DNA of 64,000 bases from Actinomycetaceae bacterium (GTDB lineage Bacteria > Actinomycetota > Actinomycetes > Actinomycetales > Actinomycetaceae): positions 2,871 through 66,870 of the forward strand of contig JAUMZK010000010.1 of assembly GCA_030528145.1 (NCBI GenBank), read 5' to 3'. The position numbers were made by a program, and so were the translations under genes. Below the pieces are notes generated by a model. It did not search any database and was not told where the DNA came from. It was given only the letters and a program-made list of their open reading frames with translations. Shown here one piece after another: positions 1-64,000 of this stretch. How positions within the stretch are numbered: the stretch's first letter is position 1; each line of letters begins with the position of its first letter.

Positions 1-132
1 GGTTCCGGGGCGCGGGTTGGGGTGGTCCGCTGGGAGCGCGGAGGCGTGCAAGAATATTTCCTGCCCGTCGTCGGCGGCAACGAAGCCGAATCCTTTTTCG
101 GCGTCAAACCACTTCACTTTGCCTGCTGGCAC
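1..132 (-). CDS. Cold-shock domain protein, N-terminal part only (gene runs off the left edge of the window)
   Basis: Reverse-strand translation from GTG at 130-132 gives VPAGKVKWFDAEKGFGFVAADDGQEIFLHASALPADHPNPRPGT. KWFxxxKGFGF and (I/V)FxH are the RNP1/RNP2 cold-shock motifs. A GGGA-type RBS lies a few nt upstream. It is absent from the ORF track because it is truncated. Confidence 0.75.
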   Translation of the reverse strand, partial: MPAGKVKWFDAEKGFGFVAADDGQEIFLHASALPADHPNPRPGT

Positions 133-495
133 GATTAGGTCCCTTTCTGTTTTTCGTTCAACTCTTTCATGATAGCTGTTCGCCTGATGTGGTGGTGTTT
201 TTATGCTGTTAGCGTCCGGCTCAGCAGTTGCTCACCTGCAAGTTTTTGGGTAAGTGTTTTCCGGGCGCGGTTTCGGTACCCGCTTCAGTTTCTGTGTTCG
301 ATGCCTGCCTTTGGACCTCTTTACGACCTCGCGTTTGGCACTTTTTGGGGATTTTCCGAGGACGCCGCCCCGGTTGCGTCCGTTGCGTAACTGCCGCGTG
401 GCTAAGGATATCATTTCGCCTCACGCATAACTTGGTGCGCGCAATTGCATAATTTTGCGGTCGTATTTTTCGGTAGCTCTAGCCATAATAGGTGT

Positions 496-2466
496 ATGAA
501 ATTGCGTAGCTCCCTTACGGCATTGCTAACCGCTTTTTTGGTGGTGCTGTTTGTTCCCAATGCTTTGGCAGCCGGTCCGGTTTTGATAACTGATCGGGTT
601 ACTGACCAGGCAGGGGTTTTCCAGCAGAACGAACTGTCTGACTTAAATGGCGTGGTTTCTGACAGTGTCAACCCGAATGCGGAACTTTACGTAGTTTTTG
701 TTCCTTCTTTTGATTCTTTGTCGTCTTCGGCTTGGTGTCAGAATTCTGCGCGAAAGTCCCAATTGTCTGCGAAGGCATTGGTGTTGGCAGTGGCTACGCA
801 GGATCATAAGTACGATTTTTGTTACGGCTCGAAGATGTCTTTGTCTGCTGGCGCGAAACGCGACATTGGCACGCAGGTGAAAGCCCGTTTGTCCGCCCAA
901 GATTGGGCGGGAGCCGTGCGAGCTGCTGCCACATCAGTGGCGGGAGCTGGCGAGGACGGTGCGGCTGCGCCGTCTGCCGGTGCCGCTTCTCATTCCGAGG
1001 GCGGTTGGGGCGCCACACTTTTGGGATACTTGTTGGTGCCGTTCCTCGCAATTGCCGGGTTCTTGGGAATTGGCGTTTGGGCAAAGACGCGGGGCAAACG
1101 CAAAGCTAATACGTCGACCCCAGCGGAAGTCGACACGAATCTGCTAAACCAGGCGGGCGCCCTCGCCATGCAAGCAGACACGGCGGTACGCAATGCCAGC
1201 GAAGACCTGGAGTTTGCGCGCACCCAGTTTGGGCATATTGAAACCGAACAGTACCAGCAGGCACTGAAAACAGCCGGGCAGATGCGCGACGAAGCCTTAG
1301 TGTTATTGCAAAAAATGCAGCAGACTGGCGCGCCACCGGCAAAACAGCAGCTTGCCCAGCAGGTAATCAGCCTGTCTCAACAGGCACTGAACGCGGTGGC
1401 TGCGCAACAACAGTCCTTTGATTCCATGCGCGATTTAGAACGCAACGCAGATAGCGCCCTCGCGGAAGCCGCAGAAAAAATCGCGGAAGTGCGCCACGAA
1501 TTAGAGCAGGCGCGCGCAGAGTTAGCGAACCTGCACGTGGCATACCCGCAAACCAATATTTCTTCGATTGACGATAATCCGCAGTTAGCCGAAAACTTGT
1601 TGGCGTCAGCTGAAGCCGCTCGCACTGCCGGGGTGGTCGCCCTCGAAAAAGGTGACAAGCAGAAGGCCGTGAACAGTGTGAAGCTGACAGAACGCGCTCT
1701 AACGCAGGCACGCACCCAAATTCGGGCAATTACTACCGCCGAACAAGTTTTGGCAGACGCAGACCGCGCACTCCTTTCGGCTATTTCGTCAATTTCGTCC
1801 GATATTGCGGACGCGAACCGTTTTGGGCAAGCGCAGGTCTTGGGCGTGCTCATTGCCGAAGCCCAATCTGCTATTGCCGAGGGCGAAGCGGCCAGACGCG
1901 GCGCACAAGACCCACTGGCAGCGTTAGAAAAACTCCAAATTGCCGAGGACGCCCTCGACGCCGCCCTCGAACCCATGCGAGCGGGGGCGGCCGCAGACCG
2001 GAAACGCGAAGACTATGTGCAAGAACGCCTCCCCTATATTCGCGGACGCATAGAACAGGTCGAAGCCTTCATTTCTGGAAGGCGCGGCGCGGCTGACGGG
2101 CAGGCGCGCATGCTGATTGCGGGAGCGCGACAAAAACTAAATCAAGCCACGGCTGCCCGCGATTACAAGGAAGTGCGCACACTTTTGGATGGTGCCAGCG
2201 CGGATGCCGAACAGGCGTACCAACTGGCAATGAACAGTTACCAAGAAGGCGACTGGAACACGGGTGGGCGCGCTCCCGGTATTGATATGGGATCGCTGTT
2301 ACTTGGTGGTCTGCTGGCTGGCGGACACGGCTGGGGCAGCGGTTGGGGCAGCAATTCTGGCAGCGACTGGGGTTCTGACTCCGGGTCTAGTTTTGGCGGT
2401 GGCTTCAATGCGAGTGACATTGGGGACATCTTCAGTTCCGGCGGCTTCGGCTCCGGGGACTTTTAA
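496..2466 (+). CDS. TPM-domain membrane protein (TLP18.3/Psb32/MOLO-1 family) with a long helical/coiled-coil region and a Gly/Ser/Trp-rich tail
   Basis: The ORF spans 445-2466; the likely start is the ATG at 496 (MKLRSSLTALLTAFLVVLFVPNALAAGP, a signal peptide). The TPM-like N-domain begins LITDRVTDQAGVF. One TM segment is present (LLGYLLVPFLAIAGFLGIGVWA). About 400 aa of Ala/Gln/Glu-rich helical sequence follows, then a GWGSGWGSNSGSDWGSDSGSSFGGGF tail. Confidence 0.75.
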   Translation: MKLRSSLTALLTAFLVVLFVPNALAAGPVLITDRVTDQAGVFQQNELSDLNGVVSDSVNPNAELYVVFVPSFDSLSSSAWCQNSARKSQLSAKALVLAVATQDHKYDFCYGSKMSLSAGAKRDIGTQVKARLSAQDWAGAVRAAATSVAGAGEDGAAAPSAGAASHSEGGWGATLLGYLLVPFLAIAGFLGIGVWAKTRGKRKANTSTPAEVDTNLLNQAGALAMQADTAVRNASEDLEFARTQFGHIETEQYQQALKTAGQMRDEALVLLQKMQQTGAPPAKQQLAQQVISLSQQALNAVAAQQQSFDSMRDLERNADSALAEAAEKIAEVRHELEQARAELANLHVAYPQTNISSIDDNPQLAENLLASAEAARTAGVVALEKGDKQKAVNSVKLTERALTQARTQIRAITTAEQVLADADRALLSAISSISSDIADANRFGQAQVLGVLIAEAQSAIAEGEAARRGAQDPLAALEKLQIAEDALDAALEPMRAGAAADRKREDYVQERLPYIRGRIEQVEAFISGRRGAADGQARMLIAGARQKLNQATAARDYKEVRTLLDGASADAEQAYQLAMNSYQEGDWNTGGRAPGIDMGSLLLGGLLAGGHGWGSGWGSNSGSDWGSDSGSSFGGGFNASDIGDIFSSGGFGSGDF

Positions 2467-2496
2467 GCAATCGAAATAACCACAGAAAGGTTCATA

Positions 2497-3213
2497 ATGG
2501 CAGAGAAACAAACCCTTCTTGGCCGTATCACCCAACTAGCTATGGCGAACATCAACGCTTTATTGGACCGTGCCGAAGATCCCCAGAAAATGCTGGATCA
2601 GTTGGTACGCGACTACTCTAACTCCATTGCCGAAGCAGAAACTTCTATTGCCCAAACCATCGGCAACCTGCGCATGGCAGAAAAGGATTACGAACAAGAC
2701 AAAACTGCCGTAGCTGAATGGGGCGAAAAAGCGGCCTCCGCCAGTACGCGCGCAGACGCCCTCCGCGAAAAAGGCGACACTGCTGGCGCTGACAAATTCG
2801 ATAACTTGGCGAAAGTGGCTTTGTCGAAGCAAATAGAATTCGAAAAGCAGGTTCGCGCCGCTGAACCGATGCTGCAAAACCAACGCGAAGTGGTGGAACG
2901 CCTCAAATCTGGTCTGGAAGAAATGAAAACGAAACTTTCAGAATTGCAGACCAAACGCGACCAACTGGTAGCCCGCCAGAAAACGGTCGAATCCCAGCAA
3001 CGCGTGCAAGCTGCCGCCCAAAACATCAACGTTTTGGACCCCACCAGCGACCTCGCCCGGTGGGAAGACAAGATCCGCCGCCAGGAAGCTGAAGTGGCAG
3101 GTCGGGCAGAACTGGCTAAGGACAGCTTCGATTCACAGTTTGCCGAATTGGAAGATTTAGGCAAGATGTCCGAGGTCGAAGCACGTCTCGCCGCCCTGAA
3201 AAATAAGCAATAG
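2497..3213 (+). CDS. pspA: PspA/IM30 family protein (phage shock protein A-like)
   Basis: The 238-aa product starts MAEKQTLLGRITQLAMANINALLDRAEDPQKMLDQLVRDY, a typical PspA/IM30 N-terminus. The rest is all coiled-coil. An RBS-like AGAAAGG lies upstream. Confidence 0.85.
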   Translation: MAEKQTLLGRITQLAMANINALLDRAEDPQKMLDQLVRDYSNSIAEAETSIAQTIGNLRMAEKDYEQDKTAVAEWGEKAASASTRADALREKGDTAGADKFDNLAKVALSKQIEFEKQVRAAEPMLQNQREVVERLKSGLEEMKTKLSELQTKRDQLVARQKTVESQQRVQAAAQNINVLDPTSDLARWEDKIRRQEAEVAGRAELAKDSFDSQFAELEDLGKMSEVEARLAALKNKQ

Positions 3214-3251
3214 TGACGCAAACCCATTGTCATACCCTGTAGTCTGGATAC

Positions 3252-3818
3252 ATGTTAGATAAAACAACATATGTAGTTATTGATGGTGAAAACATAGACG
3301 CCACCCTCGGAATGTCTGTTTTGGGGCACCGCCCCGAATCCGAAGAGCGTCCTAGGTGGGATCGCATCCTGGAATATTCACGTAACCATTGGAATGCGAA
3401 TACCAAGGGTTTGTTCTTTTTGAATGCGTCCTCGGGACACCTGCCTATGGGTTTCATCCAGGCACTAATGGCAATGGGTTTCACTCCTGTACCTTTGTCT
3501 TCGGATAATCCCGAAGACAAAGTGGTAGACATTGGTATTCAGCGCACCCTAGAAGCCATCATTGACCAAGGACACGGGGATGTCATTTTAGGCACCCACG
3601 ACGCTGATTTTTTACCCCACGTTGACGACCTGTTGCGTGACGGACGCCGGGTGGGCGTCATGTGTTTCCGCGAGTTCTTGTCCAGCCAATTCAATGAAGC
3701 CATCGCCGAAGGTTTAGAAGTGATGGACTTGGAATACGACATCGAAGCATTCCAAGTTCCCTTGCCCAGGCTGCACATTATTCCTCTTGACGAATTCGAC
3801 CCGCGCGATATACTCTGA
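3252..3818 (+). CDS. NYN (LabA-like/PIN-related) domain protein
   Basis: The 188-aa product contains YVVIDGENIDATLG ... VILGTHDADFLPHV, matching the acidic-residue pattern of NYN nucleases. It is co-directional with the TPM and pspA genes. Confidence 0.6.
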   Translation: MLDKTTYVVIDGENIDATLGMSVLGHRPESEERPRWDRILEYSRNHWNANTKGLFFLNASSGHLPMGFIQALMAMGFTPVPLSSDNPEDKVVDIGIQRTLEAIIDQGHGDVILGTHDADFLPHVDDLLRDGRRVGVMCFREFLSSQFNEAIAEGLEVMDLEYDIEAFQVPLPRLHIIPLDEFDPRDIL

Positions 3819-3924
3819 GGACAATACTTTTCAGGATTGCCACTTCGGCGGCAGTTGGTCCCCAGCTGTGGGGCTGGCACCAGGAATAAACCTGGCAGTC
3901 AGTTTCCGCAGTTGGGGATTATCA

Positions 3925-5541
3925 TTATGCGCGAGGACGATGCCTCTCGTTCCGCCACCCGTCCCACTGCGGCAGCTGCGCCACTTGTGCCGCTATCTCT
4001 TGGTCGTCCCACCCCAAATATGGTCTCACCAGTTCCGCGACTTCCAAACCCGCACTGTTGCCGCCGTCGCTAACTAACTGTGCTAAGTTCAAACGCCGGT
4101 GCAAAACGTCAGAAAGTTCGAAGGCGCCCTCGTACAAAACCGCAAAAACGGCTTCCGCGCGCAAACGCGACTGGCACAGGGCAAAAGGCTGCCCCAAAGA
4201 GGGGTCAGCATCAATGAGGTCGAAAATTATTTTTACTTCGTCGCCGTACCGGTTCAACAATTCTGCATATCGGCGCGCCGACAAGCCCCGCGCCGCCGCC
4301 AAACGGTACCGGGAATTCCACAATGACGCATATTGGGAGGCCCCCAGTAAAGGCAGGGAAGCGCTCACTGAGCGCCCCCCAAACAGGCGGTCCACCACCC
4401 ATGCCGCTTGCGCCCGAAACGTAGTAATAGGACCACCTTGGGCGCCGCTAAGCCCCGGCGCGTAAGTGCTAAAACGGAACTCGCGCACCGGCGCAACCGC
4501 GCCGTCCTCGAAAATATCCACCCCGGACCAGGCAGAATTCACGTCCGCCATCCGCAGATTCGTTTTTAAAGAGTCATTGACGAGGTCGATTGCCCCCTTC
4601 ACGTCTTCGTAATGGGTCTGGATGTCTGCCAGGGAGTCAGCGGAACTCATGTAAGGACCGATAATCCACAAATCGCCCTCGGGAACGAAAGACAAGATGG
4701 CAGCGCCGGCACGCAAATATAGACCCATACTGCCGCGCAAGGCAGAACGCGAAACCGTTATTTGGGTACCTTTTTGGTAACGCTCATGCGCACGATGTGG
4801 TGGTTTTATTCCGATGCCTTGCAGCAGTGTGTCGGCGGCGCCGGGACCGCAGGCGAGGACGACTTGGTGGGCACGCGCCTCGAACCATCCAGTTTCATCC
4901 CGCACAATTGCGCCCGCGATCCGACCGGAGGGGGTGCGCGCCAACGACAGTGCCTGGGCGTGACTGAGTACCACCGCCCCCAAAGCTGCAGCCGAACGCA
5001 CCGTAGTAACCGTAAGGCGACCACTGTCCAGGCAGGCATCGAACAGGCGTACGGCTCCCGTGGGCGTTAAATTCCGTAACGAAGTAAACGCACTGGCGGC
5101 GCGCCGCCGCGAATAATGGCGAGGCGGCGGAACCTTCCCGCGTACCAAAAAGCGAGTGGCGACCTCGAACCTACCAACCCGGCGGCGATCTTTCAGCCAT
5201 TCTGACCAATCAGAACGCAAAGACCACAAAAAAGGCGTAAGTTTTACCAGGTGGGGTGCCATTTCGCTGGTGAGGACGCCACGTTCGGCCGCCATTAGCG
5301 CTTGTTCGCTGATAGACCCATCCCAGGGAATGCCCCCGTTTATCAAACCGCCTGTGCGCGAGGACAGCCCCGACCCATAGTCGGCGGCTTCAACTAAACC
5401 AACTTTCAGTCCCCGACTGGCAGCCTCGAATGCCAGTCCGGCACCAGTTATTCCGCCCCCAATTATCAGTAGATCCAGCTTCTTTTCCGCGAAAGCGGTG
5501 GCAGCACGGCGCCGGGAAGCTGGATCTAATTTGGCTGACAC
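3925..5541 (-). CDS. glpD: FAD-dependent glycerol-3-phosphate dehydrogenase/oxidase
   Basis: The N-terminal dinucleotide fold is LDLLIIGGGITGAGLAFEAASRGLKVGLVEAADYGSGLSSRTGGLINGG. Length (538 aa) and overall pattern are typical of GlpD/GlpO. Confidence 0.85.
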   Translation of the reverse strand: MSAKLDPASRRRAATAFAEKKLDLLIIGGGITGAGLAFEAASRGLKVGLVEAADYGSGLSSRTGGLINGGIPWDGSISEQALMAAERGVLTSEMAPHLVKLTPFLWSLRSDWSEWLKDRRRVGRFEVATRFLVRGKVPPPRHYSRRRAASAFTSLRNLTPTGAVRLFDACLDSGRLTVTTVRSAAALGAVVLSHAQALSLARTPSGRIAGAIVRDETGWFEARAHQVVLACGPGAADTLLQGIGIKPPHRAHERYQKGTQITVSRSALRGSMGLYLRAGAAILSFVPEGDLWIIGPYMSSADSLADIQTHYEDVKGAIDLVNDSLKTNLRMADVNSAWSGVDIFEDGAVAPVREFRFSTYAPGLSGAQGGPITTFRAQAAWVVDRLFGGRSVSASLPLLGASQYASLWNSRYRLAAARGLSARRYAELLNRYGDEVKIIFDLIDADPSLGQPFALCQSRLRAEAVFAVLYEGAFELSDVLHRRLNLAQLVSDGGNSAGLEVAELVRPYLGWDDQEIAAQVAQLPQWDGWRNERHRPRA

Positions 5542-5549
5542 GTACTGAC

Positions 5550-7112
5550 CTAATGGGTGCGTTTTACCAGCGGGAAGGTAATGGTTTCGCGAATGCCCAA
5601 ACCGGTGATTGCCATGAGCAAGCGATCCAGCCCCATACCCATGCCCCCGGCAGGTGGCATACCTTGTTCCATTGCTTGCAGGAATTCTTCGTCCACTTCC
5701 ATCGCTTCCGGATCGCCATTAGCCGCGTCCAAGGATTGCTTTTCGAAGCGTTCACGCTGAATCACCGGGTCGTTTAGTTCCGAATAGCCCGTAGCCAGTT
5801 CGAATCCACGCACATAAAGGTCCCACTTTTCCACCTGACCGGCCTTCTTGTGGTGTTGTTTTACCAGCGGCGAGGTGTCTTCGGGGTAGTCCAACACGAA
5901 GGTCGGTTCCCACAGGTGGTCGCCAACCAAGACTTCCCACAGTTCTTCCACAATCTTGCCGGGCACGTAATAGGGGGCAATTTCTACGCCCAATTTGTCA
6001 GCAATTTTCACCAGGTGTTCGCGCGGGGTCTGGGCGGTGATTTCTTCACCCAATTTGGCCGATAAAGACTCGTATAAGTCAAGACGAGCCCAATCGCCTC
6101 CGAGATCGTATTCGCTGCCGTCAGCGAGCGTAACCAGCGTAGATCCAGTGACTGCCAGCGCCGCATTTTGGATCAAGTTTTGCGTCAAGTCCCCAATTAT
6201 TTGGTAGTTCGCGTACGCCTGGTAGGCCTCCATCATGGTAAATTCGGGGCTGTGCGAGGAGTCTGCGCCTTCGTTACGGAAGTTGCGATTGATTTCAAAG
6301 TTCTTTTCGATACCCCCAATTAGGCAACGTTTTAAGAAAAGTTCCGGGGCAATGCGCAAATAGAGGTCGGTGTCGTAAGCGTTCATGTGTGTGATGAACG
6401 GACGCGCCGCCGCACCCCCGTGCAAATTTTGCAGCATGGGGGTTTCGACCTCGATAAAGCCCTGTGAATCCATGTAGTCACGCAGCGACTTCACCACCTT
6501 GGAACGCAACCGCACCATCTTCCGTGCCGCCGGGCGCATAATCATGTCCAGTTCGCGGCGGCGAACCCGCTGTTCCTCGGATAGTCCGACCTCGGTGCCG
6601 TCCTCGGCAATGAAAGTTTTTGGCAGCGGACGGATCGCTTTACATGTCAGCATCCACGCCGGCGTCGGCGCCTCTGTGACCGGGTGAATTTCGGTGCCTG
6701 TCGTGGCAAACACCGACAGTTCCCCGGTGCGCGACGAAATTACGCGACCGTGTACAAACAGGTGGTCGCCCAAGTCCACATCCGCCTTGTACTGTTTCAA
6801 AGATTCCGCACCCACTGCGGCAGCGGAAAGCATTGCTTGGATACGGTTTCCTTCCCCGTCCATTAGGGTTACAAAGCACAGCTTTCCGGCATTGCGCGCC
6901 AGCATTACGCGCCCGGCAACGCCCGCATATTCGTCGGTTTCTTCCCCGGCTTGTAGGTGTCCGTACTTTTCCCGCAACTGCCCAATGGTGGTGGTAACGG
7001 GCACGTTCACCGGGTAGGGATTGGCGCCCTCGGCAATTAGCCGCTCGCGTTTTTGTGCGCGCACCTTAATTTGTTCGGGCAAATCCTCATTAACAGCTTT
7101 ATTTTGACTCAC
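5550..7112 (-). CDS. lysS: Lysine--tRNA ligase, class II
   Basis: The 520-aa product has an N-terminal OB-fold region (LPEQIKVRAQKRERLIAEGANPYP) and class II motifs (FRNEG..., GGMGMGLDRLLM). Confidence 0.95.
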   Translation of the reverse strand: MSQNKAVNEDLPEQIKVRAQKRERLIAEGANPYPVNVPVTTTIGQLREKYGHLQAGEETDEYAGVAGRVMLARNAGKLCFVTLMDGEGNRIQAMLSAAAVGAESLKQYKADVDLGDHLFVHGRVISSRTGELSVFATTGTEIHPVTEAPTPAWMLTCKAIRPLPKTFIAEDGTEVGLSEEQRVRRRELDMIMRPAARKMVRLRSKVVKSLRDYMDSQGFIEVETPMLQNLHGGAAARPFITHMNAYDTDLYLRIAPELFLKRCLIGGIEKNFEINRNFRNEGADSSHSPEFTMMEAYQAYANYQIIGDLTQNLIQNAALAVTGSTLVTLADGSEYDLGGDWARLDLYESLSAKLGEEITAQTPREHLVKIADKLGVEIAPYYVPGKIVEELWEVLVGDHLWEPTFVLDYPEDTSPLVKQHHKKAGQVEKWDLYVRGFELATGYSELNDPVIQRERFEKQSLDAANGDPEAMEVDEEFLQAMEQGMPPAGGMGMGLDRLLMAITGLGIRETITFPLVKRTH

Positions 7113-7152
7113 GCAACTATTGTACTGAGGACGGGGAATATACCAAAGGAAA

Positions 7153-7191
7153 GGCGTCCTCGAAAATGAGTTTTTATTTTTCGAGGACGCC
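7153..7191 (-). terminator. Stem-loop terminator after the ABC-transporter operon, built from an inverted pair of the CGAGGACGCC word
   Basis: GGCGTCCTCGAAAA (7153-7166) and TTTTCGAGGACGCC (7178-7191) form a perfect 14-bp stem with an 11-nt loop. It lies 39 nt downstream of the permease stop (7230), and T-rich sequence follows on the minus strand. Confidence 0.7.
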
Positions 7192-7229
7192 GCGCACCTA
7201 CCGCCTTTGCGGGAGATGGTGTTTCCGTT

Positions 7230-8108
7230 TTATTCCTTGACGGACCCGGCAGCCAAACCGGATTGCCAATATTTTTGCAACCCCAAGAACAAAATAATGA
7301 GGGGAATTACGCCCAGCAAAGATCCCAACATTACAGCACCTTTTTCTGGCTTAAAGTAGGTGACCATGCCGTAAAGACCCAAGGTGACAGGTTTGAGCGA
7401 ATCTGAAGACAGCATCATTAGGGGCAACAAGAAATTGTTCCACGTGGCCACGAAAATGAACAAGAATATTGTGACCATCGCGGGAGCCAATAGCCGCAGC
7501 ACCATAGTGAAGAAAATGCGGGATTCGGAGGCGCCATCGATGCGGGCTGCCTCAATTAGTTCTGTGGGTACCGAAGACTGGGCATACACCCGCCCCAAAA
7601 ATACCCCAAAAGGACTGACGCAACACGGAATAATAATGGCCCACATAGTGTTTGTCAGACCGAGGTTGTGGAAAACCAAATACATGGGTATTGTCAGCAA
7701 CGCTACCGGCAGCAACAGCCCGGACATGATTGCCACCATCACCAGGTTCTTACCGGGGAAACGGAATTTTGCCAGCCCGTACCCAGCCATCACCGATATT
7801 AGCGTCCCAAGTGCCCCTGCGACCGTGGAGTAAAGCAGCGAATTTGCCACCCAGCGCCAAAAGTAGCCTTTCGTCCACCCCATCAGTTTGCTGTAATTTT
7901 GTCCCAAAGAATTGTCTGCAAACCAGAACCCGAAGGTTCCCACTAGGTCGTGATTATTCTTGGTAGCACTGAAAATGACCCATAAAATTGGCAACAAAAA
8001 GTAGGCGAGGGCAAAAATTAGCACAACCCACGTCAGTGTTTTGGCGCTAACGGACGGTTTTAGGGAACGCGGCGGGGCGCCCTCGACAGACAAACGGTAG
8101 TTTTGCAT
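7230..8108 (-). CDS. Carbohydrate ABC transporter permease (MalG-like)
   Basis: The 292-aa polytopic protein carries the EAA-type loop IEAARIDGASESRIFFTMVL. It overlaps the preceding permease by 1 nt. Confidence 0.9.
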   Translation of the reverse strand: MQNYRLSVEGAPPRSLKPSVSAKTLTWVVLIFALAYFLLPILWVIFSATKNNHDLVGTFGFWFADNSLGQNYSKLMGWTKGYFWRWVANSLLYSTVAGALGTLISVMAGYGLAKFRFPGKNLVMVAIMSGLLLPVALLTIPMYLVFHNLGLTNTMWAIIIPCCVSPFGVFLGRVYAQSSVPTELIEAARIDGASESRIFFTMVLRLLAPAMVTIFLFIFVATWNNFLLPLMMLSSDSLKPVTLGLYGMVTYFKPEKGAVMLGSLLGVIPLIILFLGLQKYWQSGLAAGSVKE

Positions 8109-9052
8109 CAGTCCACTTTCCTTTGCGCGAAGGCATAAATTCCGGCCATTGCGCCAGCAATGATTGCCATCAGTACCGATATGGCGCTAGCTGGTCCGTC
8201 CCCACTGGGAGTGAGCGAACCCATCATAGTGTTATAAGCCATCATCATTGGCGTATAGTCCTTGCCCATCCACACATTTTGAGAGCTGACTACCGCCGGT
8301 TCGTTGAACAGTTGAATGGTGCCAATAATGGACAGCAGTACCGCCAGCAAAGCGGCGCCGCGCACCAACGGAATTTTTATTCTGGTAGTTATTTGCCACC
8401 CACTCGCCCCATCTATGCGCGCTGCTTCGTACAAATCGTGCGGAATCGCTTGCAACGCCGCCAAAAAGATGAGCATGTTGTAGCCGGTATAAGTCCACGT
8501 CGTCATGTTCGCCATTGACGCCAAAACCAGGTTGGGGGACAAAAAGTTAATATTTATTCCGAGGGCGCTCAGTCCGCGTACCAGCGGGCTCAGTGTCGGT
8601 GAGTACAGATACAACCAAATCATGGCTGCGATAATGCCCGGAATGGCGAAGGGTAGAAAGTAGGTGAGGCGGAAAATCCCCGGTCGGCGTACTAAAAACG
8701 AATCTAACAGCAAAGCGAGGGCGAGGGCGAACCCGATCATAATTGGAACCTGCACTAGCGTGTAAACAACCACCCGACCCATTCCTAGCCAAAAGTGAGA
8801 ATTACTAGCGGCTTGAATGTAATTTGCCAGACCAACAAAGGTTGCTACCTGTTCGCCACCACCGTAGAGTCCGCCCCCGCTGGAGTCCAGTTGGTAAAAA
8901 CTGGTTTTTATTGCCACCACAATAGGGATGGCAAAAACTAGGAGGAATAGGAGCATAAATGGGGACATGAATGCCCACCCCGTTAGCGCATCACTGCGGT
9001 CCCGTTTTCCGCCTTTACGCAATTTTTGCCCAGTTTGAGCACTCATAACCAA
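8108..9052 (-). CDS. Carbohydrate ABC transporter permease (MalF-like)
   Basis: The 314-aa polytopic protein carries the loop YEAARIDGASGWQITTRIKIPLV. Confidence 0.9.
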   Translation of the reverse strand: MVMSAQTGQKLRKGGKRDRSDALTGWAFMSPFMLLFLLVFAIPIVVAIKTSFYQLDSSGGGLYGGGEQVATFVGLANYIQAASNSHFWLGMGRVVVYTLVQVPIMIGFALALALLLDSFLVRRPGIFRLTYFLPFAIPGIIAAMIWLYLYSPTLSPLVRGLSALGININFLSPNLVLASMANMTTWTYTGYNMLIFLAALQAIPHDLYEAARIDGASGWQITTRIKIPLVRGAALLAVLLSIIGTIQLFNEPAVVSSQNVWMGKDYTPMMMAYNTMMGSLTPSGDGPASAISVLMAIIAGAMAGIYAFAQRKVD

Positions 9053-9095
9053 CTCCTCTGACTGAGAGGGTCCGACGAATGCCGGACCCGTGTTT

Positions 9096-10403
9096 TTACT
9101 TCGCGACTGGGAGTTTCAGGGATTCCAGGGTTTGCACCGAGGTTTCACCTGCTGCTTTGAAGATGTCTGCCACTTTTGCTTTACCTTCAGCAACTTTGCC
9201 AGCCACTTCTTTCATTTTGGTGTCCACTGCGGAGAAGCCGGGAATGACCATGAAGTCCGGGGAAATCTTTTCGTTAGCTGCTGCTAATACCTTGTATACG
9301 TCTTGCCCGCCGAATTGTTTCTTGATTTTTTCGGGGGTGGCAACGCTACCTTTAGCGGCAACTATCAAGCCTTGGCTGGCAAGTGCCTCGGTTTGGGTGT
9401 TGAACCAGTTGTTGAATTCCATTGCTTGGGCGGAGTACTTGCAGCCTTTGATGACGGCTACACCAGAACCACCATCCGCACCGGTTTTATCCGCGCCCAG
9501 GTTGGGTAGTGCGGCAACCTGCCAAGTGCCCTGTTGACCTTCTTTGACAACGTCATCTAACATGAAGCCAGCTTCCCAAGCGGCCCCAATGTTGCCGATC
9601 AGTTTGCCTTCTTGCAGTGCTTTGCCGTAGGCGTCGTCCCAGCGAGGAATCTTCAGTGCGTAGTTATTGTCGAGGGCGTCTTGCCAGAAAGCAGCGATCT
9701 TCTGGCTGCCTTCCCCGGCAGTATTGACTTGCCACTTGTCACCCTCGACGCCATACCAGCTGTCGCCGGCACCGGCAGCCTGGGACACGAGCCAAAGGCT
9801 GCCTTCGTCCGGTTCAAAGTCCAAAATGTACTTGCCTTTTTCGGCAGCTTTCTTGGCTGCTGCCTTCAACTCGTCAAGGGTGGTGGGCACTTTCAGTCCG
9901 AGGGTGTCAAATGCGGCTTTGTCGTAAAAGTAGACCAGTGGTCCGGTGTCTTGAGGCAGCCCCACAATTTTGTTCCCTACTTTCATGCCCGCGAAGGCGC
10001 CCGTGTAGTTCTTTTCGTACTTTTGGGCTTCGCTAGTGACGTCCTCAACCAAGGACTTGTTGAACACCTCGGGCACTTCTGAATAGCCGATTTGCGCCAA
10101 GCACGGGGCGTTGCCGGCCTTCACATCGGTTTCGAGTTTCTTGATTAGTTCACCGGGTTTGCCCGCAAACTTTTCGGTTTTGACCTGCACGTTGGGGTGT
10201 TCGGTGTTCCATTTTTTGACGATGTCTTCAACTTTTTGCATGCCATCACCATCGGGGAGGCGGTGGACATAGTTGATAGTGACTTTTTCGTCCTTCGACG
10301 GCGCGTCGGCCTTCTTTTCACCGCCACCGCAGGCCGTTAATCCGAGCGCGGCGGCTGCGATAATCGCACCAGTTGCGAATAGGTGACGAGGTTGCTTTAC
10401 CAT
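9096..10403 (-). CDS. Sugar ABC transporter substrate-binding lipoprotein (candidate GNB/LNB-binding protein)
   Basis: The ORF runs to 10463, but the ATG at 10403 has a GAGAGGA RBS and gives MVKQPRHLFATGAIIAAAALGLTACGG, a lipobox. The sequence is family-1 SBP-like and is adjacent to the GH112 phosphorylase. Confidence 0.85.
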   Translation of the reverse strand: MVKQPRHLFATGAIIAAAALGLTACGGGEKKADAPSKDEKVTINYVHRLPDGDGMQKVEDIVKKWNTEHPNVQVKTEKFAGKPGELIKKLETDVKAGNAPCLAQIGYSEVPEVFNKSLVEDVTSEAQKYEKNYTGAFAGMKVGNKIVGLPQDTGPLVYFYDKAAFDTLGLKVPTTLDELKAAAKKAAEKGKYILDFEPDEGSLWLVSQAAGAGDSWYGVEGDKWQVNTAGEGSQKIAAFWQDALDNNYALKIPRWDDAYGKALQEGKLIGNIGAAWEAGFMLDDVVKEGQQGTWQVAALPNLGADKTGADGGSGVAVIKGCKYSAQAMEFNNWFNTQTEALASQGLIVAAKGSVATPEKIKKQFGGQDVYKVLAAANEKISPDFMVIPGFSAVDTKMKEVAGKVAEGKAKVADIFKAAGETSVQTLESLKLPVAK

Positions 10404-10499
10404 TTGGGGTCCTCTCAATTTTGTAGGAGCGCCATCACTCCCACTTGTTTGTATTCTATTCAAAACTGATTAAAAAAATCAAGTTTTAAGCAGAAAACA

Positions 10500-12743
10500 T
10501 CACTTCTGCTCATTTTTCGGCAGATCTAGCCATTGATATCCGTACGGCGGCAAGTCCACCGTCAGTTCTGGGCACGCCAAAATACCGCTTTTCACACGTT
10601 CACCACTGGAATTAATAACCAATATCTTGCCCGCCCGTAGATAGTGCGCCACTTCCAGACGATGATCGCGCGCCACGAAACTGCTGTTCCAAGCGTCCTC
10701 GCTACCCCCTGCCCAATAAATAGCGCGGTGCAAAATGCGGGCATTGAGTGGCGTATACGGCAACCCCCCAAAGTAGACGGCACGCCCCTGCCCGTACTCG
10801 TGAGCAGCGGCAGTTAGACCCTTGCGGGTCCGCGCCAACTCCAAAGTGTTCCGAGAAATGGCAAAAATTCCGTCAGTTTCGTCCGTTATCTCGAGGGCGC
10901 CGTCCGCGAAAATAAAATGCTCAGGCGCCGGTTTCGGGTATTTGTCAGTGGAAAGTGACCAATGTAGTTCCTGATCAACGCCATAAACATCGGCGAGGGC
11001 GAAGGCGAACCCGCTGCGTCCCGCTGCCACATGATCGTTGGCACTAGGTTCACCCACACCAATCAGACCCCCACCGCGGCTGACATGGCGACGGAACGCG
11101 ATCTGCACGACTTCGTCTTGCCAGACCGGTCCCCCACTAAAGGCAGTACCGCGGCTACCCACGTTCACTAAGACGTCAGCTGCGTAGTCGCCCTCGGCAA
11201 CCTGCGCAAAAGTCAGAAATTCGACCTCGAAAGGCAAGCCTGCCAAGGCTTCAAGGACGCCCACATAGTTATCCGTTTCCCGGTACGGCAAAGCGTGGGC
11301 CACCATGTGAGTTTGCCAGCTGCGCAGTTTGCCCCACGCGTTCACCACGCCCACTTTCAAAGGTGCATTAGCCGGTCGTTCGCCACCGCTTTGGTCGTGA
11401 ATTTGCCGAAATTCAGTGACTATTTCTTCGACGCGGTCAATAAATTCGGGGCGCTTCGCCGCCAAGGACAAGTATCCGCCATAGCCCATGCGGTCCAGGG
11501 GGCTACGCACAATAGCGCGGCGGGCGCTGACCCAGGAAGCCGTGGCTTCGCCTACCGGGTCGCCCTCGTCATTGAACACGTCAGGGAAGAAATATGGCAA
11601 GAACCGCCCCTCCGTGTAACGCACGCCCGGAATGTCCGAAATCATGCGGCACGTGGCGGCGTTACCGACCGAACCCACCACGCCGTCGAGGGCGATGCCA
11701 GGGAAATACTTGCCGTACGGTTCTGTCCCCGCCCAGTTATCCCCCAAAAACATGATGGATTCGCGCCCAGCCGCCCGCACTTTAGAAACCAACCGCGCGG
11801 CTTTAGTAGCCACTTCGCGGCTAGTGAAGTCGATCCAATCTAAGAAGCGTGGCGAGGGCGGACGGAAGGGACTGTTGTAGTAGCCGGCGTCGACAAAGTC
11901 TTCCGGGGTTAATTCGTAGCCTTTTTCGCGCGCAAACTTTTCCAAGGCAGGCACGGACACGGCCGCACTGTAGCCGAACCAGTCCACGTACTTTTCGCGG
12001 GCTTCTTCGTTGAAAACCAGGGTGAAGTGGTAAAAGAAGGTGGTGAAACGCACCACGTCGACCTCGGGATGTTCCGCCAACCAAGTATCGAGGGCGCTTT
12101 GCATGTGTTCCCACGTTTCGGCGTATGCCGGGTCGTAGGTCTTGTCCTTTTGGCGTCCCTGTTCGTTTGCCCAATTATTCGTCAAGTAATTATAAATCTG
12201 GGTGGAATCCCAAATTTGGCGCGCCAGAAAATTCACCGTGTACACGTGCCCAGGCACTGGGTTAGCAATGATGACGCGGGCACTAGCTGCTTCTTCGTCG
12301 CGCGGCCCGGAATTGGCGGCTTCGGCGGCGCGGTCGATAGGGCGGGCGGGGGCGGGCGCGACCGTCCATTCGGCAATCCCCAGCGTGCGGGCGGCAGTGC
12401 GGTCGATAACCTGCCAGTATTTAGCCAGATCCACGTCTAGCGCGGGCGTGAATTGTTGCGAAAAGTAGCCTTCCATTACGTCAATTTCAAGGGCGCCCTC
12501 CCCAGCCACTTTGCGTTCGCTCATGAGGAACTGGTTGACGCGCTGATCTGGGTGGGCACGCGACCATTCGTGGTCTCCACGCGAGGGAAAATAGGTGGAG
12601 TACACCTTGTCCACCAGTTCTTTAGCGATTTCGGGCAGTTCGGTACCGTCAGAATTACGCACTGCGTCTGGTTGCAGGCGGCGTACGAGGGCGCGGATTT
12701 CGTCATCCATACCGGTTTGGATAGGTAAAGTGAGGCGGGACAT
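10500..12743 (-). CDS. lnpA: 1,3-beta-galactosyl-N-acetylhexosamine phosphorylase (GH112, galacto-N-biose/lacto-N-biose phosphorylase)
   Basis: Long stretches are recognisable from the bifidobacterial LnpA family: AVRNSDGTELP, VVRFTTFFYHFTLVF, MFLGDNWAGTEPY, DIPGVRYTEGRFLPYFFPD, RMGYGGYLSLAAK. The start is set at the ATG at 12743 (MSRLTLP), 7 nt after a GGAG and just after the upstream stop. The 5' part of the track ORF is unlikely to be coding. Confidence 0.9.
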   Translation of the reverse strand: MSRLTLPIQTGMDDEIRALVRRLQPDAVRNSDGTELPEIAKELVDKVYSTYFPSRGDHEWSRAHPDQRVNQFLMSERKVAGEGALEIDVMEGYFSQQFTPALDVDLAKYWQVIDRTAARTLGIAEWTVAPAPARPIDRAAEAANSGPRDEEAASARVIIANPVPGHVYTVNFLARQIWDSTQIYNYLTNNWANEQGRQKDKTYDPAYAETWEHMQSALDTWLAEHPEVDVVRFTTFFYHFTLVFNEEAREKYVDWFGYSAAVSVPALEKFAREKGYELTPEDFVDAGYYNSPFRPPSPRFLDWIDFTSREVATKAARLVSKVRAAGRESIMFLGDNWAGTEPYGKYFPGIALDGVVGSVGNAATCRMISDIPGVRYTEGRFLPYFFPDVFNDEGDPVGEATASWVSARRAIVRSPLDRMGYGGYLSLAAKRPEFIDRVEEIVTEFRQIHDQSGGERPANAPLKVGVVNAWGKLRSWQTHMVAHALPYRETDNYVGVLEALAGLPFEVEFLTFAQVAEGDYAADVLVNVGSRGTAFSGGPVWQDEVVQIAFRRHVSRGGGLIGVGEPSANDHVAAGRSGFAFALADVYGVDQELHWSLSTDKYPKPAPEHFIFADGALEITDETDGIFAISRNTLELARTRKGLTAAAHEYGQGRAVYFGGLPYTPLNARILHRAIYWAGGSEDAWNSSFVARDHRLEVAHYLRAGKILVINSSGERVKSGILACPELTVDLPPYGYQWLDLPKNEQK

Positions 12744-12750
12744 CGTTGGA

Positions 12751-14043
12751 TTAGCTCCTGGAAAGTCGGCGGGCACGGCCCGTAGCGTTGGCAAATATTG
12801 TTTGCGCATTTTCGATGTGGGGGAATTCGCGCGTGTAGGCGCGTTTCCATTCGGCGGCGAAGTCTTCGGCGCTGCGGGTAGGCACCAGCGCCCATACGGA
12901 TCCGCCAAATCCCGCCCCGAATGCCGAGGACGCCACAGCCCCAATTCGGCGCGCGAGGCGGGTGAGAGTGATAGTTTCGGGTACCTGGTTTCCCAGGTGG
13001 GTTTCGGCCAGTTTCTGGGACGTGTCCACTAGTTCTCCAAACGCGTCGAGGGCACCATCTACCAGCGCGTCTGCGGCGGTGGGAATAATCTCTGCGGATT
13101 CGTGGAAGAACTGGTCGAGGCGGCGTCGCTGGTAGGTGTCTTCACCCGCCAGTTTTTGCATAAATTCGTAGGCGTCCTCGGAACTGGTAAGGGCGGTGGC
13201 GAGCGCCTCGTCGGACCTGCCGGTGGCTTCGTTCCACTGGTGTAATAGTTCGCTAACCGCCAGCGAGGCGCGATTGTAGGCGTCCTTGGCAGCCCCGGTT
13301 TTTTCCGCGAGGACGCCCGAAACGGCAATCACAAAACTGTGCCCGGCGGGGATAGGCACGAAGCGTTCGCGCCGCACCGGGCTGAAGGAGTATTGCGCCA
13401 ATTTGCCCGCTTCGCAGCACAGCATGGCGGTGTGGTCTTCGCTGCCACCGAAGGTGCCCACCCCGCGAGCGCCGGTGAGTTCGCCAAAACTCATGCCGTT
13501 TTCGATGCACGCCAGGTAGGCGGCGAGAGATTCGTAGTCGCGTACATGGCGGCGAAATAGACCCAGGGTGGCTATGCCGGAGAGGTCTATGAGGGCGCGG
13601 GCGATGCCTACGACGAGGGCCGATGAGGACGACATTCCCGAGGCGAGCGGCAAAGTAGAGTCAATTTCTATGTCGGCGCCGACAATGCCGTCGAAGTTGC
13701 GGACTAGGCGGGAGATGACGGTGGCAGGGTAGGTGCCCCACCCGGTGCCGGTGCAGTCTGCGCTGAGGGGCAGCGTTACTTCTTGGTTCACCGCAGTGGA
13801 GCGAAGGCGCACAAGGGGTGCGGATATTTTGCGGGCTTTTACAGTAATTCCCCGGTCGACGGTTGCCAGGAGGGACCTGCCGCCCGCGTAGTCAGTGTGT
13901 TTACCAAGCACTTCGATGCGACCGGGAACGTACCATTCGACGCTATCGGCGGGGGTGGGCAACGCGTCTGGGGTGGATACGCGACTGGCAATGTTTATGG
14001 CACCAGTTTTGGGACCGCTGACGTATAGTTCTGGTTCGTTCAT
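12751..14043 (-). CDS. GHMP-family sugar kinase (galactokinase-like; candidate anomeric Gal/GalNAc/GlcNAc 1-kinase)
   Basis: It has the galactokinase signature GRIEVLGKHTDYAGG and the GHMP ATP motif PLASGMSSSSAL. Its start overlaps the upstream stop as ATGA. Confidence 0.75.
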   Translation of the reverse strand: MNEPELYVSGPKTGAINIASRVSTPDALPTPADSVEWYVPGRIEVLGKHTDYAGGRSLLATVDRGITVKARKISAPLVRLRSTAVNQEVTLPLSADCTGTGWGTYPATVISRLVRNFDGIVGADIEIDSTLPLASGMSSSSALVVGIARALIDLSGIATLGLFRRHVRDYESLAAYLACIENGMSFGELTGARGVGTFGGSEDHTAMLCCEAGKLAQYSFSPVRRERFVPIPAGHSFVIAVSGVLAEKTGAAKDAYNRASLAVSELLHQWNEATGRSDEALATALTSSEDAYEFMQKLAGEDTYQRRRLDQFFHESAEIIPTAADALVDGALDAFGELVDTSQKLAETHLGNQVPETITLTRLARRIGAVASSAFGAGFGGSVWALVPTRSAEDFAAEWKRAYTREFPHIENAQTIFANATGRARRLSRS

Positions 14044-14837
14044 GGTGCCACTTTCACGTCCGCAAGTGCCTGCGTTACTTGGGGAATATCGGCACGGCGG
14101 GAGAGGTCGAGGACGCCCGCTGCGACGGGGACCACGGTGACGTTTGTGCCTGCGGCTATGAGGGCGCGGACGGCGTCGGCAATTTCGTATTCTCCGCGCG
14201 GGGACAGTTCTATGTTTTCGCAGGCGGATATGATTTGCGCGGGGAAGAACCAGCAGTTCATTGATATTTTGGCGGTGGAAAGGCGGGCGAGTTCTTGGGG
14301 GGTGGGCTTTTCCACTATGTCGCGTAAAAGACCGTCTGCTTCATCTAGGAGGGCGAAAGCGGCTACGCGCGCGGCGGGAATGTTCGAGTTTGCTACTAGG
14401 ACGTCCCGGTCGAACCCGGCGGTGACAGCATGCCCGGTTTTACTTGCTTGCAACACTTTTTTGAGGACGGCGGGCGGGTAGTAGTTGTCGGAATTTAGTA
14501 CGAGGGCGCCCTCGGCGAAAAAATCCCCGGCCGCTGCTACCGCGTTGGCGGTACCTAACGGTTCTTTTTGAATAGCAAAGCTGATTTTTACGCGCTTTGG
14601 TGGGTTTGCCGCGTAGTGGTCGCGGAAGGGATTTGCCCCCGGCGCTACTACGAGGCAAACTTCGGTAACTCCGGCGTCTGCCAGCCCGGAAATTACGAAG
14701 TCTAAGAATGGGCGTCCTACGTCGATCAGACCTTTTGTGCCCGCGCTGGCGGCAGCGCCTTGGCGACCGTCCAGTTTGGTGCCGTCGTCGGCGCGCATTC
14801 GCGACCCGAGCCCCCTGGCTAAAATGACTGCTCGCAC
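14040..14837 (-). CDS. Sugar-1-phosphate nucleotidyltransferase (NTP_transferase family)
   Basis: The N-terminus MRAVILARGLGSRMR is a G-x-G-(T/S)-R-M nucleotidyltransferase motif. The GTG start overlaps the DeoR stop, and the stop overlaps the kinase start. Confidence 0.7.
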   Translation of the reverse strand: MRAVILARGLGSRMRADDGTKLDGRQGAAASAGTKGLIDVGRPFLDFVISGLADAGVTEVCLVVAPGANPFRDHYAANPPKRVKISFAIQKEPLGTANAVAAAGDFFAEGALVLNSDNYYPPAVLKKVLQASKTGHAVTAGFDRDVLVANSNIPAARVAAFALLDEADGLLRDIVEKPTPQELARLSTAKISMNCWFFPAQIISACENIELSPRGEYEIADAVRALIAAGTNVTVVPVAAGVLDLSRRADIPQVTQALADVKVAP

Positions 14838-15625
14838 TATGCCACCACCACTTCTACACCTGCAGCTTCTAAAATGCTGCGGTGCTCCTGTTGAATATTT
14901 CGATCGGTAATGATCATATCGACACTGGAAAAATCACATATTTTCGCAAACGCAGAAGTGCCGAGCTTGCTAGAGTCTGCTAGCACTACAATTTTGTCTG
15001 CAATACCGACCAATTCGGCGTTTATTTGGGCTTCGCCCTCGTGATTAGTAAAGAATGCCTGCGCTTCCAAATTGAGAGCAGAAACACCCAGAAACAAGGT
15101 GCCCGCACTGATGCGCGGCAGCATGGTTTGCGCCAAGGAACCAATCAGTTCGTAACTGCGCGCCCGCACTACCCCACCAATTACCACCACTTTTACGCAC
15201 GGGCGAATAGCCAGGTCATTGGCAATATTTACGGCGTTCGTAACAACCGTGATGGGGGCTTCTTGGAAGGCGGGATTTGCACTGGAAGTTAAGCCGATTT
15301 CGTAGGCTGCCGCCGTAGTAGTGGTACCACCGTTAAAAGAAATAACGTCACCGGGGCACACCATTGACGCCACCTTCTTCGCTATTTGCTGTTTTTCCTG
15401 CCATTGCCGGGAGGTACGGTACCGCATGGGTAGATCCCCCGAGGTCGCATTCGCCCGCGCGCCCCCACGCACCCTGGTTATTAGTTGCTGTTCGGACAGC
15501 ACGTCGAGGTCTCGTCGTATAGTTGCCGGTGAAGCATTCACTAATTCCACCATCTGTTCGACAGTCAACTGACCGTGTTCAACCACCAACTCCACTAAAG
15601 TAGACTGCCGGTCTTGTCGCTTCAT
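14837..15625 (-). CDS. DeoR-family transcriptional regulator
   Basis: The sequence reads MKRQDRQSTLVELVVEHGQLTVEQMVELVNASPATIRRDLDVLSEQ (HTH), followed by a DeoR C-terminal sugar-phosphate sensor domain. The ATG at 15625 has a GAAAGG RBS; the track ORF starts at an upstream GTG (15652). Confidence 0.85.
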   Translation of the reverse strand: MKRQDRQSTLVELVVEHGQLTVEQMVELVNASPATIRRDLDVLSEQQLITRVRGGARANATSGDLPMRYRTSRQWQEKQQIAKKVASMVCPGDVISFNGGTTTTAAAYEIGLTSSANPAFQEAPITVVTNAVNIANDLAIRPCVKVVVIGGVVRARSYELIGSLAQTMLPRISAGTLFLGVSALNLEAQAFFTNHEGEAQINAELVGIADKIVVLADSSKLGTSAFAKICDFSSVDMIITDRNIQQEHRSILEAAGVEVVVA

Positions 15626-15707
15626 AGTTAGCCTTTCACCATTGAGAAGCACATCGATAACATTGCGCGCGTCGGTGACTCCCAGTTTAAGACTTTTTTC
15701 GCGAAGT

Positions 15708-15796
15708 AATCAAAAATAATCAGAAAAAGTGTCTCCAAGATCGAGAAACCTCTCGCCATTTGATCGTTTCTGCGATATTCTAATCATGTTCAATCA
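15708..15796. promoter_or_regulatory. Candidate DeoR operator: two pairs of (T)AATCA direct repeats with 10-bp phasing in the divergent promoter region
   Basis: AATCA occurs at 15708, 15718, 15782 and 15792. Each pair is AATCA-N5-AATCA. The sites lie between the divergent DeoR and SIS operons. Confidence 0.3.
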
Positions 15797-15817
15797 AAAT
15801 ACGAAAGGTTTTTTGCA

Positions 15818-16687
15818 ATGTCGCAAACACTCACCGAAATCAACAGCCAACCCGAGCTGTGGGAATCTGTGCCGGAAATCGCCCTCGTAAAAACCGGGAA
15901 AATCGCTGTGGTTGGCTGTGGTACCAGCTGGTTCATGGCTCAAGCCTACTGCTCCTGGCGCACGCAAAAAACCGGCGAGATTTCCCACGCCTATACCGCC
16001 ACCGAATTCCCACTCAGCGAACCCTACGACCATGTGATCTTGTTGTCTCGCTCGGGCACCACCACCGAAATAATCGACCTCGCCAAAAAACTGCAAGACC
16101 TGGGCACGCCCACCACCCTCATTACGGCGGTCAGCCCTGGACCCGCCACGCCGTTCGTAGGTCGCGAAATCGTCCTCGCTAACGCCGATGAAACCTCGGT
16201 AGTGCAAACCCGTTTCGCTACCACCGCGCTCGCTTACATGCTATCCACCCTCGGGTTCGACACCGCCAGCGCGGCCGCCGACTGTCGCACCGCCCTCGAA
16301 ATCGAAATACCCCAGCGGTGGATTGACGCCGAACAAATATCGTTCCTGGGAACCGGTTGGACTATCGGATTGGCGAATGAGGCGGCCTTAAAACTGCGGG
16401 AAGCCTCCCAAAGCTGGACCGAAGCCTACCCCGCCATGGAATATCGACACGGCCCCATTTCTATTGCGCAACCAGGACGCTTGACCTGGGTATTCGGACA
16501 AGCCCCCAAAGGATTGGCACAGCAAGTGGAAAAAACAGGCGCCGAATTCATCACCTCGGATCTGAATCCTTTGGCACACCTGGTATTGGCCCAACGCCTG
16601 GCAGTAGCACGGGCCGAAGCACGCGGACTGAACCCGGATACGCCCCGCCACCTGACCCGTTCGGTCATTTTGCCGGAAGACCACTAA
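15818..16687 (+). CDS. agaS: SIS-domain sugar-phosphate isomerase/deaminase (AgaS-like)
   Basis: The 289-aa product has two SIS-like halves (VVGCGTSWFMAQAY ... LLSRSGTTTE; FLGTGWTIGLANEAALKLRE). It sits next to a ROK kinase, a PfkB kinase and a class II aldolase. Confidence 0.7.
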   Translation: MSQTLTEINSQPELWESVPEIALVKTGKIAVVGCGTSWFMAQAYCSWRTQKTGEISHAYTATEFPLSEPYDHVILLSRSGTTTEIIDLAKKLQDLGTPTTLITAVSPGPATPFVGREIVLANADETSVVQTRFATTALAYMLSTLGFDTASAAADCRTALEIEIPQRWIDAEQISFLGTGWTIGLANEAALKLREASQSWTEAYPAMEYRHGPISIAQPGRLTWVFGQAPKGLAQQVEKTGAEFITSDLNPLAHLVLAQRLAVARAEARGLNPDTPRHLTRSVILPEDH

Positions 16688-17643
16688 TGTTCAAATACGG
16701 TATTGGCGTTGACGTCGGCGGCACCACCATAAAAGTGGCGTTAGCCGACCGGGACGGCAACATCTTGTACCACCACGCCGCCCCCACCCCAACTAGTGGC
16801 AGCGCAGACGTTGTCCACGCAGTCGCCGCACTGTACCGGGACGTAATTTTCGCTATCCGCGACGGACGCGTCGGGGAAGACGACCCCTACTTTAGTGTCG
16901 CCCTCGCCCCCGGCATTACCGTGGCCATCCCCGGCATAGTCGACGAAACGCGTGGCATTGGCGTGTACAGCATTAACTTGGGGTGGCGGGACTGCCCGAT
17001 GCGGGAAATGCTTGAGGACGCATTGGGGCGCACGGTCACTTTGGCGCATGACGTGCGCAGCGGGGCTTTTGCCGAATACTACTGGGGAAACGCCGAACGC
17101 AACAGTTTATATATTGCGCTCGGTACTGGCGTCTCGGCCGCCCTCATAATAAACGGCAAGCCCACTGCGGCCAGTCCGTGGGCGGGCGAAATTGGGCAAA
17201 TAGCCGTGAAAAACCCGGATGGGGAAGGCATGCGCACCATGGAGCAAATTGCCTCTGCCGCCGCTATTGCCAGGCGAATGCGCGCGACCTGTCCGGGTTC
17301 TATTTCCGAGGACGCCGACGCTCGCGCAGTGTTTCGGCTGGCGGAACACGGTAACGCCGAGGCAGAGCGCATAATTGCCACTGCCTGCCACGAACTAGCG
17401 AAAGTGATTAGTTCAGCACTGCACGTGTTGGGTCCGATGCCAGTGATAATCGGGGGTGGTCTGAGCAAAGCCGGGGAAACCCTTCTGCAACCCATCCGCC
17501 GCGAAATAGCCGAACTCACGCCCATTTTGCCCGAAGTGGAAGTGCGTGCGGCCACCTTGGGCGCGCACTCACAAGTTCTGGGCGCAGTCGCTACCACCTT
17601 CGCGGCGATTGACCGACTGACCCAGCTGGCCTTCAAACATTAA
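16687..17643 (+). CDS. ROK-family sugar kinase
   Basis: It contains IGVDVGGTTIKVALAD (ATP-binding DxGGT) and a ROK-like core. Its start overlaps the SIS gene stop. Confidence 0.8.
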   Translation: MFKYGIGVDVGGTTIKVALADRDGNILYHHAAPTPTSGSADVVHAVAALYRDVIFAIRDGRVGEDDPYFSVALAPGITVAIPGIVDETRGIGVYSINLGWRDCPMREMLEDALGRTVTLAHDVRSGAFAEYYWGNAERNSLYIALGTGVSAALIINGKPTAASPWAGEIGQIAVKNPDGEGMRTMEQIASAAAIARRMRATCPGSISEDADARAVFRLAEHGNAEAERIIATACHELAKVISSALHVLGPMPVIIGGGLSKAGETLLQPIRREIAELTPILPEVEVRAATLGAHSQVLGAVATTFAAIDRLTQLAFKH

Positions 17644-17749
17644 GCTGCCTAATGAAAGATAACCGCCGAGCAAGACACCTCTTGAGAGTGAGCGATAGTG
17701 ACTGATATTGAGCGCTTCCAAGGGATGCTGAGACGATCAAGGAAGACCC

Positions 17750-18784
17750 ATGATCTGGACTATTACGCCTAATCCAGCACTGGACGTGACCTACCAGGTT
17801 CCCGACCTGGAATTAGGAAAGGTCAGCCCTGCCGCCACTCCCACCCGCCTACCAGGCGGTAAAGGATTGAATGTGGCGCGTACACTGGCACAACTAGGAG
17901 TCCGCAACACCGCCACCGGGTTGCTGGGCGGCCCTACCGGCGCCGAGTTTATGAAATTGTTGCAAGAACTCCCCCACACCAACCTGATCACTTCAGCTTT
18001 CGTGGACGCAGGGGTGAATACGCGCTCATCCATCGCCCTCGTAAAAAACGGCAACGCCACAGTAGTTAACGAAACCGGGCACGCCGTACCCACGGAGGTG
18101 TGGGCGGTCGTGAACGCCCAGTTAGAACGCGTGCAACCAGGAGACGTGGTTGCTCTGTGCGGATCATTTCCGCCAGAAACAGACCCACAGGTTGCCACCG
18201 ACCTCGTGCAAAAATGCAAACAAAAAGGCGCGATAGTCCTGGCGGACACTTCTGGACCATACCTACTGGCGGCAGCGGCGGGGGGCGCGGATGTGCTCAA
18301 GCCCAACCACCTGGAGTTAGCGGCAGCAACCGGTACTACAGATGTGGCGCAAGGCGCGCACGCATTGCAAGCCGCCGGCGGAGGCATAGTAGTTTGCTCG
18401 GCGGCAGAGGGGGGTATGAACGCGTTCTTGGGCAAGCACGCGGGGCACAAGATAGCGCAGAGCGAAAACGCTGGTGGTGACACTGCTAACGATAGCAATG
18501 GCGACGGGCACAGTGTCAGTCACGTGCGCAGTCACCCCCATGACGAGGACGAACCACTGTTTACGCCTCCCGCTCGCCTGGTATCTGGAAATCCGACGGG
18601 AGCGGGCGACAGCGTCGTGGCGGCTTTGGCGTACCGAATAAGCACCTGCGGGCTGAGCGGCGATTGGGCAGAATATTTGGCTTTTGCCAGTATTTTGGCG
18701 GCAGCAACCGTAGCTCACCCGACTGCTGGTGGTTTTGACGAAAAACTGTACAACCAACTGAAAGTAGAAAAACATGTTAGCTGA
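17750..18784 (+). CDS. PfkB-family 1-phosphofructokinase/tagatose-6-phosphate kinase, with a low-complexity insertion
   Basis: It has IWTITPNPALDVTY, PGGKGLNVAR and the C-terminal GNPTGAGDS anion-hole motif. Roughly 35-45 extra residues (HKIAQSENAGGDTANDSNGDGHSVSHVRSHPHDEDEP) precede the GAGD motif. Confidence 0.8.
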   Translation: MIWTITPNPALDVTYQVPDLELGKVSPAATPTRLPGGKGLNVARTLAQLGVRNTATGLLGGPTGAEFMKLLQELPHTNLITSAFVDAGVNTRSSIALVKNGNATVVNETGHAVPTEVWAVVNAQLERVQPGDVVALCGSFPPETDPQVATDLVQKCKQKGAIVLADTSGPYLLAAAAGGADVLKPNHLELAAATGTTDVAQGAHALQAAGGGIVVCSAAEGGMNAFLGKHAGHKIAQSENAGGDTANDSNGDGHSVSHVRSHPHDEDEPLFTPPARLVSGNPTGAGDSVVAALAYRISTCGLSGDWAEYLAFASILAAATVAHPTAGGFDEKLYNQLKVEKHVS

Positions 18785-19610
18785 TACTGCTACCTTAGCC
18801 CGCGACGCCCGCGCGCACGGGGTGGGTTTGGGCGCATTCAACGTAGTCTTATTAGACCACGCGGAAGCCTTCGTAGAAGCCGCCGAAAACAGCGAATTAC
18901 CAGTAGTTTTGCAATTGTCGCAAAATGCCATCAAGTACCATGGTGGTCGTTTGCGTCCGCTGGGTTTGGCGTTGCTGGCTTTAGCCGAGGACGCCTCGGT
19001 GCCTGTGAGCGTGCATTTGGACCATGCTGAAGACATTGAACTGTGCAAAGCAGCCGTAGATATGGGCTTCACGTCAATAATGTATGACGGCTCCAAACTG
19101 CCAGACGCACAAAACCGTGACCAAACCGCGCAAATCACGCAGTACGCGCACGCCCGTGGCGTCAGTGTTGAGGCGGAACTGGGCGAAGTGGGCGGAAAGA
19201 ACGGAGTACACGACCCCAGTGCGCGCACAGACCCGCAGGATGCAGCACAGTTTGTGGCGGACACCGACGTGGACCTTCTGGCGGTAGCAGTGGGCAGTTC
19301 GCACGCAATGGCAACCCGTGGAGCCGTCCTCGACAACGCCCTGATAGCGCAGCTCAAAGACGCCGTCAGCGTCCCCCTGGTGCTGCACGGTTCCAGCGGC
19401 GTGCCCGATGAGGGAATAGTATCTGCTATTGCGGCAGGCATGACCAAAATTAATGTGTCGACGCACCTGAACGTGCTGTTTACCGCGAAAGTGCGCGAAG
19501 TTTTGGGCACGGACTCCCACCTGGTTGACCTCCGCAAATACTGCGGTCCTGGCAACAAGGTAGTGCGCGCCGAGGTCGAACGGTTACTTCGCCTCTACCA
19601 CTTGCAGTAG
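18774..19610 (+). CDS. Class II ketose-bisphosphate aldolase (tagatose-/fructose-1,6-bisphosphate aldolase, GatY/KbaY-like)
   Basis: The sequence contains LGAFNV...VVLQLSQNAIKYHGG...VSVHLDHA...EAELGEVGGK...AVAVGSSHA...LVLHGSSGV, which are typical class II aldolase metal and substrate motifs. Confidence 0.85.
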   Translation: MLADTATLARDARAHGVGLGAFNVVLLDHAEAFVEAAENSELPVVLQLSQNAIKYHGGRLRPLGLALLALAEDASVPVSVHLDHAEDIELCKAAVDMGFTSIMYDGSKLPDAQNRDQTAQITQYAHARGVSVEAELGEVGGKNGVHDPSARTDPQDAAQFVADTDVDLLAVAVGSSHAMATRGAVLDNALIAQLKDAVSVPLVLHGSSGVPDEGIVSAIAAGMTKINVSTHLNVLFTAKVREVLGTDSHLVDLRKYCGPGNKVVRAEVERLLRLYHLQ

Positions 19611-19635
19611 GTAACGTCGAGGACGGTCGCGGTAG

Positions 19636-20200
19636 CTACCGTATTGGTCGCAAAGCAACCGCGAATTTCAGCGGAACTTGGTGGAGCGTGTACTCGGGAT
19701 GGGTGCGCGCGCCCCAAGAGTTATCGCCTCCGACCCCCCGTCGCATGAGGGCGGGACACAACCACACCCTGTGCGAGGGCGGGAATTCGTCAGTGTGGGT
19801 GGCGTTTTCGATTTCGAAAGGGCTGTATGGCAATGCGGAGAATTCCATGGTTCCTGGCGCCAATACCTCGATGCCTTCGCCGCGTTCATCGGTTAGTTTC
19901 GCCCATCTAACTGCTGTTCTAGATCCGCATTCTTGAGGACGCATATACAGGGTGAGCCTTTCCTTTACGTTCCGTTTGTAGCGTCCGAGGTAGGCGCCCT
20001 GGCGGCGGTCTGAGGCGCATTCCTCCAGTCCTTCGCCGTACCCACTCAAGGTTTGTTAGGCGCGGGTCTACGAGGATGAGGAATCCGTATTCTGGAGGAT
20101 TGGCGAGGACGCCTGCTGATTCTACTTCTGCGCCCAGCATTACGGTGCCATCTGGGAAGATGCGGGTAGTGTACCGGGAAGTTAGTCGCGGCGAGGACGG
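19636..20200 (-). pseudogene. Remnant of a GH2 beta-galactosidase (C-terminal domain 5 only, frameshifted)
   Basis: The 137-aa ORF (YMRPQECGSRTAVRWAKL ... GVGGDNSWGARTHPEY) matches the LacZ C-terminal domain. An upstream piece (YTTRIFPDGTVMLGAEVESAGV...LEWV) continues it in another frame. The roughly 800 N-terminal residues are absent. Confidence 0.7.
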
Positions 20201-20375
20201 GACCTACGACCCCGCCCCATACTCATAAGTGCTACACCTCACACTCAACTTTTTTCTGGTATTCACCCTGCCTCCCGCTAATACCGGCGATAACTTTTTC
20301 AAAGGATACCCTTCCGGCGCGAAACTCGGACTGTTTTTCGTTGCTGTACCGGGGAAGGCGGTACCGACGTGGGGG

Positions 20376-20399
20376 CGAGGACGCACGCATTCGTCCTCG
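20376..20399. other. Hairpin made of an inverted pair of the CGAGGACG word
   Basis: The sequence is CGAGGACG cacgcatt CGTCCTCG, an 8-bp stem with an 8-nt loop, in the intergenic region upstream of the acid phosphatase gene. Confidence 0.5.
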
Positions 20400-20569
20400 T
20401 TAATAGTCACGCATACGCAGTCTGCGCAATTTTACTTACCTATAGTTAAGTAATTAAAATTTTTCAAATAAATACCCACCGTTTGGGTTCGTCAACTTAG
20501 CCTTAGCCACATGCGAGGTTGGGGCGTGCCTGAAACTAATTTCAAACTATAGAAGCATAAGGAGACAGT

Positions 20570-22534
20570 GTGGTTCCTGAGTATTGCGTCCAGAATTTGT
20601 CGAGGACGGGTGAACCGCTAGCTATAACGTTGGCGATAGCGGTTACTATTGCCGTTATTGGCGTAGTTTTGTACCGACGCAGTCGGCGCGCCGGCGTTGC
20701 GGCGTTAGCAATTTTTGCGTTGGTGCCGGTTGTGGGGTTATCGCCGGATCAGGCTCATGCATCTGACACGAAAGTATGCCCCGAAGGCTACCATTACGTT
20801 GCGGCAAAGGATCATCGTCGCGGACACGGCGGTAGCGTCGCACAACCAACCCTACCGCAAACCCCACATAAGCCGGGCAATCCGAGCAAACCGGCGAATC
20901 CTGCCCCACAGCCACCGCCACCACCGAAATTCCGTTCGGATCACGACGAAAGCTGGATGAAGCCGCACACGAGTTTCACCCTGGCAGCTGATGGCAGCAC
21001 GGGCGCGAGTGCGCGCGGCGAAGAACTGCCGAACTGGGATATTGCGCGCGCCACCTTGCGCGCCTACATGAACGCGGGTCGGGACGGTATTGCCAACAAG
21101 ACCGCGTCTCCTTACATTTCGGATATTACGGCTATTGCGGAGGCAAAATCCAAAGAAATTGCGGCGGCATGTTCTGCGGCAAAAGCAGCCGGTAAAAAAC
21201 CTGCAGCAGTATTCGACGCTGACGACACCACTTTGTGGACCTACGACATGGAGGACGGCGCGATGAATTTCGCGTTCACTCCCGCGAAACAGCAAGCCTG
21301 GTTTGATAAGAATCAGATGTCGGCGACTCCGGGGATGGTCGCCCTCGTGAAAAATCTGCACGCAGCCGGATGCGAAATAATTGGTTTGACGGGGCGAAAC
21401 GACGCGCAAAAAGCGTACACGATCAAGAATTTGACCGACGCCGGATACGTGGACGCAAACAACCGTCCTCTGTTTACTGCGGATAAGTATTACACCAAGT
21501 TCCTGAAAGGCACTCCCATGCCGGAGTACTTGAAGAAGCAAGGACGTTGTGACGTCGCGAAGAACAAGTGTACTACCGTCCAATTTAAGGCAGGCACGCG
21601 CCAACACCTGGTAGAGGACTTGGGATACACAGTGGTTGGCAACTTCGGTGACCAGTGGTCAGACTTACAAGGCGGGTATGCGGAAAACTGGATAAAACTG
21701 CCGAACTCTACCTACTACCTGCCCAGTCCCGATCTGCCTGAATCCGAAGCCGCAGACACTGCCGCTGGTATGGCGCCCTCAAAGAGCACCTATGAGCTAA
21801 AGCCTGACGGCACTTCCGGTATGCGCGCAGGCGTGAAAGACCACATGGTTCCCAATATGGACATTGTGAAATCTACTATCCGCACCTACTACAACGCTGC
21901 TAAGGACGAAAAGCTGGGTCAGTATGTTGCCAACAAGACAGATTCGCCTTACATTCAGGACATTACCGCTGTTACCGATGCTGCGAAGAAGGAAGTGGTG
22001 GCGAACTGCAAGGCTGCGGTAGCGCGCGGCGAAAAGCCAGCCATCACTTTGGACGCTGACGATACCACTTTGTGGACCTACGACATGGAGGAATGGCTGG
22101 AGTTCACGTTCTCTGCGCAAAAGCAGAACGAGTACCTGAAGACTAACTATCACGCTCTGCCAGCTACGCCGGGGATGGTCGCCCTCGTGAAAGCCGCGAA
22201 GGACGCCGGCTGCCAGCCGATCGGTTTGACTGGGCGCGGTGACGATATGAAGGAAGTCACGCAACGCAACATGAACGAGGTCGGTTACCCCGCTATTCCT
22301 GCCAACTTGTACTTCACGAAGAAGTCTTCGAAGGCTGCGGAACTGCCGTCTTGGATTAAGTGCGAGAAGGAAAAGTGCACCACCGTTGAGTTCAAGTCTT
22401 CGGTGCGTCGGCACATTGAACAGGACCTGGGGTACCGGATTGTGGGCAACTTTGGCGACCAGTACTCGGATCTGATTGGCGGGTATGCAGACGTGGCTTA
22501 CAAGCTGCCTAACCCCACCTACTACTTGCCGTAG
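20570..22534 (+). CDS. Secreted/membrane-anchored tandem double HAD class IIIB acid phosphatase
   Basis: The GTG start follows AAGGAG. An N-terminal TM segment and a Pro-rich spacer come first. Two homologous halves follow, each with FDADDTTLWTYDME / LDADDTTLWTYDME (DxDxT), GLTGR, and GNFGDQWSDL / GNFGDQYSDL. Confidence 0.8.
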   Translation: MVPEYCVQNLSRTGEPLAITLAIAVTIAVIGVVLYRRSRRAGVAALAIFALVPVVGLSPDQAHASDTKVCPEGYHYVAAKDHRRGHGGSVAQPTLPQTPHKPGNPSKPANPAPQPPPPPKFRSDHDESWMKPHTSFTLAADGSTGASARGEELPNWDIARATLRAYMNAGRDGIANKTASPYISDITAIAEAKSKEIAAACSAAKAAGKKPAAVFDADDTTLWTYDMEDGAMNFAFTPAKQQAWFDKNQMSATPGMVALVKNLHAAGCEIIGLTGRNDAQKAYTIKNLTDAGYVDANNRPLFTADKYYTKFLKGTPMPEYLKKQGRCDVAKNKCTTVQFKAGTRQHLVEDLGYTVVGNFGDQWSDLQGGYAENWIKLPNSTYYLPSPDLPESEAADTAAGMAPSKSTYELKPDGTSGMRAGVKDHMVPNMDIVKSTIRTYYNAAKDEKLGQYVANKTDSPYIQDITAVTDAAKKEVVANCKAAVARGEKPAITLDADDTTLWTYDMEEWLEFTFSAQKQNEYLKTNYHALPATPGMVALVKAAKDAGCQPIGLTGRGDDMKEVTQRNMNEVGYPAIPANLYFTKKSSKAAELPSWIKCEKEKCTTVEFKSSVRRHIEQDLGYRIVGNFGDQYSDLIGGYADVAYKLPNPTYYLP

Positions 22535-22587
22535 TGCGAGGACGCAGCGCTGGTCCTAATTCGAGTTGCTGCGCCGCGTATCCTTGG

Positions 22588-22620
22588 AGGGCGTCCCAGG
22601 CTTTGGGGCGCCCTTCGTTT
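22588..22620 (+). terminator. Probable intrinsic terminator after the phosphatase gene
   Basis: AGGGCGTCCCAggctTGGGGCGCCCT forms an imperfect stem, followed by TCGTTTTG. Confidence 0.45.
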
Positions 22621-22726
22621 TGCGCCTGGACGTTTTGTCATTTTTTCGCAGGCGACCTGGTGGTAGTGTTTTTCACACACTCTGCTATACTCTGGAAGGC
22701 TAACCTAACCTATCGAAAGAGTTTGT

Positions 22727-25700
22727 GTGACTAGAAAAATATTCCTTGCGGTAACTGCCTCAAACTGTTCCCGCGCTGGCGCTGCCGCAACCGAAACAGG
22801 GACTAAGGCGCACCGCCCTCGACGAATACGAAAAGAACAATCCCCAGGTGCGCCGGGACCGAAAAAGTGGCACCAACTAGTAGGCGCCACCGCCGCAGCG
22901 GCACTATTTTGCGTCACTTTAGTGGCCTGCCCAGCCGCAGCCGACGCAGCTGACGCGGGATCGCCCCCCAAGGCTAGCCCGAAAGACTCCTTCGCGCCGA
23001 AGTGGTCGCAAATATACCGCAGCCGCTATGGGGACGTGGTGCGCAAAACCGACCGCGTGACTTTCACAGACGCGGGCAAGTTTGCGGCGCCCTCCTGTGA
23101 CGTGACCGGGGACGGCAAGGCGGACCTGATTTTCGCCTCCAACGCAGCCCTGACTGTGGTGCCGTTCGTGCCATATGGTTCCGATGAGGACGAAGTCTCG
23201 CTCCCTGTCAAAGATCAAGAGGGTGCCTTCAGTGTGCCCCTGCCTGCCGGAACTGCGACTCCGCGACAGGTCGTGTGCTTACCTGCTGCTTCGGGTCCAG
23301 CGCAGGTAGCAGTTGCCAGCGGGTCAAAGATACTACTTTTCGCCGCCCAAAACGCAGAGGTGACCAGAACCGACACCACCGTGGCAACTGGTCCTCACCT
23401 GGAGTCGACCATAGACGCTCAAGCTAACGTCCTCGCGCTGACCACCACCCCACCTAAAAGTGGGTCACCGAAGCTGCTGATCGCCACCACCACTGGGGTA
23501 CACGTGTTGCCGGTACCCGTGAGGAATGGCGGCGGGACCAGGCAGTCCGGCAACACTTCGGGCAGGCCTACCGACAAGGCTCCCGACAAAACTCCGAGCA
23601 AGGCTACCGGCAAAGTTCCAGACGCCGCTACCGACAAAGCTACCAGCAACACTTCGGGCAAGACTACCGACAAAACTTCCAGCAAAGTTCCCACGGTCAC
23701 TTCCGCCACTCCCGTCCCTTCCGCCACCCCCACCACGAACCTGTCTGACATGGCGCACGTGACCTGGCCTGTGCCCGGACACGACGGCATGCAGATGGTT
23801 GGGGTAGATAACGAGGGCGGTTTTGTGGCTATTTCGGATCCACTTACGCAAACCCTAACTTATGTGCCAGCCGCAGCCACTGCCCAGAATTTCCAGAATT
23901 TGGCGCGCACGGTCACGGATACAAACAAGGGTTCTGGTTTTGGCACCTCGCTGACGGTAACTGGCGACCTAAACGGGGATGGCAAAGCGGACCTGGCGGT
24001 AGGTGCGCCCAAGGTGCGTGCGGAGGCGGGCGCCCTCGCCATAATATTTGCCCCCACCGAAAGCACCGAATTTAGTACTCTGGCAAGTACTTCCCCCGCG
24101 ATCGCGAACTCGCGCGGGCGGGCCGGATTCTTGCTCCGCGCCGTCACGTACGGGCAGTTCGGGGCGTCCGTGGCGTGGGTCGAGGGCGGCACGCAGCCAG
24201 GCGCCCTCTTGGTAGGCAGACCTAAAGACGGTGAACATGCCGGCGCATTACTACTGTCCCAAACTGCTTTGACCAGGGATTACAGTACGGGTGGAGGAAT
24301 AATTGACATTCCGTCCTCGAAAATGGCGCAATTAGCCGCTGAGGAAGGCAACTCCGGGGACGCTGGACGTTTCGTTGGCGCTGCGGACAAGACGGACGCC
24401 ACCCCTTTGACTGCGCTTTATACGGCAGATTCGGGCGGAAAAGTGGACGTTTGGACGGTCGATATGGCGCGCCAGGGCGACCAGTACAGCGATAACCCTC
24501 CCGCGCCCGTGCCACCAGTACCGGCACCCCCGGCGCCTACTGCCAAACCGGCAGTCACTATTACTAACGCGATGACCGACAAAACTTGGTTGGGCGAATT
24601 CACGTCCGGGACCGGGGGCGCGCTCGCCAAAGGACGCTGCGACGTGACCGGCGACGGCAAAGCAGACATTATTGCGGGCGCCGCCCCGCGTAGTGAATGG
24701 AAATGGGACCCTTACTATGCCGATAGCACTCCCACGAAAGGTTGGGTGCACAATGTCACCGGGCAAATCCGCATTATTCCGGGTGGCACACCCGGCGGAA
24801 CGTTGCCGCTTCTGGGCACAATTGCCATTAATGGTCCCAAAGAAACGGGGGATCCTGCCACCGATTCCAGTATTGGTCTGTCGGTAGCTTGCCTGGGCGA
24901 TGTGAACGGGGACGGGGTGGACGACATGGCGTTTGCCTCGCACACTATCGCGAAAGTGTGGGTCATCTTTGGGGGCAAGGACCTGGCTAAGACCGACCTA
25001 AACCGCTTGGATCCCCGCCGGGGTTGGGCGGTGCTCCTACCCCAAAATGGCAGTGGCGGTTTCCAGGTAAGTAGCGTGGGCGACCTCAATAGGGACGGCA
25101 AGGCGGACCTGGGCTTTGTGGTGGCAAATGCCGCCTACGCTGCCGGGCGGTCTACAGATCCGTACGGGTCTGCCCTCATAATTGCCGGTAAAGCGGACGG
25201 AAAAACGGTAGATTTGCGCGATATCGAGGGCGATGATCCCGCCATTTTGGCGCGCATCGACACGCCCACGGGATACACCATGAATTCTTTCGCTCCGGTA
25301 GGAGACGTCAATGGTGATGGCAAAACTGATTTTGTCGTCAGTGACTTCCAACATGCCAACGAGCAGTTCGTGGTTGCCGGCAAAGCCTGGATTGTGTACG
25401 GCTGTAAACGGGTAGTGAAAATTTCTGCAGACGGTGGGTCAACCGAACTTTCTCTGCCCTTTGACGCCTCTCACCGCCTCGGCGCGGGCAATTCCACAGC
25501 AGCTGCCGGAGACGTAAATGGGGACGGATTGGGCGACTTCGTTATCGGCTTTGATGGCGGCGATATGGTAAATGAGGGCAGTGGGGGCATTGCCCTCATT
25601 CTGGGCGGAAAGAACCTGGGTAAGCAACTGGTTTTGGACCCGAGCGGGAAAACTAGTGACCCCAATGTGCGCATAATTACCGGACCTGCTGGCAAGAAAG

Positions 25701-26395
25701 GGATCGGTTTTGGTTACTCTGCAGATGTTTCGCTAGGGCGCGGTTCCCAGGCGACCATTGTGGCGGTGGGCGCTCATGGCGAGGACGGTAAAGGTCGCGT
25801 CTATGTCTTCCCGGTCACTGCTTTTGCAGCTGGTGTTCGCCCAATTGGGGCGGTGAAGGCACGCGTTATAGACACGGACGGGACGGAACCAAGGTTTGGG
25901 CGCGCAGTCGCTTTTGTGGGCGACTTTTTGGGCGGACTGACCTTAGCAATTGGCGGCGACGGCGTTATTGATGATCCTGCGGCTGATCGTGAAGGTTATG
26001 CGCATTCAGCACATGTGCGCGCAATCCAATTGGAAAAACCGGCGCCAAAACAGGCGCCAAGCCCTAAACCCACACCAAGTCCCAAACCCACACCTAAACC
26101 GGCGCCGGGTACTCAACCTAATCCGACGCCTCTCCCCTCCCCAGAACCCGGTACTCAACCCGCGCCAAAACCTGTACCAAAGCCAGGAGCACTTCCTAAA
26201 CCGCATACCGGGCAGCGCCCTGGCACTGACTCGCGGCCCGCACCCACGCCGGGAATGCCACATAACCCCAACGCGCATCACGGGAAGTTGCCGCGCACCG
26301 GTGTTGGCTATGCGGTGGGGGCAGTGGGCGCTCTGCTGCTAGTCATTGGCGCCGCGGGGGTAGGTCACGCCCGCATTGCCCGCAAACGCCAGTAA
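22727..26395 (+). CDS. FG-GAP (integrin-alpha-like) repeat surface protein with an LPXTG cell-wall sorting signal
   Basis: At least 7 Ca-binding-type repeats are present: CDVTGDGKADLIF, GDLNGDGKADLAVGAP, CDVTGDGKADIIAG, GDVNGDGVDDMAF, GDLNRDGKADLGF, GDVNGDGKTDFVV, GDVNGDGLGDFVI. It also has a T/K/P-rich spacer, a Pro-rich stalk, and C-terminal LPRTG followed by a hydrophobic segment and RIARKRQ. The start codon is uncertain. Confidence 0.8.
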   Translation: MTRKIFLAVTASNCSRAGAAATETGTKAHRPRRIRKEQSPGAPGPKKWHQLVGATAAAALFCVTLVACPAAADAADAGSPPKASPKDSFAPKWSQIYRSRYGDVVRKTDRVTFTDAGKFAAPSCDVTGDGKADLIFASNAALTVVPFVPYGSDEDEVSLPVKDQEGAFSVPLPAGTATPRQVVCLPAASGPAQVAVASGSKILLFAAQNAEVTRTDTTVATGPHLESTIDAQANVLALTTTPPKSGSPKLLIATTTGVHVLPVPVRNGGGTRQSGNTSGRPTDKAPDKTPSKATGKVPDAATDKATSNTSGKTTDKTSSKVPTVTSATPVPSATPTTNLSDMAHVTWPVPGHDGMQMVGVDNEGGFVAISDPLTQTLTYVPAAATAQNFQNLARTVTDTNKGSGFGTSLTVTGDLNGDGKADLAVGAPKVRAEAGALAIIFAPTESTEFSTLASTSPAIANSRGRAGFLLRAVTYGQFGASVAWVEGGTQPGALLVGRPKDGEHAGALLLSQTALTRDYSTGGGIIDIPSSKMAQLAAEEGNSGDAGRFVGAADKTDATPLTALYTADSGGKVDVWTVDMARQGDQYSDNPPAPVPPVPAPPAPTAKPAVTITNAMTDKTWLGEFTSGTGGALAKGRCDVTGDGKADIIAGAAPRSEWKWDPYYADSTPTKGWVHNVTGQIRIIPGGTPGGTLPLLGTIAINGPKETGDPATDSSIGLSVACLGDVNGDGVDDMAFASHTIAKVWVIFGGKDLAKTDLNRLDPRRGWAVLLPQNGSGGFQVSSVGDLNRDGKADLGFVVANAAYAAGRSTDPYGSALIIAGKADGKTVDLRDIEGDDPAILARIDTPTGYTMNSFAPVGDVNGDGKTDFVVSDFQHANEQFVVAGKAWIVYGCKRVVKISADGGSTELSLPFDASHRLGAGNSTAAAGDVNGDGLGDFVIGFDGGDMVNEGSGGIALILGGKNLGKQLVLDPSGKTSDPNVRIITGPAGKKGIGFGYSADVSLGRGSQATIVAVGAHGEDGKGRVYVFPVTAFAAGVRPIGAVKARVIDTDGTEPRFGRAVAFVGDFLGGLTLAIGGDGVIDDPAADREGYAHSAHVRAIQLEKPAPKQAPSPKPTPSPKPTPKPAPGTQPNPTPLPSPEPGTQPAPKPVPKPGALPKPHTGQRPGTDSRPAPTPGMPHNPNAHHGKLPRTGVGYAVGAVGALLLVIGAAGVGHARIARKRQ

Positions 26396-26408
26396 TAGTG
26401 CCGCGCCT

Positions 26409-26464
26409 GTGCCCGGAAAACGGGCACAAAATTTGGGGAATGCTAACGCATTCCCCAAATTTTA
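26409..26464. terminator. Two hairpins forming a bidirectional terminator between convergent genes
   Basis: The hairpins are GTGCCCGgaaaaCGGGCAC (26409-26427) and GGGGAATGCtaacGCATTCCCC (26435-26456). They are flanked by AAAATTT / AAATTTTATT. Confidence 0.65.
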
Positions 26465-26478
26465 TTCACCATCAATAA

Positions 26479-27564
26479 TCAGCCGTCAATAGTGCTGGAC
26501 AAACGCGAATCCACCCGGAAAGTACGGTGCGACCAGAAGGTGATGAAAAGGGCCATAATTACGCCAAAAATACACGCCACCACCAGCACACCCAGTGACG
26601 CATCCGAGGACGCCGCCCACGCAATCGATAAATCGTATGCATGATCCAAAGTAGAGGGTAACAAAATTGGGTACGCCGCAGACCACGCCCACACTACTAC
26701 GAGAGCCAGCGGCAACCCCACCAGACGGGGTGAACGCAAGCTTCGTCCTCGGAAATAGAACTGCGCTACGCAAGTTACCGCCAAAATAGCCAAAATAAAG
26801 TAGCTGACCATGCCGCCACCGCGCACAAAATATCCCCACAAGGTCCAAGCAAACAACAACACCGGCGCCACCACACCATCGAGGCGGCGAATGCGGGCAG
26901 AACGCGCCCCAATCAGGGTGTCACGGCGGGCGTAAACCCCAATCCAAGTAGCCCCCAAATACCGCATAAACCAACAAATAGCCAGCGTGCCGAATGCTGC
27001 ATACAACGTTATGGCCACCAGATCGGTGCCCTGCACCGAATGTACGTAAGCCGACAAGTTCGGGTTGCGCACGCTGAGGGGGTGGACCAGGTTAGGCGGC
27101 GCAATGGCGCCCGTGCGCGCATTCACAACCACCACCGGCAAACCAGTAATCATGGATGACAAAATTCCCACGAACCCGGCAGCCACAAAAAACGCCGCCA
27201 AAGCGTGCGTATAATCCAACAGGCGGGCGCGACCTGGACCGACGTGTTCACGCCACTCGATGCACACCACGCGCATCACCAACGCCACCACCATAATTAC
27301 AAAAAAGTTTTGCAACCCTGATAGCAGCGCCGCATACCATTCTGGGAACCCCGCAAACCACGACGTCACCACCGTAATTAGCCACACCCCATGCGCGCCC
27401 CAATGTGGCGCGATCGTGCGCACGATTTCCCCGCGTTCGCGCAAATTCTTGCCCACTGACAGCAGGACTAAACCGACCCCCAAGTCAATACCCACCAGCG
27501 TAAACATGCCGGCCATCAACACGGCGGAGGTAACAAACCAAATAAATTGCAAGGAAGTAATCAT
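26479..27564 (-). CDS. cydB: Cytochrome bd ubiquinol/menaquinol oxidase subunit II
   Basis: The 361-aa polytopic protein overlaps cydA by 4 nt, a typical CydB length and arrangement. Confidence 0.85.
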   Translation of the reverse strand: MITSLQFIWFVTSAVLMAGMFTLVGIDLGVGLVLLSVGKNLRERGEIVRTIAPHWGAHGVWLITVVTSWFAGFPEWYAALLSGLQNFFVIMVVALVMRVVCIEWREHVGPGRARLLDYTHALAAFFVAAGFVGILSSMITGLPVVVVNARTGAIAPPNLVHPLSVRNPNLSAYVHSVQGTDLVAITLYAAFGTLAICWFMRYLGATWIGVYARRDTLIGARSARIRRLDGVVAPVLLFAWTLWGYFVRGGGMVSYFILAILAVTCVAQFYFRGRSLRSPRLVGLPLALVVVWAWSAAYPILLPSTLDHAYDLSIAWAASSDASLGVLVVACIFGVIMALFITFWSHRTFRVDSRLSSTIDG

Positions 27565-29186
27565 TGGAAGGAAAGCTCCCTAAAGTCGGGGTCGGTGCCC
27601 AAATGAGCCTCTAAAATACCAGACGGGTCGGCACCGGGACCCGAGGACGCTGACTCCTCATAGTCATCTCCACCGATGGTCTCCCCTAATCCGGCGCGAA
27701 TCCGGCGCAACGACAACTTCAACCAAGCAATCGCCAACACCAAATATAAGACTGTAAAAATCGCTAAAGAAAACGCCAACTGTGCGCCCGTAGTGCCTAT
27801 CTGCGACAATCCCGCGCTAGTGAGCATATACAGATCAGTTACGCCCTTGTCGAAGTTCGGATAAACAGCCCACGGTTGGCGACCGACCTCGGTGTAAACC
27901 CACCCACAAATGCCCGCCAAAGTGGGTATGGGCGCGATTACCACTGCAGCTGAACCAAGCCGCCCATATGTGCGCCCTCGACGAGTCAACCACAGTGCAG
28001 CAATGGCCAAAACAGGCAAAATCAGTTGGAACAACACCATCAGGCGGTAGGACCAAAATGTCAGCATAAACGGCGGCTCATAACTGACAATACGTCCTCT
28101 TTCCCCGCCTGTTTTCAAGAAAAAGTCATAATAGTGCTTTTGCACTTCCGCAGCCGAAGCCACCTTCCCGGAAGGACTGCCAGTCGCCAAAAAGGACAGC
28201 AACCCCGGAATTTCCCCAAAGGTCTTCGCGTCCTTACAACTGGTTCCGTAAGCAAACAGAACTAACGGGGCACCGCCCTCTTTAGGTTCGCAGTAAGCCT
28301 CCCCTACTGCTAACTTCATGGGCTGCTCAGTAGCTATTTGCACACCCTGCAAGTGCCCAGTAAAGAATGTCAGGACCGAGGACACTATGACAATTCCCGC
28401 GCTAATGCGCACCAACGGGCGCCAAAAATACAGGGATTCTGCAGCGGCGTCCTCGGAATTAGTGCCCCCAGCAATAGCCTTCCGGGAAGTTTTCACCATC
28501 CACCACCAGGCAATAGCGCCCATGAGAGTACCGCTGACAATCCACGATGACATGCACACATGCAAAACTGCCGTCCACAGCGTCCAGTTGGTAACGATTG
28601 CGAAAAAACCGTTCCACCCATCCAGGGCTGCCCGCCCTGTAACTGGGTCAAATACGGCTCCAACCGGGTGTTGCATCCACGAATTAGCCCCAATGATGAA
28701 ACACGTAGAAAGGTGCGCTGCGAAAGTCAATCCCCAAATGGTGGCATTGTGCGCTTTCGGGGACAGCGTCCCCCAGCCAAACACCCACAACCCCAACAAT
28801 GCCGATTCGGCAAAGAATGCGAACAGCGACTCTAACGCCAGCGGCGCCCCAAAAACGTCACCTACAAACCGGGAATATTCCGACCAGTTCATGCCAAATT
28901 GGAATTCTTGAACCAGCCCGGTAGCCACCCCCACAGCAAATGTTAATACAAATATGGGACCGAAGAAACGGATTATCTGCCACCAAAACACGTCCTGCGT
29001 GCGTGTCCATAGCGTCTGCGCAATAGCAAGCACTAGCGACATACCAATGGTTATCGGCACCAACACGAAGTGGTAAATGGTAGTTATAGTGAACTGCCAC
29101 CGCGCGATAGTGAGCGGGTCCAGCCAGGGCGAAGGCGCCGGTGCGGCTACGACAGGCAGCATCTGGTCTATAAATGTGGGCAACAT
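27561..29186 (-). CDS. cydA: Cytochrome bd oxidase subunit I
   Basis: It contains LDPLTIARWQFTITTIYHFVLVPITIGMS (a conserved CydA N-terminus with a haem-ligand His), a Q-loop region and the GWVYTEVGRQPW motif. Confidence 0.9.
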   Translation of the reverse strand: MLPTFIDQMLPVVAAPAPSPWLDPLTIARWQFTITTIYHFVLVPITIGMSLVLAIAQTLWTRTQDVFWWQIIRFFGPIFVLTFAVGVATGLVQEFQFGMNWSEYSRFVGDVFGAPLALESLFAFFAESALLGLWVFGWGTLSPKAHNATIWGLTFAAHLSTCFIIGANSWMQHPVGAVFDPVTGRAALDGWNGFFAIVTNWTLWTAVLHVCMSSWIVSGTLMGAIAWWWMVKTSRKAIAGGTNSEDAAAESLYFWRPLVRISAGIVIVSSVLTFFTGHLQGVQIATEQPMKLAVGEAYCEPKEGGAPLVLFAYGTSCKDAKTFGEIPGLLSFLATGSPSGKVASAAEVQKHYYDFFLKTGGERGRIVSYEPPFMLTFWSYRLMVLFQLILPVLAIAALWLTRRGRTYGRLGSAAVVIAPIPTLAGICGWVYTEVGRQPWAVYPNFDKGVTDLYMLTSAGLSQIGTTGAQLAFSLAIFTVLYLVLAIAWLKLSLRRIRAGLGETIGGDDYEESASSGPGADPSGILEAHLGTDPDFRELSFQ

Positions 29187-29214
29187 GTTAGATCTTTTTA
29201 TTCCGTGTTACGTG

Positions 29215-30828
29215 TTATTTTGAGGTCGCAGGGGCACCAGGTACCACCCAGCCGTTTGGTTTACAACCATCCAGTTCATAAGTTTGTGGCTGCATTACAG
29301 GAGCCACCTGTCCAGCGCCAGGGCACTTGGCGAGTTTTTCTTTCGCCGCCAAACCGGCAAAATAATTCAGCAGATAAGCACGGTATTCATCAACTGAGCC
29401 CCCCGCACTTAGCCACGCCGGACTGGCGCTAAACCATCGGTCAGAATTTATGTATGCAATGTTCCCCACCAGGCAGGATGCAAAACCATCTTGCACCAAA
29501 CCACTACATTTAGCTTGCACGGTCTTGGGAGTAACCAGTTGAATACGGTAAGCCGCCTGGTAATCCGAACGCGCATAGCGCTTACCTCGGTTCACCCAGC
29601 CTCGCCCATCATTGAGCACCGCATGTACAGACTTTGCGAAAAGGTCCGGATCTAAGGGCAATCCGTCCTCGTAAGAAACATCGTAAGAAACTTCCGCACC
29701 ATTGCCCGCAGGCGCCGGGTTTGCCCCCGGAACCGCAATAATTTTCCCAGATGAACTAGGGGTGGAATAAGTCCGCGAAGTCAGCCCGGAAGGCACCAAA
29801 TTGGGGTCCACAGGAGCTATAGCTTCCTTAGGTTTAGGACCACCAGCTGTAGCCGAGGCAGTGCGCGCATTCTGATCTGGCAACGCCTGTCCTGCCACTT
29901 CCGTATGGCGCGCTTGGAAGAACACGAGGACGACAATCATTACTGCAACCAAAACACCGGCAATTGTAGAGGGTATTTTCCAGTTCCGCCCGCGCTTCAC
30001 GATGCCGCGCATGCTGCTGCGGCTTTCATATTCCAACCCATGAGCGCCCGACATGGCAGCAGCAGATTCTTCGGTGTAGTTAGTGATGTCTATGCTGCGA
30101 TGGGTCCCCGTGTGCAGCTGCTCGGTTTGCCGGAATGTTTGCCTGCTGGCAGCCGGAGAGTAAACTTTTTCGTTTTCCGGGGCGAGCCTGCGGTGCGGAG
30201 AGGAAGAACCAAGTGAGGTTTTGGGGCGCGTCCCAGGGGGGTACGACTTTGGTAGCACAGCGGCGGAATTATCGACGCTTTTGCCGAATTTAGAACCTTT
30301 TCCGCTTCTGTTATACCCGCCCCCCAAAACCGTTTTAGACAACATCGGATCGGCTTCAAAAATGCTGGCAAAACTGCGAGTTTGCGCCACATGATAGTTG
30401 GGACGTTGTCCCGGTCGAATAGCTTTGCGGTGCTCAACGTCCGGATTCATTTTTGGTGTGGACTTAGCTGCGGACCTGCCGCGAACCAATTTTTCTGGAA
30501 TTTGCCGGGACGAGGACGGTGGGACAGCCTTTTTTGGCACCACCGGCTTGCGGCTGACTCGTCTAAGTTGTGCTTCCGCGCTGGTTGGCGAGGGAGTTTC
30601 TGCGAGTTTTGGCACTGTCATTCTTCTGCCTGTTTGCGCCCCCGGTAAAGAGTTTTGACGGCGCTGATTGGGAGGTGTTTCGGCGCGCCCGCTACCCTGA
30701 CCAAGGTTGGTTCGATGTGACGCTAACTTCGCGTCCTTGGGGAGGGATGGCACTGACGGCAGGGGTGGCAACGACAGCCCCCCGGTGACATGTTGTCGTT
30801 CGTCTTGCTCACTCATATAGTTCTTCAC
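29215..30828 (-). CDS. DUF3152-family membrane-anchored protein (metalloprotease-like fold, HExxH motif lost)
   Basis: It has a long basic, disordered N-terminal region and one TM segment (IAGVLVAVMIVVLVFF). The C-terminal domain aligns with the 40536-42155 paralog (VLNDGRGWVNRGKRYAR ... YRAYLLNYFAGLAA). It ends 28 nt upstream of cydA. Confidence 0.65.
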   Translation of the reverse strand: MKNYMSEQDERQHVTGGLSLPPLPSVPSLPKDAKLASHRTNLGQGSGRAETPPNQRRQNSLPGAQTGRRMTVPKLAETPSPTSAEAQLRRVSRKPVVPKKAVPPSSSRQIPEKLVRGRSAAKSTPKMNPDVEHRKAIRPGQRPNYHVAQTRSFASIFEADPMLSKTVLGGGYNRSGKGSKFGKSVDNSAAVLPKSYPPGTRPKTSLGSSSPHRRLAPENEKVYSPAASRQTFRQTEQLHTGTHRSIDITNYTEESAAAMSGAHGLEYESRSSMRGIVKRGRNWKIPSTIAGVLVAVMIVVLVFFQARHTEVAGQALPDQNARTASATAGGPKPKEAIAPVDPNLVPSGLTSRTYSTPSSSGKIIAVPGANPAPAGNGAEVSYDVSYEDGLPLDPDLFAKSVHAVLNDGRGWVNRGKRYARSDYQAAYRIQLVTPKTVQAKCSGLVQDGFASCLVGNIAYINSDRWFSASPAWLSAGGSVDEYRAYLLNYFAGLAAKEKLAKCPGAGQVAPVMQPQTYELDGCKPNGWVVPGAPATSK

Positions 30829-31015
30829 CTTTGTTTTAAGCTGCCAGCGGAACGACCATTCGGCTCATGCTGATAGTTGTGTCGAATACAAGATCAGAAT
30901 ATTACATCCCCAAAAAATAGCGAAAGCAGAGTCGACTAAACAGGTGATATGTGACCAATTTCAGCCCTTCCGGCGCGCTCTTCTACCATATGGTAACTCG
31001 TATGGTAAGGGTTCG

Positions 31016-33925
31016 CTACAGGGAGGCGGAACCGGGAGCTACGTCCTCGTCCAACAACAAAGTTGCCAGGTGAACGCCGCGCCTACCCGCCAACTGTGCA
31101 GCCTGGGTGCGGCAGCTGAACCCATCGGCCAGGAATATGGCGTTCGGATTGTCAGCCAAACCCGGCAACAATGAGTTTTCCGCCACTTTAACAGAAATGT
31201 CGTAGTGTCCGCGTTCCATCCCGAAGTTTCCCGCCAAACCGCAACACCCCGACAACTCGACGAGGTCGACGCCAGCGGCATCCAGTAGCTGCCGGTCCGC
31301 CCGCCAGCCCATTACCGAATAGTGGTGGCAGTGTGGTTGCGCCACCACGCGCTTTCCCGCCAAATTTGGGGGTTCCCAGCCGTCCTGAAACAATAATTCC
31401 GCCAGCGTGTAAGTCCCCCCTGCTACTGCCTGTGCGCGCGGATCAGCGGGCAACAGGTCCAAAAGGTCGTCACGTAGCACCGCAGTACAAGACGGTTCCA
31501 CCCCCACTATGGGGATGCCCGCGAGCGCGAACGGGGCCAAAGTTTCGAGTAGCTTATTCAACCGCGCCCGGGCACCGCGTAACTGCCCAGTAGTTATCCA
31601 GGTCAGGGCGCAGCATACGGCGGGGGCAACCAGCACGTGGTAACCGGCTTTTTCTAACAATTTGGCGGTGTCGGCGGCGCCTTTGCTATCCAGATTTTCG
31701 CTGAAAGAATCTGCCCACAGCACCACGTACCGGACGGGGGTGGTGGAGGCGGTGGGGGCGACACTATCCGCATCTGCGAGGGGCACCGACATGGCTTGGT
31801 CCAGTCCCATTTCAGTTGCCCACGTTGTGAAACGCTCGGTGGCGAGGCGGGGCATCTGGCGGCGGGGGTCCATACCGGCAGCGGCGAAAACGCGGCGGCG
31901 CACTGGGGGGATTTGCATAAATATGTTGACGAGGGCGGCGCCGCCGGGAATACTTTGGGTTGCTTTTAGCCACCGGGGCAATTGTCCCAGCAAGTAGTGG
32001 GTACGCGGGCGCAACCGCCCTCGGTATGCGCGAAAATAGGTTTCGCTGCGGTATTTTGCCATATCTACGCCGGCGGGACAGTCGCTAGAGCAAGCTTTAC
32101 ACGCGAGGCAAAGATCCAGGGCTTCCATCACTTCGGGGGCAGCCAGACCCTCAACCAGAGTTCCGTTTACGGCTTCTTCGAGGATGCGCGCCCGTCCCCT
32201 GGTGACATCTTTTTCTTCGCCGGTGGCGGCAAAGGAGGGGCACATGAACGTGCCGGGAACGGTGGCACGACATTTGGCAACGCCCGTGCAGCGGTGCAGT
32301 GCGGTGGTGAAGTTGCCTTTGTCTGCGGTGAAGGCAAATCCGCGCTGGGCTGGGTATTCTTGGGCCAGGTGGCGGCGAATATTTTCGTCGAGCGGGGTCG
32401 GGTCCACGATCACGCCGGGGTTCATCAGATTTGCCGGATCAAAAATGTGTTTCACGGCGGCGAACAGGTCGAGGGCGGTCGGCGAGTACATGTATTTCAA
32501 CAGTTCCGACCGAGACCGACCGTCCCCGTGTTCGCCAGACATGGAACCGCCGTGGCGGGCGACCGTGCGAGCAGCGTCCTCAAGAAATGCCCGCGTATGG
32601 GCGACTCCCGCGCCGTCTTGCAATGGAAAGTCCAAACGCACGTGGACGCACCCGTCCCCGAAATGCCCGTAGAGCAGCCCAGAAATACCGTATTTTTCCA
32701 TGCACGCGGTAAAATCGCGCAAATACGCGCCCAAATTGGCGGGTGGGACGGCGGCGTCCTCGAAACCTGGCCAGGCTTGGTCTGCCCCACTGCCGTCAGC
32801 GCGAATGGGGGTGCGCCCGCCGAGTCCCGCGCCGTCTGCACGCACGCGCCACAGTGCCGCCGCGTCCGCGCCCGGTGGATAAACGGCGCTATTCAGGCTC
32901 TGAGAATCGGCGACCAAGGCCCGGGCACGCGTCAGCGAGTCTGCCACGTCCATGCCGCTGACCTCGCAAATTAGCCAGCCTTCCCCGCGGGGCAAATCCG
33001 GCACTGATCCTGACCCCTTGTTTGCTAGTACGACGTTCACCAGGTGGCGGTCCAACCCTTCCATAGAGAGGGGCTGGTGAGCCAGCAGGTGGGGAACGTC
33101 GTCTGCGGCAGCGATCATGTTTTCGTACCCGAGGGCGACCAGCACGGGGGCTTTCGGCAACGGCACCAGTTTCACTGTTATTTCGAGGACGGTTACCAGG
33201 GTTCCTTCGGTGCCCACCAGCAACGCCGCCAAGTTGCGACCGTTTTCGGGCAGTGCTTGGTCCATTTGGTAACCGCTGAGTTGGCGCGAAAACTTGCCAA
33301 ATTCGGTGCGAATAGTAGCCAAGTGAGAATCAACTAGGTCTTGCAGTTCCGGCAAATCCCCCAGGTTGTTCGTGGTGGCACGAAAGTGACGCCCACGCCC
33401 ATCCACGCATTCCAGTTCGAGGACGTTCACGGCGGTTCGCCCCCACGCGGTAGCGTGCGGACCGCACGCATTATTGCCCACCATTCCGCCAATGCTGCAC
33501 CGGTTTTGGCTGGAGGGATCCGGCCCGAACCGCAAACCGTATTGTTTGGCAGCTTCTTGCAGCGTGCTTTCTATGCAACCAGGTTGGACGACTGCTTGGC
33601 AGGCGTTGGGATCAATACTGAGCACCCGGTTCATGTGCCGCGTAAAGTCAATAACCAGCCCCGGACCGATAGCATTTCCAGCGCACGATGTTCCCCCGCC
33701 CCGGTTGGTAACTGGCATTCCCACCTGCCTGGCAGCCGCCAGCAGTGCCAATACGTCCTCTTTGCTGCGTGGAAACGCCACCAGCTGCGGTACCACCCGG
33801 TATATTCCCGCGTCAGTGCTGTAACGCCCTCGGGTTCCCACCGTAGTGTCTAACAAACTGACCAGGTGGCGGTTTTTTCCGAGGGCGGTGACGAACTTTT
33901 CAGTCTGGCTGGTTGGGGTGTCCAT
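31016..33925 (-). CDS. FAD-binding (PCMH/GlcD-type) plus Fe-S (4Fe-4S dicluster and CCG) fusion oxidoreductase
   Basis: The 969-aa product has an FAD-linked oxidase N-terminus (PVTNRGGGTSCAGNAIGPG), CxxCxxC-type clusters (CLACKACSSDCP; CTGVAKC) and C-terminal Cys-rich CCG-like repeats (GVEPSCT ... ELSGCCGLAG). Confidence 0.8.
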   Translation of the reverse strand: MDTPTSQTEKFVTALGKNRHLVSLLDTTVGTRGRYSTDAGIYRVVPQLVAFPRSKEDVLALLAAARQVGMPVTNRGGGTSCAGNAIGPGLVIDFTRHMNRVLSIDPNACQAVVQPGCIESTLQEAAKQYGLRFGPDPSSQNRCSIGGMVGNNACGPHATAWGRTAVNVLELECVDGRGRHFRATTNNLGDLPELQDLVDSHLATIRTEFGKFSRQLSGYQMDQALPENGRNLAALLVGTEGTLVTVLEITVKLVPLPKAPVLVALGYENMIAAADDVPHLLAHQPLSMEGLDRHLVNVVLANKGSGSVPDLPRGEGWLICEVSGMDVADSLTRARALVADSQSLNSAVYPPGADAAALWRVRADGAGLGGRTPIRADGSGADQAWPGFEDAAVPPANLGAYLRDFTACMEKYGISGLLYGHFGDGCVHVRLDFPLQDGAGVAHTRAFLEDAARTVARHGGSMSGEHGDGRSRSELLKYMYSPTALDLFAAVKHIFDPANLMNPGVIVDPTPLDENIRRHLAQEYPAQRGFAFTADKGNFTTALHRCTGVAKCRATVPGTFMCPSFAATGEEKDVTRGRARILEEAVNGTLVEGLAAPEVMEALDLCLACKACSSDCPAGVDMAKYRSETYFRAYRGRLRPRTHYLLGQLPRWLKATQSIPGGAALVNIFMQIPPVRRRVFAAAGMDPRRQMPRLATERFTTWATEMGLDQAMSVPLADADSVAPTASTTPVRYVVLWADSFSENLDSKGAADTAKLLEKAGYHVLVAPAVCCALTWITTGQLRGARARLNKLLETLAPFALAGIPIVGVEPSCTAVLRDDLLDLLPADPRAQAVAGGTYTLAELLFQDGWEPPNLAGKRVVAQPHCHHYSVMGWRADRQLLDAAGVDLVELSGCCGLAGNFGMERGHYDISVKVAENSLLPGLADNPNAIFLADGFSCRTQAAQLAGRRGVHLATLLLDEDVAPGSASL

Positions 33926-33937
33926 TACCCCATGGTC

Positions 33938-34231
33938 TCACGATTTTGCCAGGTCGGAGCGTTTTCGTAGTTTTGCCCAGAAAGTGGGCTTCTTTAATAC
34001 CAGGGGACAGCCGACGCACGCCGCCTGTGCCTCTGGGCTGGCGCCAGGATGGCATGCCCCCAGCCCGGAAGCACACAAACTGGTGGCATCGTGTACCACA
34101 CCGGCACGCTGGTAATGGTCCACCATCACTTCCACGAAAGTGAGCGGGACTTGCAGTTCGACAGAGATGGCGCCGGGGCTGCGTCCTCGTCGTAACAAAT
34201 CCAGGACTTTTGCGGAAAGGGTCATGTTCAT
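33938..34231 (-). CDS. feoC: FeoC-like winged-helix/Cys-rich protein
   Basis: It has a small HTH-like N-terminus (LSAKVLDLLRRGRSPGAISVELQVP) and a Cys cluster (CASGLGACHPG...ACVGCP). Its start overlaps the feoB stop as ATGA. Confidence 0.6.
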   Translation of the reverse strand: MNMTLSAKVLDLLRRGRSPGAISVELQVPLTFVEVMVDHYQRAGVVHDATSLCASGLGACHPGASPEAQAACVGCPLVLKKPTFWAKLRKRSDLAKS

Positions 34232-36381
34232 GTAAATAAGGCTCCCACTTGGAACACGGCTACTGCTAAGATCCAGGCAATAGCCAGTTGCGCCAACACC
34301 GCCACAGTGGTGGTTTTACGCCCAATTTGGCGGGCTTGTTCCGCCACCGTAGCCAGGCACGGCGTATATGTCAGGACAAATACCATGAAGGCGAGGGCGG
34401 CCAGGGCTTCGTGCCCGACCCCTGCAGATTTACCCAAACTTTCGTGCATCAATTTCGGCAGTTGCCCCAGGTTATTGCCTTTGTCTTCCGCGTCCCCAGC
34501 GGCGGAAGCATCCAGGTTATAGCTGACGACAATAGAGCTGACCAGGGTTTCTTTCGCAACAAAGCCAGTCATTAACGCACCCGTCAAGTGCCAGTCGCCA
34601 AAACCAGCCGGTTTGAAAGCCGGTTCCAAAGCCATCGCAGTAGCGCCGTACAAAGTATCTTCCATGGGCATGTCCGCGTCGGCAAAATGGTGTGCGCCTT
34701 GCAACGGAATTGCCGACATCAACCACACCACTACTGTCATGGTGACAATGATCTTGCCTGCGCCCTTGACGAATGCCCACGTGCGCATCGCCATGTTCTT
34801 CACGCTCACTACCACGCGTGGCATTTGGTAGGTAGGCAGTACCAACATCAGGGGCGCTGCCGTTTCGTCCTTAGTAACAAAGCGCTTCAGAACCCAAGCG
34901 CCCAAAACCACCATGATTATGGACGTCATGTACATTGCCCACAGCACCGTACCCGTGTAGTGGGGGAAGAAAATCTTCGCCAACATCAGGTACACAGTCA
35001 GGCGTGCTGCACACGAAGTGTAAGGAATAATCAGGGTCGTGACCAGGCGTTGCCGCGCAGATGGCAAAGTACGACATGCCGCCAAGGACGGCAGATTGCA
35101 TCCAAAGCCCATAATAAGGGGCAAAACCACGCGTCCGTCCAAACCGATCTTGCGCATCAAACGGTCGCCCAGGAACGCCGCCCGCGCCATGTAACCGGAA
35201 TCTTCCAGAATGGAAATAGCCAGGAATATCGCGCACATCAACGGCACAAACGAGGCCACCACGCCCAGCCCGGTTGCCAAGCCACCAACCAGGAACTGTT
35301 GGAACCAGGTATCGCCCAAACCTATTTTCCCCAGAATCCAAATGAGGGCGTTGGCTAAGGACACATCGCCCTTGTCAGTTCCGCTGAACAAGTGTTCAAA
35401 GAAATCCTGGATGGGACTGACCCAAGAACCCGCCAACTGGAACAGTACCCACATTATTGCGAAAAATACGGGCAAACCCAGCAGTGGGTTCAACAAAATG
35501 CGGTCCACTTTGTCCGAATAGCTAGGTTTTTCTAGGGCAGCTCGTTCCGCGCCCGCCCCTGCCAGAACTTGGTCCACCCACGCGAATAGGTGGATGGCAC
35601 CGTGCGCATCGGCGTCTTCTGCTGCCGCATGCATTTCTGCTGCGTTTTGGTGCGCCACTTGGGTGGAGTCAATTGCCGGTGGCTGTTCAGTTTCCGCTCG
35701 TCCGCACGCGCAAATGGTGGTTTGGGCAAGAAGGTCGCGTTCGTCCTCGCAATTAGTACCCGGCGCGCCCATCCCATCCTGAGTTTTCGCGGAGGCTTCC
35801 TGCGCCATAGCGGCTGCCGCTGCGATCTCGCTGTAACCAGGGGCACTGGGTCGAGGACGCAGCCCCTTTACGCGCGGACGCGTGCGCAACGCGTGACGCA
35901 CCATCTGGGTAAATTCTTCAATATTCCGGTTTTTGCGCGCGTCCATTGCCATAACGGGCACGCCCAACACGTGTTCGAGGGCGCCCGCGTCCACCGGATT
36001 TCCGTTCGCTGCGGCAACATCTGCCATGGTTATAACTACTGCCACGGGACGCCCGGTTTCAGCCACCTGCGCCAACAGGTACAGGGACCGTTCCACACTA
36101 GTCGCGTCCAAAATAACCAGTACGAGGTCGATGCCCCCGCCCCGGAACGGATCAGTTAGGGTTCCTGGCGCGCCCGCAATGGTGTCAACCACCACCTGTT
36201 CGTCGGGGCTGCGCGCAATCAAAGAGTAGGTGCCGGGCAAGTCCAGCAGCTGCACGCCTGTGGCACGCCACGTACCTGCCATGCATTCCACCGTGGTGCC
36301 GGGGGCGTTCACACAGTGTTGCCGCGCGCCAGTGAGCGTGTTAAAAAGTGTCGATTTGCCCGTGTTCGGGTTGCCTACCAA
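34228..36381 (-). CDS. feoB: Ferrous iron transporter FeoB. The N-terminus is interrupted by an apparent 1-nt frameshift; the true gene probably starts at 36544
   Basis: G-domain motifs are present (GNPNTGKSTLFN, DLPGTYSL), followed by the polytopic permease. The track ORF starts at a TTG directly at the P-loop with no beta-1 strand. The 67-aa ORF 36341-36544 (ATGA-coupled to feoA) ends ...GGGIALGTPISF in another frame. Confidence 0.85.
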   Translation of the reverse strand: MVGNPNTGKSTLFNTLTGARQHCVNAPGTTVECMAGTWRATGVQLLDLPGTYSLIARSPDEQVVVDTIAGAPGTLTDPFRGGGIDLVLVILDATSVERSLYLLAQVAETGRPVAVVITMADVAAANGNPVDAGALEHVLGVPVMAMDARKNRNIEEFTQMVRHALRTRPRVKGLRPRPSAPGYSEIAAAAAMAQEASAKTQDGMGAPGTNCEDERDLLAQTTICACGRAETEQPPAIDSTQVAHQNAAEMHAAAEDADAHGAIHLFAWVDQVLAGAGAERAALEKPSYSDKVDRILLNPLLGLPVFFAIMWVLFQLAGSWVSPIQDFFEHLFSGTDKGDVSLANALIWILGKIGLGDTWFQQFLVGGLATGLGVVASFVPLMCAIFLAISILEDSGYMARAAFLGDRLMRKIGLDGRVVLPLIMGFGCNLPSLAACRTLPSARQRLVTTLIIPYTSCAARLTVYLMLAKIFFPHYTGTVLWAMYMTSIIMVVLGAWVLKRFVTKDETAAPLMLVLPTYQMPRVVVSVKNMAMRTWAFVKGAGKIIVTMTVVVWLMSAIPLQGAHHFADADMPMEDTLYGATAMALEPAFKPAGFGDWHLTGALMTGFVAKETLVSSIVVSYNLDASAAGDAEDKGNNLGQLPKLMHESLGKSAGVGHEALAALAFMVFVLTYTPCLATVAEQARQIGRKTTTVAVLAQLAIAWILAVAVFQVGALFT

Positions 36382-36540
36382 AACTTATGGGCGTCCCGAG
36401 GGCGATACCGCCGCCCGCCGAGGGCGAAACTTGCGCATCGTCCTCGAACGGAGTTTTACCGCCAAGTAAACGGTGAGCAATTTTAGTTTTTAGCGAACCA
36501 GAATTTTTTGGTCCCCCAGTGGGGGCACATTTACTGCAAC

Positions 36541-36771
36541 TCATTTGGAAGTCACCGTTTCTACTTCAATCAGTTTGGCGCTGCGGTGGTCGATAGCCAT
36601 GCGCGTGCCGGCGACGTTTATTACTACGCCGCCGAATGCGCCCTTGCTGACGACCGCCAATTCACAACCGGGGCGTAACCCCAGTTCTGAAAGACGAAGC
36701 AAATGACATTGAGCCAAGTTCAGTGCGGTCACGCGAGCGCGGGAAAATTTAGGTAGCTGCTTTAACGTCAT
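36541..36771 (-). CDS. feoA: FeoA-family (SH3-like) protein
   Basis: The 76-aa product contains RVTALNLAQCHLLRLSELGLRPGCELAVV, which is FeoA-like. It lies immediately upstream of feoB. Confidence 0.8.
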   Translation of the reverse strand: MTLKQLPKFSRARVTALNLAQCHLLRLSELGLRPGCELAVVSKGAFGGVVINVAGTRMAIDHRSAKLIEVETVTSK

Positions 36772-36950
36772 ACTTCTATGATTAGGCTTTACTACCCTGT
36801 TGTTCCAGCTAGACAGGACACATTTACGAGAACGATTGCGCCTTGTTCCCTAACACCAAGTAGCACTATTTAGGTTTTCCCTTGCGATTTAGGGATTTGT
36901 CGTGAGGGCGCCCACCACCGCCACCACTTTATGAAATTGATCACAAACCT

Positions 36951-36969
36951 TTACGTAACGGTTACCTAA
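36951..36969. promoter_or_regulatory. 19-bp near-palindrome resembling a DtxR/IdeR iron box, upstream of feoA
   Basis: The site is TTACGTAACGGTTACCTAA; its reverse complement is TTAGGTAACCGTTACGTAA. By my alignment it matches 13 of 19 positions of the consensus TTAGGTTAGCCTAACCTAA, and its half-sites match each other at 8 of 9. It lies about 180 nt upstream of the feoA start. Confidence 0.35.
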
Positions 36970-37012
36970 ATGACAATGAGAAGCGGACGCGAAAAGGTGT
37001 AGGCACGCGAAA

Positions 37013-37041
37013 GGGGTGGGATCTAAAAGAGATCCCACCCC
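37013..37041 (-). terminator. Terminator hairpin downstream of ppdK
   Basis: GGGGTGGGATCT aaaag AGATCCCACCCC forms a perfect 12-bp stem, about 115 nt after the ppdK stop. TTT follows on the minus strand. Confidence 0.65.
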
Positions 37042-37157
37042 AGCCTTTCACCACTGTCGCAAGCTAGTCCGCAACGCGCGCAGGCGTCCTCAGGACCCCT
37101 CCAGGGCGGACATGACGCTTACGACAACAGGTTTCTGGCACAAATGTGCGTAGCGCC

Positions 37158-39869
37158 CTATTCGTCTCTGCCGATTTCCTTTTGGGCTACTGCACGACCG
37201 GCTTCCAAACGAGCCACGGGCACGCGGAACGGCGAACAAGACACATAAGTCATGCCCAATTCCTCGAAGAAGTGAACGGATTCTGGGTCACCGCCGTGTT
37301 CGCCACAAACGCCCAGTTTCATGTTTGGCTTGGTTTGGCGGGCGTTTTCGACACCCAGTTTCACCATGCGCCCAACACCATGCACGTCAATGGTCTCGAA
37401 TGGAGAAACACCGAAAATACCGTTCTCGATGTAGTCGGGGAAGAACACGCCTTCCACGTCGTCACGGCTAAAGCCCCACGTGGTTTGGGTCAAGTCGTTG
37501 GTGCCAAAGCTAAAGAAGTCAGCCTCTTCAGCCAAATGCTCGGCAGTGACGGCGGCGCGCGGCAATTCGATCATGCAGCCGATTGGAATATTCAGGCTGA
37601 CGCCCTCTTCTTTTTCGATTTGAGCAATAATATCTTCGGCAACTTCGCGCACCAATTGCAGTTCACGGATGGAACCCACCAGCGGGACCATGATTTCAGG
37701 GTGCGCTTCCGTGCCCTCCTTTTGCAGGCGGGCAGCCGCCCGCACGAGGGCACGAATCTGCAGTTCGAACAGCCCCTTGAAGACGATTCCCAGACGCACG
37801 CCACGCAGGCCCAGCATGGGGTTAGCCTCGTGCATCTTGCGGACTTGCGCCAACATTTGCTTGTCCTCGGCGCACTCTTCACCCTTGGCTTCGGCAACTG
37901 CCACCTTGACTTCCAAAGAAGTGAGATCCGGCAGGAATTCGTGCAGCGGCGGGTCGATGAGGCGCACAGTCATCGGCTTGCCCCCAAGGATGGGCAGCAT
38001 TTGTTCGAAGTCGCCCATTTGCAGTTCTTCGAGCTTGTCGAAGGCTTCTTGGCGCGCATCAGAACCCGGTTCGGACAAAATCAGGCGTTCCACAAGGACG
38101 CGGCGTTCACCGAGGAACATGTGCTCGGTACGGGTCAAACCAATACCTTCAGCACCAAACGCGATGGAGCGTTCGGCATCTTGCGGGGTGTCCGCGTTAG
38201 CACGCACAGACAGGCGGCGACGCTTGTCGGCGTGGTCCACTAGATCCGCAACAGCTTTCACCAATTCCTTCATGTCCTCGGTCTGCGCAGCCTCCAAACC
38301 GGCTTCCAGACCGTGAGTCAGGAACGTCGTAACGGGAGAATCCGCAACCGGGACTTCGCCCTCGAAAATTTCCCCCGTAGTGCCGTCAATAGCAATGATG
38401 TCGCCGGTCTTGAACACGCGACCATCAACGCGCAGTTCGCGCGCCTGCGCGTCCACATCGAGGGCTTCGGCGCCACAAACACAGGTCTTGCCCATGCCGC
38501 GGGCAACCACAGCGGCGTGCGAGGTCTTGCCCCCGCGCGCAGTCAAAACGCCTTCGGCGTCGACCATCCCCGGCAGGTCATCTGGGTTAGTTTCGCGGCG
38601 CACCAAAATGCAGGGTTTGCCAGCTTCCTTGAATTCGCGGGCTTGAGCGTTATCAAACACCACGCCCCCCACGGCCGCACCCGGAGACGCAGCCATGCCA
38701 CGCGCCACCAACGGTGGATTCGCCGAGGAATCAAATTGCGGGAACATCAGCTGGGTCAGTTGCGCGCCAGTTACGCGCAGCAGCGCTTCGTCCTTAGTGA
38801 TGAGTCGTTCTTCGAACAACTGGGTAGCAATACGGAAAGCCGCTGCCGCAGTACGCTTACCCACGCGGGTTTGCAGCATCCACAGTTTGCCACGTTCAAT
38901 CGTGAACTCGATATCGCACATGTCCTTGTAGTGCGTTTCCAGCTTGCGCATGATCGCGCGCAGTTCGTCGTAAGACTTCTTGTCTTGGGTTTCTAGGGCG
39001 GACAGCGGTTCCGTATTGCGAATGCCTGCCACAACGTCCTCGCCCTGAGCGTTCATCAAGTAGTCGCCGTACACGCCAGCGTGCCCGGTGGAAGGGTCGC
39101 GAGTGAAGCACACGCCCGTACCGGAGGTATCGCCCATGTTGCCAAACACCATGGTTTGGACGTTCACAGCAGTACCCAAAGTGTTAGGGATCTTTTCGCG
39201 GCGACGGTAGATGACGGCGCGTTCGGTGTTCCAGCTGCGGAACACGGCTTCAATGGCGGCATCCAGTTGGTCGCGCGGATCCTGCGGGAAGGGGCTGCCG
39301 ATTTCCTTTTCGTAAATGCCCTTGAACGTTTCGGTGAGTTCGCGCAGGTCATCAGCGTTCAGGTCGGTATCAGCGGTAACTGCGCGTTTCGCCTTAAGGG
39401 CGTCGTGGGCGTTCAGGAACAGGTCCCCATCAATGTCCATAACCGTCTTGCCGAACATTTGGATGAGACGACGGTAGGAGTCCCACGCGAAACGTTCGTT
39501 GCCAGACATTTTCGCCAGACCGTGTACCGATTGGTCATTCAGACCAACGTTCAAAACGGTTTCCATCATGCCGGGCATGGAGAACTTCGCGCCCGAACGT
39601 ACGGAAACGAGTAGCGGATCTTCGGCGTCACCGAGTTTGCGTCCGATCTTGTCTTCGACTTCGCGCAGCTTCTGAGTGACCTCCGGAGCCAGGCTTTCCG
39701 GAGTTTGCCCCTTCTTCAAGTACGCCCGGCAGGCGTCCGTGCTAATAGTGAAGCCCGGAGGAACCGGCAACCCCAACTTTGTCATTTCTGCCAGGTTGGC
39801 ACCCTTACCACCCAGCAAGTCCTTCATTTCTTTATCGCCTTCAGAGAAGTCGTAAACATACTTGACCAT
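37158..39869 (-). CDS. ppdK: Pyruvate, phosphate dikinase
   Basis: The sequence starts MVKYVYDFSEGDKEMKDLLGGKGANLAEM and includes the phosphohistidine region GGKTSHAAVVARGMG and a PEP-utilising C-terminal domain. The ATG at 39869 has a GGAAGG RBS. Confidence 0.95.
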   Translation of the reverse strand: MVKYVYDFSEGDKEMKDLLGGKGANLAEMTKLGLPVPPGFTISTDACRAYLKKGQTPESLAPEVTQKLREVEDKIGRKLGDAEDPLLVSVRSGAKFSMPGMMETVLNVGLNDQSVHGLAKMSGNERFAWDSYRRLIQMFGKTVMDIDGDLFLNAHDALKAKRAVTADTDLNADDLRELTETFKGIYEKEIGSPFPQDPRDQLDAAIEAVFRSWNTERAVIYRRREKIPNTLGTAVNVQTMVFGNMGDTSGTGVCFTRDPSTGHAGVYGDYLMNAQGEDVVAGIRNTEPLSALETQDKKSYDELRAIMRKLETHYKDMCDIEFTIERGKLWMLQTRVGKRTAAAAFRIATQLFEERLITKDEALLRVTGAQLTQLMFPQFDSSANPPLVARGMAASPGAAVGGVVFDNAQAREFKEAGKPCILVRRETNPDDLPGMVDAEGVLTARGGKTSHAAVVARGMGKTCVCGAEALDVDAQARELRVDGRVFKTGDIIAIDGTTGEIFEGEVPVADSPVTTFLTHGLEAGLEAAQTEDMKELVKAVADLVDHADKRRRLSVRANADTPQDAERSIAFGAEGIGLTRTEHMFLGERRVLVERLILSEPGSDARQEAFDKLEELQMGDFEQMLPILGGKPMTVRLIDPPLHEFLPDLTSLEVKVAVAEAKGEECAEDKQMLAQVRKMHEANPMLGLRGVRLGIVFKGLFELQIRALVRAAARLQKEGTEAHPEIMVPLVGSIRELQLVREVAEDIIAQIEKEEGVSLNIPIGCMIELPRAAVTAEHLAEEADFFSFGTNDLTQTTWGFSRDDVEGVFFPDYIENGIFGVSPFETIDVHGVGRMVKLGVENARQTKPNMKLGVCGEHGGDPESVHFFEELGMTYVSCSPFRVPVARLEAGRAVAQKEIGRDE

Positions 39870-40313
39870 GTATCGGCCTTCCATTCAGATTGCGGCATCC
39901 GTGCCCTGACGGCATCCGTGCCCTAAACGCGTCTAATCATACCAAAGCTCTTTAAGACACATCACATTAGCTTGCCAAGGGTCTTATGGGTACGTTCACG
40001 TATTCCGAGGACAAAATTCTTGCGCAATCCTCCACACTTCAAGTCTATCGTCGCACCGTAACGCCAACCGAGCGCGCTTACGTTTTCCCTGAGGGCGAAA
40101 AGTTGAGGCACAACTTCCGGGGAGGACACCACCTTCCAACCGGTCAGAAAGTGGTGCGATTATCACTGGGGAGTGGGCGGCAGATGATAGTGGGATTCGG
40201 TCGCTGGTGTGACTAGGGGAGGGTGATGTAGGGAAGGAGGGTGGGTGCGGGGGCTGGGCTGGCAGTCAGACTATCAATCCGATACTAGGTACAGCTGAAG
40301 TAAAGATCGTTTC

Positions 40314-40392
40314 GGGGGTTGCGTTCAGGGTTTGGGGCGGGGTGCGGGCGGTTCGGCGGGCATTGAGACGGACCACCAGTGCGGCTCACGGG
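40314..40392 (-). repeat. Copy A (inverted orientation) of an approximately 83-bp intergenic repeat
   Basis: The reverse complement reads cccgtgagccgcactggtggtccgtctcaatgcccgccgaaccgcccgcaccccgccccaaaccctgaacgcaaccccc. It aligns with copies at 42181 and 48682. Confidence 0.8.
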
Positions 40393-40535
40393 CACCGCGC
40401 CCGACCCAAACCCACCGCTACTCTTCACCGGCAACAAAACCATTCGCACTCAACAAAATCGTTTCACCTCAACAAACGCGCCTATTTGCCCAATAGTAGC
40501 CGTGAAGTGTTTCCCGTGAAACGCTCACGGGTAGT

Positions 40536-42155
40536 ATGCGACACAATTTTTCGCCTGCGAGGCGCCGCCACGCAAACTGCCTGAGTCACGCGCACCGCGA
40601 CTCTTCCGCCACTGAACCCACCGCCCTCGGAAAATCCGCGTATCTGCACCAAAGCCCGCAAGCCAGCGCGGCAACACTACTGTGGAATCGTTCCGCTAGG
40701 GTTCCTAATTCAGCGAATATGGGTAAGCTTGATTTATGCCGTCTTTTCCCCAGTTCCCCTCCCGGCGAATGCGCAGCCAGCCCTGTGCACGCGCGCGGAT
40801 CGAACAGCGGAAACGAAAACCCGGACCTAAACCCGAAAAGCGAAGCATTTGCGCAGGTAACGGCGGTAGGCTCGGCGGGCGTATCGGATACGAGTCACCA
40901 ATTTACAGCCACCGAAAAACACCAACTGCAAGGCGGCAAACACTTCGCCGCCCACCCGCACCACAACCACGACCATCACGGCTTCCGCGCCTCTAACGAC
41001 CGGCACGCGAGTTCACGACAGGACACCCGCCAAACTGTCCAAACTGCCCAGACTGCGCAAACAATGCAAAACTCTCAAGCGCGCTACCCCCAAAGTTTTC
41101 GCGTCGAACGCACCGCTGCCCCTCGGGTTCACAGCCACCGCCGCGACCGCCGCCCTCACCCAGCTTGGGAATGGTTGGCGGCATGCAGGAGCGACTGGCA
41201 GGCTCGCCCGCGCCGCGTCGGACGCCACGTATTCGTAGACCCGCGCACCGGACAGCGTTTTCGCCTGCGCATGCGTTGGGGGCGCGTAGTTGCCACCGCA
41301 ATCGCACTGCTGTTGGTGTTCGTGGTTACCGGAGTGGGCATGCACGCACTCGTTTCTGGGATGGCAGAATCCGCGCAAGCCAGTGGGACTACCGGGGTGT
41401 CGTCCTCGGGAAAAACCAACAAAACGGGCAGTCGGGTTAGTAAGATGCGCACAGGAAACGCGCGCAAAGGGGGTTCCAAGTCCGAGGGCGCCACGAAAGC
41501 CGCAGTGAAAATGCCAAGTACCAGCCCAGTTCCCTCAGCTCCTTTGGTGCCAAAGCCAGAATTAGATGGGGAAACCGCACCATCAGGCGGATTGGATGGC
41601 GCAGTCCCGGAGGCGGGAGACGGCAAGTTCGCTCCGGTGTCTGGGGAATTGTCCGGCAGGGAGGGTGCGCAGACGGTTCGCTTCGCGGTGGCAGTCGAGG
41701 GCGGTTTGCCCATTGATGCGCGCACTGCGGCAAACACTTTCTACCAGATTTTGAACGATCCGCGCGGGTGGAACCAGGGCGGAAAGATTCGCTTTGCACG
41801 CACCTCGAAGAACCCGGACGTGACCGTGGTGTTGGGGTCGCCGACTCTGATTGGGAAACTGTGTGCGCCCCTGGACACGCAGGGGGATTTGAATTGCCGC
41901 AACGGCAAGATTGTGGCGATCAACGCGAAACGGTGGTTGGGAGGCGCGGATTTGTGGCGGCAGGCCGGAAAAACTAACGACCAGTACCGTATTTATGTGG
42001 CTTCGCACGAAGTCGGACATTTCCTAGGGTACGGGCACCTTTACGAGTGCGGTCCGGGACGCCTGGCACCCACCATGATGCAGCAGACCGGCGGCATGGT
42101 CAACCAGTGCATCCCGAACGGCTGGCCAACACTGTCCACCATCGAACAAAAGTAA
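40536..42155 (+). CDS. DUF3152-family membrane-anchored zinc-metalloprotease-like protein (HExxH intact)
   Basis: The C-terminal domain reads FYQILNDPRGWNQGGKIRFAR ... YRIYVASHEVGHFLGYGH. One TM segment is present (VVATAIALLLVFVVTGVGM). The start codon is uncertain because the N-terminus is long and disordered. Confidence 0.65.
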   Translation: MRHNFSPARRRHANCLSHAHRDSSATEPTALGKSAYLHQSPQASAATLLWNRSARVPNSANMGKLDLCRLFPSSPPGECAASPVHARGSNSGNENPDLNPKSEAFAQVTAVGSAGVSDTSHQFTATEKHQLQGGKHFAAHPHHNHDHHGFRASNDRHASSRQDTRQTVQTAQTAQTMQNSQARYPQSFRVERTAAPRVHSHRRDRRPHPAWEWLAACRSDWQARPRRVGRHVFVDPRTGQRFRLRMRWGRVVATAIALLLVFVVTGVGMHALVSGMAESAQASGTTGVSSSGKTNKTGSRVSKMRTGNARKGGSKSEGATKAAVKMPSTSPVPSAPLVPKPELDGETAPSGGLDGAVPEAGDGKFAPVSGELSGREGAQTVRFAVAVEGGLPIDARTAANTFYQILNDPRGWNQGGKIRFARTSKNPDVTVVLGSPTLIGKLCAPLDTQGDLNCRNGKIVAINAKRWLGGADLWRQAGKTNDQYRIYVASHEVGHFLGYGHLYECGPGRLAPTMMQQTGGMVNQCIPNGWPTLSTIEQK

Positions 42156-42180
42156 GAGCGCGGCGGGTGCGGGTGCGGTT

Positions 42181-42263
42181 CCCGTGAGCCGGACTTTCAG
42201 TGCGACTCAATGCCCGCCGAACCGCCCGCACTCCGCCCCAAACCCCAAACGCAACCCCAAAAC
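42181..42263 (+). repeat. Copy B of the approximately 83-bp intergenic repeat
   Basis: The sequence is cccgtgagccggactttcagtgcgactcaatgcccgccgaaccgcccgcactccgccccaaaccccaaacgcaaccccaaaac. It differs from copy C at 3 positions by my alignment and is followed by a C8A8 homopolymer pair (42280-42295). Confidence 0.85.
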
Positions 42264-42353
42264 TGCGACCCGACCACCGCCCCCCCCAAAAAAAACACAG
42301 CCGAAGAAGCCGTAGCGGCGGTGCGGCGGTCGCCCTATTTCCTCTGTTTGCAG

Positions 42354-42806
42354 CTACTTTTTTGGGGTGGCTTGCTGGTCGCCCTCGGCATAATTGACAC
42401 TGTCGATGCTTTCAACTTGGTGCAAAAAGTTGCCAAACTTGTCCTCGTCCAGAGCCGGACTCAGCTCAACCGAAACGGTAGTGTCAGACAAGCCTTGAAC
42501 GGCTTCAATACTGGCAGTGGATTCTTTTGCCGCTTTTTCGAGGGCGGTGCGAACCGACTCTGGCAGCGTGTTCAAAGTGACGTTGTCGGCGCTTTTCAAA
42601 GCTTTCACAGCTTCCGACTTCTCCTCGAAGCCGACGATTGCTACTTTATTCATGTTATGTCCGTGGTTAGGTGCTGGTTTCTTTTTGGCACTGTCAGAAA
42701 TACTGGGCGAGGGCGCCGTGGAACCTTGGTGTGTCAGAGCGCCGCACCCACCAAGTAACGCTAAAGATACCGATACTGCTGACAAAACTAATAACTTACG
42801 AGGCAT
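42354..42806 (-). CDS. Small lipoprotein of unknown function (possible free-standing subtilase-propeptide/I9-like domain)
   Basis: MPRKLLVLSAVSVSLALLGGCG is a lipobox, and GGAGGA precedes the ATG at 42806. It lies directly downstream of, and co-directional with, the S8 protease. Confidence 0.6.
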   Translation of the reverse strand: MPRKLLVLSAVSVSLALLGGCGALTHQGSTAPSPSISDSAKKKPAPNHGHNMNKVAIVGFEEKSEAVKALKSADNVTLNTLPESVRTALEKAAKESTASIEAVQGLSDTTVSVELSPALDEDKFGNFLHQVESIDSVNYAEGDQQATPKK

Positions 42807-42948
42807 GGTTTCCTCCAACCTTGTTTTTGTGTCAGTATCTGCTGCACTGACTTTTCAATTTATGCAATTTTCGGGTGTGGTGGCAACTGTCCCATTACCA
42901 CCACACCCCTACAAGGAGAGCTTTTCTGCGGTAAAAACAGTTCCGAGT

Positions 42949-44706
42949 TTAGCGGAACCACCAACCACCGAAGAAACCGAAGAAGTAATCAAACCAGTCA
43001 TTCCAATTCCAGTTCCAGTCCCAAATTGGCGCCGGTTCGGGTCTTGGTGCAGGTTCCGGTGCTGGCGGTGGTACCGGCGCCTGGTGTCCGTCGCCAGGAT
43101 CCGGGGTCGGGGTCGGTGTGGGCTTCGGTGTCGGGGCAGGCTTGCCGTTACCTGGATCCGGAGTGGGCTTTGGCGCAGGTGTCGGCGCAGGCTCCGGTTT
43201 TGGCGCAGGCTCCGGCTTTGGCGCGGGCGGATTGTCGTTGTCGTCATTACCTGGGTGGCGACCAATCTGTTTCGCCAATGCGTCAGTGGCGGCGCCAGCG
43301 TCCAAAATACCCGGACCGCACATTCCACGACCGGCAAAGCAGCGTCCCATCGGTTGCAGGTTCGACACTAGGAGGCGTTGCACGTCTGCAGGTTGCAGCG
43401 ACGATTTCATGCTGTACAGCAGCGCGGCTGCGCCCGCAACGTGCGGGGTGGCCATAGAAGTTCCCTGATATTCTGCATATCCTGGCCTGGCAGGACCACG
43501 GCGACCAGTGTTAACGGTGGAGAGGATGCCACGGTTGCGGCTGGTGTCGCCGCCTTGTGCGGACAGGGTGATGCCGCTCCCCCAGTTCGAGTACGATGCT
43601 TGCGCACCATCAGCACCCACAGCACCTACACGAATAACATTTTTGCAGTTCGCAGGCGTAGAGTAGGCAACCTCTTGGCGTTCGTTACCGGCGGCAACAA
43701 GCACGGTTACGCCACGGGCTACCGCGCCGTCAATGGCTTCCTGGTAGGAGCGCGGGCAAGAAGGCGAGTAGCCGCCCAGGCTCATGTTGATAACTTTCGC
43801 CGGGTTGGGGTTGTCGGGAACACCGGGGACGTTACCACCGGAGGCCCATACGATACCTGCCACAATGTCAGAGCTGCGACCACCACACTTGCCCAGGGCG
43901 CGCACTGGCGAAATCTTGGATTGGGGAGCAATACCAGCTACGCCCTCACCATTGTTGGTAACAGCAGCGATTTCACCGGCAACGTGTGTGCCGTGCCAAG
44001 AAGCGTTCTTTGCGCTAGAACCCTGCCCGCATTCACCGGCGTAGGTCCAGTCGCCCTCGTCCCGAGGGTCCGGGTCGCGACCGTCACGGTCCCCACTGGT
44101 GCGCGGGTCCGAAATGAAGTCGTAGCCTTTGGCGATGTTGCGGTCCAGATCCGGGTGCGCGGTAATACCAGTGTCTATGACGGCTACGGTGACACCGGCA
44201 CCTTTGCCATTTCGCCACGCGTGTTCTGCCCGCAGACCGGGCGCCTTTTCGCCCAGGTCCCACTGTTCTCTGTACCGGGAGTCGTTCGGGGCGGCAGTGT
44301 GGTGCACTATCAGGTCTGGTTCGACGTAGTCGACTGCCGAATCGGCTTCCAGTTTCTTTTTAAATTCTTTCGCTTCGTTCTTCGTCAGCGGTTCGTCCAG
44401 TTGGACGCGCTCTGTTCCGAGGGCGCCACGGGATTTGCTGACCACTTTCGCGTCTACTTTTTTCGCAGCATTTTCGACAGCACTGGCGGCTTGACGTACG
44501 GTTTTCGTGGAAACGGTGCCGCCGTCCTCTTTGTATTTAACAATGAAAGCTTGCGTTTCCTGAGCTTTTGGTCCGGTTTCGGCTTTATTTTGCGCAAATG
44601 ACGGTACGGTAGTCATTCCGAACATCACTGCTAACGCGGTTGCGGTGAATATCAGTTTTTGTGGCTTCACCTTGAACCCTTTCATCTTACGGTTGTTGCG
44701 GTGCAA
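42949..44706 (-). CDS. Secreted S8 (subtilisin-like) serine protease with an I9 propeptide, a Pro-rich stalk and a Trp/Phe-rich C-terminal tail
   Basis: It has a signal peptide and the catalytic triad motifs VAVIDTGI (Asp), WHGTHVAG (His) and GTSMATPHVAG (Ser). A (PAPKPE)n-like stalk follows, and the C-terminus is WDWNWNWNDWFDYFFGFFGGWWFR. Confidence 0.9.
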   Translation of the reverse strand: MHRNNRKMKGFKVKPQKLIFTATALAVMFGMTTVPSFAQNKAETGPKAQETQAFIVKYKEDGGTVSTKTVRQAASAVENAAKKVDAKVVSKSRGALGTERVQLDEPLTKNEAKEFKKKLEADSAVDYVEPDLIVHHTAAPNDSRYREQWDLGEKAPGLRAEHAWRNGKGAGVTVAVIDTGITAHPDLDRNIAKGYDFISDPRTSGDRDGRDPDPRDEGDWTYAGECGQGSSAKNASWHGTHVAGEIAAVTNNGEGVAGIAPQSKISPVRALGKCGGRSSDIVAGIVWASGGNVPGVPDNPNPAKVINMSLGGYSPSCPRSYQEAIDGAVARGVTVLVAAGNERQEVAYSTPANCKNVIRVGAVGADGAQASYSNWGSGITLSAQGGDTSRNRGILSTVNTGRRGPARPGYAEYQGTSMATPHVAGAAALLYSMKSSLQPADVQRLLVSNLQPMGRCFAGRGMCGPGILDAGAATDALAKQIGRHPGNDDNDNPPAPKPEPAPKPEPAPTPAPKPTPDPGNGKPAPTPKPTPTPTPDPGDGHQAPVPPPAPEPAPRPEPAPIWDWNWNWNDWFDYFFGFFGGWWFR

Positions 44707-45233
44707 GCACAGAGATTCTGCAACGAGCGCTGCGGTTTAGCCGGCGAGGACTGTTTGCTGTTTCCTGCACGCCCGGCGCGCCGACGTGGCGGGCACTGGC
44801 GCAGTTTCGGCTGGGCGTTTCGGGGGCGGCGACTATTTTGCAGCTTTCCTCCTTCCGCCTTTGACCGTCCCGTTGCAGAGTTCATGCACACTTGCTAGAT
44901 GTAGCCTGGCACATTAAAACGGTTTTTTACAGCTGTAATCAATATTTGATACACCGCATACTTGTGCAGATTATTACATTTTCGAGGACGCCCACCCCGG
45001 CTTTTCCTTTGCAATACAGCCACTACTGGGAAAGATAACAATATTCTAACAATGGTTAATATTTGCATAAAACTATTCCAGGTTAGTCCCAGTTATTTCC
45101 CGGTGAAAATTTCGGTTGATGGACTGTAATTGAATTATTTAGGTAACTCCTTGCGCCCATTTGCGGCATTTTCAGCTAACCTCCATGAAACGCAAGACGG
45201 CGGACACGACCATCACTACTGTGGGTACGCAAA

Positions 45234-45253
45234 GGGGCGGGTCACCCCGCCCC
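45234..45253 (-). terminator. Terminator hairpin after clpC
   Basis: GGGGCGGG tcac CCCGCCCC forms an 8-bp GC stem about 18 nt after the clpC stop. TTTGCG follows on the minus strand. Confidence 0.6.
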
Positions 45254-45270
45254 TGAATGTTACCCACCGT

Positions 45271-47724
45271 TTAGTGACGGAAAGTGAATTCCAAAGGGTC
45301 GTCCTCGGCAACATCCACAACCACTTTGTCGCCGTCCCCAAAGTCCCCATAGAGGATCTTTTCGGACAGGACGTCCTCGATCTCGCGTTGTATCGCGCGG
45401 CGCAGCGGGCGGGCACCGAGCACCGGATCGTAGCCCTTGTCCGCCAACAGTTCGCGGGCCGCCGGGGTCAGTTCGATGCTCATGCCACGTTCTGCCATGC
45501 GCTCCCCCAATTGACCGATCATCAAGTCGACAATTTGCACGATTTCTTCACGACCGAGCGGCGGGAACACCACCACTTCGTCGACGCGGTTCAAGAATTC
45601 GGGGCGGAAGTGTTGCTTCAGCTCTTCGGCTACTTTGGCTTTCATGCGCTTATAGTCGTTGGCGAGGGCGCCCACCGCCTGGAACCCAGTCATTACGCCC
45701 TTGTTAATGTCGCGTGTACCCAGGTTCGTGGTCATTATTATAACCGTGTTCTTAAAGTCCACGACCCGACCCTGGGAATCCGTCAGGCGACCGTCCTCCA
45801 AAATCTGCAACAGCGAGTTGAAAATATCCGGGTGCGCCTTTTCTACTTCGTCAAACAGTACCACGCTGAACGGCCGGCGGCGCACTTTTTCTGTCAATTC
45901 GCCGCCCTCGTCGAAGCCCACATACCCCGGAGGCGCCCCAAACAGACGCGAAGACGTGTGCTTTTCCGCAAATTCGGACATGTCCAGTTGGATGAGGGCG
46001 TCCTCGTCACCAAACAGGAATTCCGCCAGAGCTTTCGCCAACTCGGTTTTACCCACACCGGTGGGACCCGCGAAGATGAAGGAACCGCCAGGACGCTTGG
46101 GGTCTTTCAGACCCGCGCGCGTACGGCGAATGGACTTGGACAAGGCGTGTACGGCTTCGTCCTGACCAATGATGCGTTTGTGCAGTTCCGCTTCCATATT
46201 CAAAAGCTTGCTGGACTCGGTTTCAGTCAGCTTGAACACGGGAATGCCAGTAGACATCGCTAAGACTTCCGCAATGGATTCTTCGGTGACTTCCGCGATG
46301 CGGTCCATGTCCCCGGACTTCCACTCGCTTTCCTTTTGGGAACGCGCTTCCAACAGTTTCTTTTCGTCGTCACGCAAGGACGCCGCCCTTTCGAAATCTT
46401 GCCCATCGATGGCGGATTCTTTGTTGCGGCGCACTTCGGCGATCTGTTCGTCAAGTTCGCGCAGTTCTGGCGGCGCAGTCATGCGCGATATGCGCAAACG
46501 CGCGCCAGCTTCGTCAATGAGGTCAATGGCTTTGTCCGGCAAGAAACGGTCCGAAATGTACCTGTCTGCCAGCGTCGCGGCAGCGCGTATGGCGTCATCA
46601 GTAATGATGACGCGGTGGTGCCCTTCGTAGCGGTCGCGCAACCCTTTCAGGATCTGCTCAGTTTCTTCCACACTAGGTTGTTCTACGCGCACAGGTTGGA
46701 AACGGCGCTCCAAAGCAGCGTCCTTCTCAATGTATTTGCGGTATTCGTCGTTGGTGGTGGCACCAATGGTTTGCAGTTCGCCACGCGCCAACATGGGTTT
46801 GAGGATGGATGCCGCGTCAATAGCGCCTTCGGCTGCGCCCGCACCCACCAAAGTATGGATTTCGTCAATAAACAAAATAATGTCGCCGCGCGTACGAATT
46901 TCTTTGAGTACCTTCTTGAGGCGTTCTTCAAAATCTCCCCGGTAGCGCGAACCCGCCACCAAGGACCCCATGTCGAGGCTGTAAAGCTGTTTGTCTTTTA
47001 GGATTTCCGGCACGTCACCGCGCACAATCGCTTGCGCTAAGCCTTCTACTACGGAAGTTTTGCCGACCCCCGGTTCGCCAATAAGTACCGGATTGTTCTT
47101 GGTGCGCCGAGACAGAATCTGCATAACCCGTTCCATCTCGGTTTTCCGACCAATAACCGGGTCCAATTTTTGTTCACGGGCTGCCTGCGACAGGTTGCGC
47201 CCAAACTGGTCCAAAATAGCCGAACCAGACTTTTGCGGTTGCGCCGACCCACTGTCGCCCACACCCACAGTTTCGCCCTCGCCCTGGTTGTATCCCGCCA
47301 GCAATTGCACCACATTGTGGCGCACAGTCTGCAAATCCGCGCCCAAGTTGCCGAGCACCTGAGCGGCCACGCCTTCGCCCTCGCGCACCAAACCCAACAG
47401 CATATGTTCAGTACCAATGTAATTGTGTCCGAGCTGCAAGGCTTCGCGCAGCGACAGCTCCAACACCTTCTTGGCGCGGGGCGTAAACGGAATATGACCG
47501 GGAGCCGGCGCATCGCCCTCGCCAATAATAGAAATGACCTGTTCGCGCACCTTATCGCGGCTAATTTCCATCATTTCCAGGGCGCGCGCAGCCACGCCTT
47601 CGCCCTCGGTAATGAGCCCCAGCAATAAATGTTCGGTCCCAATATAGTTGTGGTTGAGCCCGCGGGCCTCGTCTTGTGCAAGCACGATCACGCGGCGGGC
47701 GCGGTCGGTAAAGCGCTCGAACAT
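45271..47724 (-). CDS. clpC: ATP-dependent Clp protease ATP-binding subunit ClpC (ClpC1-like AAA+ unfoldase)
   Basis: The sequence starts [38 protein letters not shown] (Clp N repeats). It has two Walker A motifs ([16 protein letters not shown]) and a UVR-like linker. Confidence 0.95.
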
Positions 47725-48025
47725 TGGTCTCCTAAATTGCGAATACTTATTCTACGAAACCATTATGTTAGTTAGTGGATAGGCGTGGGCATTTGTTCGC
47801 CATTGGCGCATGATGAAGGAAAGGCTAGTGGAACGTGAAGTGCAAAATTGTGAGCATTTAGTGAATTCTAGCCGAGTCTTTGGCGAAGCAGCTACGTTGT
47901 AGGGAACCCGCAACGAACGTTTCGTAAAAGGCGAAGGCTGGCGCTGGAAGTTTTAGCGACAACACCAACTATAGTTTGGGCGGATTTTTTGGGTAAATTA
48001 CGCGGGCGAATTACTAGGAGGACGA

Positions 48026-48451
48026 ATGCGTGCGATTATTCAGCGGGTTACGCGCGGCTACGTGCATATTGAGGGCGAAGACTCCCGTGGGTTTTCCGGC
48101 CCCGGCGTGGTGGTGTTGCTGGGGGTGACGCACGGCGATGGTCAGGCGCAGGTGGACAAGGTGGTGCGTAAAATTGCGGAATTGCGATTGTTCGAGGACG
48201 AAACTTCCGTTACAGACCGAGGCGCGCCCGTGCTGTTGGTCAGCCAGTTCACGTTATACGGAAACACGCGTAAGGGGCGGCGTCCCAGTTGGAGCGGCGC
48301 CGCTCCCGGTCCTGTCGCCCAACCCTTATACGAGCAGGTGGTAGCCGGATTACGCGACCGCGGTCTGACGGTTTACACCGGCACTTTTGGTGCCATGATG
48401 CGAATAGAGATGGTAAACGACGGACCTTTCACCCTGCTGGTGGAAGCGTAG
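48026..48451 (+). CDS. dtd: D-aminoacyl-tRNA deacylase
   Basis: The 141-aa product reads MRAIIQRVTRGYV ... LVSQFTLYGNTRKGRRPS ... NDGPFTLLVE, typical Dtd motifs. An AGGAGGA RBS is present. Confidence 0.9.
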   Translation: MRAIIQRVTRGYVHIEGEDSRGFSGPGVVVLLGVTHGDGQAQVDKVVRKIAELRLFEDETSVTDRGAPVLLVSQFTLYGNTRKGRRPSWSGAAPGPVAQPLYEQVVAGLRDRGLTVYTGTFGAMMRIEMVNDGPFTLLVEA

Positions 48452-48554
48452 ACGCTCGATGGCTTACGTACCGGAATTTTGCGCATGGCGTTGGGGGTCT
48501 GGTCATGCGTGCCAAGACCACAGCCGAGCGATGCCCCTATGGGCGAGCGCGCCA

Positions 48555-48604
48555 CCCGTGAGCCTCGCTAACAGCGAGGCGGGGTGCCCGCCGAACCGCC
48601 CGCG
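48555..48604 (+). repeat. Partial copy D of the intergenic repeat, with a different hairpin sequence
   Basis: The sequence is cccgtgagCCTCGCTaacAGCGAGGcggggtgcccgccgaaccgcccgcg. It shares both conserved blocks, but the stem (7 bp) differs in sequence from the one in copies B and C. Confidence 0.65.
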
Positions 48605-48681
48605 AACACACATCACGCAGGGCGAGAGCGCATCAACCCCTCGTTCCCACAGGTGAACAGGGGTTTGGGACAGGCGCGCCG

Positions 48682-48764
48682 CCCGTGAGCCGCACTTTCA
48701 GTGCGACTCAATGCCCGCCGAACCGCCCGCGCTCCGCCCCAAACCCCAAACGCGACCCCAAAAC
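48682..48764 (+). repeat. Copy C of the approximately 83-bp intergenic repeat
   Basis: The sequence is cccgtgagccgcactttcagtgcgactcaatgcccgccgaaccgcccgcgctccgccccaaaccccaaacgcgaccccaaaac. It includes the CGCACTttcAGTGCG hairpin. Confidence 0.85.
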
Positions 48765-48857
48765 GCTAGAACAAGCGTCGCCCTCGGGAAATTGTGAATT
48801 ACGCTGCCGTGAGTGCAAACCATTTCGCTCAGGCACAACGATTTCGCCGACAACAAA

Positions 48858-50126
48858 CTACTTTCCCACAAATAACTGCTTCTGCGACCCCACCGCTTCG
48901 GGGGCTTTTACCGGCTGTTTCGCCAATTTTTGCAGCTGTGGGCGGGTGGTCGAAGCGGAAGTTTTCCCGTCAGCGCGAACAATGTCCGTGCAGGTTGCAG
49001 CCCGACCGCCGACCGTCACTTTTTCGGTGCGGGCGGCGCGTCGCACCAGCCCTAGCCCGATCCAACCGTCGTCGTGATGATACCCCACCGAGGTCAGTAT
49101 GCCGATCTGCCGCCCACCGCCCTCGATGGGATCGCCCACTGTGGGCGCATCCCCGCTGCTGCCGTCTATGTTCAAGAACACGGCACGGCGCGGCGGACGC
49201 CCAAGGTTCACTATGCGGGCAACCGCTTCTTGCCCTAAATAGCATCCTTTATGCAGGTGAACCGCAGTTCGCAGCCAATCCCATTCGTGCGGCAAAGCAC
49301 GCTCGTCAACTTCGCGTCCGTATCGTGGGCGGCAGCTTGCGATTCGCAGCGTCTCCCAGGCGTTCATCCCCGCCCAGGTTGGTTCCGCAAATTCGTATCC
49401 TAGTTCGTCAACAACCGGAAAGCCTGCATGTTCCCGCACCCACGCCAACAAACCGCCTACCGCCTGCGCAAACTCTGTCCGAGGCAGCAGCCCAATACGG
49501 AAGAGGGCGCCCTCGCCAACATAATCCCCATACTCTATGCCGCCTTCCTGAAGGTCCGGCCACGGGTCACGCCACACCGACACCCCACTTGCCGCAAACC
49601 GATCCCCCACAAAACCGACACCCGCTAAATCCGCGGGGGTTGTGTGCGCGTCCATCATGAATTTCATGCGCTCCAAATAGTCCGCGAGCGCCTGCCCACA
49701 CCCCGCTTCAGTTATTAGGTAAGTGGCATCCTTGGCGGAACTCGCACCGCCCCCAGAGCTATCATTTGTAACATTCAGGACGCCCGCCCACAGGGCAACG
49801 CGTCCGTTTGCGTTCAAAAACAGGGTTTCGGCACTGGTAGTTTGCGGGGTAACAATTTGGGTTCCCAGGGTTGTCAGCAGTTTATGCCGGTCAGCACCTG
49901 TCATTTCCAGTATGTCCAGATGTGACAGGTCGACGAGGGCGGTACCACAGGTCAGTGCGCGGCTTTCGTTTACGCTGCCGTAGTGGGCGGCTACTCCCGC
50001 GTCCAAGCCTTCTGCTTCCACAGCCCCCTGTGCGTCCAGCATTGGGGAAACCCATGCTTTGCCTTCGGTTCTCAACTGTGCGATCTTCGCCTGCGCGTCC
50101 ACCCATTCTGGTTCAATCCCAAACAC
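48858..50126 (-). CDS. ygfZ: Folate-binding YgfZ/CAF17-family protein (aminomethyltransferase-like)
   Basis: It has a GcvT-like fold and the family signature KGCYLGQE (LHKGCYLGQEAVARI). Confidence 0.8.
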   Translation of the reverse strand: MFGIEPEWVDAQAKIAQLRTEGKAWVSPMLDAQGAVEAEGLDAGVAAHYGSVNESRALTCGTALVDLSHLDILEMTGADRHKLLTTLGTQIVTPQTTSAETLFLNANGRVALWAGVLNVTNDSSGGGASSAKDATYLITEAGCGQALADYLERMKFMMDAHTTPADLAGVGFVGDRFAASGVSVWRDPWPDLQEGGIEYGDYVGEGALFRIGLLPRTEFAQAVGGLLAWVREHAGFPVVDELGYEFAEPTWAGMNAWETLRIASCRPRYGREVDERALPHEWDWLRTAVHLHKGCYLGQEAVARIVNLGRPPRRAVFLNIDGSSGDAPTVGDPIEGGGRQIGILTSVGYHHDDGWIGLGLVRRAARTEKVTVGGRAATCTDIVRADGKTSASTTRPQLQKLAKQPVKAPEAVGSQKQLFVGK

Positions 50127-50138
50127 GCCCTACCCCCG

Positions 50139-50795
50139 TTATTTTGCTAAACGCGCGGAACGAACTGCTTTGCCGCCACATTCTTCGAGCCACATCAGTT
50201 CGCCCCCCACCATGCCGTAAAACCGTTCGCGCTGGTCCCGTTTTAGTTGAATTCGCGGCCCCTGCCCCTGTCCCAACCATATTCCGGCAGGTTTACGTTG
50301 TGGTTCGGCGCCCGGCACTGCTTGCGACTTCTCGCGTAATGCGCCCGATGCTTCTTCCGACACCCCGCCCGAGGTCGCATCCGCCCCAATATCCATAACG
50401 GCACCTTGGGATTTTCCACGCGCGCCGCCCTCTTCCACTTCAGTTACCGCCAGGTCTGATTTCGCGCCGCCGTCTGCATCCGTGAAACGCACCACCTGCC
50501 ACACACTGTTTTCCACACTGGTTTTTTCCACAACCTCTAAACCTGCCAGCGCCTCCGCCGCCGTGGCTGTGATAGGAAAATTCCGGGTCCGCCGCGCCAG
50601 GTAGCGAGTAGTAGTTTGGCGCAAGAGGTCGCCCTCGGGAACAAAACCAATTTCTTGCACGAACGTGTTCGCGCCCGCAACCTCAAAGCCGCGCCATTGC
50701 CCCACCAGCCAGGCTATTGGGTACAGTGGGCGCGGTAAATCTGCCTCAATAGTGAACATACTTCTATTGTGGCGGGGTATGCCCGCGCTCGCCAC
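50139..50795 (-). CDS. FABP/nitrobindin-like (DUF1794) beta-barrel protein with an internal insertion
   Basis: The N-terminal LYPIAWLVGQWRG resembles the conserved L..L.G.W.G start of actinobacterial nitrobindin-type proteins. An alternative start lies at 50759 (MFTIEADL). The family call is tentative. Confidence 0.5.
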   Translation of the reverse strand: MASAGIPRHNRSMFTIEADLPRPLYPIAWLVGQWRGFEVAGANTFVQEIGFVPEGDLLRQTTTRYLARRTRNFPITATAAEALAGLEVVEKTSVENSVWQVVRFTDADGGAKSDLAVTEVEEGGARGKSQGAVMDIGADATSGGVSEEASGALREKSQAVPGAEPQRKPAGIWLGQGQGPRIQLKRDQRERFYGMVGGELMWLEECGGKAVRSARLAK

Positions 50796-50813
50796 TCTCG
50801 CGAACCCCAGTTT

Positions 50814-51590
50814 TTACATTGCGGCTATTCGGACCATCGCATATGTGGGGATTACGGTCAGCAGGGGGATTATCGTTCCGAGGGCGGTGGCACCGGCACG
50901 CCCACTGCGCCCGTTTCCCAGCAGGTCAATGATTATGCCTTCGACCATGAACAAGACTGCCCCACCGGTGGTGGCGAAGAATGGCAGCCCTATGCTGCCG
51001 GGGATGACTCCGGCAAAGATGGTGGCAACGGTTTTGGGCGCCACCCATAGTGTCGCGGCAGCTACCACCCCACCTGCCGCCCCACCCAGGAGTGCCCGCA
51101 AATACCGGTGTTTCGCAAAAACGACCAGTGGCACAAAGCACAACATCCACCCCATTGGGCTGGCCAGTGTCCGCCAGGTTGCAACCTGGTCTAATGTCAC
51201 CCATCCTGCGCCTATGGTTGCCACCAGGGCGCCGCCCGCAGATGTCACTATGGACACTGCCACGTGAGTATGCCTCGACCTGAAAAATTCCGCTATGAAC
51301 GCGGTTATGGGCGCGAACGCGAACACGAAGGGAACCACCGCGAAGTCCGCGTAAATCAACCCTATGAAGAACGTCCACGTGCCTACCATGGTTGCGACCG
51401 CGCTGGATGCGCTTTTCGAGGGCGCCCCCACTGCCCCGCCCCACCCGGTGGCGAATGCCCCCACCAGGAGGGCGATAACAGCAACGAATACTCGGAATGG
51501 CGCCAACGCGCTGATACCAATCAGAGCACCCGCCGCTGCGGTCGTGCCCAACACCTGCCAGGGTTTAGGTTGTCGCCGTGCCGTTCTCAC
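50814..51590 (-). CDS. Polytopic integral membrane protein, unknown function
   Basis: The 258-aa product has about 7 hydrophobic segments rich in Gly/Ala/Val. No motif was recognised. Confidence 0.55.
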   Translation of the reverse strand: MRTARRQPKPWQVLGTTAAAGALIGISALAPFRVFVAVIALLVGAFATGWGGAVGAPSKSASSAVATMVGTWTFFIGLIYADFAVVPFVFAFAPITAFIAEFFRSRHTHVAVSIVTSAGGALVATIGAGWVTLDQVATWRTLASPMGWMLCFVPLVVFAKHRYLRALLGGAAGGVVAAATLWVAPKTVATIFAGVIPGSIGLPFFATTGGAVLFMVEGIIIDLLGNGRSGRAGATALGTIIPLLTVIPTYAMVRIAAM

Positions 51591-51806
51591 CTGCTAATCA
51601 TCTCATATGATGGTGCCCCCATTGGCACCCGTAGCGCTTGGCGGTATGCTCGCCGGATTGCCCGCCTTTTTGGGCGGGTCCGCAGCGGCATAAACCGGGG
51701 TTAGAGGGTTTTGGGCGAATCGGACCAGGTCGGACGCCCCCACCCCCAACTCTCCCCCCGGTCTCCAACTCTCAGCGACTGCCGTAACCTGCCAGCGCGT
51801 CCGCGC

Positions 51807-52724
51807 CTATGCTTCTACTTTCACTGTGGTTTCGGCGTCTTCTTCGCGGCGGCGTTTGGCGAGGACGATGCCCGCGCTGATGGCGGCCGCTGACAGTAAC
51901 ACCAGCCCGGATATGGCGACGCCGGTTTTGCTGAGTCGTTTTGGTGCCGCAGGTTTAGGTTTGGGTTTAGGTGTCGGCTTTTGCATGTGCGCGGGCGGTT
52001 CGGCGGGCAGAGGCTTAGCGCTTATTTCGGCTTGGTATACCCACATTTTCCGCGCATTCTCGTCACCTAGTTTCACGCTTGCGCCTACTGGCAGGGTGAT
52101 GAGGAATGGTTGGATGCGCGTGTGTTTGTGTGCCGGGTCGGCGGGTGGTTCGTCGCTCACTAAATACAAGCCGACCGGCAGCCCACTGAATTTGGCGGTA
52201 CCGGTGGTGTCAGTGGTTGCGGTGGCGGCGTCCTCGAGCCCTAACTTGGTGGCGTCTTCTACCGTCATTTTGGCTATTTCGCCCCAGTTAGCGGTTTTCA
52301 GGTCGATTTGGCGAACTTTTTGTACTTTGATGGTGGCGCCGGCGGGGCTGCCGTTGGGTTGGTCTCCGGGTGCCGGATCGTCGTACGGGTTGCCCTCCGT
52401 TTTAGTTACTGCGAGGGTGGATGTGCGCGCGGGGTCAATGTCGGCGGGGTTCAGCCCAGATGTGTCACCGGTGACCACGTGTGTGGTTGGTGCCGCGTTG
52501 TTTTCTGTGGCGTTAGCGTTTATGTTGTTTATTCCGAGGGCGCCCACTGCGACTACCGCTAGTGCCCCTATTGTGGCTGCTACTTTCCGCCACCGGCATG
52601 GCATGTTGGGGTTGTTTTCAGTGTGGGCGCTGCCTTTGTCAGCGGCGCAAATGTCGCCCTGGGCAACTGTCACTCTAGCTGCCTGGGTGGGTTCGTTCCA
52701 CATAGTTTGGTGCGTATGTTTCAC
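51807..52724 (-). CDS. Minor/base pilin-like surface protein with a variant sorting signal LSKTG
   Basis: It has a signal-like segment (KVAATIGALAVVAVGALG) and pilin-type CnaB-like motifs (TGTAKFSGLPVGLYLVSDEPP, IQPFLITLPV). The C-terminus reads KRLSKTG, followed by a hydrophobic segment and KRRRE. The GTG start overlaps the sortase stop. Confidence 0.7.
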   Translation of the reverse strand: MKHTHQTMWNEPTQAARVTVAQGDICAADKGSAHTENNPNMPCRWRKVAATIGALAVVAVGALGINNINANATENNAAPTTHVVTGDTSGLNPADIDPARTSTLAVTKTEGNPYDDPAPGDQPNGSPAGATIKVQKVRQIDLKTANWGEIAKMTVEDATKLGLEDAATATTDTTGTAKFSGLPVGLYLVSDEPPADPAHKHTRIQPFLITLPVGASVKLGDENARKMWVYQAEISAKPLPAEPPAHMQKPTPKPKPKPAAPKRLSKTGVAISGLVLLSAAAISAGIVLAKRRREEDAETTVKVEA

Positions 52725-53755
52725 TGGTTCCTCCTGTAACTAGGTGAACTGTTTGGTGGGATGGTTTGGTTGGTCTCGTAATTGGATGGCGGTGGGGGCG
52801 GGTATTGGCGTGATTGCCTCGAGCCCAAATCAGGCTGCGTGCTCACGTCGCCGGGTGCGTCTATGCCGGATTTGTTGTTTTCGTCTTTTGTGTGGTGTTT
52901 CCACAGGAAGTAGAGCCACCATCCGAGCGCCCCTAAGGCAAGCGCAGCTACCGCGATGATCGCTATCATCCACCACGACCACGCCAAGGGGGTGCGGTGG
53001 TCGAATACGGGGGTTTTGTCCATGGGGACGCGTTCTCCGGTGATCAGGAGGCGGTGCGAGTTGATGCCGTAGGGCGTGCAGGTAATTACGGTGACGAGGT
53101 CGCGCCCTTTTTGTACTTTTAGGGAGCTGACTTGGTCGGGTTTTACGACTTTGATGTCGAAGACTTTATATTTTAGTTTGCGTCCGGCGACTTGAATGTA
53201 GATGGGGTCGCCGTGTTTGATGTCGGTCAGGTGGTCTAGCAGGCTGGCGGTGGATAGTCCGGTGTGTCCGGTCAGCACCGCGTGGGTGGATTTTCCACCT
53301 ACTGGCAGGGAGGACCCGTACAGGTGCCCAATCCCCTTTTCCAACGTTTTCATGGAGGTGCCGTGATAGATGGGTAAATCCACTTTCGCTGCGGGAATCA
53401 CCAGGCGCCCCATCGCTTCGGTGAGGTTTAGTTGCCCGAGGTAACGCTGGTAGGGGTTGTTGTCTTTGGCTACGCGCGCTAACCAGGGGTCTAGAATGGG
53501 GCTGGTGGGTCCGTGACGGTTGTATTCGTCGGCGGCAGCGAGTTGGTCGCGTACCCCTTTGGGGTCTAATTGTTTTTCTGTTTTGGAGTATTTGTAGGCA
53601 ATGTATTGTTGGCGGGCGTTGTTAAGCTGGGTGGCTACTACGGGGTAGAGCAGAACAGTTATGCCGGCAAGCGCCAGGATGACAGGGATTAGTGTAGAAA
53701 AACGTGACCCTTTCCGAGGGCGCCCGCTCGCGTTACTGGTGTGGGTTGCGTTCAC
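52721..53755 (-). CDS. Class C (pilus-specific) sortase
   Basis: It has an N-terminal TM segment, the catalytic His (HAVLTGHTGL), the TLxTC-type motif VTVITCTPYG, a downstream Arg and a C-terminal TM anchor. It is flanked by pilin genes. Confidence 0.9.
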   Translation of the reverse strand: MNATHTSNASGRPRKGSRFSTLIPVILALAGITVLLYPVVATQLNNARQQYIAYKYSKTEKQLDPKGVRDQLAAADEYNRHGPTSPILDPWLARVAKDNNPYQRYLGQLNLTEAMGRLVIPAAKVDLPIYHGTSMKTLEKGIGHLYGSSLPVGGKSTHAVLTGHTGLSTASLLDHLTDIKHGDPIYIQVAGRKLKYKVFDIKVVKPDQVSSLKVQKGRDLVTVITCTPYGINSHRLLITGERVPMDKTPVFDHRTPLAWSWWMIAIIAVAALALGALGWWLYFLWKHHTKDENNKSGIDAPGDVSTQPDLGSRQSRQYPPPPPSNYETNQTIPPNSSPSYRRNQ

Positions 53756-53815
53756 GTTTTTCTTTCTGTGCTGTCGGGGTTAGTTACATCCGTACTTTGG
53801 TTTGTGTTTTGTGGC

Positions 53816-53847
53816 GGTGAGGGCGGTTGTAGGTTTCCGCCCTCACC
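53816..53847 (-). other. Strong stem-loop between the major pilin and sortase genes (possible attenuator or mRNA stabiliser)
   Basis: GGTGAGGGCGG (53816-53826) pairs with CCGCCCTCACC (53837-53847) as an 11-bp perfect stem with a 10-nt loop. No T-tract follows on the minus strand. Confidence 0.5.
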
Positions 53848-53873
53848 TATTTATTCTGCTCGTTTAGGAGTTG

Positions 53874-55289
53874 CTAGGCCTTTTTGCGGGCGTAGTAGTA
53901 GGAGGTGCCGAGCAGACCACCGCCAATAAGGATGAACAGCAGGATTCCGGCGCCACCGGTAAGCGGTAGCTTGGCGCGAATGTCGGAGCTGTTGTAGTTT
54001 TCGATGGTGATTTCGACGGTATTGTCTGTTGCGCCTTTGATGGTGGCATCGTCGAATGTGAATTTCACTGGGGAAGTCAGCTTTTCGTAGCCTGCGGGAG
54101 CCTTGGTTTCTACGACACACATTTGCGTGGTAGTGGCGCGCATGGGACCGATCAGCGTGGCAGCGGCGAAGGTGTCTTTACCGTCAATACTTATAGCATC
54201 ACCGGTAGTGCCTTTGTCCGCACATTGGAAGATCTTGAATTCGGCTCCAGTCAGTTCTTTAGTGGAGCCTTTTTCTATGTTCTTGATCTTGAGCTTACCG
54301 AACACTGTGGTGGTGGGTTTATCTGGGGGCGTCACAATGGTGGTGTCGTCGGGGCGCTTGTCGGTAGCCCAGGTGGCGGAGGCTTCGTTTACGACGCCTT
54401 TAGCGACATCGACGTCGCCTACTTTCAGCGACAGTTTCACAACTAGTTGTTTGCCGGCTTTGGCAGTGAGTTTCTTCTGACCTTCACTGGTGAAGCTGAT
54501 AGTTACCTTATTTGCTACATTGTTTTGAACGCTGAAGTCGGTGTCCTTAGCAAATTTTTGATCATCGGCAGTCACTGAAATAATCTTCGGATCCTCGTTT
54601 ACCAAACCGGAAGAAATCTTATCTGTAACCTCGAACTTGGTGAAGTTTTCGTTCTTTTCCAGGTTGCGAATAGGTACCTTGATTTCAAAGTCCATGTAGC
54701 TGCCCTTTGCAATTGGTTTACCTTGGGTAGTTACGTCGGTTTTGGTGACTGCACCGGCGCTGGCATTCTTGGGGTACACGTGAATGTTCTTCAAGAATGC
54801 AGCTGGGTTGTCCGGATCGGTCATCGGTACGAACACCAGAGCTTGTTTCATGGGGCTGAATCCTGCAGGGGCAGAGATTTGTGTCAGCTTGTAAAGCCCA
54901 GCCTTTAGACCGGTAAATTCGGCTTTTCCATCCTTAACGGTGGTTTTTTCTATTTTAGTAAACTTAGAATCATCACTGAAATTATCCGCAGTGGCACTGC
55001 GCGCAGCTTCATATCCGTCAGTGGTGGTGATGTCGTAGTTACCGCGCATCAGCTTGAAGACTGCGCCCACCTGCGGCGTACCAGTGACGGCGGAATTTTC
55101 TTTACCGTTTGCCTGCTTAGCGTTGGCTTCGTCATCTATTTGCAGCGCATGCACAGTAATGCTGTTATCGGTTGCGTCGGGGTTGATGACAGGAGCCGCC
55201 GTGGCACTAGCGGCTATTACGCCTGCACCGACCAGTCCGAAGGCGGCTGCCAAAGCCATGCCTTTTTTGATTATTGATGTAACTTTCAT
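53874..55289 (-). CDS. Major (shaft) pilin, SpaA/FimA-type, LPXTG-anchored
   Basis: It has a signal peptide, the pilin motif HVYPKN, the E-box VVETKAPAGYEKL, and the sorting signal LPLTGG followed by a hydrophobic segment and ARKKA. Confidence 0.9.
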   Translation of the reverse strand: MKVTSIIKKGMALAAAFGLVGAGVIAASATAAPVINPDATDNSITVHALQIDDEANAKQANGKENSAVTGTPQVGAVFKLMRGNYDITTTDGYEAARSATADNFSDDSKFTKIEKTTVKDGKAEFTGLKAGLYKLTQISAPAGFSPMKQALVFVPMTDPDNPAAFLKNIHVYPKNASAGAVTKTDVTTQGKPIAKGSYMDFEIKVPIRNLEKNENFTKFEVTDKISSGLVNEDPKIISVTADDQKFAKDTDFSVQNNVANKVTISFTSEGQKKLTAKAGKQLVVKLSLKVGDVDVAKGVVNEASATWATDKRPDDTTIVTPPDKPTTTVFGKLKIKNIEKGSTKELTGAEFKIFQCADKGTTGDAISIDGKDTFAAATLIGPMRATTTQMCVVETKAPAGYEKLTSPVKFTFDDATIKGATDNTVEITIENYNSSDIRAKLPLTGGAGILLFILIGGGLLGTSYYYARKKA

Positions 55290-55356
55290 TGTTCCCTCTT
55301 GTGTCTTTTTCTGATCTTCTGGGTAATGCTTGATTGCGCCTAGGGCGCACGGTGGA

Positions 55357-58300
55357 TCATAGGCGCCTACTTGCCTGCCACATGCTGATCCCTGCGGCGC
55401 TGATCAGTATGAGACCAATAAGCAGTACCCAAGGTAGGTATCCGCCAGAACTAGGCAGTACGCCAGTAGTGATGTCTGCGACGCGGATGGTCCAAATGGA
55501 TCCCTCATTGGCTACTATGTTGTCGGTGCCGCCGCTGAGGTTTTGCCCTTGCGGGTTGTACAGAGCTATCAGCCCCGAGTGTTTCGCTTCGTCGGTTACC
55601 TCAACTACCGTGTCTTGGTTGTCGTTAGTGTTATTCGCATCCGCAGCAGAAACCGTAAATTTCCACCCGAACGGGAATCTTTCAGTACCGGTAGTACCGG
55701 CGTTTTCTACCGCCAGATAGTAGCTGCCCGGCGGCAGTTCGCCTAAGAAACTGCCGTGAATGCCGCTTTCTGCGGTGAGGGCGAAGCCCGGATCGGTCAC
55801 TTTACGGTAGTTGGTTGGCGTGTCTCCTCCGCCTGGTACGATTTTTTCGTAAACGCTGAAGGTAGCGTTTGGAACTACGTTTCCATCAGCATTGACTTTT
55901 TGGATGCGCATTTTCGCGGCGTTTGACCACACTTCGTGCAAGAAGGCACGCATTGGGTTGGTATCGCTCACTTCTAAAGTGAGCGGCGCTCCTGCGGCAA
56001 TACCTTCCCGGCTAGTCAACAGCTTGGCGTTAGTGAAATCAGGTCTGCCTAGACCGTTATCCGGACCGCCGGCAGCGCGGGCGCGCGGTGCACTACCGAA
56101 CATGCTCAGGTCCAAAGTTATCCTTGAGCTCTTCACCTTAACTACTTTGGTGGCATTCTTCCGCTCTGGTAGTTTGCCCGTAATAGTACAAGTGGATCCT
56201 TTTGGCATTGCGGACATTTGGGTTATTTGCCCTTCTTCTGCCTTTACTTTGCCGCTTGTTACCCAATTGTCGAAGCCGGGGAGACCACTCGGCAACTTAC
56301 ATGTGTAAGTGAAGGTTGTGTCCGATCCGAGGATGAATGCTTCGGCGGCGCGCTTGCCGTTCACGTAGTTGCCCACTTCATAGCTGCTAAGTGGTACCGA
56401 GTAAGTGTTGGTAAACGTAAGCGTAGTGCGCTTGAACTTCGCATCGCCCTCGGAAAGCGTATCCCCACGGTTAAGCTGCACATCACTTACGTCAAGTTTA
56501 GAAGGATCCAGACCGCTAGTGGGATAAGCACGAGTTTCGTCCCAAATATCACCGGTCTTGACTTTAACAATGGCTTCATTCCATCCGGTTAGGATGGCTT
56601 TGTTCCAGGGAGCGAATGGGTCAGCCCCGCCGGCACCTAAGGGCGCCTTTTGGGTGAACTTACAGGTAACGGATTCGGGCAGATTTGGCAGGAGTACCCC
56701 AGGTTCTGTCGTGTCTTTGGCTACCGTCAGATCGCCACTGTAAGTGAGCGGAACTCTAGACGCATTAACGTCGCCTGTAGGCGTCTTAGGATCTGGCACC
56801 ATCAGGTAGTGGTCGGCGCACTCATAGTGAACTGGGTAAGTTTTAATTCCGAGGACGTCGCCCACATTCTTGCTGGCGCTTCCGCCGTCCGCTTTGGAAA
56901 TATTTTGCTTAATCAAGACACGAGCTTGCGGACGGTCCAGTTGCAAGTTCAACTTGAAGTTCAACAAGGCATCATATTTCTGGGTAATCCGATCCTTCAC
57001 TTTTGTATAAGCGCCGGGTACTTTGAATGCGAAGATGGCGTCCTCAGGTGCGCTCGCGTCCGTACGTTTTTGTAGCGATGTGTCGTACCACGGCAAACGC
57101 TTGGGATCTTCGTTGCGAATCACTTCATCTTGGGTGAAGATGCCAGCAGTAACGAAGTTTCCTTCAACTGCTACAGGAATATCGCCCTTAGCTGGGTCTA
57201 TTACCGCTTCCAAGGCGTACACCGGGCTAGCATCGCCATGTGAAAAAGACGCAGGCGCGATGACGCAACTGTAGTCCGTGGGAATTGCAATGTTGGATTC
57301 GCCCTCGGCAGCACCATTCTTAACCGTGAAGTCAATGCTGCCTGTGAGGACTGCAGCAGCGTTGAGCTTTTGGATTTCTTCCAGGTTCGACCCGTCGTTT
57401 GAGGTAAGCTTGGGGGGCTTACAGTATAGGCGCGCCTTGAAAGACTGTCCTTCTGCGAAACGTTCACCGTTAGCGGTGCCACTAGCTTTCAGGCTCACCT
57501 TAACTGCGGTCTTCTGGTACTCGTAGTTGTTCCACGTCACGGCGGTGCCAAAGAAATTTTCTGGCAAGTACTGTGGCACGGTGGCGTTAGGCTGACCAGC
57601 TTTGTTATCAGTTTCCTTCCATAGCGACTTAGTCATGGGTTTGTCGGTTGGCAGGTGGATAGCAATTGCAGCTTCTTTGAAGCGTTCGGCTGGGCTGGCT
57701 CCGGCAGGGATCTTGCCCAGGTACGGACGTGAACAGTACCGATCTGAGTCACGGCATGAACTCAACAGTTTTTCGCCGCCGCGTGCACGGTAACCGTCGT
57801 TGATTTCCCAATAGTGGTTTAGCGACGCCCCTTCATCCGTAGCGCGGTCGTAGTTTTCCGCTAGGGTACAGCTAGCGCCAGCGGGCAAACGGTCGATTGG
57901 GTGTTCTTCACCTTGTTCAAACCGCAGGGTATTCACGGTCAGATTGTCGACCATTTCCCAGGGCGCGTTGACCGCGTCAATGTATTGTTTAGCAGGTTCC
58001 GAGTCAGGGTCGGCTAACGGTGGATTCGCGTCAGCTTTTTTAGTCCATGGCAAAGGTGTGCGTGGTTGCGGAACCGGAATTGCCTTGCCGTTTAGGGTAC
58101 AGCTGATATTGATGGGGAATTGCCATTGCGGAGGAATGCGGGATACGCCTTCGCCACCCACCTTCTTCTTCAGGTTGAAACTAGCGAGCTTGAGCCGGTA
58201 TTCCAAGGGAAGTTGGCTGTTCACAGTTACGTCACGCTGGGTAGCGAACGTACCACCTGTGAACTGCACACCTGACAATTCGGATCCGGGGATCTGCAGG

Positions 58301-61300
58301 TCTGCGGCATCAACTGCCAGCTTACAATCCCAACCCACCGGCAATTCGATAGTGTCGGATTCGAGAGGGGTTGGACCGCGTCGGATCGGCACCGTAAATT
58401 TGACGGTTGCCCCCTCACCTTTGCCACCTTTGTAGGCGCAGCCAAGTGTGGCACTTACTTCCGACTTGGCGGTATTGCCCGCAAAGAAGGCTTTACGGTA
58501 GGCGGCAGGAACTCGCTCCCCTAACAGCTTTTGACTTGTAATTGTGGGGTTGTTTCCGGCAGCGAATTCAGCAGCACCGACGTTAGCCTTTGCTTTTTCT
58601 AAGATGAAAAGATTGGCGGCAGTAGTCAGCTTGAACTGAGTGGTAGCAACTTCATAAGCGTTATTAATAGTGAGCTGTCGAGCTCCATCCGCTCCTGGCG
58701 CACTAAAAGTGAAGGTAGGATTGACCGCATCGCTGCTCTGGTTACCATCGGTGTCGTTAGTGCCATCGGAGAAGAAATTGGTGGTACGATCCAGTTCGGC
58801 AATATTGCCAACCTTAATAGTTACCTTGCATTGCGAATTTGCGGGTAGGTCGGTGTTTTCCAGCTTCGCCTCGCCCCCGTCAGCGATGATTTGCCGTTCG
58901 TTGGTGGGTTTGGTTGCGCCTGCGGTGTAGAATTTTAGTTGGTCGCTGTAGTCAATCCAGTTAGCTTCGTCACCAGTACCACAACGCATTTTCAGGGTGT
59001 ACTTGCCCGGAATCAGGTCGCGTAGCACTTTGCGCGTAAGCGAGGTCTGGTTGTGCATATTTATCGTGATAGACCCAGCTGCGGCGGTTGCGGCAGTAGT
59101 GGTGATAGCCGCTGTAGTGCCGCTCTCGGGGACGACCACTTCAACGTCGGGTGTGCTGACAATGAGCGTCTTGGATATCTTTGCAGCACCATCCACTAAA
59201 GTGGATAGCTTGCAGCGCGTACCTACCGCAAAATCCAACCCTTTGTCGTTCTTCAAAATGATAGCGTGGGCTTCACCAATGTCCCCGGTGAATGTTTTGG
59301 TTATGGTAATGGGGCTAATATTGCCGGGTTCGGTACAGATTGCGGTTACTGTCTTTGACAGTTTCTTCACCTCTTCGAGGTCGCCCGTGTAGTTACTCTT
59401 CACCGTTTCGTGGGTAAACTTTACCGGTGCGCGCTTAAATGTCAGCGTGGTGACGCTGGAAACACGCGTGTCCGTGGCAGTGTCCATAATCGGACCAACT
59501 TGTTGTGTAGCGGGACGCGAGACCACGATTCCCGCGTCTAATCCTTCCGGATTCCCGGTCTCGGTCAGTTCGCATTTAGTTTGCGCGGGCACCCCTGTGA
59601 AGCTGTAGGGGACGCCGGGAACAACCTTGGCTTCCTGGCTAAATAGGGAATCACAGGTTAGTCGCATCGGTATGGGCTTGTTGGCGCCTGCTTTGGCGGC
59701 GTCACCGACCAGGGTTTTGTCCACTATTACGGTGCCGCTTTGGCGCGACACGATCTGTGTTAGCACGATCGTACGCTTATCCGTGTTATTAAGCCAGATG
59801 TAGGGGTTGCACACACTGTAATCGCCAGAGGCAGGCGGCTTTTGCCAGTGAGTGGAGGCACACATGTCCGTAGTAAACTCGTCGTGCAGCTCAAAGCCAG
59901 GAATGCTGAACGGTTTGAAAGTTTTGTCCGCCTCGAAATTAGCGTCGTTTATGGGAGTGTTAGAGGTAATCGCGCAGTGGGTACCAACCGGCCAAGTACC
60001 TAATCTCACCTTCTTGCCGACGACGGCACTGACCGTGCCGGAACCAATAGCAGGGGGCAGACCGCCAATAAGGTCGAAACCAAGCTTTTCTGGCGGATGG
60101 GTGGGGTCGGGCATGTACCGACAGTTGTAGAACACTGGCACTACGGTTCCTGGTTTGGTCAAGTTCTCGTCATAATCGTTCCAGTTGGGGCTTTTTCCGT
60201 CTGGTACTTTGGCCTTGGCGAACCTGGCGTCAACGTAAATTTCGCCTCGCTTGGCTGCAAAGGTAGTCGACGAGCGTAGGCTGCTGATTTGACCTGCGGG
60301 CGCGGTAATGGGCGGTAGCGTCACTACTCCCGTAGTGCTTTGTGTGGCAGCCCGGGTAAAAGTATCCGTGGGATTGTCGGTAGTCTTAGCGCTCCAGTTC
60401 TGACCGTTGAATGTAGTCGTGCGGGTCATTAAGCGGTCCCAGAGGACGCCGTCCACGTCGTATTCACCGCCGTTAAGCGTTTGCAGCTTCGGATTAGTAA
60501 TGTCCTCCTTGATGCTGCATTGTGCCCCTACGGGTAGTTTCCCGAGGTCAATAGCCGGAAAGCTGACTTCGTTCTCAATCCTCAACACTTCCATTGGTTT
60601 CGTGGTGGTGTCGGGTACCAGCACCTTGTTTCCATCTAGGGGATCCTTACAACTGTAGATCAGCTTGAACTTAGAGTGTGCCACATAGGGTCGGATCACT
60701 TCGCTATCATCCGAAATTTCCACGTGCTTCTCAATTTGGGTTTCTTGAAGTGGGCGCGAGTACAAAGAGCACTTGATCGAACCATAAGTGAGGATCTGCT
60801 CTCGCGAAATAGTAAACGCCGCACTGCCGTCTGGGCCGGTGGTCACTTCGGAGGGCCAGAACGCTTCTTTAATTTTGTCCGGATCGTAATGGTATGAACC
60901 TACCGAGCGTTTGTAACCAACGCACCTAGCAACCTTATTTTTGAACCTGGTGTGTAAGAAAGCGCCAGTCTTGGACGGGAACTGAACTTTCACCCCGTCA
61001 GTTAAACCTAAATCTTTGAGCCTGGCTGTCATGCGCCCATCTTCCCCAGTGCGATAGCTTATGGGAGGCAGAGGGGCAGAGCTAGTTGGCGATAACGTAA
61101 TGCGATGGCGCGCGTTCGGTTTAACGTAGCGGTAATCTTGATCTACTAGATCTGAAGTTATGCTCAAGTGTGTATCTTCTAGCAACCAACGCTCAATTGT
61201 GTTTGCGAAGAATCCCATCTGGGTTTCGCCAGTTCCGCGGTTGTACGTACCGTTTTTACTCCAGTACGAACCAGGATTTGAATCGCCAGCATTGGGCAAA

Positions 61301-62517
61301 GCCAGAACTTGCACGTTGGAATTTGTGGAATCTTGCGGCTGCGGTTCCCCAGTTAGTGCTTGCAGCCACTTCTTGCGATAGGAATTACCGTAGTGTACCC
61401 AGTCATTCATGCCCATGGCGCGAATGTCTGCACCCATTTCACGGAGCATTTTCGCTACGCTCAAAGCGCCAGCTCGTCCCGGATTCTTATAGAGGTCAGA
61501 ACTATTCCACCCATAATAATGCCACGTTTCACTGTCCTCGCCGCGATCAACAAACGTGCCTTCTACGTCATGGTCTGATACCCATTTGTCCTGCTTCCAG
61601 TCAGTAATGGGATGCAGATGCCAGTGCGGGTCAGCGACCGTCATCAAAATGATCTTAGAATATAAAGGTCGTGGTTTAAAGTGTTTTAACCCTGTATCGT
61701 CTGGGTTGTCTGCTAGATATTCCTGTCTTTGTTTTTCTTTGTACAAGTACATGTCGCGGTATAAAACACCGAGACCCCATTCCGTATTTCCACCGAAAGT
61801 AGTGTGCAGCCCTTTGCCGTCATTGCTAGCATCAAGTGACCATAGCTTATCTACTACTTTTTGGAAACCGGCAGGATCTGTTAGCGACGTAGGTCCAAGC
61901 GAAGGCGTGTTGTTGTTACTTGATTGCTCTTCTTTCTTCTTGGAGTATTGGTACACGCCTACACGCAAAGGAGTACCTTTGAGACGGTCTATGACTGAAA
62001 CCATCGCAGCATTGGCATCCCAGTTGCGACAGTACCCTTCACTGTTTAAAACCTTATTTTTAGGAAGTCCATTATAGTGTTTGCAATCGGCTGCTTTAGA
62101 ACCTTTGGTACCCGGAACTAACCCACCCATTGTCTGGTAGTTGTATTTGGTCCCAAATTCAAATACTAGGGCTACCGACCCAGCATTCTGACTTACGTTA
62201 GGACGATCAGGGTCAGCAGGCCAGGGGTCTTCAGATGATCCGATAATCGGGTTTTCGCTAGAGCGTTCCTCTGCTGTAGCGGTAGCTGACGCGCGCGCAC
62301 GGAAAACAGCGGGCTGCGGCACCCGTGTTGCCGTATTCCGGTTGGTAAGTATTGATGCGGGAGCGGGCGTATTTCCACCTCTAGGAGACTTAGCGGGGGT
62401 GCTGGGTGCTGAATTCGCCGACGCGTCTAAAGTTACCGCATGGAAAAGAGTAACTACCATGCTTAGTAGTGCCAATAAAGCGATAGACCTCGCACGTCCC
62501 CTACTAGTCAACGTCAA
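55357..62517 (-). CDS. Giant (2386-aa) pilus tip adhesin-like surface protein with many Cys-pair modules and a variant sorting signal LPSSG
   Basis: It has a signal peptide (SIALLALLSMVVTLFHAVTLDASA) and an approximately 500-aa N-terminal globular region. At least 11 tandem modules follow, each bracketed by a conserved Cys...Cys pair. It ends with a CnaB-like domain and the C-terminus LPSSGG, then a hydrophobic segment and SRRL. It is the first gene of the pilin-sortase operon. The start (TTG at 62517 or 62511) is uncertain. Confidence 0.85.
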   Translation of the reverse strand: MTLTSRGRARSIALLALLSMVVTLFHAVTLDASANSAPSTPAKSPRGGNTPAPASILTNRNTATRVPQPAVFRARASATATAEERSSENPIIGSSEDPWPADPDRPNVSQNAGSVALVFEFGTKYNYQTMGGLVPGTKGSKAADCKHYNGLPKNKVLNSEGYCRNWDANAAMVSVIDRLKGTPLRVGVYQYSKKKEEQSSNNNTPSLGPTSLTDPAGFQKVVDKLWSLDASNDGKGLHTTFGGNTEWGLGVLYRDMYLYKEKQRQEYLADNPDDTGLKHFKPRPLYSKIILMTVADPHWHLHPITDWKQDKWVSDHDVEGTFVDRGEDSETWHYYGWNSSDLYKNPGRAGALSVAKMLREMGADIRAMGMNDWVHYGNSYRKKWLQALTGEPQPQDSTNSNVQVLALPNAGDSNPGSYWSKNGTYNRGTGETQMGFFANTIERWLLEDTHLSITSDLVDQDYRYVKPNARHRITLSPTSSAPLPPISYRTGEDGRMTARLKDLGLTDGVKVQFPSKTGAFLHTRFKNKVARCVGYKRSVGSYHYDPDKIKEAFWPSEVTTGPDGSAAFTISREQILTYGSIKCSLYSRPLQETQIEKHVEISDDSEVIRPYVAHSKFKLIYSCKDPLDGNKVLVPDTTTKPMEVLRIENEVSFPAIDLGKLPVGAQCSIKEDITNPKLQTLNGGEYDVDGVLWDRLMTRTTTFNGQNWSAKTTDNPTDTFTRAATQSTTGVVTLPPITAPAGQISSLRSSTTFAAKRGEIYVDARFAKAKVPDGKSPNWNDYDENLTKPGTVVPVFYNCRYMPDPTHPPEKLGFDLIGGLPPAIGSGTVSAVVGKKVRLGTWPVGTHCAITSNTPINDANFEADKTFKPFSIPGFELHDEFTTDMCASTHWQKPPASGDYSVCNPYIWLNNTDKRTIVLTQIVSRQSGTVIVDKTLVGDAAKAGANKPIPMRLTCDSLFSQEAKVVPGVPYSFTGVPAQTKCELTETGNPEGLDAGIVVSRPATQQVGPIMDTATDTRVSSVTTLTFKRAPVKFTHETVKSNYTGDLEEVKKLSKTVTAICTEPGNISPITITKTFTGDIGEAHAIILKNDKGLDFAVGTRCKLSTLVDGAAKISKTLIVSTPDVEVVVPESGTTAAITTTAATAAAGSITINMHNQTSLTRKVLRDLIPGKYTLKMRCGTGDEANWIDYSDQLKFYTAGATKPTNERQIIADGGEAKLENTDLPANSQCKVTIKVGNIAELDRTTNFFSDGTNDTDGNQSSDAVNPTFTFSAPGADGARQLTINNAYEVATTQFKLTTAANLFILEKAKANVGAAEFAAGNNPTITSQKLLGERVPAAYRKAFFAGNTAKSEVSATLGCAYKGGKGEGATVKFTVPIRRGPTPLESDTIELPVGWDCKLAVDAADLQIPGSELSGVQFTGGTFATQRDVTVNSQLPLEYRLKLASFNLKKKVGGEGVSRIPPQWQFPINISCTLNGKAIPVPQPRTPLPWTKKADANPPLADPDSEPAKQYIDAVNAPWEMVDNLTVNTLRFEQGEEHPIDRLPAGASCTLAENYDRATDEGASLNHYWEINDGYRARGGEKLLSSCRDSDRYCSRPYLGKIPAGASPAERFKEAAIAIHLPTDKPMTKSLWKETDNKAGQPNATVPQYLPENFFGTAVTWNNYEYQKTAVKVSLKASGTANGERFAEGQSFKARLYCKPPKLTSNDGSNLEEIQKLNAAAVLTGSIDFTVKNGAAEGESNIAIPTDYSCVIAPASFSHGDASPVYALEAVIDPAKGDIPVAVEGNFVTAGIFTQDEVIRNEDPKRLPWYDTSLQKRTDASAPEDAIFAFKVPGAYTKVKDRITQKYDALLNFKLNLQLDRPQARVLIKQNISKADGGSASKNVGDVLGIKTYPVHYECADHYLMVPDPKTPTGDVNASRVPLTYSGDLTVAKDTTEPGVLLPNLPESVTCKFTQKAPLGAGGADPFAPWNKAILTGWNEAIVKVKTGDIWDETRAYPTSGLDPSKLDVSDVQLNRGDTLSEGDAKFKRTTLTFTNTYSVPLSSYEVGNYVNGKRAAEAFILGSDTTFTYTCKLPSGLPGFDNWVTSGKVKAEEGQITQMSAMPKGSTCTITGKLPERKNATKVVKVKSSRITLDLSMFGSAPRARAAGGPDNGLGRPDFTNAKLLTSREGIAAGAPLTLEVSDTNPMRAFLHEVWSNAAKMRIQKVNADGNVVPNATFSVYEKIVPGGGDTPTNYRKVTDPGFALTAESGIHGSFLGELPPGSYYLAVENAGTTGTERFPFGWKFTVSAADANNTNDNQDTVVEVTDEAKHSGLIALYNPQGQNLSGGTDNIVANEGSIWTIRVADITTGVLPSSGGYLPWVLLIGLILISAAGISMWQASRRL

Positions 62518-62586
62518 CTCCTCTGGGGTTACTTTGCTTGCTCCTTGATTTGCCTCTCACACTGCACAAACGGCAAAACCAATACC

Positions 62587-62614
62587 AGTCTATTCCCCCC
62601 CCCCGAAATCTCAA
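62587..62614 (-). promoter_or_regulatory. Candidate promoter of the tip-adhesin/pilus operon, with a G10 tract inside the -35/-10 spacer
   Basis: The minus strand reads TTGAGA tttcGGGGGGGGGGaa TAGACT. The -35 is at 62609-62614, the 16-nt spacer containing G10 (plus-strand C10) is at 62595-62604, and the -10 is at 62587-62592. It lies about 70 nt upstream of the start codon. Confidence 0.45.
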
Positions 62615-63181
62615 GGCATTTTCGGAAATTTTGCAACATTTTTTCACGAAAGGAAATCTTTCCGCTCAGTAGGCGCTTTCCTCATCCCATTTCCCCAACC
62701 TGGCAGCAAAGACGAAGTAGTCTTATGCGGGACGCTGACATGATACGCACGGGAATAAGACTGCGACCATGCGTGGGCGCATCAGGCGCACAAGCCAACA
62801 ATTGCAGAGCAGGGACACTGTTAAGGGTAGTGGTTTCGATAACGTGTGGGTGATTAGGCGGTGAACAGGCGCGCCGAAAGCGCGACTCATAATCATTACG
62901 GGCAGAAATACAGAATCCCCAAATACTCGCCTTCTGTGCGTGAGCACAGACCCTTTCAGCAATTGCAAATCAATTCGTCACCCCTATCCCACCCTCATCC
63001 TCTCTCAACATCACAGAAAGTGGAACGAGGACTGTAAATCCTGGAAAATAAGGCGCCCAATTACTGAACATAACCTTCACGCGGAAATAACTTAGTAAAG
63101 TTTTTAAAAACGCTTACCATTTGCCGAATGTTTCACATTGATAATTGCGTTTAGATGCAGTTTTAATTGGCTTTCTAGTTT

Positions 63182-63199
63182 TGATTATCATTATCATTC
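63182..63199. promoter_or_regulatory. Fur-family (Fur/Zur-like) box upstream of the His-rich protein gene
   Basis: The reverse complement contains GATAATGATAATCA, 14 contiguous nt identical to the classical Fur-box consensus GATAATGATAATCATTATC. Extra TGAT(A/T)AT half-sites lie at about 63139 and 63233. Confidence 0.4.
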
Positions 63200-63329
63200 G
63201 AGGGAAATAGTATTTTTGTGCAGTTTCAAGGAAATGATTATCGTTTACACTAAACTTGTTTGCCTCACGAAGAATTGTGTAATTTTTGAAAATTTAATGA
63301 CAATTCAGATTTTTTATATTACGCTTTGA

Positions 63330-63346
63330 GTGTCAGTTAATGACAC
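63330..63346. promoter_or_regulatory. Perfect palindrome GTGTCA-N5-TGACAC just upstream of the RBS of the His-rich gene (candidate operator)
   Basis: The sequence is GTGTCAgttaaTGACAC. It lies about 10 nt before the AGGGGG RBS and follows a TATATT -10-like hexamer. Confidence 0.3.
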
Positions 63347-63364
63347 AAATTTTTAGGGGGAAAC

Positions 63365-63658
63365 ATGGAACACAAAGTTCATGAGAATCATACTCACCAG
63401 CATGGCGAGAGGTGCGGACACGCCGCCGTGCCACACGGGGACCACATGGATTATTTGCATGACGGGGAATTGCACCATCCGCACCAGGGTCACTACGACT
63501 GCCAAGAATTCACTGGGCACCAGGTCGCGGAGAACCACGGGGACCACAAGCACGGTAAGGGTTGCGGACACGAAGCCATCCAACACGGCGACCACATGGA
63601 TTATTTGCATGGGCAGCACCGCCATGCCGCCCATGGGGACCATTACGACGAGCACTAG
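63365..63658 (+). CDS. Small histidine-rich metal-binding protein with an internal duplication
   Basis: The 97-aa product has 26 His and 3 Cys. The two repeats are CGHAAVPHGDHMDYLHDGELHHPHQGHYD and CGHEAIQHGDHMDYLHGQHRHAAHGDHYD. The RBS is strong (AGGGGGAAAC ATG). Confidence 0.7.
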   Translation: MEHKVHENHTHQHGERCGHAAVPHGDHMDYLHDGELHHPHQGHYDCQEFTGHQVAENHGDHKHGKGCGHEAIQHGDHMDYLHGQHRHAAHGDHYDEH

Positions 63659-63922
63659 GGGAACTTGTGTCACGTGCGGGTGCATGAGCATACCTTCGCA
63701 CCCGAATTGCGGCGCCAGAATAACACGCCACAGCACCACTAGTGCCTGGGCGTCAGTATTAGCGGTGCCGTAAGAGTAGCTTTAGTAGGCTAAACAGTGA
63801 TGCTAATCACTACTAAGCGCCTAACAGAGATTTTGAGTCGACTATTATCAAGGTGCCAGCAAACTAACCTGCCTGGAGGTCACTGCGCCTGCCGCCCTCA
63901 TAGCCTTAGGACCCGACCTCCA

Positions 63923-63934
63923 CCCCCCCCCCCC
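63923..63934. repeat. C12 homopolymer tract
   Basis: Twelve consecutive C are present. It is intergenic and close to the right edge of the window, so the downstream context is not visible. Confidence 0.9.
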
Positions 63935-64000
63935 GAGTACCCACACAATGGCAGTAGGTCCACATTTTTGTTTTGTATACCCCGTTTGTTTTCGCTGAAA

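Follow-up and report, generated by a model that had tools for sequence, protein, structure and literature searches.

In Neisseria meningitidis, the -35/-10 spacer of the porA promoter contains a poly-G run, and the gain or loss of one G changes the level of transcript (PMC3899988), which agrees with the initial annotation of the present locus, where porA was cited among the precedents for a homopolymer in a promoter spacer. In Bordetella pertussis, small insertions and deletions in a poly-C run in the promoter regions of fim2 and fim3 switch between high and low levels of fimbriae (PMC2562373). Among actinobacteria, the pilus loci bbr_0113 and bbr_1889 of Bifidobacterium breve UCC2003 carry a G-tract that divides the signal peptide from the remainder of the first gene, and changes in its length act by frameshift; the pilus tracts of this species are G10-G12, replication slippage has been demonstrated, and unpublished G-tracts in promoter spacers are mentioned (PMC9187656). 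The variable tracts of Cutibacterium (Propionibacterium) acnes are almost exclusively G/C and lie mostly upstream of genes; one of them, HPT_37, is inferred to occupy a -35/-10 spacer and is associated with a difference in expression, and tract variation in this species followed clades rather than active switching (PMC4746626). The Pil1 pilus operon of Streptococcus gallolyticus is switched by slippage of GCAGA pentanucleotide repeats in a translated leader peptide, together with a terminator (PMC3894217).

The locus considered here is part of a 64,000-nucleotide stretch of DNA from a member of the Actinomycetaceae (the window), in which a coding-strand G10 run precedes a pilus operon. It resembles porA in having a G homopolymer in the putative -35/-10 spacer of a surface-protein gene. 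However, porA is a single porin gene of a Gram-negative bacterium, with a mapped transcription start and measured expression, whereas the window holds a four-gene sortase-pilus operon of an actinobacterium, known from sequence alone, and its relatives suggest that the tract is transcribed. The locus shares with fim2/fim3 a homopolymer in the presumed promoter region of fimbrial or pilus genes, but the fim pilus is of the unrelated chaperone-usher type, and an activator site is known in fim alone, where the C-stretch sets the distance between the BvgA site and the -10 element. The B. breve loci are also actinobacterial sortase-pilus operons with a giant adhesin gene first and a coding-strand G run at the 5' end; their tract is intragenic, whereas the one described here lies 78-84 nt 5' of the adhesin start, with all frames closed. 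As in P. acnes, a G/C tract is found upstream of an actinobacterial gene and, as with HPT_37, in a candidate promoter spacer, but the P. acnes tracts are short (5-7 C for HPT_37), vary by clade and do not involve pilus operons. Like the Pil1 repeat, the tract precedes a sortase-pilus operon and is placed in its leader, outside the structural genes; unlike in Pil1, the ORF that spans it has no Shine-Dalgarno sequence and there is no terminator. The kind of device is already known and has not yet been described in this family: the literature searched contains no report of such a tract in Varibaculum or other Actinomycetaceae, and nothing on pilus control in Varibaculum and its relatives. The leader hairpins of Varibaculum, described below, are the more unusual lead.

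The G10 run and the operon downstream

Judged by their predicted products, the four minus-strand genes downstream of the run (adhesin, pilin, sortase and pilin) are a sortase-dependent pilus operon (Table 1), which upholds the initial annotation. The products belong to a surface-exposed class, comprising an LPXTG tip adhesin, a major pilin, a sortase and a second pilin. The adhesin opens with a signal peptide, contains a DUF5979 domain and carries an LPSSG sorting signal and membrane anchor at its C-terminus, and the start of the second pilin gene overlaps the stop codon of the sortase gene. A consensus scan found no promoter-like site on the operon's own strand inside the operon, so that all four genes would depend on a single promoter upstream. 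The 850 bp upstream are intergenic and separate the operon from a divergent histidine-rich ORF (63365-63658, + strand). Of two TTG codons at the head of the adhesin gene, the one at 62511 is the likelier start compared with 62517, because it has the Shine-Dalgarno sequence GAGGAG (62523-62518) 6 nt ahead of it and because the Logan gene call gives the same protein of 2384 aa.

Table 1. Positions of the tract, its flanking hexamers and the pilus genes in the window
Feature	Position	Strand	Basis
G10 homopolymer (C10 on the + strand), candidate slippage tract	62595..62604	-	
-35-like hexamer TTGAGA, 5/6 matches to TTGACA	62609..62614	-	sequence and promoter scan
-10-like hexamer TAGACT (TAnnnT), 4/6 matches to TATAAT, begins 2 nt past the tract	62587..62592	-	
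Putative 5' untranslated leader, if transcription starts ~7 nt past the -10; holds the Shine-Dalgarno sequence; secondary structure not significant (z +0.69)	62512..62580	-	sequence
Tip adhesin gene, 2384 aa	55357..62511	-	Logan gene call, domain search
Major pilin gene, SpaH/EbpB type, LPLTG	53874..55289	-	GramPos_pilinD1, SpaA, pilinBB
Class C (pilus-specific) sortase gene	52721..53755	-	62-66% identity to Varibaculum sortases
Second (minor or base) pilin gene, LSKTG	51807..52724	-	weak GramPos_pilinD1 match

With the sortase as query, a scan of genome contigs returned five Varibaculum loci at 62-66% identity, and the N-terminal 400 aa of the adhesin are 47-53% identical to their Varibaculum orthologues. 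On the strength of these two ranges of protein identity, the organism of the window is placed as a diverged Varibaculum-related actinomycete. The major pilin reaches 38-40% identity to its closest relatives, of which the named ones are from Varibaculum. Exact-protein look-ups of the major pilin, a protein with a Tyr_Deacylase domain, the adhesin and the sortase led to sample SRR24915845 alone, and no relative closer to the organism was found in the collections searched. A scan of genome contigs with the adhesin N-terminus alone returned no relative, and protein searches with this N-terminus and with a five-sequence alignment returned two fragments each and nothing more. A metagenome scan, together with the exact-protein look-ups, added 17 further loci that cover the region upstream of the adhesin gene; a look-up of P0013 (V. 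prostatecancerukia) gave no record.

On the minus strand, TTGAGA is followed by the 16-nt spacer tttcGGGGGGGGGGaa (tttc-G10-aa) and then by TAGACT, the end of which lies 70 nt from the TTG at 62517 and 76 nt from that at 62511. A consensus promoter scan, run independently, arrived at the same site, TTGAGA-16-TAGACT, with 9/12 consensus matches, so that the tract and its flanking hexamers are as first described. The uninterrupted run of 10 nt exceeds the ~8 nt taken as sufficient for slippage. Over ~670 nt upstream of the start on the coding strand this is the sole site that passes the scan criteria, and a relaxed scan of the same region gave weaker sites with 8/12 matches. When G10 was placed in random flanks with the local base composition, a hexamer pair passing the criteria arose around the coding-strand run by chance in 0.65% of 200,000 simulated trials. 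A separate assembly of the same locus (Logan contig L001, from SRR24915845) also has G10, so that both assemblies of this organism agree in length (n = 2, with one sample in the collections).

The leader in the window gave no significant hairpin on folding (z +1.63), and its predicted fold is unchanged from G6 to G14. A C/U-rich partner for the G run was sought in cis in this leader and none was found. Rfam gave no match, whether the intergenic region was searched in E-value mode or the entire window in gathering mode.

Long G/C runs are rare in the window, as the initial annotation had noted. Those of at least 8 nt are just C8 at 42280, C10 at 62595 and C12 at 63923, and there are none of 7 or 9 nt in the 64 kb. 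For runs of at least 10 nt, ~0.27 would be expected under independent bases (the window is 56% G+C) against the two observed, both of which fall within 1.4 kb upstream of the pilus operon.

Orthologous leaders in Varibaculum

The orthologous operons of Varibaculum have a G run of G7-G12 at the equivalent position of the leader, 31-40 nt before a GTG start. In the V. cambriense type, with flanks AAAACTCC-Gn-CGTAGTTTTT, the run is G11 in L006, G10 in L008, L010, L012 and L015, G9 in L016, and G7 in L028 and L029. In the V. timonense type, with flanks CACTTTGTT-Gn-ATTACTCATATG, it is G12 in L005 and L023, G11 in L021, G10 in L022, G9 in L011, L018, L024 and L025, and G8 in L009. V. vaginae (L007) has G7, and a third clade (L003, L013 and L014) has a fixed, interrupted GGGAGGGG.

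Some of these loci differ in the tract and nowhere else nearby. L021 (G11) and L023 (G12) have zero mismatches over 200 nt upstream and 3000 nt downstream, and the same is true of L022 (G10) and L024 (G9); the members of each pair come from different samples, and run length is their sole difference in 3.2 kb. Over 900 nt downstream, L006 (G11) does not differ from L010 (G10). The other homopolymers in the matched stretches, all of 6 nt, are invariant between the paired contigs. The Varibaculum lengths are those of consensus assemblies, two of them (L009 and L011) at ~3x coverage, in which homopolymer miscalls are possible; length differences of 2-4 nt in identical backgrounds are nevertheless hard to explain by miscalls. 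Comparison of these loci makes hypermutability of the tract in the relatives well supported, and it lends strong indirect support to the idea of a slipped-strand contingency locus.

The window, the cambriense type and the timonense type, and so at least three diverged lineages, have an uninterrupted run of 9-12 nt ahead of this operon, and long G/C runs are otherwise near-absent from the 64-kb window and from five 20-kb stretches of Varibaculum sequence. The window, Varibaculum and B. breve all carry the run as G on the coding strand. The exception is L017, a more distant adhesin homologue (42% identity) with C10 ~100 nt upstream; C7, A9, G8, C10 and C10 are clustered there within ~350 nt (2610-2935), with C10-GCGGG occurring twice. 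The orthologous operon of Mobiluncus mulieris has no tract, so the feature is not general to the Actinomycetaceae.

The adhesin alleles themselves show further variation. Between the start codon and a point ~60 nt upstream of the tract, the leader of L008 is identical to those of other cambriense-type loci, whereas its first 900 nt downstream (1283-2182, compared with 1465-2364 of L006) are only 72.6% identical to them; this points to a conserved control region with mosaic or recombining adhesin alleles behind it. In L003 and L018 the adhesin gene is split by frameshifts; these were considered as a second switch and rejected, as they do not lie at homopolymers.

Canonical promoters were found by the scan upstream of the run in L012 (TTGACG-18-TAAGAT) and L005 (TTGTTA-18-TATAAT), and similar ones were read by eye in L003 and L007. 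In addition, the run is predicted to form the 3' arm of a strong hairpin in the leader RNA (z -3.5 and -3.9), pairing with a C/U-rich stretch such as CGCCCCUCCC or UCCCUCUCUC; the hairpins lie at 2350-2391 in L012, 1452-1491 in L005 and about 1459-1492 in L003. The 5' arm is as long as the commonest tracts, and a perfect stem is predicted for the cambriense type at G9 and for the timonense type at G10. The L012 hairpin, in which 14 pairs precede GCGTAGTTTT, is terminator-like, and in the V. cambriense type the predicted stem loses the closing pairs beside the U run from G11 on. In L003, the interrupted GGGAGGGG pairs with CCCUUCUU, a U-A pair preserving the pairing, and lies 8 nt before an in-frame ATG. 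The Varibaculum hairpin contains many G-U pairs, which are sensible in RNA only. With canonical promoters upstream and a hairpin that pairs the run, the run is most probably transcribed in these species. Either one hypermutable run is put to different uses in the sister lineages, or the hexamers in the window are not its promoter.

The two main Varibaculum types also differ in what surrounds the run. That of the V. timonense type (G8-G12) is the most variable and has no flanking -35/-10. The V. cambriense type reads TTAAAA-ctcc-Gn-cg-TAGTTT and repeats the arithmetic of the window, with 4 nt, Gn, 2 nt and TAGnnT. In V. cambriense UMB0796, a gene for an IS30-family transposase (HTH_38 and rve domains; L006, 158-1440) lies upstream of the tract, and the upstream junction sequence is common to two metagenome contigs (L010, 1-74; L015, about 2220-2372). 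In all three loci the native sequence begins only 18-19 nt before the tract, and an IS30-family element replaces everything beyond. With this replacement, these loci have lost the canonical promoter upstream as well as the 5' hairpin arm, and the hexamers that span the tract are the only native promoter candidates left. An iso-IS30 element created the promoter of the spaCBA pilus genes of Lactobacillus rhamnosus GG, which the element upstream of the Varibaculum tract recalls (PMC3744422).

What the tract may do

The G10 run is a genuine phase-variation candidate and very probably a contingency tract tied to the pilus operon. That it has some regulatory role seems a good deal more probable than not, and it is probably a mutational dimmer or an on/off switch for the pilus. 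How it would act is less certain. The best single reading for this window is that G10 is a slippage-prone tract in the 16-nt spacer of the operon's sole credible promoter, to which a probability of about 0.45 may be given. We infer that transcription starts just past TAGACT, that tract length varies in the organism of the window and that length alters transcription. If single G residues were gained or lost in replication, the spacer would measure 15 nt at G9, 16 nt at G10, 17 nt at G11 and 18 nt at G12. A spacer of 17 nt is the sigma-70 optimum, and the porA spacer likewise measures 15, 16 and 17 nt at G9, G10 and G11, the same arithmetic as here. A change in the spacer would alter the fit of the RNA polymerase holoenzyme to the two hexamers, with G11 as the high state and G10 below the optimum, at a low or intermediate level, and clonal descendants would come to differ heritably yet reversibly in pilus output.

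The initial annotation had assigned the run to the spacer of the operon's candidate promoter, and the evidence for this part of its claim is divided. The hexamers bracket the run at the best site within ~670 nt, and no other site there qualifies; the low chance of such a bracket (0.0065) favours promoter function. The cambriense-type flanks, by repeating the same arithmetic, lend the promoter assignment some further weight, as may the Varibaculum contigs that differ in run length alone and the loci that bear IS30. On the other side, the runs of the nearest relatives appear to lie downstream of canonical promoters, in RNA that is predicted to pair with them; the timonense-type tracts vary without any flanking hexamers, and G7 in the cambriense type would leave a spacer of 13 nt. 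Both assemblies of the organism have G10, which also counts against a varying spacer. The flanks of the window and of the cambriense type are identical at 10/20 bases, so that the hexamers in the window could be inherited leader sequence rather than a promoter. Since the window has neither a hairpin nor a comparable promoter further upstream, placement in a promoter spacer nevertheless stays the best reading here.

It is possible, if on balance doubtful, that the tract instead lies within a transcribed 5' leader and acts after initiation, its length tuning attenuation, stability or translation. Transcription would then start further upstream, for example near TATCAT at 62745-62740, and the run could be a hairpin arm, an attenuator, an SD-like ribosome site or the target of a C/U-rich RNA. 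The G-repeat of Helicobacter pylori tlpB and RepG are a case in which a G run is targeted by such an RNA. This is the arrangement to which Varibaculum points, with its promoters upstream of the tract (L012 and L005), a strong hairpin with the tract as 3' arm (terminator-like in L012), a 5' arm that fits the commonest lengths, and the L003 run just ahead of an in-frame ATG. A timonense-type tract that is hypervariable without flanking hexamers, and a coding-strand run that is G and not C in the window, Varibaculum and B. breve (L017 excepted), would also fit it. In the window, however, there is no C/U-rich partner in cis, no significant structure (z +1.63) and no change of fold from G6 to G14; Rfam is empty, and no comparable promoter-like site occurs upstream within ~670 nt.

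Long G/C runs vary by slippage whatever their function. It may therefore be that the length of this one simply drifts as a neutral, hypermutable homopolymer, with coincidental hexamers and no meaningful effect on pilus expression, although this is unlikely. The absence of a tract from the Mobiluncus mulieris operon, the interrupted and fixed GGGAGGGG of one Varibaculum clade and the G10 of both assemblies of the window species would suit such drift, as would the variation in P. acnes, judged consistent with slow accumulation over time (PMC4746626). Against it are the uninterrupted runs of 9-12 nt kept ahead of this operon by no fewer than three diverged lineages, with C10 in L017, the near-absence of such runs elsewhere (the 64-kb window and 5 x 20 kb of Varibaculum) and the chance of 0.0065 for the bracketing hexamers.

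A lineage-wide device in the leader RNA, rather than a promoter spacer, appears similarly improbable: slippage would tune an attenuator through the register of the stem, and the copy in the window would be either a derived form or the same tract re-used as a promoter spacer. A terminator tuned by slippage needs no leader peptide and, to our knowledge, has not been described for pili.

Attenuation through a leader peptide, in which slippage would shift the stop of a short ORF and so control a downstream terminator, is an established mechanism for a sortase pilus operon, S. gallolyticus Pil1 (PMC3894217). An ORF from ATG 62639 to TAA 62530 does span the tract in the window (36 aa at G10), and its stop moves with tract length, to just past the tract at G11 and into the adhesin start region at G9 or G12. 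However, no Shine-Dalgarno sequence precedes this ATG, no terminator-like site occurs on the minus strand at 62517-62640 and the leader folds no better than shuffled sequence, and the mechanism was rejected on the lack of these two elements. There is also no convincing promoter upstream of the ORF, and the cambriense-type leaders have no start codon upstream of the tract, all of which makes it very improbable. A frameshift switch, documented for G-tracts in bifidobacterial sortase-pilus clusters (PMC9187656), in which start and signal peptide lie upstream and the tract sets the adhesin frame, can be dismissed: two adhesin-frame stops lie between tract and start, all three frames are closed from G7 to G14, and the signal peptide, which aligns with those of the Varibaculum orthologues, starts downstream of the tract at 62511 behind a canonical Shine-Dalgarno sequence.

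Implications and neighbouring sequence

Varibaculum and its relatives are little-studied actinobacteria, and the related contigs include assemblies of human-gut metagenomes. If a G run does vary pilus output in these bacteria, it would provide bet-hedging between adhesive cells and non-adhesive, less immunogenic ones, as in Neisseria, Bordetella and Bifidobacterium. Control of sortase pili by G-tracts would then extend past Bifidobacterium and would not be bound to intragenic frameshifts. Tract variation from G7 to G12, the sole difference between the matched contigs, offers a cheap experimental handle, as genomes of V. cambriense and V. timonense are deposited. An assembly carries only one tract length, and annotation pipelines therefore miss heterogeneity.

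The genomic context of the operon in the window differs from that in Varibaculum, where the whole pilus operon lies between tuf, encoding EF-Tu, and rpsJ (1610-15553 in L021; 1652-14085 in L028). rpsJ is the start of the S10 ribosomal-protein operon, and the position between tuf and rpsJ is normally conserved and highly expressed.

The histidine-rich ORF across the intergenic region encodes 97 aa and contains an internal 150-nt duplication (region 63143-63658). Two TGATTATC(A/G)TT boxes precede it (63182-63192 and 63235-63245), which we take to resemble half-sites of Fur-family operators. The Logan gene call at this place is an antisense ORF of 128 aa instead. Neither ORF has a match in Pfam, the histidine-rich ORF has none in NCBIfam, and an exact-protein look-up of its product returned no record. 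The small intergenic ORFs at 62545-62853 (+ strand) and 62723-62968 (- strand) likewise have no NCBIfam match.

A second tract, C12 on the + strand and G12 on the minus strand (63923-63934), lies 265 nt past the histidine-rich ORF and 66 nt from the end of the window. Contig L001 starts inside this tract with G13, and one SNP follows 10 nt further; the length of the tract thus differs between the two assemblies, and there is a contig break in it. No gene within the window can be assigned to it. At 42280-42295, C8 is followed directly by A8, between a 539-aa ORF that ends at 42155 (+ strand) and a 154-aa ORF (42354-42818, - strand); a 182-aa ORF of the + strand (42210-42758) also overlaps it. 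If the flanking ORFs are real genes, this C8A8 lies upstream of no gene. Just 3' of the last pilus-operon gene of an uncultured Varibaculum (L003, 11782-11796), G9 is followed by A6, a sequence similar in form to the C8A8 of the window.
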